From: Thermococcus kodakarensis KOD1
GTDB lineage: Archaea > Methanobacteriota_B > Thermococci > Thermococcales > Thermococcaceae
Length of the DNA stretch: 32,000 bases
Assembly (NCBI RefSeq): GCF_000009965.1
Contig: NC_006624.1
Location: 1,320,001-1,352,000 of the forward strand
Direction of reading: 5' to 3'
The notes beneath the pieces were generated by a model. That model saw only the letters and a program-made list of their open reading frames with translations. It did not search any database and was not told the DNA's origin. This document shows, in pieces, positions 1 to 32,000 of this stretch (within the stretch, counting starts at the first letter, position 1; each line of letters starts with the position of its first letter). The position numbers and the translations under genes are program-made.

Positions 1-39
1 ATCGACCACAATCACCACCGGAGAGAATACACCGTAAAC

Positions 40-47
40 TTTAAATA
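40..47 (+). promoter_or_regulatory. Archaeal TATA box (TTTAAATA) for tRNA-Arg
   Basis: TTTAAATA at 40-47. Its centre lies ~33 nt upstream of the mature tRNA 5' end at 77, consistent with a short leader. Confidence 0.6.
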
Positions 48-76
48 CCCTTCTCTAAGAGGGATTAGCGGGCAGT

Positions 77-154
77 GGACCGGTAGCCTAGCCAGGATAG
101 GGCGGCGGCCTCCTAAGCCGCAGGTCCGGGGTTCGAAGCCCCGCCGGTCCGCCA
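77..154 (+). tRNA. tRNA-Arg (anticodon CCT), CCA encoded
   Basis: Hand-folded cloverleaf. Acceptor GGACCGG/CCGGTCC, anticodon stem GCGGC/GCCGC with loop CTCCTAA, T arm CGGGG-TTCGAAG-CCCCG, discriminator G followed by CCA. Confidence 0.92.
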
Positions 155-156
155 TA

Positions 157-397
157 GAAACTTTTCTAATGAAAAGTTTCACCAAAGAGCGAATGTCCTT
201 TTGAGCGCCCTGCTTTTCAGTGATTCTCACAATCAATTTGCAATTCTCAAGGGGTTTGCTCGGAGTATAACGCCCAAAGGGCGTTAAAAAAGAAGAAAAA
301 CCCGCACTTCCCTGCCCATCCATCAAGAGAATCTAACCTTATCAAGCCAATTCTCGGAGACATTCGAGCTTTTGGTGAAGCTTTTCCAAAAAGCTTC
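157..397 (+). repeat. Hairpin-delimited non-coding repeat unit A1
   Basis: Bounded by perfect palindromes at 157-180 (GAAACTTTTC-TAAT-GAAAAGTTTC) and 377-397 (GAAGCTTTT-CCA-AAAAGCTTC). Central GC hairpin at 269-285 (AACGCCC-AAA-GGGCGTT) followed by an A-rich tract. About 85-90% identical by eye to 29324-29560. Confidence 0.9.
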
Positions 398-657
398 AGC
401 GCTGGCGGAAGATTGGTATGCTTTCTTTTTAGATATGCCTGCTTTTGAAGGGTTTACTTCCAATTGGCTGATTCAAAAGGATTTTCTCACCGTATAGTGC
501 CCGAAGGGCACTAAAAAGAAAGTCAAAAATCACAATTAGCGCGGGGATTTTGGAGTTAAACCCGCGCGAGCCTGCCTTCTTGAGAGCATACACTCCCTAA
601 CAGGCGAGATCGAGGAGAAGGGCACACACTTTTGGTGAAGCTTTTTCTAAAAGCTTC
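398..657 (+). repeat. Hairpin-delimited non-coding repeat unit B1
   Basis: Starts AGCGCTGGCGGAA. Central hairpin at 496-512 (AGTGCCC-GAA-GGGCACT) followed by AAAAAGAAAG. Ends in palindrome 637-657 (GAAGCTTTT-TCT-AAAAGCTTC). Homologous to 947-1204 (~70% by eye). Confidence 0.85.
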
Positions 658-946
658 CTGCGCGAAGTTTGATCAAGGTTCGTAGCTCTTTTTCGGAATG
701 CCAATTCACCGTGATTTTCCAACTCAAATGGCTTTTTGAGAGTGAGAACCCTTAATCCACCCTGTCAACTCGTGTTTAACTCTAAATCGGCGCCCTTTGG
801 GCGTCAAAGAAAAGAAAACACCCTCTTCAAGAAGCTTCCTAAAAGGTTCTCACTCAAAAATGAGCACTTGCAGTCTAAAATCCTAAAATAAAACCCTCTT
901 GAAGAAGAGCTACAAACTTTGATGAAACTTTGCCTGGCAAAGTTTC
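658..946 (+). repeat. Hairpin-delimited non-coding repeat unit C1
   Basis: Starts CTGCGCGAAGTTTGATCAAGGTTCGTAGCTC, shared with 29561-29633. Central hairpin at 789-805 (GGCGCCC-TTT-GGGCGTC) followed by an A-rich tract. Ends in palindrome 924-946 (GAAACTTTGC-CTG-GCAAAGTTTC). Confidence 0.8.
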
Positions 947-1204
947 AGCGCCGGCGGAAAAGAGGTATGCGTTTTTAATGAACTAATTTTTGAGTGGGTT
1001 TACTTTCGAGTTGCCAGACTTACAGGATTTTCCCCACAGTATAGTGCTCTTTGAGCGCTAAAAAGAAAGTTCGAAATCACAATTAACGAGAGATTTTTAA
1101 GAACAAACCCACACGCGAACCTGCTTTCTGGGGAGCATACACTCCCGATAAGCAAAGTTCGAGAAGAAGGGCACACTTTTGGTCAAGCTTTTTCCAAAAG
1201 CTTG
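947..1204 (+). repeat. Hairpin-delimited non-coding repeat unit B2
   Basis: Starts AGCGCCGGCGGAA. Central hairpin at 1043-1059 (AGTGCTC-TTT-GAGCGCT) followed by AAAAAGAAAG. Ends in palindrome 1184-1204 (CAAGCTTTT-TCC-AAAAGCTTG). Confidence 0.85.
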
Positions 1205-1218
1205 CTGGAAACGAAAGG

Positions 1219-1226
1219 CTTAAATA
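1219..1226 (+). promoter_or_regulatory. TATA box (CTTAAATA) with purine-rich BRE for the 1275 CDS
   Basis: GAAAGG-CTTAAATA lies ~50 nt upstream of the ATG at 1275. The SD GGAGGTGGT sits at 1262-1270. Confidence 0.55.
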
Positions 1227-1274
1227 CTTCAACACTTTTATTTTCTTCAGGTAAGAAAAAAGGAGGTGGTGGCC

Positions 1275-2036
1275 ATGGTGTACGTGGCCGTTCTTGCAAA
1301 CATCAACGGCAACCTTCCAGCACTGGCAAAGGCCCTTGAAAAGATAGAGGCCCTAAAGGAGGAAGGGTACGAAATAGAGAAGTACTATGTTCTGGGCAAC
1401 ATCGTTGGTCTGTTCCCGTACCCGAAGGAAGTCCTTGACGCTCTTGATGACCTCATCAGAAACAACACAGTCAAGGTCATCAGGGGTGAGTTCGACCAGG
1501 TAATAGCCGAGAGCGATCCCCACGCGGAAGGACCGGACTACATTGACAAGGTTGAATATCCCGACTACATAAAGAAGGCCCTCAAGTACACCTGGGAAGC
1601 CCTTGGTCACGAAGGGCGCGAGTTCATAAGGGACCTTCCAATATACCTTGTCGACAAGATTGGAAAGAACGACATATTCGGAGTCTATGGAAGTCCTCTG
1701 AACCCGTTTGGAGGAGTTGTACTGCCAGACCAGCCGACCAGCTACTACGAAGCCATCATGAGGCCGGTCAAAGACTATGAGATACTCTTTGTTGCATCAC
1801 CCAAGTATCCGGTCAACGCTATGACCCGCTACGGTAGGGTCATCTGTCCCGGAAGCATTGGATACCCACCGGGCAAGAACCACAAAGCAACCTTTGCCCT
1901 CGTTGATGTGGACACTCTACACACCAAGTTCATAGAAGTGGACTATGATGACGAGAAAAAGCTCATAGAGGAGAAAATCAAGAAAGAGGGCCTTCCGGAA
2001 GAGCTTATCAAGATACTCTATCATGGAAAGGTCTGA
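1275..2036 (+). CDS. Calcineurin-like metallophosphoesterase homolog (Metallophos_2 / YfcE-like fold) with degenerate metal-binding motifs
   Basis: ORF 1266-2036. The ATG at 1275 has better spacing from SD GGAGGTGGT than the GTG at 1266. The motif layout matches the family but the key residues are replaced (ANINGN, LGNIVG, RGEFD, VYGSP, VASPKYP, then CPGSIGYP). Confidence 0.75.
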   Translation: MVYVAVLANINGNLPALAKALEKIEALKEEGYEIEKYYVLGNIVGLFPYPKEVLDALDDLIRNNTVKVIRGEFDQVIAESDPHAEGPDYIDKVEYPDYIKKALKYTWEALGHEGREFIRDLPIYLVDKIGKNDIFGVYGSPLNPFGGVVLPDQPTSYYEAIMRPVKDYEILFVASPKYPVNAMTRYGRVICPGSIGYPPGKNHKATFALVDVDTLHTKFIEVDYDDEKKLIEEKIKKEGLPEELIKILYHGKV

Positions 2037-2041
2037 TCCCT

Positions 2042-2341
2042 TTAACCTTTTTTGAATCCTAAGTAGAAGCCTGCAACAAACGCACCAGTACCTGGGAGTA
2101 TCCCAAGAGCCTTCTGTCCAAGACCTAGTACCTGCTGGGTCACGTTCTCACTCAGGTTGAAGAGCTTGTCAGTGTTTATTGTTATCACTCCCTTCTGCTG
2201 AAGCCAGAAGAGGCTCAAAAGGTAGGCTCCTATTAATGTCATCACGATTTTCACGAACTTCTTCAGTGCATACCCTGTTACAAAGCCCACTATAGCACCA
2301 ACGCCCAGATCCCCGAACATACCGCTCATATCGAACTCCAT
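2042..2341 (-). CDS. FUN14-family small membrane protein
   Basis: 99 aa, glycine-rich with three hydrophobic segments (GAIVGFVTGYALKK, LIGAYLLSLFWL, GTGAFVAGFYLGFKKG), typical of the FUN14 domain. SD GGTGGT precedes the ATG. Confidence 0.7.
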   Translation of the reverse strand: MEFDMSGMFGDLGVGAIVGFVTGYALKKFVKIVMTLIGAYLLSLFWLQQKGVITINTDKLFNLSENVTQQVLGLGQKALGILPGTGAFVAGFYLGFKKG

Positions 2342-2399
2342 GAGACCACCACTAACAAATCGGGCGAGAAGAAAGATAAACCTTTTGTTGGCAAAACCC

Positions 2400-2409
2400 T
2401 TAAATTATA
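2400..2409 (+). promoter_or_regulatory. TATA box (TTAAATTATA) for the PadR-family gene
   Basis: A/T box ~45 nt upstream of the ATG at 2450. SD GGGTGAGATC lies immediately before the start. Confidence 0.5.
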
Positions 2410-2449
2410 TGGATCTAAAATATTTCACAAAGAACAAAAGGGTGAGATC

Positions 2450-2779
2450 ATGACAACCCCCCTAGAGAGATTACAGAACAAGATTACAAAGGAAGTTCTG
2501 TGGCTCTACATACTCCGGCTTTTGAAAGAGCGCCCCATGTACGCATACGAGCTAAAGGAGAAGATAAAAGAGGCTTTCAACTTTGAACCTGCCACAGTCA
2601 GCTCTTACGTGGTGCTTTACAAGCTTGAGAAAGAGGGATATGTAACCTCAGAATGGCAGGAAACGACAGGAGGTAAACCGGCCAGGAAGTACTACAAGCT
2701 CACACCGAAGGGCGAAGAACTCCTAAAAGAGGGAATAAACTTCCTCGAAGAAACATTGAAAAAACTGAAGGGGGAGTGA
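2450..2779 (+). CDS. PadR-family winged-helix transcriptional regulator
   Basis: 109 aa. YAYELKEKI...SYVVLYKLEKEGYVTSEW...KPARKYYKLTPKGEELL is the canonical PadR wHTH signature. Confidence 0.88.
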   Translation: MTTPLERLQNKITKEVLWLYILRLLKERPMYAYELKEKIKEAFNFEPATVSSYVVLYKLEKEGYVTSEWQETTGGKPARKYYKLTPKGEELLKEGINFLEETLKKLKGE

Positions 2780-3082
<303 letters not shown>

Positions 3083-3122
3083 GCGAGGGAAAGTAAAGCG
3101 AGGGGCGTTAAAAATTTTCCCC

Positions 3123-3728
3123 TCAGGTCCTTATGATCCTCATCTCGAAGTCCTCAACCGGTATCTTGAAGTCTTCCCTGCTCTCGATCTCCTTCCTGTT
3201 GTAGAGGACTTCCCTGGCAAGTATCCAGTAGATGAGGGCGAGAGCCTTCCTGCCCTTGTTGTTGGTTGGGATTGCGATATCAACGTAGCTCAGGAAGTTC
3301 TCGGTGTCAACGAGGGCCACTATGGGTATTCCAATCTCAACGGCCTCCTTAAGGGCCTGGTGGTCGGCCCTCGGGTCGGTAACTATGAGAACGTCGGGCT
3401 CAATGAAGTTCTTGACCTGAGGGTTGGTCATAGTTCCTGGAAGGAAACGACCGGGTATAGCTTTGGCGCCAGTGACCTCACCGAACTTCTTAACGGGCCT
3501 CTGGCCGTAGAGCCTGACGCTCACGGCAAGTATGCTCTCGGGGTCGAACTTGGCAAGGAACTTTCCAGCGACACGAAGCCTCTCATCGGTCTTCCTAACG
3601 TCGAGGACGTAGAGTCCGTCCTGCCTTACCCTGTATATGAACTTCTTCATGTCCTTGGTCTTCTGCTGGGTTCCGATGTGGACACCGGCAGCAAGGTACT
3701 GGTCGAGCGGAACGAGATACTCCTCCAC
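3123..3728 (-). CDS. rps2: 30S ribosomal protein S2 (uS2)
   Basis: 201 aa with clear uS2 sequence ([33 protein letters not shown]). GTG start preceded by GGAGGTG. Confidence 0.96.
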
Positions 3729-3741
3729 CTTTCACACCTCC

Positions 3742-4767
3742 TCATCCTTCAAACGTTATCACCCTACCCCTTTCACCAAGGTCTTCGGCTATCCTTATCA
3801 GCTCGTTGAGCTTGGCGATGGAGTCCTTGCGGAGCACCACCGCCGGACACCTAAAGCCCACGGCCATGTGGGCGAGCGCCTCGTCGGAGGACTCAAAACG
3901 AGCCTCCGCGAGGATTGGAACAATCCTCTCCGACTTTGCGTCGTTAATAAGGTTGTATAAGTCGGTGAGCGTGCCCAGATTTATCGGCTTTATGGACAGG
4001 GCGTTGTAATAGCGCCTGTCTAGTATGTCCTTCTGGCGGAACAGGTACTCCCCATCTATAAAAACCCCGTGAGTTCCGGCAATAAGCTCAAGGAAGAGCT
4101 CCTCATCACCCATTGGCTTTAGATAAGCCACGTTGTTGTCTTCAACGAGGGTCAGCAGTTTTTCCATGTCCATGGGAGCCTTCTGGGCGAGTCCCAGGGC
4201 GACATCGAGACCGAGTTCACTGCTGGCTTTTTCTGTCGCCTCCGAGTATCCTTCAACAGTCGCCTCTTTGAGGTTGGAGAGCACGCCGTTTACGGCATCA
4301 ACAACATCGGTTATCTCCATCAGGTCGCGCACCATTACGTAGTAGTCAAACTCACTGTCGCTCGCGAACTCAAGTATCGGGACTGGGAGTTCGGTGGTGA
4401 ACGTCCCGCCAAGGTAAGTGTAGAGCGGAAGGTTCTTCTCGCTGGCTGCTGCCTTTGCCGTGGCAACCGATACGGCTAAGGCCGTGTTTGCACCGATGTG
4501 GCTGAAGTCCTCGGTGCCGTCTATCTCCCACAGATAGCTGTCTATAAGCTCCTGCTCCGTTGCGTCAAACCCGATAAGCTCTGGCCCTATTATCTCGTCA
4601 ACCTCACTGACGGCCCTGTGGGCTTCCGCTATGTAGAGGTCAGGATTCTCGTCTACCGGGGCGGCGAACCTGCCAAAACCCGAGCTAGTTATAACGTCAA
4701 CCTCAACCGAATACCTGCCGCCCCTGAGTACTGTTACCCTGCCGACTATGTTCTCTATCACCGTCAT
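3742..4767 (-). CDS. Enolase-like protein (short, divergent paralog; probably not a functional enolase)
   Basis: 341 aa. Enolase-like blocks are present (IGANTALAVSVATAKAAA, NALSIKPINLGTLTD, KLNELIRIAEDLG). It is ~90 aa shorter than enolases and its catalytic blocks are diverged. Confidence 0.75.
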   Translation of the reverse strand: MTVIENIVGRVTVLRGGRYSVEVDVITSSGFGRFAAPVDENPDLYIAEAHRAVSEVDEIIGPELIGFDATEQELIDSYLWEIDGTEDFSHIGANTALAVSVATAKAAASEKNLPLYTYLGGTFTTELPVPILEFASDSEFDYYVMVRDLMEITDVVDAVNGVLSNLKEATVEGYSEATEKASSELGLDVALGLAQKAPMDMEKLLTLVEDNNVAYLKPMGDEELFLELIAGTHGVFIDGEYLFRQKDILDRRYYNALSIKPINLGTLTDLYNLINDAKSERIVPILAEARFESSDEALAHMAVGFRCPAVVLRKDSIAKLNELIRIAEDLGERGRVITFEG

Positions 4768-4773
4768 CTCTCA

Positions 4774-4947
4774 TCAGCTCGGCCTTATTACGGTGATCGG
4801 TATCACACCCTTCTCGAACTCGAGGAGAGCCGCCTGAAGGGGAGTAATTCCCTCGGGTACATCGATTAGCACCGGGGCTCCCATCGCTATCTGGAGAGCC
4901 CTGGCTCCAATGATGCGGGCCTTTTCAAAGCGGGTGTACCTAAACAC
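4774..4947 (-). CDS. rpoK: DNA-directed RNA polymerase subunit K (Rpo6)
   Basis: The conserved core is (M)[59 protein letters not shown] start at 4947 follows GGGGTGGT. The track ORF extends to 5022 and runs into tRNA-Pro. Confidence 0.88.
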
Positions 4948-4983
4948 GACTACCACCCCACTTCCTGTGCACAGATCAAATTT

Positions 4984-5061
4984 TGGTGGGGCCGCCGGGA
5001 TTTGAACCCGGGTCTCCGGCACCCCAAGCCGGGAGGATAGACCAAGCTACCCCACGGCCCC
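4984..5061 (-). tRNA. tRNA-Pro (anticodon GGG), CCA encoded
   Basis: Reverse complement is GGGGCCG...CCGGC-TTGGGGT-GCCGG...CCGGG-TTCAAAT-CCCGG-CGGCCCC-A-CCA. Confidence 0.9.
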
Positions 5062-5078
5062 GCCCAGAAATGCGGTTT

Positions 5079-5276
5079 TTAGTAGACTTTATAAACCATT
5101 ACCTGGTCGATCAGCTCTACGTGGCTCAGCAAGGTTCTCCTGCAGCAGTACCTCTCAACGCCGAGGTCGTCGAGGACCTTACCCGGGTCTTCCCCGGCCT
5201 CAACCCTCTTCTTGAACTCGTAGTACTTGTCTGCGAGCACCTTTCCGCAGGTGAAGCACCTGACGGGGACTATCAT
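5079..5276 (-). CDS. rpoN: DNA-directed RNA polymerase subunit N (Rpo10)
   Basis: 65 aa, [21 protein letters not shown]...RYCCRR zinc motif. SD GAGGTGTGA. Confidence 0.95.
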
Positions 5277-5308
5277 TTTTCACACCTCAAAGGGTTAAAG
5301 GAAAGGCA

Positions 5309-5716
5309 TCAGCGGTATGACTTCTGCCTCTTGGCCCTCGGACCCTTGGTTGAGCGGTTGGGCTTGTGAGGCTCGGTTCTCCTGCTGTCGCCGACGAGCA
5401 TTGTCCTGTCGTACTTCATAAACTTTTCCTTCAGGTTCATGTCGTTGGTCCACTCAACGAGGGCCCTGGCTATGGCAACTCTAGCTGCCTCAGCCTGGCC
5501 CATGAAGCCTCCGCCCTCAACCTTGACGTCTATGTCAACCCTGCTGACGATCTCTTCACCTGCAAGGATGAGCGGCTCCATGATGGTGAAGCGCGCTATC
5601 TCCGGCTCGATGATCTCGACGGGCTTGTGGTTGATCCTGACGCGGCCCTTTCCTTCCCTTATGGTGGCCCTCGCAACGGCCGTCTTCCTCTTACCAGCAG
5701 TCTGGATGACCCTCAT
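5309..5716 (-). CDS. rps9: 30S ribosomal protein S9 (uS9)
   Basis: [29 protein letters not shown]...KSYR. The ATG at 5716 follows GAGGTGAGAAAG. The 24-codon track extension overlaps rpl13. Confidence 0.93.
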
Positions 5717-5726
5717 CTTTCTCACC

Positions 5727-6155
5727 TCAGAACTTTCCACCGAGGAACTTCGCGACCTCTCCAACGGTAACGTACTTCGGAGTGGCAAGCCTCGACATGT
5801 GGGCCTCGCTTATGGTCTCGAACTCCTTGCCCTCGAACTCCTTGGGAACTCCGACGTAGACCTTGAGCCTCTTGAAGGCCTTCCTTCCGCGGTCGGTCTT
5901 CCAGGGGAGCATGCCCCTAACAGTTCTCCTGACGATCTCGTCGCTCCTCTTCGGATAGAACGGGCCCCTCCTCGGGTTGGTCCTGGTTCTGAGCTCGGTC
6001 CTCTGCTTGTACTTGGCGAAGATGTCCTCCCTGTTGCCGGTGATGATGGCCTTTTCGGCGTTGACGATGACTACCTCCTCGCCCTCGAGGAGCATCTTGG
6101 CGACCTTCGAGGCGAGCCTTCCGAGTATGAGTCCTTCAGCGTTAATTATCCTCAT
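5727..6155 (-). CDS. rpl13: 50S ribosomal protein L13 (uL13)
   Basis: 142 aa, [40 protein letters not shown]. Confidence 0.95.
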
Positions 6156-6161
6156 GGCCCA

Positions 6162-6527
6162 TCACTCCATTATGATTACTCCACTACCCTTCGGGTTTCT
6201 CTCCATAAGCTCCTCAATGCTTATGGCCTCTCCACCGGCCTCGATTATCTTCCTCCTGGCTGCCTCGCTGAACTTCCAAGCTGCAACGACGACCTTGTGC
6301 TCAAGCCTTCCTGCACCGAGGACGCTTCCCGGGACGATAACAACGTCGCCCTCCTTGGTATAGCGGTTGATCTTGCTGATGTTCACCTCAGCCCTCTGCC
6401 TCCTGGGCCTCTCAAGGCGCCAGGCGATGTCCTTCCATATCTTGACTCCTTCCTCGTTTGACTTTTTCCTGAGGGTGCGGATGAGCCTTCTCAGGTTAAT
6501 ATCGGTCGGTCCAGTTCTCTTAACCAT
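6162..6527 (-). CDS. rpl18e: 50S ribosomal protein L18e
   Basis: [31 protein letters not shown]. The second ATG (6527) has proper spacing from GGAGGT; the first ATG (6533) abuts it. Confidence 0.9.
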
Positions 6528-6588
6528 GAACATACCTCCTCAAAGCTCTCGCAGGGAAACCGACAGTCGGACGGGGTGAGCGTAATTA

Positions 6589-6676
6589 TGGTGCGGGGGC
6601 GGGGATTTGAACCCCGGAACCCCTGCGGGACGGGACCCTGAATCCCGCGCCTTTGGCCAGGCTCGGCTACCCCCGC
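6589..6676 (-). tRNA. tRNA-Leu (anticodon CAG), long variable arm, CCA encoded
   Basis: Reverse complement is GCGGGGG...CGGGA-TTCAGGG-TCCCG...CGGGG-TTCAAAT-CCCCG-CCCCCGC-A-CCA. The 5' end lies 1 nt from the rpoD stop. Confidence 0.92.
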
Positions 6677-6677
6677 G

Positions 6678-7457
6678 TCAGTCGGCTAATTTATGGAGCT
6701 CGTTTATAAATCTATCGCTCTTCCTCATGAGTATTTTGAGCGCTATGCTCACGATTTCCTCAACGGGAAGTTCACCATTCGTTTCGACGGTAAACACGAA
6801 TGAACCGGGCACTATCTCCTCTCTGATCCCCTTACCCATGTGCTCCTCGAACTTCCTGGGAAGGTAAAAGGCCTTTATCGTGGTTATGACTATCTCCTCA
6901 TCACTCTCCTCGACGGGGAGTCCACGCCTCTCAGCGAGCTCTTTGAGCTCCTCCCAGTCGGGAACGTCTTTGCTGACGTGTATCTTGGTCAGGTACTTGT
7001 AGTAAACGAAGCCCGGTTGCCACTTGGCGTGATCCTTTCCGCGGCCGAGCCTCGCATAAGCGTTGAACGTTAGCCTTTGTCCTTCTGCGAGCTTTACTAT
7101 GGGGATGTTCGGGTTGGCGGGCTTTACATCTCCATCGCTACTCTTGAGGTCGCCCGAGTACACCATGCCAGGGCCCTCAGCCTCAAGCGAGAGGGTAACC
7201 GTGTAGTCATCAAGCTCAAGGGCATCGAGCGAGAACCTCTCATGAGGAGTCGTGAGCGGTATCATGGCAAGCCTGTGCGCTATTATCTCGTCGAAAAGTG
7301 CAGAATCGTTCTCTAGGAACTCGACCTCATCAACGGCAAAGGTTGGGACTTCCGAGAGAATAGTCCTTCTAAGGGCGTTCGCGAACGGTACATCAACGCC
7401 GCTGACGATGAACTTTATTGAGTCGGGCCTCTTCTCAAGAATCTTGAACTCTACCAT
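6678..7457 (-). CDS. rpoD: DNA-directed RNA polymerase subunit D (Rpo3)
   Basis: [46 protein letters not shown]. The start is ambiguous: ATG at 7457 (preferred, after GGTGATG), ATG at 7463 or TTG at 7469. Confidence 0.9.
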
Positions 7458-7487
7458 TGGCATCACCAAAAAAGAAGTTGTAGGGGA

Positions 7488-7910
7488 TCAGACGCGCCTG
7501 CCCCTTCTCCCGCCCTTCGGCCTGGTACCGTCGTGCGGGATCGGGGTGACGTCCTCAACCCTTCCAATCCTAAGGCCGGCCCTGGAGAGGGCCCTAATGG
7601 CTGCCTGAGCACCTGGTCCCGGGCTCTTGCTCTTGCTTCCTCCAGGGGCGCGGACCTTGATGTGGACGCCGGTGATGCCCTTCTCCATAGCCTCTTCGGC
7701 GGCCCTTCTCGCGGCTATCATAGCAGCATACGGTGAGGGCTCGTCCCTGTCGGCCTTGACGACCATACCACCGCTCCACCTGGAGATGGTCTCGGCCCCG
7801 GTGAGGTCCGTGATGTGGATGATGGTGTTGTTGTATGAGGAGTAGATGTGGGCGACACCCCACTTCTCCTTCTTCTTTATGTTAACCTGAGTGGTCTGCT
7901 CCTCGCTCAT
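7488..7910 (-). CDS. rps11: 30S ribosomal protein S11 (uS11)
   Basis: 140 aa, [26 protein letters not shown]. The ATG overlaps the rps4 stop (ATGA). Confidence 0.96.
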
Positions 7911-8449
7911 GCCTCACCACCCTGCTTAGCCTGTTCGATAACCATCCTCTCGGGGTGGCCCTCCTTGGCGAAGGGTGAGCCCTTGGCGTAGGTTATCGTG
8001 TCCTCCTCCTCGCGGAGGACGAGGTAGCCAGGAGAGCGGATGACCTGACCGTTAACCTCGATGTGGCCGTGAACGATGAGCTGCCTAGCCTGCTTCATAG
8101 TCCTGGCGAGGCCCTTCCTGTAGACGATGGTCTGAAGCCTCCTCTCAAGGACGTCCTCAACGGTGAGCGAGAGAACGTCATCGAGGACTGCATCGGCCGG
8201 AAGGAGGCCAAGCCTGTAGAGCCTCTGGAGGAGCTGCTGCCTCTCGATTTCGGCCTGCTTGCCACGGGCCGCAAGGAGCCTTCTAGCCCTACGCCTGAAC
8301 TCCTTGAGCTGGGTCTCGTGGCGCCAGAGCTCCTTCTTGTTCTTGAGGGCGTAGTTCCTCTTCAGAACCCTCTCGCGGTCAAGCCTCTCCTTAATCCACG
8401 GGTGAGAGGGAGTTTCGTACTTCTTCCTCTGCCTCTTCGGGTCTCCCAT
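7907..8449 (-). CDS. rps4: 30S ribosomal protein S4 (uS4)
   Basis: 180 aa, [23 protein letters not shown]. Confidence 0.96.
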
Positions 8450-8459
8450 TTACACCACC

Positions 8460-8909
8460 TCACTTCTTCCTTCTGCTCACACCGACGGTTGTACCGTGCC
8501 TGAAGTTGGACCTGGTCCTCTGTCCCCTGACAGGGAGACCGAGCTCGTGCCTTATACCGCGGTAAGCCCTGATCCTCCTGAGCCTGTTGACATCCTCACG
8601 CCAGGCCATAACGAGCTTGGCAGTGATGAGGTGCATGTCCTTGCCAGTCTCGTAGTCCTTCGGCCTGTTTACGGCCCAAGCGGGTATTCCGTGGGCGACC
8701 GGGTCAGCGAGTATCTCCTCGATCTTCTTCACCTGCTCGTCGGTGAGGTAACCTGCCTTCATGAACGGGTCTATTCCTGCAACCCTGAGCACCATTGTTG
8801 CGAAGTTTATGCCGATGCCCTTTATGCCCGTAAGGGCCCACCTAACCTGCTTATGTCCGTCTATATCCACTCCCGCAACACGGACGATGTGCCTAAAGTT
8901 CTCGGTCAT
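8460..8909 (-). CDS. rps13: 30S ribosomal protein S13 (uS13)
   Basis: [33 protein letters not shown]. The ATG at 8909 follows GGAGGTG. The 36-codon track extension runs into tRNA-Ser. Confidence 0.93.
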
Positions 8910-8951
8910 TACGAATACACCTCCACATCCCTTTGAAACGATAAGGGATTT

Positions 8952-9038
8952 TGGCGCCGGGACGGGGATTTGAACCCCGGTGGCCATACGGCCACGGGCT
9001 CTCAAGGCCCGCGCCATCCCAGGCTAGGCGATCCCGGC
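8952..9038 (-). tRNA. tRNA-Ser (anticodon TGA), long variable arm, CCA encoded
   Basis: Reverse complement is GCCGGGA...CGGGC-CTTGAGA-GCCCG-TGGCCGTATGGCCAC-CGGGG-TTCAAAT-CCCCG-TCCCGGC-G-CCA. Confidence 0.92.
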
Positions 9039-9611
9039 ATACACCCGATAGCCGCTCCCCTTCGCGAGCTCTCTCACTTCGGTGAAAGTCTCATCCATGA
9101 GGGACTTAATATACTTTGCCCCCTGCTTGGTCTTGATGACCAGCTGGAGGTAGCCACCATCGTTCAGATGCCGTGGAGCGTTTATAACTATTTCCCTCAG
9201 GACTTCCTTCCCTGCGTGCACAGGGGGGTTCGTGATTATGGAGTCGAACTTTTCTCCAGCGACCGGTTCGTAGAGACTCCCCCAGCGAACCTCTGCGTTC
9301 CTAACGCCGTTGATTTTTAAGTTTTTCTTTGCTATGCTGACCGCCCTGCGGTTTACATCAGTCATGACGACATAATCCACAAAGCGAGAGGCAACGATGC
9401 CTATGGGACCGTATCCACAGCCGAGGTCAAGGACCCTCCACCCTGGCTGAAGAACCATGCTCTCGATGAGGAGTTCCGTTCCCCTGTCGAGCCTGCCGAA
9501 GGAGAAAACCCCGCTCGCTGTGATGAACTTGAAACAGTGCCCTCTAACGCAGACTTCGATAGTCTTCGTCTTCAGCGGAGTGCTCGGCTCTTCTGAGTAG
9601 TAGTGGCTCAT
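9024..9611 (-). CDS. Class I SAM-dependent methyltransferase, RsmC/RsmD-like (methyltransferase small domain, NPPxH type)
   Basis: 195 aa. Has the SAM motif VLDLGCGYGPIG and the amino-methyltransferase motif ITNPPVHAG. Confidence 0.85.
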   Translation of the reverse strand: MSHYYSEEPSTPLKTKTIEVCVRGHCFKFITASGVFSFGRLDRGTELLIESMVLQPGWRVLDLGCGYGPIGIVASRFVDYVVMTDVNRRAVSIAKKNLKINGVRNAEVRWGSLYEPVAGEKFDSIITNPPVHAGKEVLREIVINAPRHLNDGGYLQLVIKTKQGAKYIKSLMDETFTEVRELAKGSGYRVYAGIA

Positions 9612-9632
9612 GGTCGGGGATTCGATAAGGGG

Positions 9633-9640
9633 TTTATAAA
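9633..9640 (-). promoter_or_regulatory. TATA box (TTTATAAA) placing the transcription start at or near the methyltransferase ATG (leaderless)
   Basis: The palindromic TTTATAAA is centred ~26 nt upstream of the ATG at 9611. There is no SD in between. Confidence 0.5.
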
Positions 9641-9651
9641 GGTGAAGGAGC

Positions 9652-10449
9652 CTAAAATCCCCGTATTATGTCCCACACAACAGCCACACCTACTGCTCCA
9701 ACGACAAGGAGGACAAGGAAGCCAAGCTTTTTGTGCTTCGGGAATACGTAGGCTTCAGCGGCACCGAAGGCAACACTCTGAGCGGACAATAGGAGAAGGT
9801 TTTTGACGAGATGCTCACTTCTGCCCAACCTCAAAAGTTCATCGACCATCTCAAGAGAAGAGCCCCCTACAGTGTGTCCCAGGAGATAGACACCAACCAG
9901 CAAACCGGCACCGAAAAGGGAGGTCTTTATAATCCACAGGCCGAGGTCCCTAGCCGATGTTACCGTCCATTCCTTCCCAGAGGCGAGAGCATACAAAGTG
10001 AGGGGAATGTCTAATATCCACTGCACCATGAGGAGGAAGATAGGGATAAACGAAAAAATTTCCAGAAACATGGCGACCACGGAAATTGCCGCCCCCACAA
10101 CGTTTCCGGTTAAAAAGAGGGCCATGCCGAGCAGATACCAAACGATTATGTGATGACCAATTATTTCCTGTACATCCTTCACAAACCTGTCCCTGCCCCA
10201 GTTCTCCTCGAGGATTACGTGGAGCCGCTTAAAGTCTTCCCTCCGATATCCGTGCTTCTCAAGATGGCGGCCGATGAAAAAGAGAGCAGAAACTCCGAAG
10301 AGCGGGAGAAGTGCAAACATCGTCACGAGCAGTCCAGCATCTATGGTTTCGCCACCACTGCGGGCCCCCAAAAAGAGGAGGGCCATTAATATGGAAATCA
10401 TACCAACAACGGTCTCAATTATCAGCTTGAGGCCCTTCCTCCCCTCCAT
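9652..10449 (-). CDS. Uncharacterized polytopic membrane protein
   Basis: About 265 aa with at least six hydrophobic segments and no motif I recognise. The ATG at 10449 follows GGGGTG; the track start at 10458 is a GTG. It lies 30 nt downstream of cbf5. Confidence 0.6.
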   Translation of the reverse strand: MEGRKGLKLIIETVVGMISILMALLFLGARSGGETIDAGLLVTMFALLPLFGVSALFFIGRHLEKHGYRREDFKRLHVILEENWGRDRFVKDVQEIIGHHIIVWYLLGMALFLTGNVVGAAISVVAMFLEIFSFIPIFLLMVQWILDIPLTLYALASGKEWTVTSARDLGLWIIKTSLFGAGLLVGVYLLGHTVGGSSLEMVDELLRLGRSEHLVKNLLLLSAQSVAFGAAEAYVFPKHKKLGFLVLLVVGAVGVAVVWDIIRGF

Positions 10450-10479
10450 GAAAAGCACCCCAAAGAAGGGAAAGAGAAA

Positions 10480-11496
10480 TCACTCTTTCTCCTTCCACAG
10501 CTTGGGATACCAGTCCCTTGGCATGAAGACTTTGTCCACATCGACCGCTATGCCCTTGCTCTTCTGGAGCATCTCCCCGGTTGTCATCATGGCTTTGCCC
10601 AGTGCAACAAGCTCGTCCTTGAGGGTCATTATTGCGACGAGGTCTCCCTTCTTTATGCCCTTGTGGAGCTTGACTACGCCGGGAACTGCTAAATCAGCGC
10701 CGTGAGTAACAGCGGCAACTGCGGAGTCCCTTATCCAGACCTTGGGCAGATGTTCCACTGCCTTCTCCATCGGCTGGATTGCCTTCCTGAAGTACTCCTC
10801 AACCCCGTCCTCCTTCCAGAAGTGGTAGTAGTCCACAAGGTCATGGAGGGTCACGAGGGTCTCATCCTCCTTGAAGGGGCCACTTCTGGTCCTTCTAAGT
10901 TCGGCCATGTGGGCGCCGACCCCAAGGGCAAGGCCAATGTGGTGGATGAGCGAACGGATGTAGGTTCCGGCCTCGACTCCAACCCTGAAGAGAACGTCCC
11001 TACCTTCTATCTCCAGCACGTCTATGTAGTAGACCTTCCTCGTCCTAAGGCGTCTCTTGACGGCACTCCTCAGGGGCGGCCTCTGGATTATCTCCCCCTG
11101 GAACTCCCTCATAACGGCGAGTATTTTGTCCTCGGGAACGTCGCCGTGGAGGTGCATTAAAGCCACGTACTCCTTTCCAGCTGGCAGAAGGGCCTGCACA
11201 ACCCTTGTTGCTCTCTCCAGGGCAACCGGAAGGACTCCACTGACCTTCGGATCTAGCGTTCCACCGTGTCCTGCCTTGTTAAGGTTCAGTATCCTCTTGA
11301 CCCAGGCGACGACCTCGTGGCTCGTCGGCCCGGGCGGCTTGTCGAGGTTGATTATGCCGAACTGGATGTGCATCTCGATTGGCCGTTTCTCCGGCGGAAA
11401 GCCCCACTTCGGATTCGTCTCGGCCTTCTCGTCCTTCACAACCACTTCCCTCTTGATGTCAGCGGGAAGGATCCTCCTCACTTCGTCCCTCGCCAT
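10480..11496 (-). CDS. cbf5: H/ACA RNP pseudouridine synthase Cbf5 (TruB family)
   Basis: MARDEVRRILPADIKREVVVKDEKAETNPKWGFPPEKRPIEMHIQFGIINLDKPPGPTSHEVVAW...GHGGTLDPKVSG, with a PUA-type C-terminus. The ATG at 11496 follows AGGTGATGATC. Confidence 0.95.
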   Translation of the reverse strand: MARDEVRRILPADIKREVVVKDEKAETNPKWGFPPEKRPIEMHIQFGIINLDKPPGPTSHEVVAWVKRILNLNKAGHGGTLDPKVSGVLPVALERATRVVQALLPAGKEYVALMHLHGDVPEDKILAVMREFQGEIIQRPPLRSAVKRRLRTRKVYYIDVLEIEGRDVLFRVGVEAGTYIRSLIHHIGLALGVGAHMAELRRTRSGPFKEDETLVTLHDLVDYYHFWKEDGVEEYFRKAIQPMEKAVEHLPKVWIRDSAVAAVTHGADLAVPGVVKLHKGIKKGDLVAIMTLKDELVALGKAMMTTGEMLQKSKGIAVDVDKVFMPRDWYPKLWKEKE

Positions 11497-11505
11497 GATC
11501 ATCAC

Positions 11506-11745
11506 CTACAGATCTTTAAGAGCCCCAACAAATTCATCCTTTGAAATTCCAGCAAGATGAAGCACTCCGAGCAAAGTTCCGGGCTTCAGCTCCTTGTGAA
11601 GCGGAACCACGGTACCAATTTTTCTCCCGTTTTCATATTTAACTAAAACGACATGACTGCCCCTCTGACGCGAGACCTTAAAGCCGAACTTAGATGTCAG
11701 TACTTTGACGACCTCTTCACCCGAGAGCCTTGGCAATCTCGACAT
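11506..11745 (-). CDS. hicA: HicA-family mRNA interferase toxin (YcfA-like)
   Basis: 79 aa, MSRLPRLSGEEVVKVLTSKFGFKVSRQRGSHVVL, including the conserved GSH motif. Confidence 0.82.
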   Translation of the reverse strand: MSRLPRLSGEEVVKVLTSKFGFKVSRQRGSHVVLVKYENGRKIGTVVPLHKELKPGTLLGVLHLAGISKDEFVGALKDL

Positions 11746-11938
11746 TGAAATCGCCCACGAACTTTATCTTCCCAAGTTCCTCTTTGAGCTCGGGGAACTC
11801 TTCCAGGTAAAGCTCCACCGCCTCCCTGAGGTTCTCAAGTGCCTCCTCTATCGTCTCGCCCTGAGTAGTTACCCCCGTGAACACTTCCTTGACGACGTAA
11901 ACTCCCTCTTCCTCCCAGATAACGGCATGAAGGTTCAT
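11717..11938 (-). CDS. hicB: HicB-like antitoxin (UPF0150 fold only, no DNA-binding domain)
   Basis: MNLHAVIWEEEGVYVVKEVFTGVTTQGETIEEALENLREAVELYLEE. The ATG at 11938 follows GGTGGGGAGC; the track start at 11947 is a GTG inside the SD. It overlaps hicA by 29 nt. Confidence 0.75.
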   Translation of the reverse strand: MNLHAVIWEEEGVYVVKEVFTGVTTQGETIEEALENLREAVELYLEEFPELKEELGKIKFVGDFNVEIAKALG

Positions 11939-11969
11939 GCTCCCCACCGTTTTCTCTACTGTAGCCCTC

Positions 11970-11978
11970 TTTATAAAT
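11970..11978 (-). promoter_or_regulatory. TATA box (ATTTATAAA on minus strand) for hicB-hicA(-cbf5)
   Basis: It lies between the SDR stop (11983) and hicB, ~36 nt upstream of the hicB ATG. Confidence 0.5.
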
Positions 11979-11982
11979 CCAC

Positions 11983-12693
11983 CTAATATCTGAAGCGGTA
12001 TGTAAAGACGGGCCAGTTGGGCAGGTATTTAACGAGCTTCAGGTAGCCGGGCACAAAGACCTCACGCTTGTTCTTTTTAATGCCGTTAAGCACCGCATCG
12101 GCTACCCGCTCAGGTTCGATTGACCCCCTGGGAATCTTACCCTTCCAGAACTCGCTCTTCACCTGCTTGGGATAGACTCTAATCGTGCTTATTCCCAGCT
12201 CCGCCAGCTCCTTCTCTAAGTTTATCGTGAGATAGTGGAGCGCACCTTTGGTGGCGCAGTATGAGGGGATCTCAGGGACATTGACAAAGGCAACGCCGCT
12301 TATTACAAAGACGACCTTTGAGCCCTTCCCGAGAAACGGGAGGAGCTCCTTCGTAAGCCAGATGGGAGCAAAGACGTTTACTCTGAATATGTTCTCAAGC
12401 TCTTCACTGGAATGCTCCAGGAGGGGCTTTCTGATGGCGTAGCCAGCGTTGTTTATGAGCAGGTCGAGCTTTCTTATTCCCATACTAGCTAAAGCATCCC
12501 TGATTTTGGCCGGAGCTTCCGTGTCGGAAAGGTCAGCAGCTATGTAATCAAAGCTTTTCAGGGCCTTGGATAGCTCCCTGAGCTTATCCTCTCTCCTCGC
12601 AACACAGATTACGTGGTAGCCCTGCCTAACAAGCCTCTCTGACAGTGCCCTCCCAATGCCGCCGGTGGCGCCAGTAATTAGGGCAGTCTTCAT
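11983..12693 (-). CDS. Short-chain dehydrogenase/reductase (SDR) family oxidoreductase
   Basis: 236 aa. N-terminal TGATGGIG Rossmann motif, NNAG, and the catalytic S...YxxxK (SYCATK). Confidence 0.88.
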   Translation of the reverse strand: MKTALITGATGGIGRALSERLVRQGYHVICVARREDKLRELSKALKSFDYIAADLSDTEAPAKIRDALASMGIRKLDLLINNAGYAIRKPLLEHSSEELENIFRVNVFAPIWLTKELLPFLGKGSKVVFVISGVAFVNVPEIPSYCATKGALHYLTINLEKELAELGISTIRVYPKQVKSEFWKGKIPRGSIEPERVADAVLNGIKKNKREVFVPGYLKLVKYLPNWPVFTYRFRY

Positions 12694-12784
12694 AACCTCT
12701 CACCAAAGTTTATGCCCAGAACAGGGCTATAAAATCTTGGGATACAAAAGGCAGAACAAAGAACCAGAACCGAGAATGAGAATT

Positions 12785-12804
12785 GTGAGGGGAAGGCCCC
12801 TCAC
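12785..12804 (-). terminator. Perfect 8-bp hairpin spanning the rpl14e stop codon, followed by T-rich tracts
   Basis: GTGAGGGG-AAGG-CCCCTCAC. The minus-strand downstream sequence contains TTCTTTGTTCTGCCTTTTGT. Confidence 0.45.
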
Positions 12805-13052
12805 TCGAGGCTGATTCCAGCCCCCTCGAGGGCGGCCTTGATCTCCTCGTCGGAAGCGCCGCGCTGAATGTTGACCCTCTCCGGAAGGGGCTCGAGGTGC
12901 TTAACGTTCATCCTCCTGCGCTTGACCTTGTTGAGGCCAGCACCGGTAACGAGGACGAAGTTCTTGTCGATTATGTCGGCAACGACGACCTTCTGTCCAG
13001 CCCTCCTTCCGGCGATAACGACGGCAATCCTTCCAACCTCAATAGCTGGCAT
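12801..13052 (-). CDS. rpl14e: 50S ribosomal protein L14e
   Basis: 83 aa, [37 protein letters not shown]. Confidence 0.94.
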
Positions 13053-13634
13053 TCATCCCACCTCCTTTTCTTTTTCATCCTCCCCCGCGTCACCGCTGGG
13101 GGAAAGGTGGTCGATGGCGGCCTTCACAATCGCGAAGACGCCATCGGGGCCCCAGTGGGCCGTGTTAATAATCAAGTCATAAATGGACTTGTCCTCGATG
13201 TCGATTCCGTAGAGGTTTAAATACCTTTTCCTGTTCTGCTTCTCCCTCTCGGCTATCTTAACGAATGCCTCCTCAACGGAGATGCCTTCCCTCTTGGCAA
13301 CCCTCTTGGCGCGCTCCATTATCGGAGCGTCAAGCCAGATTTTCAGGTCAGCATTCTTGACCATCCAGCCAGCGAGGCGGCCTTCAATAACGACATTGCA
13401 CTCCTTGGCTGCCTCGATCTGCCTTCTGTCAATTTCCCTGTCTATCTCTGGGTGGAGCTCAACATACTTCTGGAACTCCTCGAGGGTCATGCCCATTTCC
13501 TTGGCCATCTGCCTGAATATAAGCCCAGCATAGATGTGCTTGAAGCCGTAGTGCTTGGCGAGGTTCCTGCAGAGGGTCGTTGTGCCGGACCCTGCCAGAC
13601 CGCTGACGGTTATGACGAGGCAGCCCTTGGGCAT
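13053..13634 (-). CDS. cmk: Cytidylate (CMP) kinase, archaeal type
   Basis: 193 aa with P-loop GLAGSGTTTL, in the conserved position between rpl34e and rpl14e. It has an acidic C-terminal tail. Confidence 0.9.
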   Translation of the reverse strand: MPKGCLVITVSGLAGSGTTTLCRNLAKHYGFKHIYAGLIFRQMAKEMGMTLEEFQKYVELHPEIDREIDRRQIEAAKECNVVIEGRLAGWMVKNADLKIWLDAPIMERAKRVAKREGISVEEAFVKIAEREKQNRKRYLNLYGIDIEDKSIYDLIINTAHWGPDGVFAIVKAAIDHLSPSGDAGEDEKEKEVG

Positions 13635-13645
13635 TCCGCACCACG

Positions 13646-13918
13646 TCAGGCAGTGATTGAAGCCCTAACCTGGGCCTTCATGACCTTCCTCATGCAGCTC
13701 GGGCAGAGGTTCGGGTAGGGCCTCTCGGGTCTCTTCTTGGTCTTCGGGAGCTTCCTGAGCTCGCTCGGCCTGCCGCGCGGGACGCCGTTGAGCGGCCTGC
13801 CGCACATGGCGCAGTGGGCAACCTTCGGCTTCCTTCTCTCGAAGTGGATGACGGTCCTTCCACCGGGAGTCCTGACGTACTTTCTCCTCCATGACCTTGA
13901 CCTGTACATGGGCTTCAT
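13646..13918 (-). CDS. rpl34e: 50S ribosomal protein L34e
   Basis: [43 protein letters not shown]. The ATG at 13918 follows GAGGTGAGAGT. Confidence 0.92.
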
Positions 13919-13959
13919 ACTCTCACCTCGCAACCTCATTTTGCAGAGCGTTTTTAAAT

Positions 13960-14484
13960 TTATCCCATATTAAGGAACTTCCTCAGTATCATGCCGACCG
14001 CGTAGCTGGTCAGGAAGTACCAGCCGACGTATCCGAGCTGGTCGGGCGGCAGCGCCGAGTGCTGCCAGCTGTGGAACCAGTCAAAGAGGAAGAAGTTGAA
14101 GGGGGCTTTGACTATTCCAACCTCGACGTACCAGCGCCTGAGCCACGCGAAGAATATCCAAAATACGGGAAGCGTCAGGAACATTGGGATCATCTGCTGC
14201 TGCATAAGCTCACTCTGCATCTTCATAAGCTCCATCTGCTTCTTTTGAACTTTTTTAAGCTTCTTTTCGTCGCCACTCTTCTGAGCTTCACGCATCTCCT
14301 TCTGGAGCTCTTTGGCAAGCTTCTGCATGTGCCTCTGCTTCTCAATATCCGTGAAGAAGTAGTAGATCAAAGTGTAAGTCCCGCCGATTATTGCCCCAGC
14401 TACCGTAATGACCCACATGGGATGGTAGCCAGTTATGAACGGTCCAAACAGGTTGTCAAGGAACGCGTATATTCCCTCAAGCAT
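13960..14484 (-). CDS. DUF106-family membrane protein (archaeal YidC/Oxa1/EMC3-like insertase candidate)
   Basis: Three TM segments flank a lysine- and glutamate-rich coiled region ([33 protein letters not shown]). It sits in the conserved adk-DUF106-rpl34e context. The ATG at 14484 overlaps the adk 3' end by 8 nt. Confidence 0.8.
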
Positions 14485-15067
14485 ACTCACTCACCGCCAG
14501 ATCGAGTACTTTAACGAGCTCGTTTACGGCCTCTTCAAGACCTTTATCCTCGTGGTTTTCAATGATTTTGATGAGCGCGTTAGAGTGCATTGCGTACGCT
14601 ATGGCCGCGGCCCTGTTGAGATCCTGATGCCTCGCTATCTGCTCCTCGGTCTCAACGTCCCTATCCCTCTTGAGGTCACGCAGGCGCCTTCCAAGGATTT
14701 CACTCGGGGCAGCCTCAATAATGACTATAAAGTTCGGATTGAGGATTTCTATAACCTCCCTTGGAAATCCGAGAAGGTATCCAGCGGGGGTCCGGATAGT
14801 CGCGTGGGTATCGAGCAGAACGGGTTCTTTCCTGGCAATCTCAACAATCCTCTGGGCGACTTTAAGCTGAAGTTCCTTCTGGGTCAGGGGGTCAAGCTTT
14901 CTCATCTCGTCCCTGTGCTTCACAAGCCCCATATTGACGGCCTCTTCGAACATCAGATCCCCAAAATTGACGAGTCTAAACTTGGCTCGGGTCTTTTTGA
15001 GGGCCAGCTTCGTTATGGTGCTCTTGCCCACACCTGGAATACCCGTGATCACGACAACAAACGGCAT
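14477..15067 (-). CDS. adkA: Adenylate kinase, archaeal type
   Basis: [19 protein letters not shown]-loop. The ATG at 15067 is preferred; the track start at 15076 is a GTG in the SD GGGTGAG. Confidence 0.92.
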
Positions 15068-15149
15068 GGCTCTCACCCAGAGGACTCAAAGATTTACTCC
15101 AAAAGGATACAGAAAAACGAGCTTAAAAGGTTTTGCAAAAAGGAAAGGG

Positions 15150-16598
15150 TCACTTGGCGAAGAACTTCCTGAGTGCCGGGAACATCTCGGTGGCCTGTTC
15201 CCTGGCTATCTCCTCGTAGAACCTGTAGAGTATACCTACCGTCAGGAGAATTCCTGTTCCAGTACCGAGGGCACCGAGGAAGTCCGCCAGCACTGCCACG
15301 AGGGCTATGGTGAAGGAGCCCCAGAATGTCACGTATGGAATGTACCTCTGAAGGACCCTCTCGAGGATTCTTGGATCCCTCCTGAAACCGGGTATCTGGA
15401 GGCCAGCGTTCTGGAGCTGCCTTGCAATGCTCCTAGCGTCAAGGCCCGTGAGTTCAACCCACAGGAATCCAAAGATCAGCGACCAGAATATTGTCATTAA
15501 CGCGTACACCAGCGCCCTCACTGGGTCGTTGATCACGTGGAAGATGTCCCTGGGCGGGTAGAGGTATATGACGAAACCACCGACTGGATTGCCTGCGCTG
15601 TCGAACTGGCCAAGGATTGGGTGGCCGTAGTTGGCGAGGAGCCTAGCCCAGAGCTGTATGTTGGCGTAGAGTGCCATAGTAAGGATGATCGGAATGTTGC
15701 TGACGTACATGAACCTTATCGGATACCTGCCGCGGACAGTAACACGGCCGTAGCTGAGGGGTATCTCGACGCGCATGCTCTCCAGATAGACGACCACGAG
15801 GAAGACCACTATCGTTCCAATCAGCTTTACGATGTCTGGGAGGGTTCCACCACGGTATATTGCGCCGCTTATGTCCCCTTTGAGGATGTGCTGAATGAAA
15901 GCAGGAATCGCACCAATCAAGGCAGGCTCTCCCGTGAGTGGGTCTATGTACTGGTTGCTCTGAACGGGAGCCAGGGATCTATAGATAACCGTCTGGGAGA
16001 CACCCGCGGCAATGAATAGGCTGATACCGCTTCCGATGCCCCACTTGCTCACCAGCTCGTCCAGGAGTATGAGCAGTGTCGAGGCTAGACCGAGCTGGAG
16101 AACGATGAGGAGTGCAAGGCCTATTCCAATGTAGATCGGCCCGTTGGGGATTGAAACGGTCTGGAACGCACCTATTCCGGTGTTCACCTTACCGAAGGCA
16201 CCGGCGAATACATAGATGAACGCCTCGAAAAAGCTCATGAACACGGCGAATACCCTTTGGGTGGCCTGGTAAAAGCGCCTGTCCTCGGGATTTGAGAGGT
16301 CAAGCCTAACTATCTCGGAACCAACGAGAAGCTGCATGATTATACTGGCGGTAACGATTGGACCGATACCGAGGGTCAGGAGCGAGCCGCTCCTACCTGC
16401 GAGCACGAAACGGAGTGTTGCAAAATAATCCTGAACCTGCTGGGGTATTCCATAGAGGGGTATCTCGGCCAGAACGAAGTAGAGCAGCAGGGCAATCCCT
16501 GTCCACATGAATTTTTCCTTTAGGGGAACGTGCCTCTTGGGCCTTTCAACTTCTGGGAACCAGCGTTCGATGGCGTAGACTACTTCCCGGACTCCCAT
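15150..16598 (-). CDS. secY: Preprotein translocase subunit SecY
   Basis: About 482 aa with 10 TM segments and typical archaeal SecY sequence. The ATG at 16598 lies 7 nt after GGTG. Confidence 0.95.
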
Positions 16599-16638
16599 CT
16601 TCAACACCTGTGGGATTGTTAAAAGTTAAAGAAGACAG

Positions 16639-17085
16639 TCAGGCGAGGAGAACCTCGCCGCCAGCAGCCTTGATCTTCTCCTCTGCCTTGGGGGTAACGT
16701 AGTAGGCCTTCACGACGAGGGCCCTTGTGAGCTTACCTGTGCCGAGTATCTTGTCAACGCCGAGGGCAGTCGCGTCGAAGACGAGCTTTCCGTCCTCCTC
16801 GTATATTATGCCCGCATCCTTGAACAGTTCAAAGTTCTCGTCTATGTCGTTGAGGTTTATGACCTTCGGGATGTACTGAACTGCTTTCGGCCTGTGGAAG
16901 CCCCTCTTACCGAGCCTGTCCGGGGCGTACTTGATGGTCCAAGTCCACTTCTGATCCTTCCTCTTACCGGTGCCCGCCATACCGCGGCCACCCTTGCTTC
17001 CACCGCCGCGGTGCTTCTTCTTGCAGCCCCATCCGTGAGTGTGACTTCCGCGGAGCTTCCTAACCTTCTTCCTCCTCCTAATCAT
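16639..17085 (-). CDS. rpl15: 50S ribosomal protein L15 (uL15)
   Basis: 148 aa, [33 protein letters not shown]. Confidence 0.95.
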
Positions 17086-17096
17086 CTCTCGCCACC

Positions 17097-17564
17097 TCAG
17101 AGCATTCTCTCAATGAGCTCGTTTATCTTCTCGCCGCGGTAACCGAGTGCTCCGCCCTCCTTGAAGGAGCGCTTCTTGCTGCCCTTAAGGCCGCCCCTCG
17201 GCGGGTGAAGCCTGAAGACCGGCTTGATGTTCGGCAGATCCCTGAGCTTCATCTCGCCGTTGACGACCTTCTCGGCGAACTCCTCGATCGTCATTCCGAG
17301 CTTCTCCTTGACGTACTCGTCGGTTATCGGCTTGTTTCCTATGAGTCTGCCCCTCTTCCTGAGGAGCTTGGCTAGGGTCTCCTTGTCGATCTCGCCCCAG
17401 GTTATGTAATCCTTGACCTTCTGAATCATTCCGCGGTAGCTCGGGGTGTCGTCAACTATGACAAGGTGGTTGATCCTGTGGAGGCGGAGCATGGCGAGGG
17501 TGTCTCTCACTTCACCCCTCGCCCTAATCCCGCTCCTAAGCCTGATGAGCGCAAGCTTTGCCAT
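17097..17564 (-). CDS. rpl30: 50S ribosomal protein L30 (uL30)
   Basis: 155 aa, [33 protein letters not shown]. Confidence 0.95.
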
Positions 17565-17575
17565 CTTCTCTCACC

Positions 17576-18283
17576 TCACTCAACCTCGAAGGTCGTGGGC
17601 ATCGCCCTACCCACGACGATACCGTAGCGCTCGATGTCCTCGGGCTTGATGGCAACGCGGTTGGTGTTGTAGAGGGCGTTGAACACTGCCTTCGCGAAGT
17701 TGACGGTGGTTCTAGTCTCACCGAGGGTCTGTGACCAGACGTCCTGAACGCCAGCCAGCGTGAGTATCTTCTTGCCCACGTCACCGATAACGAGGCCGAG
17801 GCCACGCGGTCCGGGCATGAGCTTGACGCGGACGCTGCCTTCCTTCCCCTCGACGGCGAACGGAATTGAGTGCGGCCTCCTGCACCTGCACTCCCAGCTT
17901 CCACAGCCGCGCTTGATCTCGATGATGTTCATCTTGGCGTAGTTGATGGCCTTCCTGATGGCTATACCGACTTCCCTTCCGTGGCCGATTCCAAGGCCGA
18001 CGTAGCCGTCCCTGTTGCCAACGGCAGCGAGAACCCTGAACCTGATCCTCCTGCCGCTGTCGGTCATTCTCACCGTGAGGGCTATGTCGAGTACTTCCTG
18101 GTTCTCCCTGAGGTTGACCTCCGGAAGGAGGACGTCAACGATCTCGGGCTCCTTTATCTGGTAGCCCTTCCTAAATATCTCGTGAATGTCAGTGATCTGG
18201 CCTTCCTTAACGAGCCTGCCGAGCTTGGTCTTTGGTTCCCACTCCTCAAGAACCCTCTGGGCTATCTCTCTCGGGTCGCTCAT
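17576..18283 (-). CDS. rps5: 30S ribosomal protein S5 (uS5)
   Basis: 235 aa, [32 protein letters not shown]. Confidence 0.96.
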
Positions 18284-18885
18284 TCTCTCGCCCCCTCAAA
18301 CTTCTCGATTATCTTGGCCTTAACCTCTTCAAAGTGCTCGGGGAGCTTCTCAGGCTCGAGGCCCTTGACGAGATATCCAGAGAACTGCTTCCTGTAGAGG
18401 GCCTCGTCCTCCTCCTTGAGGGCCTTGGCGTAGTTGGCTATGTGCTCGCCGTTTATCCTGTAGTCCTCTGGATAGATCTCCTCGCTGTGCGGGACGTTCA
18501 AGCCGGCGTCAACCGCACCCTTGAGGACCGCGAATATGCTCGAACCCCTGGTCGGCGGGTGGAGACCTATGTCGAGGATGGCCTCCTCTATACCAGCCTG
18601 CTTGGCCTTGTAGCCGATGAGGAGACCGAGTAGGTAAGCTGAGGGAGTGTTTCCTCCGTGTCCCTTCCAGCCGAAGTCCCTCATGAGCTCCATGGTGTGA
18701 GCTGAAACGAGCGTTTTGTCTCCCTTCGGGTCGTAGACAACGATCTGAGCAATGTGGTGGTTGAGGGTCTTCCTCACGACGAGCCTCGGCTTCTTGCTCT
18801 TGAGGAGCTTGAGCCTCTTGTGATAGTTAGTCTTACCCTCTCTCCTCCTCCTGAACGGAACCCTATACCTCGGTCCGTGTGCCAT
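18280..18885 (-). CDS. rpl18: 50S ribosomal protein L18 (uL18)
   Basis: [28 protein letters not shown]. The ATG at 18885 follows GAGGTGAGAGAG. Confidence 0.94.
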
Positions 18886-18895
18886 CTCTCTCACC

Positions 18896-19342
18896 TCACT
18901 CCTTCAAAATACCGTGCTCCTGCATGAACATGTAGAGCTGCCTCTTGTTCTTGAACTGGCCGCCCTTGGCACGGATGTAGAGCCTCCTGTAGGTGTGGGC
19001 ATCGAGCTTGCCCTCGGCCTTGAGCTTCCTGAGCTCCTTTCTGAGGGCCCTTATGGTCATCATCCAGACTTCCTTCTTGCCCATCCTGGCGGTCTTCTTG
19101 CCCTTCTTGCTTCCCGGACCGCGGTGGCGGCCCTTCTTCCTGGCCTCCTGGAAGGCCCTAGCCCTGGCCCTGCTCTGACCCTTGATGGGCTTCTTCTTGA
19201 TGACGCCGTCGTGGATGAGCCTCTTTATGTCCTCCCTCGTTATGGCGGCAGCAACGTCCTCAATCCTCTCCGGGTCGATCCATATCCTGTTCTCGCCACA
19301 CTTCAACAGCTCGGCGGCAATTCTCCTCTGGGTCTTGAGCAT
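18896..19342 (-). CDS. rpl19e: 50S ribosomal protein L19e
   Basis: [30 protein letters not shown]. The ATG at 19342 follows GGTGATGATC. Confidence 0.94.
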
Positions 19343-19352
19343 GATCATCACC

Positions 19353-19733
19353 TCACGGGTTGAGAACCTTCACTCCGAGCTCCTTGGCCCTAGCGAGTAT
19401 CATCTCTCTCTTCCTGGCGCCGACTGTTCCCGCTATCCTGGCGGCCTGCCTGGTCGGGTCTATGGCCTCAAGCTCCTTGACGTTGTGGACGAGGACTTCC
19501 TCGTAGCCGCTCGGGTGGAGCCCGCGAACTGCTTTGGGTGAGCTCCATCCGATGCTCGGTGAGCGCGGCTTGCCCTTCTTCTTGAGCCTCATCTTGCTGT
19601 CGATTCCCTTAGGCCTTCTCCACTTCGGGTCGTTCTTGAACTTCGGGTACCTCCACCACTCCTGGCGGAGGAACCTCGGCTTCTTCCTCTTGAGCTTGGC
19701 CCTTATCCTCAGGAGTCTCGCCTTTTCGTTCAT
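19353..19733 (-). CDS. rpl32e: 50S ribosomal protein L32e
   Basis: 126 aa, [34 protein letters not shown]. Confidence 0.95.
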
Positions 19734-19749
19734 CTCTCACACCTCACCA

Positions 19750-20304
19750 TCAGAACTTTATCGGCTTGCCAGCCTTCTCAACTATGTAGATACCGTCCTG
19801 GAAGACACGCCTGTCCCACTTGGTTATCCTCGTGGCCTGCTCGATGTTCGCAGCTGTCTGACCGACGGCTTCTTTGTCAATGCCCTCAACCTCGATCTCG
19901 CTTCCCTTGACCTTGACGGTAACACCCGGAAGGATCTTGGCCCTCCTCGGGTTCTTCTCACCGAGGAAGTTCTCGATGACAACCTCATCGCCCTGAACCT
20001 TAACGGTCATCGGGAAGTGGCTGTAAACCACTTTAAGCCTGTACTTGAAGCCCTCGGTAACGCCCTTGATCATGTTGTTGATGTGGGCCTTGAATGTTCT
20101 CACGATGGCGACGTCCTTCTTCCTTGGAAACTCCTTGTAGATGACGACCTTACCGTCCTCGGTGAAGATTTGAACGCCGGGGTACTTGAGCTCCCTCTGA
20201 AGCTCTCCCTTCGGCCCCTTGACCTTGACGGTGTTACCCTCGACGGTGACCTCGACTCCCTCTGGTATCTCAATCTCCTCACGAATCCAAGCGTCCACCG
20301 GCAT
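19750..20304 (-). CDS. rpl6: 50S ribosomal protein L6 (uL6)
   Basis: [35 protein letters not shown]. The ATG at 20304 follows GAGGTGAGAAAA. Confidence 0.94.
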
Positions 20305-20314
20305 TTTTCTCACC

Positions 20315-20707
20315 TCAGTAGACGTAGGCTATCAGCCTGCCGCCGATTCCCTTTTCGAGCGCTTCCTTGTGGGTCATAACACCCTGGGACGTTGAGACAA
20401 TGAGGATACCGAACTCGAAGGCTGGAAGGAACCTCTTCTCCCACTTCTCGTAGTCCCTGGCCTTGACCGGGAAGCGCGGCTTTATTGCGCCGGCCTTGTT
20501 GATCTTACCTATGAGCTGAACCCTGTATATACCAGCCCTTCCGTCGTCGATAAGCTCGAACTCGCCGATGTAGCCGTTCTCGAGCATAACCCTGAGAACC
20601 TCACCGATGAGCTTCGAGGCGGGCTTGATGTAGACCTCCTTCTTCCCAACTCTCTCGCTGTTCGTTATGTGTGAAAGCGCGTTTGCCAGAGGGTCAAGCA
20701 GAGTCAT
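20315..20707 (-). CDS. rps8: 30S ribosomal protein S8 (uS8)
   Basis: 130 aa, [33 protein letters not shown]. Confidence 0.96.
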
Positions 20708-20718
20708 TTTCTCTCACC

Positions 20719-20889
20719 TCACTCATACTTCTTGAAGCCGAGCTTCGGGGCGACCTCGCGGAAGCAGTGCCTGCAGAGCATAAGGCCGTGTATCCTGATT
20801 ATCGGCCCGTACTGGCCGCAGCGCATGCACCTTCTCGCTCCCTTACCAAACTTCCTCGGCTTCCTCTTGTTGTAATCGGCCTTCGCCAT
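20719..20889 (-). CDS. rps14: 30S ribosomal protein S14 type Z (uS14)
   Basis: Hand-translated; 56 aa, absent from the ORF track. Sequence [56 protein letters not shown], a CxxC...CxxC zinc ribbon. Confidence 0.94.
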
Positions 20890-20890
20890 C

Positions 20891-21442
20891 TCACAATCCC
20901 TCCACCTTAGCCTTGAGCTCCTCCATAGCGAAGACTATACCCTCTTCCTTAGTCAGCTTGTGTTTGGTCGGTATCTTCCTCCTCTGCCTCTTCCTCTTGG
21001 CGACCCTAAACCCTGGCCTCTCGAGGGTGACGCAGACATCCATACCGAAGATACCGATCTCGGGGTCGTACTCGACGCCCGGTATGTTGATGTGCTCCTG
21101 GATTCCAAAGCAGAAGTTTCCGTGCTCGTCGAAGTTGCTCGCTTTGAGCTTTCTGTCAACGGCCTCAAGGAGCCTGTCGAGCATCTGGTAGGCCTTCTCT
21201 CCACGGAGGGTGACCTTGACCGCTATCGGCTCGCCCCTCCTGATTCCGAAGTCCCTGTTGGTCTGCTTGGCCCTCCTCCTTATAGGCTTCTGGCCGACGA
21301 GCTGCTCAAGCATGGTCTCGGCCTTGGTGAGCCTCTCACCGCTCTCGCCAACACCTATGTTTATCGTGACCTTGGCTATCCTCGGCTTCCTCATCGGGTG
21401 AGCTTCCCAGTCAGCCAGGATTGCCTCTCTGTTGATCTGCAT
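20891..21442 (-). CDS. rpl5: 50S ribosomal protein L5 (uL5)
   Basis: 183 aa, [34 protein letters not shown]. Confidence 0.96.
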
Positions 21443-21455
21443 CTCATCTCACCTC

Positions 21456-22187
21456 TCACGGAAGGGAAATCTCAGGCTTGTCCTTACCAATGACGAAGGC
21501 GTACTCCTTCAGGGTGTCGAAGAGCTCGCCGTTCTCGTCCTCGATTGTAACGACGTCGGGCCAGCCCATCGGGAACTGCCTGACCTCGACGATCTTACCC
21601 TTTCTGGCAACGTTCTTACCCTGGGTAACGAAGACGTAGGCACCGACCTCGAACGGGAGCACCTTGACTATCTGCCTCTCCGGAACCTGCATTATGACCG
21701 TGTAGGAGGTCTTGTAGGCGTCCTTCTCGGCAAGGCTGACGAGGTGGTTGCTTCCGTCGTGGAGGTTTAGCTGAACCTTAGCGCCCTTGACCATCCTCTT
21801 GTTGTTGATCCTGAAGGGCTTGAGCTTGGCCTCTTCCTCGCTTATCGGGTGGAGTATAAGCTTGCCTATCCTGTTCGGGAGAACCCTGTAGTGCTCACCC
21901 GTCTCTGGGATTGAGACGACGTCCATGATTCCAACGGGGAACTTGTAGTCCTTCCTGACCCTACCATCAACGAGGATCTTGCCCTCGTTGAGGATCTTCC
22001 TGGCTTCCCTGGCGGTCTTGGCGTAGCCGAGGTAGTCCCTGACTATGTAGATCAGCGGTATGGAAGTCTTCATGCTGTGCGGACCCGGACTGGGCCTGAC
22101 GGCCCACTTGTAAGCCTTCCTGTGAATGTACCAGGAAGTCGGAGCGGCAAGCCTCTTAAGGTGCCTCTTCGGACCCTTCCTCGCCAT
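21456..22187 (-). CDS. rps4e: 30S ribosomal protein S4e
   Basis: [37 protein letters not shown]. The ATG at 22187 is preferred; the track start at 22190 is a TTG. Confidence 0.94.
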
Positions 22188-22552
22188 CAAGCAGCCCTCC
22201 TCTCAATTATCTTCTCTCTCTTTTCGTCTTCGAGGTTGAGCTCAACAATCATGACGTTCGAGGGGTGGAGCGGGTAGAAGACCTCGGTACCGTCGGTCTT
22301 CTTGTGGGTAACGCCCTCAACGTGAATCCTGTACCTCCTGAGGTCAACCTCCACGACCTTACCCTCGACGCCCTTGAAGTCACCGCGCATAACCTTGACC
22401 TTGTCGCCAACCCTAATGGGCAGGTTTCTCACTCCGTACTTCTCCCTAAGCTCCTTGCTGAGGGGGGCGCTCATTATCTTGCCCCTCAGGTGAAGGGGAG
22501 CGTTGTAGAGGAACTTCCTCTGCTTCCTCGGCTGCTTCATATCAAGCTTCAT
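22187..22552 (-). CDS. rpl24: 50S ribosomal protein L24 (uL24)
   Basis: 121 aa, [37 protein letters not shown]. Confidence 0.95.
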
Positions 22553-22563
22553 CTCATCTCACC

Positions 22564-22989
22564 TCACAGCACTATGCTCGCTATACTACCGAGCCTGACC
22601 CACCTCTCGGCGGCTTCCCTCGCTATTGCACCCCTGATTTCGGTTCCCCTCGGGACACCTTCGGGAGTGACTATCGCAGCCGCGTTGTCCTCGAACTTAA
22701 CGCGCATGCCGTCGAGCCTCCTGTACTCCTTCCTCTGCCTGACAACGACAGCCCTGACGACCTGGTGCCTCATGTCGGGCCTTCCCTTCTTAACGGTGGC
22801 GACGACCATGTCGCCAACGCCAGCGGCCGCGAGCCTCCTCCTGGTTCCCTTGTATCCAACGACGCCTATGATCTGAATGACCTTGGCACCGCTGTTGTCG
22901 GCAACCTTGAGGTAGGCACCTATCGGGAGGGCGCGCGTCGGCCTGACGGGGCTAATACCCCTGGTTGCACCAGCACCCTTCTTGGCCAT
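22564..22989 (-). CDS. rpl14: 50S ribosomal protein L14 (uL14)
   Basis: 141 aa, [43 protein letters not shown]. Confidence 0.96.
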
Positions 22990-22992
22990 GCA

Positions 22993-23337
22993 TCACACCT
23001 CCTCAGCCCTCTCGGCCCTCTGGAGGACGGCCACGACGACCCAGCTCTTGGTCTTGCTTATCGGCCTGGTCTCGGCTATGAGCACTTTGTCGCCAACTTT
23101 AGCGTTGATGCACTCCGGGTTGTGGGCGTGAACCTTGCTCTTCCTGAGCTCGTATCTCTCGTATTTCTTGAGGTAGTGGTAGTACTGCCTCTCGACGACG
23201 ACCGTCTTCTTGCCCTTGTCGCTAACGACTATACCCTCAACGTATCTACCGTGTATCTTGAGGTTCCCGTGCCAGGGGCACTTGGGATCGTTACAAACCT
23301 CAGCGGGAGGCTGAACCCTCAATCCAATCTCTCTCAT
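22993..23337 (-). CDS. rps17: 30S ribosomal protein S17 (uS17)
   Basis: [31 protein letters not shown]. The ATG at 23337 follows GAGGTGG and overlaps the rnp1 stop (ATGA). Confidence 0.93.
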
Positions 23338-23711
23338 TTCCGCCACCTCTTTTTGAGTCTCATCTCGGGTCTTCCCACCAGATCCTTTCCGTTGACACGG
23401 ATCTTCTCATTGCCAAGGTCAAACTCGATCTCGACCACGTCCTTCGGGACTACCCAGACCCTATCTCCCACCAGGACGAGAGTGTTCCTCGTCTCATCAA
23501 GGACGTAGCCCTCGATGCCGACCAGCTCTGGATGAGATGCCCTTATAACCTTTGCTTTAAGGCCTATCAGCTCGTGCCAGATTATGTTTTTCCGGGTCAC
23601 TCGACCTCTATGAGCTCCTCTGAAAATCCAAGCTCTGCCAGCAACTTCTTGACCCTGTCTCTGTGGTCTCCCTGCAGTTCTATCCTTCCGTTCTTTGCCG
23701 TTCCGCCGCAT
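23334..23711 (-). CDS. rnp1: RNase P protein component 1 (Rpp29/Pop4)
   Basis: Core sequence [39 protein letters not shown]...[14 protein letters not shown]. The long form starts at ATG 23711 and overlaps sui1 by 115 nt. A shorter alternative starts at GTG 23600 with a GTGA overlap. Confidence 0.85.
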
Positions 23712-23893
23712 GCCAGCTTCGCCTTAAGCTTTTTTGCGATGTCCTCAAGGTCGAACTCCTTCTCGTCTATGCCCTCGATTATGGTCTTGAGCTTGCCGTA
23801 GCGGGCCCTCTCCACGTAGACCCTTATCCTCTGCTGCTCCTTCAGGACCTCCTTAAAGAGCATCTCATCCAGAGGGTTCACAATCCTCGGCAC
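23597..23893 (-). CDS. sui1: Translation initiation factor aIF1 (SUI1)
   Basis: 98 aa, (M)[41 protein letters not shown]...[25 protein letters not shown] start follows AAAGGTGAGG. Confidence 0.93.
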
Positions 23894-23899
23894 CTAACC

Positions 23900-24100
23900 T
23901 CACCTTTTCTCCCTAAGCTTCTCCCTCTTTATGGTAAGCAGGCGCGCGATATCGCGCCTGAGGTTGCGGATGACCATGGGGTTCTCCATGGAGGCCCCCA
24001 TGGTGAGCACGCCACGCTCCTTGGCCAGTTCGAGGCGGAGCTCCCTTATCTTCTTGTCGATCTCCTCGATGCTCATCTCCCTAATCTCACTGGGCTTCAT
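23900..24100 (-). CDS. rpl29: 50S ribosomal protein L29 (uL29)
   Basis: 66 aa, [30 protein letters not shown]. Confidence 0.95.
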
Positions 24101-24716
24101 TGGCGCTCACCTCTTCCTCAACGATCTCCTTAATCTCGATCTCATCCGGAAGCTTGGCGTCGGGCGGCATGATGGAGACCTTAACACCGATGACACCGAG
24201 CTTGAGCTGGGCCTGGGCGTAGCCCCTGCTGACGAGGGTCTCGGCCGGGTTTCCGACCTTAGCGAGGTAGCCCTGGTAGAACCTGACGCTCTTGGCCCTC
24301 TCACCGGTGAGCTTTCCGCTGAGCCTTATCTCAACGCCACGAGCACCGTTCCTCATGATGGCCCTGATGGCAGAGTAGGCAGCCCTCCTGAAGTGAATGC
24401 CCCTCTCAAGGGCCTGGGCGAGCCTGACGGCCTGAACCTTGGCGTTGAGGTAGGGGTTCTTGATCTCCTCGACCTCGATCTGCGGGTTCTCAAGGCCGAA
24501 CTGCTTCTCAAGGATCCTCGTGAGCTCCCTTATCCTCCTGCCACCCCTTCCGATAACGTAACCGGGGTTGGCGGCGAAGATAGTGACCTTGGTTCCGAGG
24601 GGAGTCTTCTTTATGTCGAGGCCGCCGTAGCCGGCCCTCCTAAGCTCCTTCTCGAGGAACTCGTCGATGAGCATCTCCTTAACGCCTTCCTTGATGAAGT
24701 ACCTCTCGATCGCCAA
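24087..24716 (-). CDS. rps3: 30S ribosomal protein S3 (uS3)
   Basis: (M)[43 protein letters not shown]. The likely start is TTG at 24716, 5 nt after GGAGGTGA. The 3' end overlaps rpl29 by 14 nt. Confidence 0.92.
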
Positions 24717-24721
24717 AGGTC

Positions 24722-25192
24722 TCACCTCCTAATCTCCTCGACGACTATCTCTATGTGTGTGGTCTGCTCGTTGAACGGTGTGGCCCTACCGAAGGCCCTC
24801 GGGATGTATCCCCTGAGGACTGGGCCCCTGTGGGCTGCGGCGTGGATTATCTTGAGCCTGTCAACATCAAGGCCCTTCTGCTCGGCGTTGTTCTTGGCGT
24901 TGAGGAGTATCTTCTTGACTGCCTTGGCGACCTTGACCGGGTACCTTCCTGGGCCAAAGCCCTTGCCCGGCTTGTGGCCCTGGCTGTCGTTGAAGCGCTT
25001 CATCGGAACCGGCCTCTTCTTGGCTATGACGTCGTCGAGGTAGCGGAGAGCGTCGTTGAGCATCATGCCCCTTATCTCCCTGAGGAGCTCGACGCTGTGC
25101 TTGGGTGAAATCCTGAGGTCCCTTCCGCTGGCCCTCGCCATCCTCTCGGGGTCAAAATTTTGGAATGAGTAGGAAAACCTGCCCCTGCTCAT
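24722..25192 (-). CDS. rpl22: 50S ribosomal protein L22 (uL22)
   Basis: 156 aa, [45 protein letters not shown]. Confidence 0.95.
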
Positions 25193-25202
25193 CTAAACCA
25201 CC

Positions 25203-25604
25203 TCACTTGACCGCCACGAACATCGAGGACCTTGTAGCACCGACACCAGGTGAGCCGTGCTGGACGACCTTCCTCGTCATGGCGAACTCGCCGAGGTAGT
25301 GGCCGATCATCTCCTCCTTGATCTCAACGGGAACGAACTCCTTTCCGTTGTAGACGTGGATGGTCATGCCAACCATCTCGGGGAGGACTATCATGTCCCT
25401 GCTGTGGGTCCTTATCGGCTTGTTGTACTTGCCCTTCTTAGCGAGCCTTATCTTCCTGAGGAGCTTCTTCTGCTCGGGTGAAAGGCCCCTCTTGAGGCTC
25501 CTCCTCTGCCTGCTCGGGAGGAGCTTTGCGAATTCCTCCAGTGACATGTTGAGAAGCTCATCAAGGGTGTAGCCCCTATACCTAAACTCCTTCTTTCTCG
25601 CCAT
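25203..25604 (-). CDS. rps19: 30S ribosomal protein S19 (uS19)
   Basis: [41 protein letters not shown]. Start at ATG 25604; ATG 25610 is also possible. Confidence 0.92.
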
Positions 25605-25609
25605 CTTCA

Positions 25610-26329
25610 TCACTTCCTCCTACCAGTTCTTCTCGCGGCTATGTGACCGACCTTCCTTCCGGGCGGAGCGCGCCTTGAAACGGTTGATGGCCTTCCAATG
25701 TGGTGCTCCTTACCACCGTGCGGGTGGTTGACGGCGTTCATCTTGACACCCCTCGGCTTCGGCCAGAACCTGTTCCTGGCCTTGGCTATGTAGTAGGCCT
25801 TACCCGCCTTGACGATCGGCTTCTCAAGCCTTCCACCGCCGGCAACGACACCGATGGTAGCCCTGCACATCGGGTTGAAGGCCTTGAGCTCACCGCTCGG
25901 GAGCTGGACTATGACCTTGTCCTTCTCCCTGCTGACGACGAGCGCGTAGGTTCCTCCAGCTCTAACGTACTTTCCACCGTCGCCCGGAACTCCCTCGATG
26001 TCGTAAACGTAAGTACCCTCCGGGATCTTGGCGAGCGGGAGGGTGTTGCCTATTGCTATCGGGGCCTCGGGGCCTATGTAAATCTCCTGCCCGACGAGGA
26101 CTCCCTCAGGGGCTATGATGAGCTTCTTGGTTCCGTCCTCGAACTTAACCCTCGCGACCGGGGCGGTTCTGCCCGGGTCGTGGAGTATCTCCTCAACGAC
26201 GCCCCTGAGTGTCCTCTCCTGGACGAGGTTGAGCGGGACGTACCTAACGGCACCCCTGTACCTGTGTGAAGGGGCCCTAAATGTGGTAGTTCCCTTACCT
26301 CTCCTCTGCTGGATCAGACTCTTTCCCAT
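25610..26329 (-). CDS. rpl2: 50S ribosomal protein L2 (uL2)
   Basis: [30 protein letters not shown]...[20 protein letters not shown]. The ATG at 26329 follows GGGGTGAGTGAG. Confidence 0.95.
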
Positions 26330-26342
26330 CTCACTCACCCCT

Positions 26343-26603
26343 TCAGAACAATCCCAATCTGGCAGCTATCTCACTTGCATCGTACTCAGGCTTGAGCTTA
26401 ACGTAGGCCTTCTTCTCGCCCTTCATAGTCACGAGCGTGTTGACCTTTGCGACCTTGACGTTGAACATCTCTTCCACGGCCCTCTTGATGTCCTGCTTGG
26501 TGGCCCTCCTGTCAACTATGAAGGTGAGCTTGTTCTCCCTCTCGATGAGGGAAACGGCCTTTTCGGTAACGAGCGGCCTTATGATGACCTTGTACGGATC
26601 CAT
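26343..26603 (-). CDS. rpl23: 50S ribosomal protein L23 (uL23)
   Basis: 86 aa, [47 protein letters not shown]. Confidence 0.95.
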
Positions 26604-26609
26604 CTCTCA

Positions 26610-27377
26610 TCACCCGTAAATCTCCCTAAGCCTCTCTATAGCACCCTTGGTCCAGATCGTAAGCCTTCCCGGGTGGGTACCCGGTGCGAGGTACTCAACG
26701 CCGAGGTTGTCAACAGTTACAACGTCAACGCCCGGGTGGTTCCTCGCTCCCTGGACGATGCCCTCGTTCTTGGCAACGACGATGAGCGGGCCCTTGGCCT
26801 TCTTGTACCTCCTTCCGCGCATCTTGCCCTTTCCTGCCCTGATCTTGGTGTTCTTCTTGGCCCTCTCGATGTCGTCCCAGACACCGAGCTTCTTGAATAT
26901 CTCCCTGGTCTGAGCAGTCTTGAAGACCTTCTGCAGGTCGTCGGTAACGACGAGCGGGATCTGAACGACGTTGTCAACCACGTGGCCCCTGGCCCTGACG
27001 AGGTCGTAGTTGGCCGTTGCAGCTATGGCGCTCATTATGGCAAGCCTTCTCTCCTTCTTGTTGATGTCCTCCCAGATTATCTTCTCGACCTTGGGCGGGT
27101 GGGTCCTCCTTCCGCCAACGGCGAACGGGACGAAGGCGGCGAACCTTGGGGAGGTCTTTATCCTCTCAACCCTTGCCATTCCGTGGCCTTTTCCAATGTT
27201 CTCGGTGACGCGCCTCTTACCCGCCTGCGGGTCCCTACCCTGCGGCTGAATCCTGTGAGTCCAGGAAGCGATGACAGCCCTCCTTATGAGGTCCGGCCTG
27301 AAGGGGGTGCTGAACACCTTGGGAAGCTCGATCTCCTCAACGGGCTCGCCTTCGAGATTGAAAACCTTGACCTTCAT
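26610..27377 (-). CDS. rpl4: 50S ribosomal protein L4 (uL4)
   Basis: 255 aa, [35 protein letters not shown]. Confidence 0.95.
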
Positions 27378-27387
27378 CTATCTCACC

Positions 27388-28428
27388 TCACTGCTTGGAC
27401 TCCCTACTGACGTAGGTTATCTGCGGCCTCTCAACCGGCGGCTTCTTCTTCGGCGGCCTTATAGCCGGCCTGACCCTTATTATCCTCTTGAATGAACCCG
27501 GAATCGTACCCTCGATCATGAGGAAGTCGCTCCTAACGATGCCGTAGTGCGGGAAGCCGCCCTTCGGGGTGATCTCGATCTCGTTTCCGTCGAGAACCAG
27601 CTTGCCGTTCTCACCTATGGCGATGAGCCTCTTGTTGAACTCGGTCCTGTGGTGGAAGCCCATCTGACCGGCCTGCGGAACGGTCCACATGACCCTTGCC
27701 GGGTGCCACGGACCGAGGTTACCGATGTGCCTGCCCTTGCCAGCCCTCTGGGCCTTGTGGAACTGCACCTTGACGCCCCACCTCTTGACCGGGCCCTGGG
27801 TTCCCTTGCCCTTGGTGACGGCTATGACGTCGAGGAGCTCGCCCTCGTGGAGAACCTCTCCAGCGCGGAGCTCCTTGCCGATCTTCTCCTTGGCGTAGTC
27901 GAACTTGGCCTTGACGTCGTCGCCACCGATGGCGTACTCCATAACTTCCGGCTTCTTCTTGAGGCCGATGAGCCAGGGCTGGGTGTGGACGAGAAGCCTG
28001 ACGTCGGCTATCTCGCCATCGTTGACGAGGTCCTCAAGCTGGCCGAGCTTCGCCTGGAAGGCCTCCTCGTTGTAGTTCTTCGGCAGGGTCTTTATCCTCC
28101 TGGCCACGTTCTTGTGAAGGTCGTGGAACCAAACCTCGGTGGCCGTTTCAAGGCCGAGGTATCCCTGCTTGTAGGCCCTTATGCCGTAGACGAAGAGCGG
28201 CGGAACCTCGACTATGGTGACCGGCACGAATATCTCCTTACCCTTGGTGAGCCCTGGGCTGTCGTCGATCATGAGGATGTGGGTCATGCCAGCCTTGTAG
28301 CCAGCGAAACCGAGCATCCTGACTTCACTGTCCTTTGGCCAGCTCCTAATCCTGGGCACTATGCTCTTTGCCCTCTTCCTCGGGGAATATGCCAGTGAAC
28401 CTCTCCTTGGCCTGTGTATTTTTCCCAT
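27388..28428 (-). CDS. rpl3: 50S ribosomal protein L3 (uL3)
   Basis: 346 aa, [31 protein letters not shown]...GYKAGMTHI. Confidence 0.96.
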
Positions 28429-28429
28429 C

Positions 28430-29200
28430 TCAATCCCTCCTTATGAGATTAAATATCGCGAGGGTTGCAAGCAATGCCTCCTCGGTGCGGACCGTTTCAG
28501 TCCGCTGATTTGGAATGGTGTTGAGGATCAGATGGAACTCAAACTTCTCCTCGCCGAGGAGCTCCATCACGCCTTTCCTCGGTGAGCCGAACACGAAACC
28601 GACCTCCCCCTCGAGCGGGGGGATCTCAACCTCTCTTATGTCGCGACCCTTCCTCGAGGTCGCGATGACCAGATCAAGCCCGGCCTTTTTAAGTGTTTTC
28701 GCCAGCGACTTCCTCGTGAGGTGAACCCTGTAGCCCCAGTAGTCCTCCGGTTTTGTCGGGACGACCCTCAGAGGTCTCGTCGAGACGATTTTGAACGTTG
28801 CACGCCCTTCAACGTTCCCTTCAACGACCGCCAGCTCATCGAGGCCGATGTCCGCGTAAGTTCTTTTCCCCCTTCTGAAGGCGAAACCCTCTCGGATTTC
28901 GCCGACCCTTGGCCTTCCCTTGAGTTTGTGGTGCGGCGTCCTCAGCGGCGGTATCACTCCCACGTACTTGAGCTCGGGCATCAGCGGGAACAGCCTCTTC
29001 CTGAGGTACTGGGGGGTCTCCGCGTACTCGAGGACGGTCTTGATGAACTTTCCGTCCCTGCCGCCGGCCCTGTAAATCCAGATGTGCTCAACGCCGAATA
29101 TTGAACAGGCCCTGGCTACCTGTCCGACCTTGTACGTTCTGATCTTTGGGTCGTCGGTCTCTTCGAGGAGCGAATCGGGAATGAAGACGTGCCAGGCCAT
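28430..29200 (-). CDS. SPOUT-superfamily putative RNA methyltransferase (DUF171 / COG2106 type) heading the rpl3 operon
   Basis: [43 protein letters not shown]...VFGSPRKGV...[25 protein letters not shown]. The ATG at 29200 is preferred, because the track start at 29284 lies upstream of and across the TATA box at 29257-29265. The stop is 1 nt from the rpl3 ATG, within AGGAGGGATTGAG. Confidence 0.8.
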
Positions 29201-29256
29201 TTTTCCGTCATCCTTTGATGTGGTAGCTCCAATGCTGAACTGGGGTCTATGGAGAC

Positions 29257-29272
29257 TATTTAAAAGGCTTTC
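29257..29272 (-). promoter_or_regulatory. BRE + TATA (CGAAAGCC-TTTTAAATA on minus strand) for the SPOUT-rpl3 operon
   Basis: The minus strand reads GAAAGCCTTTTAAATAGTC. The TATA centre is ~60 nt upstream of the ATG at 29200. Confidence 0.6.
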
Positions 29273-29323
29273 GAACCTTTCCACCCTCTTTTGGGTTGAG
29301 GAGTGTGAAATTTTTTTGCAAAG

Positions 29324-29560
29324 GAAACTTTGCAGGGCAAAGTTTCATCAAAGAGTGAATGTCCTTTTGAGCGCCCTGCGTTCAGTGATTCTCAATCATT
29401 AATTGGCAATTCTCAAGGGTTTACTCACAATATAACGCCCAAAGGGCGTTAAAAAATAAGAAAACCCGCACTTCTCCGCCCATCTATCAAGAGAATCTAA
29501 CCGTATCAAGCCAATCCTCGGAGACATTCAAACTTTGGTGAAGCTTTTCCCAAAAGCTTC
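29324..29560 (+). repeat. Hairpin-delimited non-coding repeat unit A2 (copy of 157-397)
   Basis: Bounded by palindromes 29324-29346 (GAAACTTTGC-AGG-GCAAAGTTTC) and 29540-29560 (GAAGCTTTT-CCC-AAAAGCTTC). Central hairpin at 29434-29450 is identical to 269-285. Confidence 0.9.
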
Positions 29561-29820
29561 CTGCGCGACGTTGAAGCTTCGCTTCAACGCACGGGACGAT
29601 AGTCCCGTTGAGTTTGATCAAGGTTCGTAGCTCATCCTTAAAAAGCTAGATTTCACGCGATTTTCTTCTTTGGAAAGCCAGTTTGAACATGAAAACACTT
29701 GAAATACCTTAGTTGTGTTGGTTTTAACTCCAAAACCAACGCCCAAAGGGGCGTCAAAAGAAAAATTAAAAAATTCCTGAAAGCATCCGACGAACGGCAA
29801 GAGCGACAAGGGAACCACCC
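29561..29820 (+). repeat. Hairpin-rich non-coding repeat unit C2 (related to 658-946), apparently ending at the ATPase gene
   Basis: Shares CTGCGCGA...AGTTTGATCAAGGTTCGTAGCTC with C1. It has extra perfect hairpins at 29569-29589, 29591-29608 and 29717-29740. The central hairpin at 29739-29754 is followed by an A-rich tract. Confidence 0.75.
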
Positions 29821-29821
29821 C

Positions 29822-31198
29822 TTAAACTTGGGTCTTTGAGGAAATAAGCCTTTCGAAGTCTCCTAAATCCCATACTAACCAGCCATCATCCCTGAGCTCT
29901 TCCTTTCCCTCGACGCTTTTAGCCACAAGCCCATAGCTCTTCTCCCATCCATCGAGGCCCGTAAGCTCGGCCTTCCTCTCCAAGTCCTTCAAAACCCCCC
30001 TCGCTTCCCTCTCTTTGAGCTCCTTCCACTTAACCTCAACGAACAGCGCCTTCTTTTCACGCTCGTTGAGGGCAACGAGGTCAATCTCCTCGCCCTTGTG
30101 CCACCAGCGGCCGAAGCGGTGGTACAAGCTGGGAAGGTGCCCCTTGGCCGAGAGCATTATCAGGAACTCCCTCGCAACCTTTTCGAAGGTAGTCCCCAGG
30201 TAGGTGTTGAAGTTCTTCCTGAAGTCCTCTATGGCGGGCTCAGGATTGAGGCCCTCAATGTCCTCATAGTGCGGGCTGACGAAGCGGTAGTAGAAGCGGA
30301 AGTACTCATCCTCGATTGTGTAGATCCCCCTCTTCGAGACCCTTTTGGTGACCGGAACCTCGCGCTTGACTATTCCAAGATTCTGGAGAACCCGAAGGTA
30401 GGCCGGAAGGTCCTTCGCCTCCATCATCGCGTACTGGGAGATCTCGGTGAGCCTCGTCTTCCCCAGGGCTATGGCCTCGATGATCTGGGCGTAGGTCGTC
30501 GGGTTTCTAAGCTCCTCCATTAGCAAAAGCCTCGCCTCGTTGAAGAGGAAAGCCGTTGGCTCAAAGAAGTTCGCGATTATCTCCTCGTCGCTCCCGTCCT
30601 TTAAGAGCTCCATGTACCTCGGAACTCCCCAGGTGACGCCGTAGAGGCGGACGAGCCTCTCAAAATCGCTCCCGTACCATTCCACCATGTCAAAGAACCT
30701 GAAGGGCTTCAGCTTCATTATACCCCTGGCCCTGCCGTAGAGGGGAGCCTTGTAGCCCAGAACCTCCCGCTCCATCATCCCCACACTTGAGCCCGAGAGG
30801 ATGAGGGTGACCTGGGAGTCCTTGATTATGAGGTCTACTATCTCCTGGAACACTGAAACTATGGGTCTGTAGGCCTCTATGAGATAGGGAAACTCATCGA
30901 TTACCACTACGAGCTTTCCCTGCTTTGTAAGGAACCTAAAAGCGTCCTCAAAGCTCCCGAACCTCACTGGCATACCAATGAACTCGCTCACTTCCTCCGA
31001 GAACCGTTCGAGGTCCTTTTCATACCCCCTCTGAGAGCACAGGAAGTAAATCCCCCTCTTGCCCTCAAGGAACTTTCTAAGGAGTGTTGTTTTCCCAACT
31101 CTCCTCCGCCCGTACACTACAATCAGGTTTGCCCCTCTGTTGTAGAGCTCCTCCAGCACCTCAAGCTCCCGTTTTCTGTTCACGAATTTACGGATCAT
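29822..31198 (-). CDS. Archaeal AAA+ ATPase (Arch_ATPase/COG1672 type) with wHTH and a DUF234 C-terminal domain (PD-(D/E)xK-like)
   Basis: 458 aa. N-terminal FVNRKRELEVL, Walker A GRRRVGKTT, Walker B VVVIDEFPY. A central wHTH-like block is TYAQIIEAIALGKTRLTEISQ. The C-terminus reads GRWWHKGEEIDLVAL...ALFVEVKWK. Confidence 0.85.
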   Translation of the reverse strand: MIRKFVNRKRELEVLEELYNRGANLIVVYGRRRVGKTTLLRKFLEGKRGIYFLCSQRGYEKDLERFSEEVSEFIGMPVRFGSFEDAFRFLTKQGKLVVVIDEFPYLIEAYRPIVSVFQEIVDLIIKDSQVTLILSGSSVGMMEREVLGYKAPLYGRARGIMKLKPFRFFDMVEWYGSDFERLVRLYGVTWGVPRYMELLKDGSDEEIIANFFEPTAFLFNEARLLLMEELRNPTTYAQIIEAIALGKTRLTEISQYAMMEAKDLPAYLRVLQNLGIVKREVPVTKRVSKRGIYTIEDEYFRFYYRFVSPHYEDIEGLNPEPAIEDFRKNFNTYLGTTFEKVAREFLIMLSAKGHLPSLYHRFGRWWHKGEEIDLVALNEREKKALFVEVKWKELKEREARGVLKDLERKAELTGLDGWEKSYGLVAKSVEGKEELRDDGWLVWDLGDFERLISSKTQV

Positions 31199-31221
31199 AA
31201 TTATAATAACCGTGATTCGAA

Positions 31222-31236
31222 TATTTAAACCTTTCC
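31222..31236 (-). promoter_or_regulatory. BRE + TATA (GGAAAGG-TTTAAATA on minus strand); predicts a leaderless ATPase mRNA
   Basis: The TATA centre is ~27 nt upstream of the ATG at 31198, with no SD in between. Confidence 0.55.
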
Positions 31237-31261
31237 CAGCTTGGAAATGAATGGAAATCCT

Positions 31262-32000
31262 TCAGTCCACGAACGCCAGCCCGTTCCACAGCTCCCGGAT
31301 TTCCCTCGTCGCGTCCGGATAGACCCGCTTGAAGGTTATCCTCCAGTAACCGTTGCCGAGGTCTTCGATGTCCTCGATATGTATCTTAACCCCCAGCCTC
31401 TCAAAGTGGGTCACCATCTTGTGAGCGGTCGTTATGTTCTTGACGCGGACGGTGAAGGTCTCGTCAACCTCGCCGCCGTTGGCAACTTCATGAATGCTCT
31501 CGACGAAGGGCCTCAGAAGGGCAGTGCCGAGGGCCTTTGCATAGTTTTCGAACTCCTCTCCCCTAACGTGGTTTTCGGCGAGATAGAAGGCGAGCCTCTT
31601 TATCCTCCCCATGAAGTAGCCGTGAGGTAAGTCGAAGAAGATGTGTGAGCCTATCTTTATGTCGTTTATGTTGGCGTAGGGAGTGACGTACTTCGCGATT
31701 CTCCTCATGTCGGGGCTTTTCATGACTATGCCCTCTCTTTTTTCCTCGCTGAGCCACTCAATAAGCTCTTTCAGCTCCCCAACCTTGGAAGAGTCGTAGA
31801 GGCCGAAGCGCTCCACCTGCGGGATTCCGTACTCCTCAGCCAGCCTGTACCTTTCCTCCGCCGGAAGACTCCTCCCGGTTCCCTTCTCTTGAATATCGAA
31901 GAGGAAGAACTCAATGTCCTCCTTGACGTAGGGCGGCCCCTCAACGAGGTAGGGGCTTTCAGGCCCGGCCATCTCACCGACCAGGACGAGGTTTGGATAG
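31262..32000 (-). CDS. ATP-dependent RNA ligase (Rnl3 / Pab1020-like), C-terminal portion; the 5' end lies beyond the window
   Basis: The frame stays open to the window edge (...YPNLVLVGEMAGPESPYLVEGPPYV...). The sequence resembles the archaeal homodimeric RNA ligase family (KSPDMRRIAKYVTPYANINDI). Confidence 0.8.
   Translation of the reverse strand, partial: YPNLVLVGEMAGPESPYLVEGPPYVKEDIEFFLFDIQEKGTGRSLPAEERYRLAEEYGIPQVERFGLYDSSKVGELKELIEWLSEEKREGIVMKSPDMRRIAKYVTPYANINDIKIGSHIFFDLPHGYFMGRIKRLAFYLAENHVRGEEFENYAKALGTALLRPFVESIHEVANGGEVDETFTVRVKNITTAHKMVTHFERLGVKIHIEDIEDLGNGYWRITFKRVYPDATREIRELWNGLAFVD

What the first reader, a model, noticed from the sequence alone, without database searches (positions are those of the whole stretch)
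157..1204. Four-unit tandem array of non-coding, hairpin-closed ~220-290 bp elements starting 2 nt after tRNA-Arg
The 1.05 kb between tRNA-Arg and the next gene has no credible ORF. It resolves into four units of order A-B-C-B' that share one architecture.
- Each unit starts immediately after a perfect 21-24 nt palindrome.
- Each has a conserved GATT(C/T)TC-type motif, then GTATA, then a 7-bp GC hairpin with a 3-nt loop, followed by an A-rich tract (AAAAAGAARAAA).
- Each ends with ...CTTT(T)GGT followed by the next perfect palindrome.

The terminal palindromes sit at 157-180, 377-397, 637-657, 924-946 and 1184-1204, with start-to-start spacing of 220, 260, 287 and 260 nt. The central hairpins sit at 269-285, 496-512, 789-805 and 1043-1059.

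The units are AT-rich apart from the hairpins, which is unlike the GC-rich structured RNAs of hyperthermophiles. They differ from each other by indels, so they are not coding. I do not recognise this as a CRISPR, oriC/ORB, C/D or H/ACA sRNA, or any IS/MITE family I can name. A REP/BIME-like or IS200/IS605-PATE-like palindromic element, or a family of processed ncRNAs, are the hypotheses I would test.
Basis: seen in the sequence. Interest (0 to 1): 0.78.

Follow-up and report, generated by a model that had tools for sequence, protein, structure and literature searches.

The report
tRNA-linked palindrome-bounded repeat modules in Thermococcus
The 1 kb after tRNA-Arg is a four-module array of a non-coding, hairpin-bounded repeat family, for which I found no published description, that sits just downstream of tRNA genes across the genus Thermococcus, turns over quickly between species and lies at chromosomal rearrangement breakpoints.

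Summary
The window is Thermococcus kodakarensis KOD1, about 1,320,001-1,352,000. Positions 157-1204 hold four related non-coding modules (A-B-C-B') separated by five perfect palindromes. A second locus (29324-29800) holds A2-C2.

The modules belong to a genus-wide family. I found copies in T. peptonophilus, T. stetteri, T. siculi, T. nautili, T. onnurineus and 27 metagenome contigs. Of 35 arrays or fragments, 23 abut the 3' end of a tRNA gene, involving 14 isoacceptors. The junctions read show the first hairpin 0-6 nt after the CCA.

- **Hairpins:** the arms keep pairing through compensatory changes, with no G·U strand bias. That points to a DNA-level constraint rather than a one-strand RNA.
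- **Conservation:** the termini and a central GC hairpin are conserved; the interiors drift.
- **Turnover:** the closest relatives lack any array at tRNA-Arg(CCT). The KOD1 array replaced a ~300 bp spacer.
- **Rearrangements:** elements sit at inversion junctions.
- **Known families:** no Rfam, Pfam, plasmid or phage match, and no published description found.

Best reading: REP/BIME- or MITE-like modular repeats that spread between tRNA flanks by recombination. They carry oligo-T runs and weak promoters that explain orphan sRNAs. How they spread and what the hairpins do remain unproven.

The parts
77..154 (+). tRNA-Arg(CCT), TKt25 of T. kodakarensis KOD1. The array starts 2 nt after its CCA.
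   Evidence: ARAGORN and Rfam. Coordinates match TKt25 1320077-1320154 in Table S8 of PMC4247193.
157..180 (.). Palindrome P1: GAAACTTTTC-TAAT-GAAAAGTTTC.
181..376 (+). Module A body. It starts ACCAAAG and ends CTTTTGGT. It is a long imperfect inverted repeat that folds as one long hairpin.
   Evidence: Fold z-score -5.4. 88-90% identical to A2 at 29324-29560 and 82% to the A' copy after tRNA-Arg(GCG).
269..285 (.). Central GC hairpin of module A (AACGCCC-AAA-GGGCGTT), followed by an A-tract at 287-300.
377..397 (.). Palindrome P2: GAAGCTTTT-CCA-AAAAGCTTC, shared by modules A and B.
398..636 (+). Module B body. It starts AGCGCTGGCGG and ends CACACTTTTGGT. It is not a simple inverted repeat.
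   Evidence: 75-78% identical to B', 76% to T. peptonophilus B and 77% to T. stetteri B.
419..419 (-). Published transcription start site of an orphan sRNA (TSS1320419_-). It reads leftwards into P2 and the right half of module A.
   Evidence: Table S6 of PMC4247193.
442..457 (-). BRE-like GTAAAC (452-457) and weak TATA-like CCTTCAAAAG (442-451), at -38 to -23 relative to the start site at 419.
   Evidence: Read from the sequence. The geometry matches the tRNA-Arg promoter GTAAAC-TTTAAATA at 34-47. This is an inference.
496..512 (.). Central GC hairpin of module B (AGTGCCC-GAA-GGGCACT), followed by an A-tract.
637..657 (.). Palindrome P3: GAAGCTTTT-TCT-AAAAGCTTC, shared by B and C. Its right arm also pairs imperfectly with GAAGTTT at 663-669, which is module C's own left arm.
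658..923 (+). Module C body. It has terminal inverted repeats of 33-48 nt (662-694 against 901-933) and folds as one long hairpin.
   Evidence: Inverted repeat I1. Fold z-score -6.4. Across 15 copies the ends (0.88-0.89) and the centre (0.81) are more conserved than the interior (0.51-0.63).
789..805 (.). Central GC hairpin of module C (GGCGCCC-TTT-GGGCGTC, one G·T pair), followed by an A-tract.
924..946 (.). Palindrome P4: GAAACTTTGCC-T-GGCAAAGTTTC, shared by C and B'.
947..1183 (+). Module B' body.
1043..1059 (.). Central hairpin of module B' (AGTGCTC-TTT-GAGCGCT, one T·G pair), followed by an A-tract.
1184..1204 (.). Palindrome P5: CAAGCTTTT-TCC-AAAAGCTTG. It is the terminal hairpin. The same CAAGC...GCTTG hairpin followed by CTRGAAA ends the arrays after tRNA-Arg(GCG) in T. 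peptonophilus and KOD1.
1208..1226 (+). Right boundary of the lineage-specific segment. Homology to T. peptonophilus resumes at GAAACGAAAGGCTTAAATAC, which is the BRE/TATA of the metallophosphoesterase gene.
29324..29346 (.). Second locus, palindrome P6: GAAACTTTGC-AGG-GCAAAGTTTC. No tRNA gene is adjacent.
29347..29539 (+). Second locus, module A2 body.
29540..29560 (.). Second locus, palindrome P7: GAAGCTTTT-CCC-AAAAGCTTC.
29561..29793 (+). Second locus, module C2. Only the left half and centre are present. It carries a 43-bp insert of two hairpins (29569-29589 and 29591-29608) and ends at the 3' end of the ATPase gene.
   Evidence: The same two-hairpin insert occurs in T. siculi and in metagenome contig L265, with a compensatory change (GTTGAAGC/GCTTCAAC against GTTGGAGC/GCTCCAAC).
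29820..29820 (-). Published orphan sRNA start site (TSS1349820_-). It reads into C2 towards a T-rich tract at 29757-29780. A BRE/TATA-like GAAAGG-CTTATTTC lies at 29841-29854.
   Evidence: Table S6 of PMC4247193; sequence.

Best explanation
Positions 157-1204 are a four-module array of a genus-wide Thermococcus family of non-coding, modular, palindrome-bounded repeat elements. The family's preferred position is the immediate 3' flank of tRNA genes.

**Module anatomy.** Each module reads: short perfect hairpin; AYCAARG (B-type: AGCGCYGGCGG); a 190-270 bp body with a conserved GC-clamp hairpin and A-tract at its centre; CTTTGRT; short perfect hairpin. Neighbouring modules share one hairpin, so n modules carry n+1 palindromes.

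**Nature (inferred).** These are DNA-level repeats of the REP/BIME/BOX/MITE kind. They are not genes for a protein or for a conserved one-strand RNA.

**Origin of this array (inferred).** It arose in the T. kodakarensis lineage by replacing an ancestral ~300 bp spacer. The most likely route is ectopic recombination or gene conversion from paralogous arrays, such as the one after tRNA-Arg(GCG) 8.7 kb upstream. The left end would be anchored in the conserved tRNA 3' half and the right end closed at a GAAA microhomology.

**Consequences.**
- *Partly shown:* the modules provide dispersed homology at which chromosomal inversions occur.
- *Partly shown:* they contain weak BRE/TATA-like promoters that account for the 'T. 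kodakarensis-specific' orphan sRNAs clustered next to tRNA genes.
- *Inferred:* T4-T6 runs on both strands, in and beside every hairpin, make the array a barrier to transcription in both directions between the tRNA gene and its neighbours.
For: **Organism.** The five tRNA positions in the window equal TKt25, TKt26, TKt28 and TKt29 of KOD1.

**Multi-copy family.** A second locus lies in the window. Many short-read contigs break at the arrays.

**Genus-wide and tRNA-linked.**
- T. peptonophilus tRNA-Arg(GCG): P-C-P-B-P.
- KOD1, same locus: P-A'-P-C'-P-TTTGGT-P.
- T. stetteri: B only.
- T. siculi, T. nautili and T. onnurineus also carry copies.
- 27 metagenome contigs carry copies.
- 23 of 35 arrays abut a tRNA 3' end, with 14 isoacceptors. 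In the junctions read, the hairpin starts 0-6 nt after the CCA.

**Modules are homologous.** Cross-type HMM hits reach E 1e-12 to 1e-18.

**Hairpin pairing is maintained.** 124 of 131 cells are Watson-Crick, against a mean of 100.7 and a maximum of 113 in 2000 partner shuffles. Compensatory changes occur at positions 1, 4, 8 and 9. The central hairpin also covaries. Its mismatches are symmetric (4 GT/TG against 5 CA/AC), so there is no sign of selection on one RNA strand.

**Conservation profile.** Ends and centre are conserved; the interior drifts. Terminal-repeat variants GTAGCTC/GAGCTAC, GTGGTTC/GAACCAC and GTGGCTC/GAGCCAC are matched within each element.

**Lineage-specific replacement.** T. 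peptonophilus (97% identical neighbouring protein), T. stetteri and another Thermococcus sp. have an unrelated ~300 bp spacer with a small ORF at tRNA-Arg(CCT). Homology resumes at GAAACGAAAGG. The KOD1 block C-B'-P5-CTGGAAA parallels the T. peptonophilus block C-B-P-CTAGAAAA, including a few flanking bases.

**Exchange between loci.** T. peptonophilus C at tRNA-Arg(GCG) is 84% identical to the KOD1 C at tRNA-Met, but only 70% to the KOD1 C at the orthologous locus.

**Rearrangements at elements.**
- L001 and L002 join the TKt18/17/16 cluster to the end of this array, inside a C unit or at P5.
- The tRNA-Gly/tRNA-Arg pair is flipped in T. siculi and T. onnurineus, with element halves on both sides.
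- A single element lies between convergent tRNA genes in L244 and L255.

**Transcription.** Start sites lie at 419(-) and 29820(-). 28 of 53 unnamed orphan sRNA start sites lie within 1.3 kb of a tRNA gene, against 2.2 expected at random.

**No match to anything known.** No Rfam, Pfam, plasmid or phage match. No distal copy of the tRNA 3' end.
Against: - Recombinational spread is inferred from junction anatomy at one locus. No event was observed.
- Perfect hairpins kept by compensatory change, and conserved termini, suggest that a protein or process reads the hairpins. Neutral recombination alone does not explain that.
- Some tRNA-element pairings (tRNA-His, Arg-TCG, Leu-CAA, Arg-GCG) are shared by several lineages. 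Elements also recur upstream of the SPOUT-L3 ribosomal protein operon in three lineages. This persistence hints at function.
- Terminator or insulator activity is untested.
- Genome-wide copy number in KOD1 was not measured. My one genome-collection scan was lost to unrelated hits.
- The L001/L002 junction comes from short-read assemblies and could be a repeat-induced misjoin.
- The 23 of 35 tRNA-adjacency count includes loci retrieved with a C-type end pattern, and some contigs are near-duplicates of each other.
Confidence: 0.55

Rival explanations
1. The modules are non-autonomous transposable elements (MITE- or PATE-like). An unidentified transposase or recombinase recognises the terminal hairpins, possibly as single-stranded DNA, and inserts preferentially just 3' of tRNA genes or into existing hairpins. 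Repeated insertion builds the arrays.
For: - A- and C-type units have long terminal inverted repeats and fold as long hairpins.
- Termini are the most conserved part.
- Terminal-repeat variants are matched within each element.
- Hairpin arms covary without G·U bias, as expected for hairpins read as DNA.
- Presence differs between sister species.
- Units move between loci.
- Hairpins start 0-6 nt after the CCA at 14 different tRNA types.
Against: - No target-site duplication is recognisable.
- The spacer after the CCA varies in length.
- B-type modules lack inverted-repeat ends.
- The gain at tRNA-Arg(CCT) replaced 300 bp rather than inserting cleanly.
- No transposase recurs next to arrays in about 30 loci.
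- KOD1 transposase loci could not be examined.
Confidence: 0.25
2. The modules are genes for structured non-coding RNAs. They would either be co-transcribed with the upstream tRNA and released by tRNA processing, or be transcribed antisense from their internal BRE/TATA-like promoters. The hairpins would act as 3'-end or stability elements.
For: - Published start sites lie inside the arrays, at 419(-) and 29820(-). Others lie 67-85 nt downstream of four other tRNA genes on the same strand.
- Folding energies have z-scores of -3 to -7.
- Hairpins covary.
- In the arrays examined the modules keep the same orientation relative to the tRNA gene.
Against: - Module type and number differ at orthologous loci in sister species.
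- Module interiors are only 50-60% conserved.
- Mismatches show no G·U excess on either strand.
- z-scores are similar on both strands.
- Only one start site was reported for this four-module array.
- T4-T5 runs inside and beside the hairpins should stop archaeal RNA polymerase early.
- No Rfam match.
Confidence: 0.1
3. The arrays are architectural or insulating DNA elements at the borders of very highly transcribed units (tRNA genes, the ribosomal protein operon). The AT-rich, A-tract-bearing modules and palindromes would bind chromatin or topology proteins such as TrmBL2/Smc roadblocks or a topoisomerase, as REP/BIME elements bind gyrase and IHF in bacteria.
For: - The arrays are AT-rich and every module carries an A-tract.
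- They sit after tRNA genes, and upstream of the SPOUT-L3 operon in three lineages.
- PMC11840125 reports that TrmBL2 and Smc co-occupy AT-rich, A-tract-rich sites in KOD1.
- The constraint on the palindromes is symmetric at the DNA level.
Against: - No binding data could be mapped to these coordinates; no supplement is held for that paper.
- AT content here (55-59%) is far below the >75% reported at boundary 1.
- Covariation between half-sites is not expected for a simple dimeric binding site.
- Rapid module turnover argues against a precise architectural role.
Confidence: 0.08
4. The arrays are decayed remnants of plasmids or viruses that integrated into tRNA genes, that is, the sequence next to the attachment site.
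For: - The position directly after tRNA genes is typical of integrated elements.
- T. kodakarensis carries four integrated virus-like regions at tRNA genes.
Against: - No distal copy of the tRNA 3' end.
- No integrase fragment or any coding remnant.
- No similarity to plasmid or phage records. The plasmid collection may hold few or no archaeal plasmids.
- The same family follows 14 different tRNA types.
- Some elements lie between convergent tRNA genes.
Confidence: 0.02

Closest known systems
REP/BIME elements of enterobacteria and pseudomonads (with RAYT transposases)
   Same: - Short palindromic units combined into modular mosaics.
- Confined to intergenic DNA, often at the 3' ends of transcription units.
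- Non-coding and multi-copy.
- Hairpin pairing is conserved.
- They are sites of recombination and protein binding.
   Different: - Here the palindromes (21-25 bp, mostly perfect) bound 190-270 bp bodies that are themselves homologous.
- The family is archaeal.
- It is tied to tRNA 3' flanks.
- No RAYT or Y1 transposase gene has been linked to it (not testable here).
MITEs, e.g. Correia elements (CREE) of Neisseria and archaeal MITEs such as SMN1 of Sulfolobus
   Same: - 220-310 bp, AT-rich and non-coding.
- Terminal inverted repeats (A and C types) and a long-hairpin fold.
- Conserved ends with drifting interiors.
- They carry promoter- and terminator-like signals.
- Presence varies between close relatives.
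   Different: - No target-site duplication.
- No known parent insertion sequence.
- Modules share terminal hairpins in arrays.
- B-type modules lack inverted-repeat ends.
- Strong preference for tRNA 3' flanks.
BOX elements of Streptococcus pneumoniae
   Same: - Built from a few module types (boxA, boxB, boxC) joined in variable order and number.
- Intergenic, highly structured and non-autonomous.
   Different: - Unrelated sequence.
- BOX modules are 45-60 bp.
- BOX modules are not separated by shared perfect hairpins.
- BOX elements are not linked to tRNA genes.
Integron cassette arrays (attC hairpin sites)
   Same: - n units are delimited by n+1 hairpin-forming sites next to a fixed anchor.
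- The sites vary in sequence but are conserved in pairing.
- Unit content turns over between relatives.
   Different: - The units are non-coding and homologous to each other.
- The hairpins are short and mostly perfect.
- No IntI-type integrase or attI lies nearby.
- The anchor is a tRNA gene.
tRNA-targeting integrative elements of Thermococcales (pTN3, pT26-2, TKV) and tRNA-associated inversions (Cossu et al. 2017, PMC5495485)
   Same: - The location is at tRNA genes.
- They are associated with large chromosomal inversions whose breakpoints map to tRNA loci.
   Different: - No integrase gene or fragment.
- No att duplication.
- The repeated DNA lies beyond the CCA, not within the tRNA gene.
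- The modules may supply the homology that paper attributed to the tRNA genes. It notes 'strictly conserved sequences immediately following' two tRNA-Gly genes.
IS200/IS605-derived PATEs
   Same: - Small non-coding elements with hairpins at both ends.
- The hairpins could be read as single-stranded DNA.
   Different: - IS200/IS605 ends are not inverted repeats of each other, and these elements insert 3' of a fixed 4-5 nt target.
- Here A and C types have long inverted repeats, and the distance to the CCA varies.

Membership tests
CRISPR array | Identical direct repeats of about 24-37 bp, separated by unique spacers of similar length (about 30-40 bp). | tested here: not met
   The palindromes differ from each other. 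The intervening 190-270 bp segments are homologous to one another.
Any Rfam RNA family | A match to a covariance model at or near its gathering score. | tested here: not met
   Only tRNAs pass. The best other hits in 1-1400 have E >= 0.09 and lie far below gathering score.
MITE | Terminal inverted repeats. | tested here: met
   Met for A and C types. Not met for B-type, whose two ends differ.
MITE | Target-site duplication flanking each copy. | tested here: not met
   No consistent direct repeat flanks single elements or arrays. At tRNA-Arg(CCT) the array replaced 300 bp instead of inserting cleanly.
MITE | An autonomous parent element with the same ends and a transposase gene. | not testable with these tools
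   The whole KOD1 genome could not be scanned. No transposase recurs next to arrays in the loci fetched.
REP/BIME | Short imperfect palindromes clustered in mosaics with defined linker motifs in intergenic DNA. | tested here: inconclusive
   Palindromes and mosaics are present. However, the 'linkers' are 190-270 bp homologous bodies, which is unlike BIMEs.
REP/BIME | A cognate RAYT (Y1 transposase) gene in the genome. | not testable with these tools
   No genome-wide protein inventory was available.
IS200/IS605 PATE | Different subterminal hairpins at the left and right ends, no terminal inverted repeats, and insertion 3' of a fixed tetra- or pentanucleotide. | tested here: not met
   A and C types have inverted-repeat ends. 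The spacer between the CCA and the hairpin varies (TA, GTA, TT, GTTA, TCATCA, GAAAA and others).
Integron cassette array | An adjacent IntI tyrosine recombinase gene and attI site. | tested here: not met
   The flanking genes are a tRNA, an AsnC-type regulator, a metallophosphoesterase, a SPOUT methyltransferase and an ATPase. No recombinase is among them.
Integron cassette array | attC-type imperfect hairpins with conserved unpaired bases. | tested here: inconclusive
   Most hairpins are perfect. Only the B-type left palindrome CAGCCCTTNC...GNAAGCGCTG keeps a conserved C·C mismatch.
Integrated plasmid or virus at a tRNA att site | A direct repeat of the tRNA 3' segment at the distal end, together with integrase or other coding remnants. 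| tested here: not met
   There is no second copy of the tRNA 3' end within 3 mismatches. There is no ORF with a real Pfam match. There is no blastn match to plasmid or phage records.

The most novel reading that the evidence does not exclude
The hairpin-bounded modules form a cassette-like system. Under this reading the short perfect hairpins are recombination sites read as folded single-stranded DNA by an unidentified Thermococcus recombinase. That enzyme would insert, excise and shuffle non-coding modules immediately 3' of tRNA genes. This machinery and its dispersed sites, rather than the tRNA genes themselves, would underlie the frequent tRNA-linked chromosomal inversions of Thermococcales.
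Probability: 0.12. Interest if true: 0.85.

Novelty: new variant of a known kind. Interest (0 to 1): 0.62.

Why it matters
- **Orphan sRNAs.** It would explain why half of the 'species-specific orphan sRNAs' of the model archaeon T. kodakarensis cluster beside tRNA genes.
- **Assembly breaks.** It would explain why short-read assemblies of this organism break at these places.
- **Inversions at tRNA loci.** It offers a concrete DNA substrate for the long-noted fact that Thermococcales genomes are scrambled by inversions ending at tRNA loci. One published reconstitution failed with tRNA genes alone. Repeats just beyond the CCA could be the missing homology.
- **A rare kind of element in Archaea.** Few structured intergenic repeat families of the REP, BIME or BOX kind are known there. 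This one has an unusual and testable niche preference: tRNA 3' flanks and the upstream border of a ribosomal protein operon.
- **A possible new protein-DNA system.** The hairpins are maintained by compensatory change, which implies that something reads them. Identifying that factor could uncover a new recombination, termination or chromatin system in a genetically tractable hyperthermophile.

Tried and rejected
**Searches that led nowhere**
- *Genome-collection scan* with the degenerate end pattern TTTGRTSAARCTTTN{3,8}AAGYTTS. 
- *Viral contigs.* The same pattern gave only noise. A central-hairpin pattern gave nothing.
- *blastn* of the array against plasmid and phage collections: no match.
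- *Rfam* at gathering and permissive thresholds: nothing but tRNA.
- *Tandem Repeats Finder:* nothing, because the units are too diverged.
- *Pfam* on the ORFs of 41-58 aa inside the array: nothing real.
- *Literature searches* for MITEs or repeats in Thermococcus: no description found. The genome paper of Fukui et al. 2005 is not held.

**Tests that gave no signal**
- *UPRTase lookup.* I tried to reach the KOD1 tRNA-Met array through UPRTase homologues. The KOD1 protein was not returned. T. eurythermalis has no array there, and the T. sp. MV11 contig ends at the tRNA cluster.
- *Strand preference.* A and C types fold more stably on the minus strand, but z-scores are equal, so the difference is compositional. 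G·T and A·C mismatches are balanced.
- *Recurrent neighbouring proteins.* Only syntenic duplicates, DUF835, DUF763, Rpp14 and the SPOUT methyltransferase appeared. No recombinase was found.
- *Reported GC content of the sRNAs.* It does not fix their lengths.
- *ChIP peak tables* of PMC11840125 are not held.

**Readings considered and rejected**
- CRISPR, oriC/ORB, dif (the KOD1 dif sequence is different), and C/D or H/ACA sRNAs.
- An integrated-element remnant.
- A chance or purely local duplication.


Full report
**Identity of the window.** ARAGORN finds five tRNA genes in the window. Their positions equal those of TKt25 (1320077-1320154, +), TKt26, TKt28 and TKt29 in Table S8 of the T. kodakarensis primary transcriptome paper, PMC4247193. 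Window position x is therefore KOD1 genome position 1,320,000 + x. A neighbouring protein recovered later is annotated TK1481/BAD85670 of KOD1.

**Check of the observation.**
- The five palindromes are at the stated coordinates and are perfect.
- A scan for perfect inverted repeats (stem >=9, loop <=5) finds eight in the 32 kb window. All lie in 157-1204 or in a second locus at 29324-29608. Shuffled sequence gives 0.68 on average.
- The central GC hairpins, the A-rich tracts, the CTTTKRT motif before each palindrome and the low GC content are all present.
- The longest ORF lying wholly within the array is 58 aa (a 104-aa reverse-strand ORF at 12-326 overlaps the tRNA gene), and none has a real Pfam match.
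- B and B' are 75-78% identical. HMMs built from one module type detect the other types at E 1e-12 to 1e-18, so the shared architecture reflects common descent.
- Tandem Repeats Finder sees nothing. This is an array of diverged related modules.

**Anatomy.**
- A- and C-type modules are long imperfect inverted repeats. Each end reads hairpin + AYCAARG inwards, and each module folds into one long stem with a GC-clamp hairpin at the tip.
- B-type modules share the right end (CTTTTGGT + hairpin) and the central hairpin/A-tract, but have a different left end (AGCGCYGGCGG).
- Where a module is first after a tRNA gene, it still carries a complete hairpin whose outer arm matches its own inner arm. Examples are CAAACTTCGC/GCGAAGTTTG, GAAACTTTGC/GCAAAGTTTC and GAAACTTTTC/GAAAAGTTTC.
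- The hairpin is therefore part of the module end. Adjacent modules share or overlap hairpins, and P3 overlaps module C's own arm.
- Across 14 distinct arm pairs, 124 of 131 positions are Watson-Crick, against a mean of 100.7 and a maximum of 113 when partners are shuffled. Compensatory changes occur at four stem positions.
- The central hairpin covaries as well: GACGCCC/GGGCGTC, AGTGCCC/GGGCACT, AGCGCCC/GGGCGCT and GAGGCCC/GGGCCTC.
- In the central hairpins G·T and A·C mismatches are equally common (4 against 5), and the terminal hairpins show too few of either to indicate a bias. Folding z-scores are similar on both strands. The constraint looks symmetric at the DNA level, not like selection on one RNA strand.
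- Across 15 C-type copies, the ends (0.88-0.89 consensus) and the central hairpin (0.81) are conserved. The interior is at 0.51-0.63.

**Distribution.**
- *Within KOD1:* the family also occurs at 29324-29800 (A2-C2), after tRNA-Arg(GCG)/TKt24 (A'-C' plus two terminal hairpins) and after tRNA-Met/TKt16.
- *Assembly breaks:* many short-read contigs of this organism end at these arrays.
- *Orthologous tRNA-Arg(GCG) locus in other species:* T. peptonophilus has P-C-P-B-P. T. stetteri has only B. T. nautili has a partial copy, and T. siculi and T. onnurineus have copies after both tRNA genes of a flipped pair.
- *Metagenomes:* a scan with a C-type end pattern returned 27 contigs.
- *tRNA adjacency:* over all Thermococcus loci, 23 of 35 arrays or fragments abut a tRNA 3' end, and four more are cut by contig ends. 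Fourteen isoacceptors are involved. In the junctions read, the hairpin starts 0-6 nt after the CCA.
- *Another recurrent position:* just upstream of the SPOUT methyltransferase-L3 ribosomal protein operon, in KOD1 and two metagenomic lineages.
- *A further module:* a G/C-rich type (GTACTCTCAAACCCC...) appears in some arrays.

**History of this array.**
- T. peptonophilus, T. stetteri and another Thermococcus sp. keep the same gene order: AsnC-type regulator, tRNA-Arg(CCT), metallophosphoesterase. Between the tRNA and the promoter they have only about 300 bp of unrelated sequence, which contains a conserved 25-28 codon ORF.
- Homology to KOD1 resumes at GAAACGAAAGGCTTAAATAC (window 1208). The 1.05 kb array is therefore a replacement specific to the KOD1 lineage.
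- Its right part, C-B'-P5-CTGGAAA, parallels the whole T. peptonophilus tRNA-Arg(GCG) array, C-B-P-CTAGAAAA, including a few flanking bases.
- Module similarities cross loci. T. peptonophilus C is 84% identical to the KOD1 tRNA-Met C, but 70% to the KOD1 C at the orthologous site.
- I infer copying between tRNA flanks by ectopic recombination, anchored on the left in the similar 3' halves of tRNA genes and closed on the right at microhomology. This step is inferred, not shown.

**Rearrangements.**
- Contigs L001 and L002 carry a metallophosphoesterase identical to the window's. They join tRNA-Thr/Asn/Met directly to a C unit, then to P5 and the metallophosphoesterase promoter. The sizes and the 94-nt gap of those tRNAs match TKt18/17/16 at 1.128 Mb.
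- Because TKt16 and TKt25 point in opposite directions, this implies an inversion of about 193 kb with its junction in the modules. It rests on short-read assemblies and needs confirmation.
- The tRNA-Gly/tRNA-Arg pair is flipped in T. siculi and T. onnurineus, with module halves on both sides.
- In L244 and L255 a single module lies between two convergent tRNA genes. This is the product expected from inversion between modules in inverted orientation.
- Cossu et al. (PMC5495485) mapped Thermococcales inversion breakpoints to tRNA loci. They noted conserved sequence immediately after two recombining tRNA-Gly genes. They could not reproduce inversion between different tRNA genes alone.

**Transcription.**
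- Table S6 of PMC4247193 lists orphan sRNA start sites at 1320419(-) and 1349820(-), inside module B and at the edge of C2.
- Both are preceded at the right distance by BRE/TATA-like sequences (read).
- Of 53 unnamed orphan start sites, 28 lie within 1.3 kb of a tRNA gene, against 2.2 expected. Most are downstream of the tRNA gene.
- T4-T6 runs occur on both strands in and beside every hairpin and A-tract, so the arrays should hinder archaeal RNA polymerase in both directions. That function is inferred.

**Comparison with known systems.**
- There is no Rfam family, coding remnant, plasmid or phage match, or distal tRNA fragment. No published description was found in the searchable library.
- The closest kinds are REP/BIME and BOX mosaics and MITEs.
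- The family differs from these in four ways: 190-270 bp homologous bodies between shared perfect hairpins; no target-site duplication; one module type without inverted-repeat ends; and a strong link to tRNA 3' flanks.
- It fails the defining tests for CRISPR, IS200/IS605 PATEs, integron arrays and integrated elements.

**Verdict.**
- This is a real family, undescribed as far as I could find, and a new variant of the known class of prokaryotic structured intergenic repeats.
- What is solid: the anatomy, the distribution, the tRNA linkage, the turnover between species and the position of modules at rearrangement junctions.
- What remains open: how the modules spread (recombination, 0.55, against dedicated transposition, 0.25) and what reads the hairpins.

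Noticed in passing
L230:9872-9949 (T. peptonophilus); L231:about 9848-9928; absent from window 157-1204: A conserved 25-28 codon ORF with a GGAGGTG ribosome-binding site lies between tRNA-Arg(CCT) and the metallophosphoesterase promoter in relatives. It encodes MIEDAVLTYLIAIAGEKKRKKKRKA in T. peptonophilus and MIEDALLYYLIAIRREKTKRRTKLSF in the other species. The peptide has a hydrophobic start and a basic tail. KOD1 lost it when the array replaced the spacer.
   Followed up: partly
window:29569-29608: A 43-bp insert of two perfect hairpins (CGTTGAAGC-TTC-GCTTCAACG and ACGGGAC-GATA-GTCCCGT) splits the left palindrome of module C2. The same insert occurs after tRNA-Arg(GCG) in T. siculi (L240) and after tRNA-His in L265, with a compensatory change in the first stem. 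It is therefore an old sub-module.
   Followed up: partly
L001:9290-9935 and L002: Two sequencing runs (ERR16012705 and ERR6384085) carry a junction that joins the tRNA-Thr/Asn/Met cluster (KOD1 about 1.128 Mb) to the end of this array. This implies an inversion of about 193 kb that I did not find reported. Published KOD1/KU216/TS559 inversions involve TKV2/TKV3 instead.
   Followed up: partly
window:29841-29854 (-) and window:1213-1226 (+): Nearly the same promoter core, CGAAAGGCTTA(T/A)(T/A)T, drives the orphan sRNA at 29820(-) from inside the 3' end of the ATPase gene and the metallophosphoesterase gene just right of P5.
   Followed up: no
L246:2924-3236 and L257:3546-4039; window:29324-29800: Modules of this family lie directly upstream of the SPOUT methyltransferase-L3 ribosomal protein operon in KOD1 and in two metagenomic Thermococcus lineages. 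No tRNA gene is present there. This position persists across lineages.
   Followed up: partly
L241, L249, L256, L266 and L234 (first 30 nt after the tRNA): B-type modules have their own left palindrome, CAGCCCTTNC-loop-GNAAGCGCTG. It keeps a conserved C·C mismatch at the fifth pair while the inner pairs covary (TTAC/GTAA, TTTC/GAAA, TTGC/GCAA).
   Followed up: no
L234:1948-2710 (T. stetteri): The metallophosphoesterase orthologue is called as two ORFs (216 and 54 aa) in this assembly. This is either a frameshift or an assembly error.
   Followed up: no
window:8925-8951 (downstream of tRNA-Ser, minus strand): tRNA-Ser(TGA) is followed directly by an unrelated hairpin, AAATCCCTT-ATCGTTTC-AAAGGGAT. 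The hairpin is conserved in T. peptonophilus and in L231.
   Followed up: no
PMC5663688 Table 1, genome position 1127248: One of the 35 point differences between TS559 and KOD1 is a T insertion in the intergenic region downstream of the tRNA-Met cluster. That is inside the presumed TKt16 array.
   Followed up: no

What the first reader, a model, noticed from the sequence alone, without database searches (positions are those of the whole stretch)
377..1204. Hairpin stems are preserved by compensatory double substitutions while loops drift
Terminal palindromes occur in four stem versions, each perfectly self-complementary:
- GAAGCTTTT/AAAAGCTTC (377-397, 637-657, 29540-29560)
- CAAGCTTTT/AAAAGCTTG (1184-1204)
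- GAAACTTTGC/GCAAAGTTTC (924-946, 29324-29346)
- GAAACTTTTC/GAAAAGTTTC (157-180)

The loops differ freely (CCA, TCT, CCC, TCC, CTG, AGG, TAAT).

Central hairpins behave the same way: AACGCCC/GGGCGTT (A), AGTGCCC/GGGCACT (B1) and AGTGCTC/GAGCGCT (B2). Between B1 and B2 there is a C:G to T:A double change, and one pair becomes T-G.

Paired changes on both arms imply selection on the folded form (RNA hairpin or DNA cruciform/ssDNA hairpin) or on a dimeric protein site, rather than on the primary sequence.
Basis: seen in the sequence. Interest (0 to 1): 0.66.

Follow-up and report, generated by a model that had tools for sequence, protein, structure and literature searches.

The report
tRNA-linked palindromic mobile repeats in Thermococcus
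The paired hairpin changes are real: they mark the ends of a family of small, apparently mobile repeats that pile up behind tRNA genes in Thermococcus kodakarensis, and the same hairpin-plus-tag module also turns up in DPANN archaeal tRNA introns and in some bacteria.

Summary
All seven terminal hairpins and the three central hairpins sit where stated.

In 88 Thermococcus sites picked from one arm plus its flank only, 70 have a fully complementary partner arm. Random positions give 5 of 1760. At least 13 stem versions exist.

The window is T. kodakarensis KOD1, 1,320,001-1,352,000. Each hairpin belongs to a module: a tag (TTTGRT / AYCAAA) next to a perfect 9-11 bp stem with a 3-4 nt loop. Modules bound foldback units of 215-290 nt (A, B, C). 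The units form co-oriented arrays that start 0-7 nt after the CCA of tRNA genes.

Array content differs between close species and between KOD1 strains, and decayed hairpins occur. A 274-bp KOD1 MITE listed in 2013 probably corresponds to these units.

The exact module also occurs in Micrarchaeota and Aenigmatarchaeota, including inside tRNA introns, and in acetic acid bacteria and Oscillospiraceae. This was unexpected.

Wobble pairs are almost absent, and the terminal stems are predicted to melt at 85 °C.

Best reading: REP/BIME- or MITE-like selfish DNA whose ends must fold as single-stranded hairpins for an enzyme not yet identified. Structured RNA, template-driven palindrome correction and a dimeric protein site remain possible.

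The parts
77..154 (+). tRNA-Arg(CCT), TKt25 of T. kodakarensis KOD1. It anchors the array, which begins 2 nt after its CCA.
157..187 (+). beta-type module H0: hairpin GAAACTTTTC-TAAT-GAAAAGTTTC (157-180) plus 3' tag ACCAAAG
171..386 (+). Unit A1, a foldback rod. Terminal inverted repeats at 171-197 and 359-386; tip hairpin TAACGCCC/GGGCGTTA at 268-286; A-run at 286-300.
371..398 (+). alpha-type module H1: 5' tag TTTGGT plus hairpin (T)GAAGCTTTT-CCA-AAAAGCTTC(A)
398..630 (+). Unit B1. It starts AGCGCTGGCGG. Tip hairpin TAGTGCCC/GGGCACTA at 495-513.
419..419 (-). Published primary transcription start of an orphan small RNA (KOD1 1320419, minus strand). The transcript reads through H1 into the antisense of A1, towards the T-run at 300-286.
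   Evidence: PMC4247193 Table S6; coordinate offset
631..657 (+). alpha module H2: TTTGGT plus GAAGCTTTT-TCT-AAAAGCTTC
658..933 (+). Unit C1, a foldback rod. Inverted repeats at 662-688 and 907-933; tip hairpin GGCGCCC/GGGCGTC at 789-805 (its outermost pair, G.C in the same-strand reading, is not complementary).
918..947 (+). beta module H3: TTTGAT plus (T)GAAACTTTGC-CTG-GCAAAGTTTC(A)
947..1177 (+). Unit B2. Tip hairpin TAGTGCTC/GAGCGCTA at 1042-1060 with one T.G pair. H3 plus B2 (about 918-1175) is absent in another T. kodakarensis strain.
1178..1204 (+). alpha module H4: TTTGGT plus CAAGCTTTT-TCC-AAAAGCTTG. It ends the array and is the breakpoint of an intraspecies rearrangement.
29324..29346 (+). 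beta module H5 of the second array: GAAACTTTGC-AGG-GCAAAGTTTC
29337..29549 (+). Unit A2, 88% identical to A1. Tip hairpin at 29433-29451.
29534..29560 (+). alpha module H6: TTTGGT plus GAAGCTTTT-CCC-AAAAGCTTC
29561..29790 (+). Unit C2, decayed and truncated. Two extra small hairpins are inserted at 29569-29589 and 29591-29608. The tip hairpin at 29738-29755 is imperfect, and there is no right end. A published minus-strand transcription start lies at 29820.

Best explanation
The hairpins are end modules of a family of non-coding, selfish repeats related in design to REP/BIME/REPIN and MITE elements.

**Anatomy (shown).**
- Each module is a short tag (TTTGRT on one strand, AYCAAA on the other) at the foot of a perfect 9-11 bp stem with a 3-4 nt loop.
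- Two inverted modules bound a foldback body of 215-290 nt. The body has its own perfect GC-rich tip hairpin.
- Units sit in co-oriented head-to-tail arrays that start right after the CCA of tRNA genes.
- There are no target-site duplications.
- Turnover between species and strains is fast.
- The module is conserved across the archaeal and bacterial domains.

**Mechanism (inferred).**
- A strand-specific enzyme moves the elements. It reads the tag plus an intrastrand hairpin on single-stranded DNA, as HUH/Y1 enzymes read IS200/IS605 ends and REPs.
- The tRNA 3' end, or an existing module, is the preferred landing site.
- Only copies whose arms still pair can be propagated. Surviving lineages therefore show paired changes, loops are free to drift, and immobile copies decay.
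For: **Module anatomy and arm pairing.**: 70 of 88 anchored sites are perfect, and there are at least 13 stem versions.

**Inverted repeats and foldback bodies.** Units have terminal inverted repeats and fold as rods on both strands (z = -5.0 and -4.5 for A1, -6.7 for C1).

**tRNA linkage.** Arrays begin 0-7 nt after the CCA and are co-oriented with the tRNA at 16 or more tRNA genes.

**Turnover at the orthologous tRNA-Arg site.**
- KOD1 has A-B-C-B.
- T. nautili has one different unit plus a decayed alpha module.
- T. thioreducens and T. thermotolerans have only a hairpin.
- T. barossii has none.

**Strain variation.** H3 plus B2 is present or absent within the species, and a rearrangement breakpoint lies exactly at module H4, with 99.87% identity beyond it. 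Short-read assemblies break at the modules.

**DNA rather than RNA.**
- Wobble pairs are nearly absent.
- There is no strand asymmetry.
- The terminal stems are predicted unfolded at 85 °C as free RNA.
- Modules occur in both orientations within one array.

**Distribution.** The same module occurs in DPANN archaea, acetic acid bacteria and Oscillospiraceae, in REPIN-like inverted pairs.

**Literature.**
- A T. kodakarensis MITE of 274 bp with 14-bp inverted repeats and no direct repeats has been listed (PMC3852290).
- REPs are defined as a tag 0-2 nt 5' of a fully paired 7-20 bp stem with a 2-5 nt loop (PMC6006769).
Against: - No transposase was found. None lies between inverted module pairs.
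- No transposase family appears among the 25 most recurrent Pfam families (of 139 matched) for 148 ORFs within 2 kb of modules in Thermococcus and DPANN loci. A family matched by a single ORF would not be shown.
- The tag is not the GT[AG]G of canonical REPs. RAYT proteins are reported from bacteria only.
- IS200/IS605 elements lack inverted repeats, whereas these units have them.
- No clean insertion with an empty site in an otherwise identical background was seen. The B2 difference could equally be a deletion between ACTTT microhomologies.
- Two published transcription starts lie in the arrays, so an RNA role is not excluded.
- Why the module sequence is identical across domains is unexplained.
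Confidence: 0.55

Rival explanations
1. **Structured RNA.** The arrays are transcribed, either with the tRNA or from internal promoters. The hairpins would then be RNA processing or protection signals, or parts of small RNAs, and selection would act on RNA pairing.
For: - The arrays are strictly co-oriented with a strongly transcribed tRNA gene.
- In DPANN archaea the module lies inside tRNA introns, which are removed at the RNA level.
- dRNA-seq found orphan small-RNA starts at window 419(-) and 29820(-).
- Units fold as rods with z = -5 to -7.
- B2 carries one T.G pair on the + strand.
Against: - There is essentially no G.U in about 650 stem pairs despite at least 13 stem versions, and G:C to C:G swaps occur.
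- G.T and A.C counts in the rods are symmetric.
- The terminal stems have a free energy of about 0 at 85 °C.
- The published starts are on the strand opposite the tRNA.
- No Rfam family matches.
- Content differs between sister species and decayed copies exist, so a conserved host function is unlikely.
- T5 runs 35-45 nt after each module in units B and C would stop archaeal RNA polymerase early (read from the sequence).
Confidence: 0.15
2. **Mutational homogenisation without selection.** Short inverted repeats separated by 3-4 nt are repeatedly made perfect by intrastrand template switching during replication or repair (quasi-palindrome correction). A change in one arm is copied into the other.
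For: - All kinds of changes appear paired, including transversion swaps, and intermediates are very rare.
- Stems extend inward until only the minimal 3-4 nt loop is left (73 of 79).
- The closely spaced tip and junction hairpins are perfect, whereas the long-range pairings in the same units are only about 65-70% paired.
Against: - Decayed and uncorrected modules persist. Examples are the T. nautili alpha remnant and its 1-nt deletion, the extra A in T. thioreducens, the C2 tip, and a recurrent C.C mismatch in three loci.
- The outer stem sequence and the flanking tag are conserved across domains. Correction alone does not explain that.
Confidence: 0.15
3. **Double-stranded binding site.** The palindrome would be the site of a dimeric protein, such as a transposase, a recombinase or a host factor, with the module as crossover or binding site.
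For: - The outer half-site SAARCTTT and the tag are sequence-conserved from bacteria to archaea.
- Alpha modules keep a constant spacing.
- A strain rearrangement breakpoint lies exactly at module H4.
Against: - Several half-site versions coexist in one genome, and each is matched to its partner arm. A single dimer would not favour that.
- The distance between the outer half-sites varies from 5 to 9 nt, chiefly in beta modules.
- Loops of 3-4 nt are shorter than the 6-8 bp spacers of tyrosine-recombinase sites.
- The rearrangement can be explained by homologous recombination between identical 27-30 nt modules.
Confidence: 0.1

Closest known systems
REP / BIME / REPIN elements with RAYT (TnpA-REP) in bacteria
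   Same: - A short tag sits at the foot of a fully paired short hairpin.
- Units occur in alternating orientation, in mosaic clusters and as inverted doublets that form long hairpins.
- The elements are extragenic and have no target duplications.
- Several sequence subfamilies coexist in one genome.
- The elements act as recombination hot spots.
   Different: - The tag is TTTGRT/AYCAAA, not GT[AG]G.
- No RAYT gene was found.
- The element occurs in Archaea.
- Bodies of 215-290 nt with their own conserved tip lie between modules.
- Arrays are attached to tRNA 3' ends.
- The module sequence is shared across domains, whereas REPs are species-specific.
IS200/IS605 ends and their non-autonomous derivatives (PATEs)
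   Same: - Subterminal hairpins are read on single-stranded DNA.
- A short target/cleavage motif lies next to the hairpin. From my own memory, ISDra2 uses TTGAT, which resembles TTTGAT here.
- There are no direct repeats.
- Insertion is strand-specific and would give co-oriented copies.
- The family occurs in both domains.
   Different: - IS200/IS605 elements have no terminal inverted repeats, whereas these units have 14-30 nt repeats.
- No tnpA or tnpB gene was seen next to modules.
- The cleavage sites were not defined.
T. kodakarensis MITE listed by Kamoun et al. 2013 (partner 'ISTko3', family unknown)
   Same: - Same organism.
- 274 bp, about the module-to-module period measured here (256-258 nt gaps plus a module).
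- 14-bp inverted repeats, no direct repeats, 5 copies.
   Different: - No sequence was available to confirm identity.
- That paper does not describe the hairpin modules, the arrays, the tRNA linkage or the cross-domain occurrence.
Integron attC sites and cassette arrays
   Same: - Co-oriented units are separated by imperfectly conserved palindromes whose pairing matters more than their sequence.
- The sites are recombined as folded single strands.
- The array grows from a fixed anchor.
   Different: - There is no integrase and there are no cassette ORFs.
- The stems are perfect 9-11 bp without extrahelical bases or GTTRRRY cores.
Small palindromic invaders: Rickettsia palindromic elements, and mitochondrial hairpin elements or GC clusters
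   Same: - Short hairpin-forming repeats spread into tolerated sites, including genes.
- Stems show compensatory variation.
- No enzyme is known.
   Different: The lineages and sequences are different, and those elements show no tRNA-flank arrays.
Archaeal tRNA introns (bulge-helix-bulge) and the proposal that they transpose
   Same: In Aenigmatarchaeota and Bilamarchaeaceae the module lies within anticodon-loop introns. In Micrarchaeota it lies in D-loop insertions.
   Different: In Thermococcus the elements lie outside the tRNA, after the CCA. No bulge-helix-bulge motif was examined, and bacteria that carry the module have no such splicing.

Membership tests
REP/BIME (REPIN-RAYT) | Conserved tag 0-2 nt 5' of the foot of a fully paired 7-20 bp stem with a 2-5 nt loop | tested here: met
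   TTTGRT lies directly 5' of 9-11 bp perfect stems with 3-4 nt loops. Definition taken from PMC6006769.
REP/BIME (REPIN-RAYT) | The tag is GT[AG]G (or CGTC) | tested here: not met
   The tag is TTTGGT or TTTGAT in all lineages.
REP/BIME (REPIN-RAYT) | A cognate single-copy Y1 HUH gene (RAYT) flanked by the repeats | tested here: inconclusive
   No such gene lies between module pairs. No transposase family appears among the 25 most recurrent Pfam families of 148 module-proximal ORFs. Whole genomes could not be scanned.
REP/BIME (REPIN-RAYT) | Mosaic clusters with units in alternating orientation, and inverted doublets | tested here: met
   Window arrays, tandem and inverted modules in L048, L110 and L031, and L049.
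Classical MITE (derivative of a DDE insertion sequence) | Terminal inverted repeats, small size, no ORF, multiple copies | tested here: met
   14-30 nt inverted repeats, 215-290 nt, no plausible ORF, and many copies per genome.
Classical MITE (derivative of a DDE insertion sequence) | Target-site duplication, and an autonomous partner with the same inverted repeats | tested here: not met
   No direct repeats flank the arrays or units (sequence). No partner was found in the fetched loci. Kamoun et al. also give DR = 0 and a partner of unknown family.
IS200/IS605-derived element (PATE) | Subterminal hairpins, no inverted repeats, no direct repeats, insertion 3' of a fixed tetra- or pentanucleotide | tested here: inconclusive
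   Hairpins are present and direct repeats are absent. Inverted repeats are present, which does not fit. The insertion point could not be fixed: the boundary between KOD1 strains is ACAAAC|TTT.
Integron attC array | An IntI integrase, attI, and attC with R''/L''-L'/R' cores and extrahelical bases | tested here: not met
   The stems are perfect, no GTTRRRY cores are present and there are no cassette ORFs.
Curated RNA family (Rfam 15) | A match at or near the gathering score | tested here: not met
   Only tRNAs matched in the window, even at E up to 10 over 1-1300. Twenty loci from all lineages also gave only tRNAs plus unrelated RNAs.
Structured RNA under pairing selection | G.U pairs tolerated, and tolerated on one strand only | tested here: not met
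   1 G.T and 1 A.C among the anchored stems. The rods show 218 G.T against 194 A.C, which is not significant.

The most novel reading that the evidence does not exclude
The tag-plus-hairpin module is a previously unrecognised mobile element family that spans both prokaryotic domains.
- It colonises the discarded parts of tRNA transcription units: 3' flanks in Thermococcus, and anticodon-loop and D-loop introns in DPANN archaea.
- In acetic acid bacteria and Oscillospiraceae it colonises intergenic repeats.
- An enzyme class not yet linked to it, or a host process, moves it.

If this is right, it would tie the spread of non-canonical archaeal tRNA introns to a mobile palindrome.
Probability: 0.3. 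Interest if true: 0.85.

Novelty: new variant of a known kind. Interest (0 to 1): 0.62.

Why it matters
- **Archaeal REP-like system.** REP/BIME-type palindromic repeats and their enzymes are regarded as bacterial. Thermococcales are not listed among archaea with characterised MITEs (PMC10969869). A tRNA-anchored archaeal system with a cross-domain module would widen that picture.
- **Small-RNA annotation.** At least two of the species-specific, AU-rich orphan small RNAs of T. kodakarensis start inside these arrays. Others cluster in similar spacing and may do the same.
- **Strain instability.** The arrays are a source of chromosome rearrangement in a widely used model strain.
- **tRNA introns.** The elements offer a concrete handle on how insertions enter archaeal tRNA genes.
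- **Method.** The case is a reminder that strong covariation in a repeat family does not by itself indicate a functional RNA.

Tried and rejected
- **Rfam.** Gathering thresholds on the window, E up to 10 on 1-1300, and 25 loci from all lineages gave only tRNAs and unrelated RNAs.
- **Plasmids and phages.** BLAST of the array against both collections found no match. The viral-contig scan found only 2 hits.
- **Transposase hunt.** ORFs between inverted module pairs are ordinary genes or spurious. The 25 most recurrent Pfam families of 148 module-proximal ORFs are all ordinary housekeeping genes. A 440-aa inserted ORF in three species is MatE-like.
- **Literature.** Searching for the sequence strings returned only primers. 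Searches for Thermococcales MITEs, casposons or Komagataeibacter repeats found nothing specific.
- **Strand test.** The G.T against A.C count in the long-range pairings was inconclusive. Some units are strongly skewed, but in both directions, and my automatic orientation made errors.
- **Ideas dropped after inspection:**
  - CRISPR or casposon arrays: no target duplication, no cas1.
  - C/D box RNAs.
  - Intrinsic terminators: no T-run follows the hairpin on either strand.
  - dif/Xer sites: wrong geometry.
  - parS, hix and IS91-target resemblances: recalled from memory only, not testable here.
  - tRNA-like hairpin-ACCA minihelix: the tag is often AUCA.
Full report
**Where the window comes from.** The window is Thermococcus kodakarensis KOD1, NC_006624.1 positions 1,320,001-1,352,000.
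- The 253-aa protein at 1275-2033 occurs on a contig of 2,088,737 bp.
- Published gene coordinates match with an offset of 1,320,000. TK1492 is at 1321275-1322036, TKt25 at 1320077-1320154 and TK1544 at 1349822-1351198.

**Observation.** All seven terminal palindromes and the three central hairpins are at the stated coordinates with the stated stems and loops. The B1/B2 comparison is as described: one C:G to T:A double change and one T.G pair.

**Anatomy.** Region 157-1204 reads hairpin-A1-hairpin-B1-hairpin-C1-hairpin-B2-hairpin and starts 2 nt after the CCA of tRNA-Arg(CCT). Region 29324-29790 reads hairpin-A2-hairpin-C2, with C2 decayed.
- Units A and C carry terminal inverted repeats of about 27 nt. 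A has GAAAAGYTTCAYCAAAGAGYGAATGTC and C has GCRAAGTTTSATCAARGTTYGTAGCTC.
- A and C fold as rods on either strand. For A1, z = -5.0 on the plus strand and -4.5 on the minus strand. For C1, z = -6.7. B folds less well, at z = -2.9.
- The central hairpin is the tip of the rod. It is flanked by a conserved GGGTTTAC...GTAAACCC pair.
- Each junction hairpin carries a tag: TTTGGT or TTTGAT on its 5' side, and/or ACCAAA or ATCAAA on its 3' side.
- There are two module subfamilies. Alpha is TTTGGT-SAAGCTTTT..AAAAGCTTS. Beta is TTTGAT-SAAACTTTKC..GMAAAGTTTS.
- A simple unit has polarity: beta hairpin-AYCAAAG-body-CTTTTGGT-alpha hairpin.

**Is the arm pairing more than chance?** I anchored on the right arm plus its tag only, across 35 Thermococcus loci.
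- 70 of 88 sites have all eight outer pairs complementary. Random left positions give 5 of 1760.
- Positions 1 and 4 covary almost perfectly (Fisher p = 3.5e-19 and 1e-20).
- The stem nearly always runs inward until a 3-4 nt loop remains.
- At least 13 stem versions and at least 10 tip-hairpin versions exist, all perfectly paired.
- The few exceptions are C.C (five cases, three of them one recurrent variant), one A.C and one G.T.

**Genomic behaviour in Thermococcus.** About 27 of these are Thermococcus or Thermococcaceae loci.
- The matched hairpin typically lies 213-281 nt downstream of a tRNA gene on the same strand.
- At 16 or more tRNA genes a hairpin starts 0-7 nt after the CCA and is followed by a unit in the same orientation.
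- Other tRNAs, including four in the window, have no such element.

The orthologous tRNA-Arg(CCT) site differs widely between species:
- KOD1 has A-B-C-B.
- T. nautili and a metagenomic relative have one unit of another family, followed by a decayed alpha module.
- T. cleftensis has a truncated unit.
- T. thioreducens and T. thermotolerans have only a hairpin, with the further stem version GAAACTTTTGT/ACAAAAGTT. It is imperfect in T. thioreducens.
- T. barossii has nothing beyond GAAACT.

Variation also occurs within T. kodakarensis.
- Two sequencing runs carry TK1492 joined, exactly at module H4, to a C-type unit behind a tRNA-Met. The sequence downstream is 99.87% identical to KOD1.
- Relative to that junction, the window has H3 plus B2 in addition. 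The boundary is ACAAAC|TTT.
- Short-read assemblies of the species end at the modules.
- No target-site duplications are visible.

Together these features indicate multicopy, rapidly turning-over, recombinogenic selfish DNA.

**Published data.**
- Kamoun et al. 2013 list a T. kodakarensis MITE of 274 bp with 5 copies, 14-bp inverted repeats and no direct repeats. Its partner, 'ISTko3', is an insertion sequence of unknown family (PMC3852290). The size equals the module-to-module period here. No sequence was available to prove identity.
- Jäger et al. 2014 list orphan small-RNA transcription starts at 1320419(-) and 1349820(-) (PMC4247193 Table S6).
  - These are window positions 419 and 29820 on the minus strand, both inside or at the edge of the arrays and antisense to the tRNA orientation.
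  - Other species-specific, AU-rich orphan starts in that table cluster at spacings that suggest further arrays. I did not check this.
- A 2024 review of prokaryotic MITEs names no Thermococcales element.

**The unexpected part.** The same 24 specified bases also occur in unrelated lineages:
- many times in Komagataeibacter, Novacetimonas and Acetobacter
- in several Oscillospiraceae and other Clostridia genomes
- in Micrarchaeota, Altiarchaeota, Aenigmatarchaeota and Bilamarchaeaceae
- once in a Methanosarcinales genome

My own estimate of chance matches is about 0.02 for uniform composition.

The bacterial contigs are truly bacterial: they carry a bacterial RNase P RNA, a fluoride riboswitch, LigD and glgCD.
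- In K. swingsii the module sits in a repeat of about 150 nt, next to a terminator-like hairpin.
- In an Oscillospiraceae genome a foldback element of about 300 nt has TTTTGGT-hairpin modules on the left and hairpin-ATCAAAA modules on the right.

Micrarchaeota show the same beta-to-alpha mini-units and all four G/C by A/G stem combinations, perfectly paired.

Modules also lie inside tRNA genes.
- In an Aenigmatarchaeota tRNA the module lies within a 50-nt anticodon-loop insertion. In a Bilamarchaeaceae tRNA it lies within a 58-nt one. The Rfam tRNA model spans both.
- In Micrarchaeota, modules interrupt D-loops.

No Rfam family covers the module in any lineage. I have no explanation for the sequence identity across domains.

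**RNA, DNA or protein site?**
- Against RNA:
  - Wobble pairs are almost absent, and G:C to C:G swaps occur.
  - G.T (218) and A.C (194) counts in the rods are symmetric. The data are noisy and some of my orientation calls were wrong.
  - The terminal stems have a predicted free energy of about 0 at 85 °C, and the tip hairpins only -0.3 to -2.4 kcal/mol.
  - Modules occur in both orientations in one array.
- Against a duplex-binding dimer:
  - The distance between the conserved outer half-sites varies from 5 to 9 nt.
  - Several half-site versions coexist, each matched to its own partner.
- Templated palindrome correction would explain the paired transversions and the minimal loops. It would not explain the conserved tag, the conserved outer stem or the persistence of decayed copies.

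**Interpretation.**
- Best supported: the hairpins are end modules of a REP/BIME- or MITE-like element family. Its propagation requires an intrastrand hairpin plus tag, most simply on single-stranded DNA read by a strand-specific enzyme.
- Propagation-level selection would then give paired arm changes, free loops and decay of dead copies.
- Inferred, not shown: co-oriented head-to-tail arrays and the absence of target duplications fit HUH-type mechanisms.
- Inferred, not shown: the tRNA 3' end may attract insertion because its stem-NCCA resembles hairpin-ACCA, or because the non-template strand of a heavily transcribed gene is exposed.
- Missing: the enzyme is not identified.

**Verdict.** The element type is a new variant of a known kind. 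The cross-domain module and the link to tRNA introns make it worth following up.

Noticed in passing
window 1163-1204; L001 9886-9930; L002 5704-5748: Two T. kodakarensis sequencing runs (ERR16012705, ERR6384085) carry TK1492 joined to a different upstream region: uracil phosphoribosyltransferase, then tRNA-Thr, tRNA-Asn and tRNA-Met, then a C-type unit. The breakpoint is exactly at module H4. This is a chromosomal rearrangement between arrays within the species.
   Followed up: partly
window 29569-29608; also L022, L116, L124, L100, L108 just after alpha modules: A second kind of small inserted hairpin has a TTC/TTT loop and its own compensatory stem versions: GTTGAAGC/GCTTCAAC, GTTGAGGC/GCCTCAAC and GTGGGGC/GCCCCAC. 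It is followed by ACGGGAC-GATA-GTCCCGT. It is present in C2 but absent from C1.
   Followed up: no
KOD1 genome, outside the window (PMC4247193 Table S6): Many orphan, AU-rich, species-specific small-RNA transcription starts cluster a few hundred nt apart. Examples are 1127031/1127285/1127691, 1040925-1041382, and 1311406/1311594 next to TKt24. They may lie in further repeat arrays.
   Followed up: no
L135 3732-3893; L137, L138, L140, L141, upstream of the TK1492 orthologue: A small conserved ORF (MIEDALLLYLESMHREK..., about 50 aa) with its own ribosome-binding site lies between the tRNA-Arg flank and the TK1492 orthologue in T. nautili, T. cleftensis, T. thioreducens and T. thermotolerans. I did not see it in KOD1, where the array lies.
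   Followed up: no
L138, L139, L141 3228-4550 (minus strand): A 440-aa MatE-like membrane protein gene is inserted between the TK1492 and FUN14 orthologues in T. thioreducens, T. barossii and T. thermotolerans. It overlaps the 3' end of the phosphoesterase gene by 28 nt. It is absent in KOD1, T. nautili and T. cleftensis.
   Followed up: partly
L082 1870-1965: In an Altiarchaeota genome, an 18-nt copy of the 5' part of tRNA-Gly (GTTGCGTCCGTCGTTCAG) lies just upstream of the intact tRNA-Gly and is followed by an alpha module. It looks like a D-loop insertion followed by a partial duplication.
   Followed up: no
L131 9050-9140 (IMG/VR contig, 33% GC): A low-GC viral contig carries two alpha modules in direct tandem (GAAGCTTTTcctAAAAGCTTC-TTTTGGT-GAAGCTTTTcctAAAAGCTTC), and a beta-like hairpin about 330 nt away.
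   Followed up: no
window 28430-29284: The longest ORF for TK1543 (284 aa, GTG start at 29284) extends 84 nt beyond the published annotation, which ends at 1349200. It reaches to within 40 nt of the second array. TK1543 is among the most highly read genes in the published transcriptome.
   Followed up: no

What the first reader, a model, noticed from the sequence alone, without database searches (positions are those of the whole stretch)
29324..29820. Second locus of the same element family 29 kb away with a different unit order: junctions fall exactly at the hairpins
Unit A recurs at 29324-29560, about 85-90% identical to 157-397 by my hand alignment, in the same orientation.

At the first locus A is followed by a B unit (AGCGCTGGCGGAA...). 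Here it is followed directly by a C unit (CTGCGCGA...), which at the first locus follows B1. In every case the switch point is the last base of the terminal palindrome: ...AAAAGCTTC|AGCGC versus ...AAAAGCTTC|CTGCGCGA.

This behaviour suggests cassettes exchanged or inserted at hairpins, loosely analogous to integron attC or REP/BIME mosaics, rather than simple segmental duplication.

The two loci are direct repeats bracketing the entire essential ribosomal-protein/RNAP/SecY cluster. The second array sits just upstream of the SPOUT-rpl3 operon promoter (TATA 29257-29265). It is also immediately downstream of the ATPase gene, where its minus-strand oligo-T tracts would act as archaeal terminators.
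Basis: seen in the sequence. Interest (0 to 1): 0.72.

Follow-up and report, generated by a model that had tools for sequence, protein, structure and literature searches.

The report
Hairpin-ended palindromic repeat units in Thermococcus
The two loci belong to an apparently undescribed family of 240-300 bp, hairpin-ended, non-coding repeat units scattered through Thermococcus genomes, usually starting just after tRNA genes or stop codons, and they may supply the shared sequence for the frequent chromosome inversions known in these archaea.

Summary
The window is Thermococcus kodakarensis KOD1 (genome coordinate = window + 1,320,000). Unit A (157-397) recurs at 29324-29560, 87.6% identical and in the same orientation. 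There it is followed by a C-type unit instead of B.

This is not a local duplication. It is a dispersed family found in at least eight named Thermococcus genomes and about 13 vent-metagenome contigs. A complete unit has three parts:
- a 10-bp-stem terminal hairpin plus AYCAAAG at one end;
- a central GC hairpin with A/T runs;
- CTTTGRT plus a hairpin at the other end.

Stems and arms co-vary, so the palindromy is maintained. Both strands fold equally well.

Terminal hairpins sit 0-6 nt after tRNA 3' ends (13 of 56 here) or at stop codons. Orthologous sites differ between species in unit number and type, or are empty. A third KOD1 array, at tRNA-Met, reads C-A-B-C. The locus-2 order A-C is therefore most simply A-B-C minus B, lost by recombination between the near-identical end hairpins.

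No transposase, integrase, target duplication or Rfam family was found. Published dRNA-seq places orphan small-RNA starts in the three KOD1 arrays read here. A unit of this family follows the T. nautili tRNA-Gly genes that recombined in a published laboratory inversion.

Verdict: a REPIN/MITE-like element family with an unknown mobilisation mechanism.

The parts
77..154 (+). tRNA-Arg(CCT), TKt25. The array begins 2 nt after its CCA end.
   Evidence: ARAGORN; Rfam; gene table of Jäger 2014
157..397 (+). Unit A1, complete. Left hairpin 157-180 followed by ACCAAAG; central GC hairpin 269-285 followed by an A-run; CTTTTGGT followed by right hairpin 377-397.
398..657 (+). Unit B1. Left end is AGCGCTGGCGGAAG with no hairpin; right end is CTTTTGGT plus hairpin 637-657. 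A published orphan sRNA start maps to 419 on the minus strand.
   Evidence: (74.5% to B2)
658..946 (+). Unit C1 (type C-I). The 5' arm of its left hairpin is missing: only CTGC plus GCGAAGTTTG remains before ATCAAGG. Right hairpin 924-946.
   Evidence: (84% to the complete copy C' at the tRNA-Met locus)
947..1204 (+). Unit B2. Right hairpin 1184-1204. Positions 1175-1204 (30 nt) are identical to the right end of C' at the tRNA-Met array.
29251..29275 (-). BRE/TATA promoter of the TK1543 (SPOUT)-rpl3 operon, conserved in five species. The array ends 48 nt upstream of it, at the conserved CTTTGCAAAAAAATT.
29324..29560 (+). Unit A2, complete. Left hairpin 29324-29346; central hairpin 29434-29450; right hairpin 29540-29560.
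   Evidence: (87.6% to A1)
29561..29790 (+). Unit C2 (type C-II), truncated half unit. Left end CTGCGCGA plus two GC hairpins (29569-29589, 29591-29608) plus AGTTTGATCAAGG. Central hairpin 29739-29754. A-runs 29756-29773, which read as T4, T5 and T6 on the minus strand.
   Evidence: 82% to C'' over 76 nt; 65-68% to C1 and C'. The same left-end architecture occurs in metagenome locus L254.
29820..29820 (-). Published orphan sRNA start (TTS1349820_-), 2 nt after the TK1544 stop codon and reading into C2.
   Evidence: Jäger 2014 Table S6
29822..31198 (-). TK1544, an archaeal ATPase with a DUF234 domain, whose 3' end faces the array.

Best explanation
Both loci are arrays of a dispersed, non-coding, non-autonomous repeat family of Thermococcus. 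The family resembles bacterial REPINs/BIMEs and foldback MITEs.

Anatomy of a unit (shown). Each unit is 237-306 bp and is an imperfect long palindrome. It ends on both sides in a 21-25 nt hairpin module: a 10-bp stem of the form [G/C]AA[A/G]CTT.. with a 1-5 nt loop, followed by an inward AYCAAAG.

What is shown:
- Units of several subfamilies (A, B, C-I, C-II, D, E) sit in intergenic DNA. They preferentially start 0-6 nt after a tRNA CCA end or a stop codon.
- They are arranged differently at orthologous sites in different species.

How arrays are re-ordered (inferred). Recombination between the conserved 27-45 bp terminal modules re-orders the arrays. Locus 2 (A-C) is an A-B-C array that lost B by recombination between the directly repeated right ends of A and B.

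How the family spread (inferred, mechanism unknown). Spread was by some form of transposition or hairpin-targeted insertion. The palindromy is maintained at the DNA level.

Side effects (partly shown):
- The units carry oligo-T tracts facing incoming transcription.
- Orphan small-RNA starts map inside them.
- They provide dispersed homology next to tRNA genes.
For: Family and anatomy:
- 15 complete units and 56 flanked hairpins were found in 278 kb of Thermococcus DNA.
- The flank lies on exactly one side of every hairpin.
- 45 of 61 distinct seeds have a perfect 9-bp stem, against 7.3 expected when the 3' tails are swapped among sequences. Four stem positions each show two Watson-Crick pair types.
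- RNAalifold on seven C-type units gives 49 pairs, 26 of them with compensatory double changes linking the left and right arms.
- Folding z-scores are -5 to -7.9 on both strands.

Dispersal:
- Three KOD1 arrays: tRNA-Arg (A-B-C-B), tRNA-Met (C-A-B-C, L271) and TK1543/TK1544 (A-C).
- Copies in Thermococcus sp. 18S1, T. peptonophilus, T. nautili, T. cleftensis and T. thioreducens, and in about 13 metagenome contigs next to unrelated housekeeping genes.

Polymorphism at orthologous sites:
- Upstream of the SPOUT gene there are two units in KOD1, three of other types in 18S1, one D-type unit in T. peptonophilus, and none in Thermococcus sp. P6 or L125.
- After tRNA-Arg(CCT) there are four units in KOD1, one in T. 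nautili, a fragment in T. cleftensis, and only the hairpin in T. thioreducens.

tRNA association:
- 13 of 56 hairpins lie 0-6 nt after a tRNA 3' end, with roughly 0.04-0.4 expected by chance.
- Others abut stop codons, for example cbf5 in L209, L266 and L267.

Recombination at the ends:
- The X|C junction is conserved in three KOD1 places and in L254.
- A 30-nt identical end module is shared by C' and B2.
Against: - No transposase, integrase or RAYT-like gene lies near any array.
- No target-site duplication is visible.
- No near-identical copies were seen. KOD1 paralogues are 81-88% identical, so there is no sign of recent transposition.
- No empty/filled pair gives a clean insertion boundary.
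- The hairpin right after tRNA-Arg(CCT) is retained in four species while the unit interior is replaced or lost. That looks more like a selected host element than like decaying selfish DNA.
- Only about 50 kb of KOD1 could be read, so the copy number per genome is not measured.
Confidence: 0.6

Rival explanations
1. The units are host cis-elements. They act as terminator/insulator or RNA 3'-end-protecting modules placed after tRNA genes and convergent genes, and they are copied only by recombination or gene conversion, never by transposition.
For: - The hairpin starts 0-6 nt after CCA or a stop codon.
- The hairpin after tRNA-Arg(CCT) is kept in four species while the interiors change.
- T4-T6 tracts face incoming transcription at TK1544 and TK1286.
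- Arrays lie between a 3' end and a downstream promoter, or between convergent genes.
Against: - The terminal hairpin is not followed by an oligo-U tract.
- Four tRNAs inside the ribosomal-protein cluster lack it.
- Some species have no unit at all at the same sites.
- Arrays of up to four units exceed any need for termination.
- Several subfamilies co-exist and are shuffled between sites.
Confidence: 0.2
2. Each unit is a gene for a structured small RNA, and the hairpins are processing or stability signals.
For: - Orphan sRNA starts lie at window 419(-) and 29820(-), and at genome 1127031, 1127285 and 1127691 in the tRNA-Met array. All read towards the tRNA or towards the neighbouring gene.
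- Folding z-scores are strong.
Against: - Both strands fold equally well, and G:U versus A:C mismatches show no strand bias.
- The start sites fall at non-homologous positions in paralogous units.
- No canonical BRE/TATA lies at the right distance from 419 (my reading).
- There is no Rfam match.
- Jäger et al. call most of them species-specific and unstructured.
Confidence: 0.08
3. The units form a hairpin-site cassette system, integron-like or driven by a site-specific recombinase. An enzyme would cut and join at the terminal hairpins, exchanging 250-bp cassettes.
For: - Junctions coincide with hairpin ends.
- The promoter-proximal hairpin is conserved between KOD1 and T. peptonophilus while the unit behind it differs.
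- A Thermococcus integrase with relaxed specificity is known (Cossu 2017).
Against: - No integrase lies next to any array.
- The cassettes carry no ORFs.
- There is no attC core motif.
- Each hairpin belongs to one unit rather than sitting between units.
- Ordinary recombination between shared 27-45 bp ends is sufficient.
Confidence: 0.06
4. The arrays are decayed remnants of tRNA-integrating viruses or plasmids (TKV/pTN3-like), left behind at att sites.
For: Many arrays sit just 3' of tRNA genes, which are the classic integration targets in Thermococcales.
Against: - No duplicated tRNA 3' segment lies at the far end of any array.
- There is no similarity to 72,556 plasmid or 50,697 phage records, nor to IMG/VR beyond short AT-rich matches.
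- Arrays also occur away from tRNAs.
Confidence: 0.04
5. The repeats come from a simple segmental duplication within KOD1 that bracketed the ribosomal cluster.
For: A1 and A2 are the closest pair seen (87.6%) and lie in the same orientation.
Against: - The adjacent C units are only 65% identical and of different subtypes.
- A third array exists in KOD1.
- The family is present at many unrelated sites in many species.
Confidence: 0.02

Closest known systems
REP / BIME / REPIN elements of Proteobacteria, mobilised by RAYT (Y1/HUH) transposases
   Same: - Short extragenic palindromes occur in inverted pairs, so that the whole element folds as a long hairpin.
- Adjacent elements form mosaic arrays.
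- They lie just after gene 3' ends.
- Compensatory changes keep the hairpin.
- They are inherited mostly vertically, with variation between species.
   Different: - The spacing between the two palindromes is 190-260 bp, against tens of bp in REPINs.
- There is no GTAG or CGTC head; the conserved flank is AYCAAAG.
- No RAYT gene was found.
- The host is archaeal.
- There is a marked preference for tRNA 3' ends.
Foldback MITEs with long terminal inverted repeats (Correia/NEMIS, ERIC/IRU; archaeal MITEs of Sulfolobus)
   Same: - Size of 240-300 bp, with no ORF.
- Terminal inverted repeats of 30-45 bp.
- Intergenic location, multiple subfamilies, and transcription into small RNAs.
   Different: - No target-site duplication.
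- No parent insertion sequence with the same ends is known.
- Each terminal repeat is itself a perfect hairpin.
- Units abut each other and tRNA ends precisely.
Integron gene cassettes and attC sites
   Same: Arrays of modules are delimited by imperfect palindromes that can fold as hairpins, and module order varies between relatives.
   Different: - No intI, attI or Pc.
- Modules are non-coding.
- The palindromes are 21-25 nt rather than 57-141 nt and lack the RYYYAAC/GTTRRRY cores.
- Two hairpins per module, not one.
tRNA-gene-linked chromosomal inversions of Thermococcales attributed to the pTN3 integrase (Cossu et al. 2017, PMC5495485)
   Same: - Inversion breakpoints lie at oppositely oriented tRNA genes.
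- The T. nautili tRNA-Gly pair that recombined in the laboratory is followed by 'strictly conserved sequences'. As printed in their S9 Fig, these are a C-type unit of this family.
   Different: That work treats the tRNA genes as the recombining sites and does not describe a repeat family. Whether the units are the substrate is my inference.
Repetitive ncRNA loci of Pyrococcus abyssi related to orphan IS200/IS605 OrfB ends (sRk48/52, sRkB/C; Phok et al. 2011, PMC3124441)
   Same: Repeated intergenic sequences in Thermococcales that give small transcripts.
   Different: Those are 3'-end fragments of tnpB elements. The units here show no tnpB remnant, no ORF and a different, symmetric architecture. 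No sequence comparison was possible with the tools.

Membership tests
REP/BIME/REPIN | Short (20-40 nt) imperfect palindromes, extragenic, in many copies | tested here: met
   Hairpins of 21-25 nt. 56 flanked copies in 278 kb, all intergenic. The copy number per genome was not measured.
REP/BIME/REPIN | Two REPs in inverted orientation forming one long hairpin (the REPIN) | tested here: met
   15 complete units carry inverted end modules. Pairing of the left and right arms shows 26 compensated pairs. The spacer is far longer than in REPINs.
REP/BIME/REPIN | Conserved GTAG or CGTC tetranucleotide at the palindrome head | tested here: not met
   The outer flanks are variable. The only conserved flank is the inward AYCAAAG.
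REP/BIME/REPIN | A cognate RAYT (Y1 transposase) gene flanked by the repeats | tested here: inconclusive
   None was found among genes next to about 20 arrays. Whole genomes could not be scanned.
MITE | Terminal inverted repeats, small size, no ORF | tested here: met
   Inverted ends of 30-45 bp, units of 237-306 bp, and only short unconserved ORFs.
MITE | Target-site duplication flanking the element | tested here: not met
   The flanks of solitary units (L261, L216, T. peptonophilus, KOD1 A1) show no direct repeat.
MITE | An autonomous insertion sequence with the same ends | not testable with these tools
No match was found in plasmid or phage collections. IS6-family ends (GG tip, cTGTt) do not fit.
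Integron cassette array | intI integrase with attI and Pc next to the array | tested here: not met
   The neighbours are housekeeping genes.
Integron cassette array | Each cassette is a promoterless ORF plus one attC with a GTTRRRY core | tested here: not met
   No conserved ORF. Two hairpins per unit. No GTTRRRY at the junctions.
tRNA-integrating element remnant | Direct repeat of the tRNA 3' part (attL/attR) bounding the inserted DNA | tested here: not met
   No second copy of the tRNA-Arg 3' half lies in or beyond the array. The same holds for the metagenome loci.
Rfam RNA families | Match to a curated covariance model | tested here: not met
   Only tRNAs pass the gathering scores. Nothing in the two loci has an E-value below 0.09.

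The most novel reading that the evidence does not exclude
The hairpin-ended units that sit just 3' of tRNA genes are the real recombination substrates behind the exceptionally frequent chromosomal inversions of Thermococcales.

They would explain why natural inversion breakpoints lie at pairs of different tRNA genes (Leu/Thr, Leu/Gly), which the pTN3 integrase could not recombine in vitro.

T. kodakarensis stocks may themselves be polymorphic for a 193-kb inversion between the tRNA-Met and tRNA-Arg arrays, with the crossover inside a 30-bp identical hairpin module.
Probability: 0.3. Interest if true: 0.8.

Novelty: new variant of a known kind. Interest (0 to 1): 0.62.

Why it matters
- It would add an archaeal, hyperthermophile counterpart to REPIN/BIME-type elements. 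The targeting rule is unusual (the first bases after a tRNA or a stop codon) and the mobilising enzyme is unknown.
- It gives a family identity to orphan small-RNA starts in the model archaeon T. kodakarensis: five fall inside the arrays read here, and others cluster near further tRNA genes.
- It offers a concrete, testable candidate for the dispersed homology behind tRNA-linked chromosome inversions in Thermococcales. The two arrays of this window flank the conserved ribosomal-protein/RNA-polymerase/SecY block, whose borders are synteny breakpoints in some relatives.

Tried and rejected
It still gave 13 usable Thermococcus-like loci.
- viral scans gave nothing, or only short matches in very AT-rich contigs.
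- blastn against plasmids and phages found no match.
- no Rfam family apart from tRNAs.
- derivation from IS6-family ends was considered because of a shared TGCAAAGTT. It was rejected because the units have no GG tip and no cTGTt motif.
- I first took the end of Logan contig L002 at the C2/A2 junction as evidence of a multi-copy repeat. I withdrew this because L001 spans the same region.
- a G:U versus A:C strand-bias test for an RNA-level structure showed no asymmetry.
- MAFFT left the hairpins unaligned because loop lengths differ. Covariation was counted by script instead.
- a look-up of the annotated 230-aa TK1287 found nothing on record. The 222-aa version worked.
- Papers: seven of the eight full-text searches looked for a prior description and found none in the library. 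The eighth looked for a reported T. kodakarensis inversion. The library omits most subscription journals.

Full report
**Source and layout**

Exact protein look-ups identify the window as Thermococcus kodakarensis KOD1. The published gene table shows that genome coordinate = window + 1,320,000.
- The window runs from tRNA-Arg(CCT) TKt25 (77-154, +) and TK1492, through the ribosomal-protein/RNA-polymerase/SecY cluster on the minus strand, to TK1543 (SPOUT methylase, 28430-29200), TK1544 (ATPase, 29822-31198) and TK1545.
- Locus 1 (157-1204) fills the gap between the tRNA and the TK1492 promoter.
- Locus 2 (29324-29790) fills the gap between the TK1544 stop codon and the TK1543-rpl3 promoter.

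blastn aligns 157-397 to 29324-29560 at 87.6% identity over 242 columns, in the same orientation.
- After the shared hairpin ...AAAAGCTTC, locus 1 continues AGCGCTGGCGG (B1). Locus 2 continues CTGCGCGA, which follows B1 at locus 1.
- The 39 nt spanning that junction are 92% identical between 631-669 and 29534-29572.
- B1 and B2 are 74.5% identical.
- C1 and the locus-2 C part are only 66% identical. The locus-2 copy has 43 extra nt with two GC hairpins and stops after its central hairpin.

**Anatomy of a unit**

Every terminal hairpin has a 9-10 bp stem of the form [G/C]AA[A/G]CTT.. and a 1-5 nt loop. Each carries the motif AYCAAAG on exactly one side: 22 on the left, 21 on the right, none on both.
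- Hairpins are therefore not shared spacers. A complete unit reads: hairpin-AYCAAAG ... central GC hairpin flanked by T/A runs ... CTTTGRT-hairpin.
- Fifteen complete units measure 237-306 bp.
- They fall into subfamilies: A (KOD1), C (about 300 bp), D (about 303 bp) and E (about 270 bp). B has a different, hairpin-less left end, AGCGCTGGCGGAAG.
- Each unit is weakly self-complementary over its whole length and folds far better than shuffled controls on both strands, with z-scores of -5.0 to -7.9.

**The palindromy is maintained, not accidental**

I searched only for the flank plus the 5' arm, leaving the 3' arm unconstrained.
- 45 of 61 distinct occurrences have a perfect 9-bp stem. Only 7.3 are expected when the 3' tails are swapped among family members.
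- Stem positions 1, 4, 8 and 9 each show two Watson-Crick pair types with almost no mismatches.
- RNAalifold on seven C-type units predicts 49 pairs, 26 of them with compensatory double changes. These include the long-range pairing of left arm to right arm, for example GTGATTC/GAATCAC versus GTAGCTC/GAGCTAC.
- Both strands give similar consensus energies, and G:U and A:C mismatches are balanced.
- I read this as a constraint at the DNA level, or one acting on both strands, rather than on one RNA.

**The family is dispersed, not local**

- No Rfam family, plasmid, phage or viral contig matches.
- A hairpin-pattern scan of metagenomes returned 13 contigs with Thermococcus-like G+C content that carry arrays. 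The neighbouring genes are unrelated housekeeping genes: topoisomerase, rhomboid, XPD-like helicase, Cbf5, ScpB. No transposase or integrase is present.
- A third KOD1 array lies after tRNA-Met (genome 1,126,849-1,127,899, read from contig L271). Its order is C'-A'-B'-solo hairpin-C''. Identities to the window copies are 84% (C'/C1), 81-82% (A'/A1 and A'/A2) and 82% (C''/C2).
- Genome text in the supplements of Cossu et al. 2017 shows many further copies in the T. nautili-lineage genomes deposited with that paper.

**Orthologous sites differ between species**

Upstream of the SPOUT gene:
- KOD1 has A-C.
- Thermococcus sp. 18S1 has three units of other subfamilies.
- T. peptonophilus has one D unit, plus two extra genes.
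- Thermococcus sp. P6 and the genome of L125 have none.
- Wherever units are present, the array ends at the same point, hairpin|CTTTGCAAAAAAATT.

After tRNA-Arg(CCT):
- KOD1 has four units, T. nautili has one, T. cleftensis has a fragment, and T. thioreducens has only the hairpin.
- In all four the hairpin starts 2 nt after CCA.

- Thirteen of 56 flanked hairpins begin 0-6 nt after the 3' end of a tRNA gene. The tRNAs are of many different kinds, and the unit always points away from the tRNA. Three degenerate copies lie after tRNA-Arg(CCT) in the relatives.
- Uniform placement would give about 0.04 such cases, or about 0.4 if only intergenic DNA is counted. This is my arithmetic.
- In L147 both ends of an array abut convergent tRNA genes.
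- Other hairpins start at a stop codon: cbf5 in three genomes, and a T. nautili gene whose TAG overlaps the hairpin.
- The four tRNAs inside the ribosomal cluster of this window have no hairpin, so the hairpin is not a general tRNA feature.

**Why locus 2 has a 'different order'**

- The order A-B-C occurs at tRNA-Arg (A-B1-C1-B2) and at tRNA-Met (C'-A'-B'-C'').
- The junction hairpin|CTGCGCGA occurs three times in KOD1 and again in metagenome locus L254.
- The right ends of A and B are direct repeats of TTTGGT plus the same hairpin, about 260 bp apart.
- Loss of B by recombination or slippage between them yields A-C, with the apparent switch at the hairpin.
- The crossover cannot be placed more finely than this 27-29 nt module. 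The A-like loop of the A2 hairpin weakly points to the 3' arm.
- This explanation needs no cassette machinery. It is an inference and is not demonstrated.

**Transcription**

- The published dRNA-seq map of KOD1 lists orphan small-RNA starts at window 419(-) and 29820(-). It also lists starts at genome 1127031, 1127285 and 1127691, inside the tRNA-Met array, and at 1311406 and 1311594, just after tRNA TKt24.
- The five starts inside the three arrays read here run against the direction of the adjacent tRNA, or into the array from the neighbouring gene.
- Those authors classed them as mostly species-specific, AU-rich and unstructured, and did not note a repeat family.
- Start positions are not homologous between paralogous units, which argues against dedicated RNA genes.
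- Minus-strand T4-T6 tracts lie 48-66 nt downstream of the TK1544 stop, and a T5 tract follows the TK1286 stop. A terminator role is plausible but untested.

**Link to chromosome inversions**

- Cossu et al. 2017 found inversion breakpoints in Thermococcus at oppositely oriented pairs of tRNA genes, including pairs of different tRNAs that their integrase could not recombine in vitro.
- Their S9 Fig prints the sequence after the T. nautili tRNA-Gly genes that inverted in the laboratory: CCA|CA|CAAACTTCGCCTGTGCGAAGTTTG ACCAAGGCTCGTAGCTCC ... GACGCCCTCGGGCGTC ... GGGGCTACAAGCTTTTGGT. This is a C-type unit of this family. [quoted passage not shown]
- Separately, three Logan assemblies of T. kodakarensis (L269, L270, L272) join the right end of C' at tRNA-Met to the TK1492 promoter. 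That junction would correspond to a 193-kb inversion. Their flanks are 100% identical to KOD1.
- I do not count this as proof. The shared exact repeat is 30 nt, which is k-1 for the k=31 assembler, so both arrangements give the same graph. Twenty-one other contigs stop exactly there. Gehring et al. 2017 report no such rearrangement in strain TS559.

**Verdict**

- The finding is a genuine member of a dispersed, hairpin-ended, palindromic repeat family. The family works most like REPINs/BIMEs or foldback MITEs.
- It fails defining tests for each known family. It has no GTAG head or RAYT, no target duplication or parent insertion sequence, and no integron features.
- The mobilising mechanism is unknown, and a host function for the tRNA-proximal hairpin remains possible.
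- I found no description of the family in the searchable literature. That library omits most subscription journals, so prior description cannot be excluded.

Noticed in passing
L269 9627-9934, L270 and L272 (Logan contigs); window 1175-1204: Three independent T. kodakarensis assemblies join the tRNA-Met array (unit C') to the TK1492 promoter through a 30-nt identical hairpin module. This implies a 193-kb inversion relative to KOD1, but the repeat length equals k-1 of the assembler, so it may be an artefact.
   Followed up: partly
L127 8302-9447 (T. peptonophilus): Two extra genes (93 and 287 aa, no Pfam match) lie between the TK1544 orthologue and the repeat unit. They are absent from KOD1.
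   Followed up: partly
L266 9808-9893, L267 9817-9902, L268 about 9762-9847: A conserved 28-codon ORF (MIEDALLLYLESMHREKRVKKKKGRLPF in T. nautili) lies upstream of the TK1492 orthologues in three species. It is missing in KOD1, where the repeat array occupies the space.
   Followed up: no
L123 9234-9260 and 9531-9573; L147 6975-7000; L127 9520-9543; T. nautili text: Short GC-rich mini-hairpin linkers (GGGGGCGTGGGGGCGTTAGCCCCCC and GTGGGGCGAAGCCCCAC) recur between units in several species but not in the KOD1 arrays. They may be a second small repeat module.
   Followed up: no
window 29569-29608; L271 6914-6955; L254 2885-2930: The C-II subtype replaces the 5' arm of its left hairpin by two adjacent GC hairpins (9 bp and 7 bp stems). 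These are conserved in position, with compensatory changes, across KOD1 copies and a metagenome contig.
   Followed up: partly
window 28430-29200 (TK1543): In the published dRNA-seq table, TK1543 has read counts about 3- to 40-fold higher than the co-oriented rpl3 gene next to it (1970-6775 against 69-2527). This suggests an abundant 5' fragment or a separate RNA from the start of the operon.
   Followed up: no
L125 9826-9903: In one relative the region upstream of the SPOUT-rpl3 promoter holds a tRNA-Lys and entirely different upstream genes. The right border of the conserved ribosomal block is therefore a synteny breakpoint.
   Followed up: no
window 2995-3082, 4984-5061, 6589-6676, 8952-9038: The four tRNA genes embedded in the ribosomal-protein cluster are followed directly by coding sequence and carry no terminal hairpin, unlike most free-standing tRNA genes examined.
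   Followed up: yes
genome 1040925-1041382, 1481727-1483882, 1723219-1726275 and others (Jäger 2014 Table S6): Further clusters of AT-rich, 'T. kodakarensis-specific' orphan small-RNA starts exist, some next to tRNA genes. They may mark more arrays of this family, but the DNA could not be fetched.
   Followed up: no
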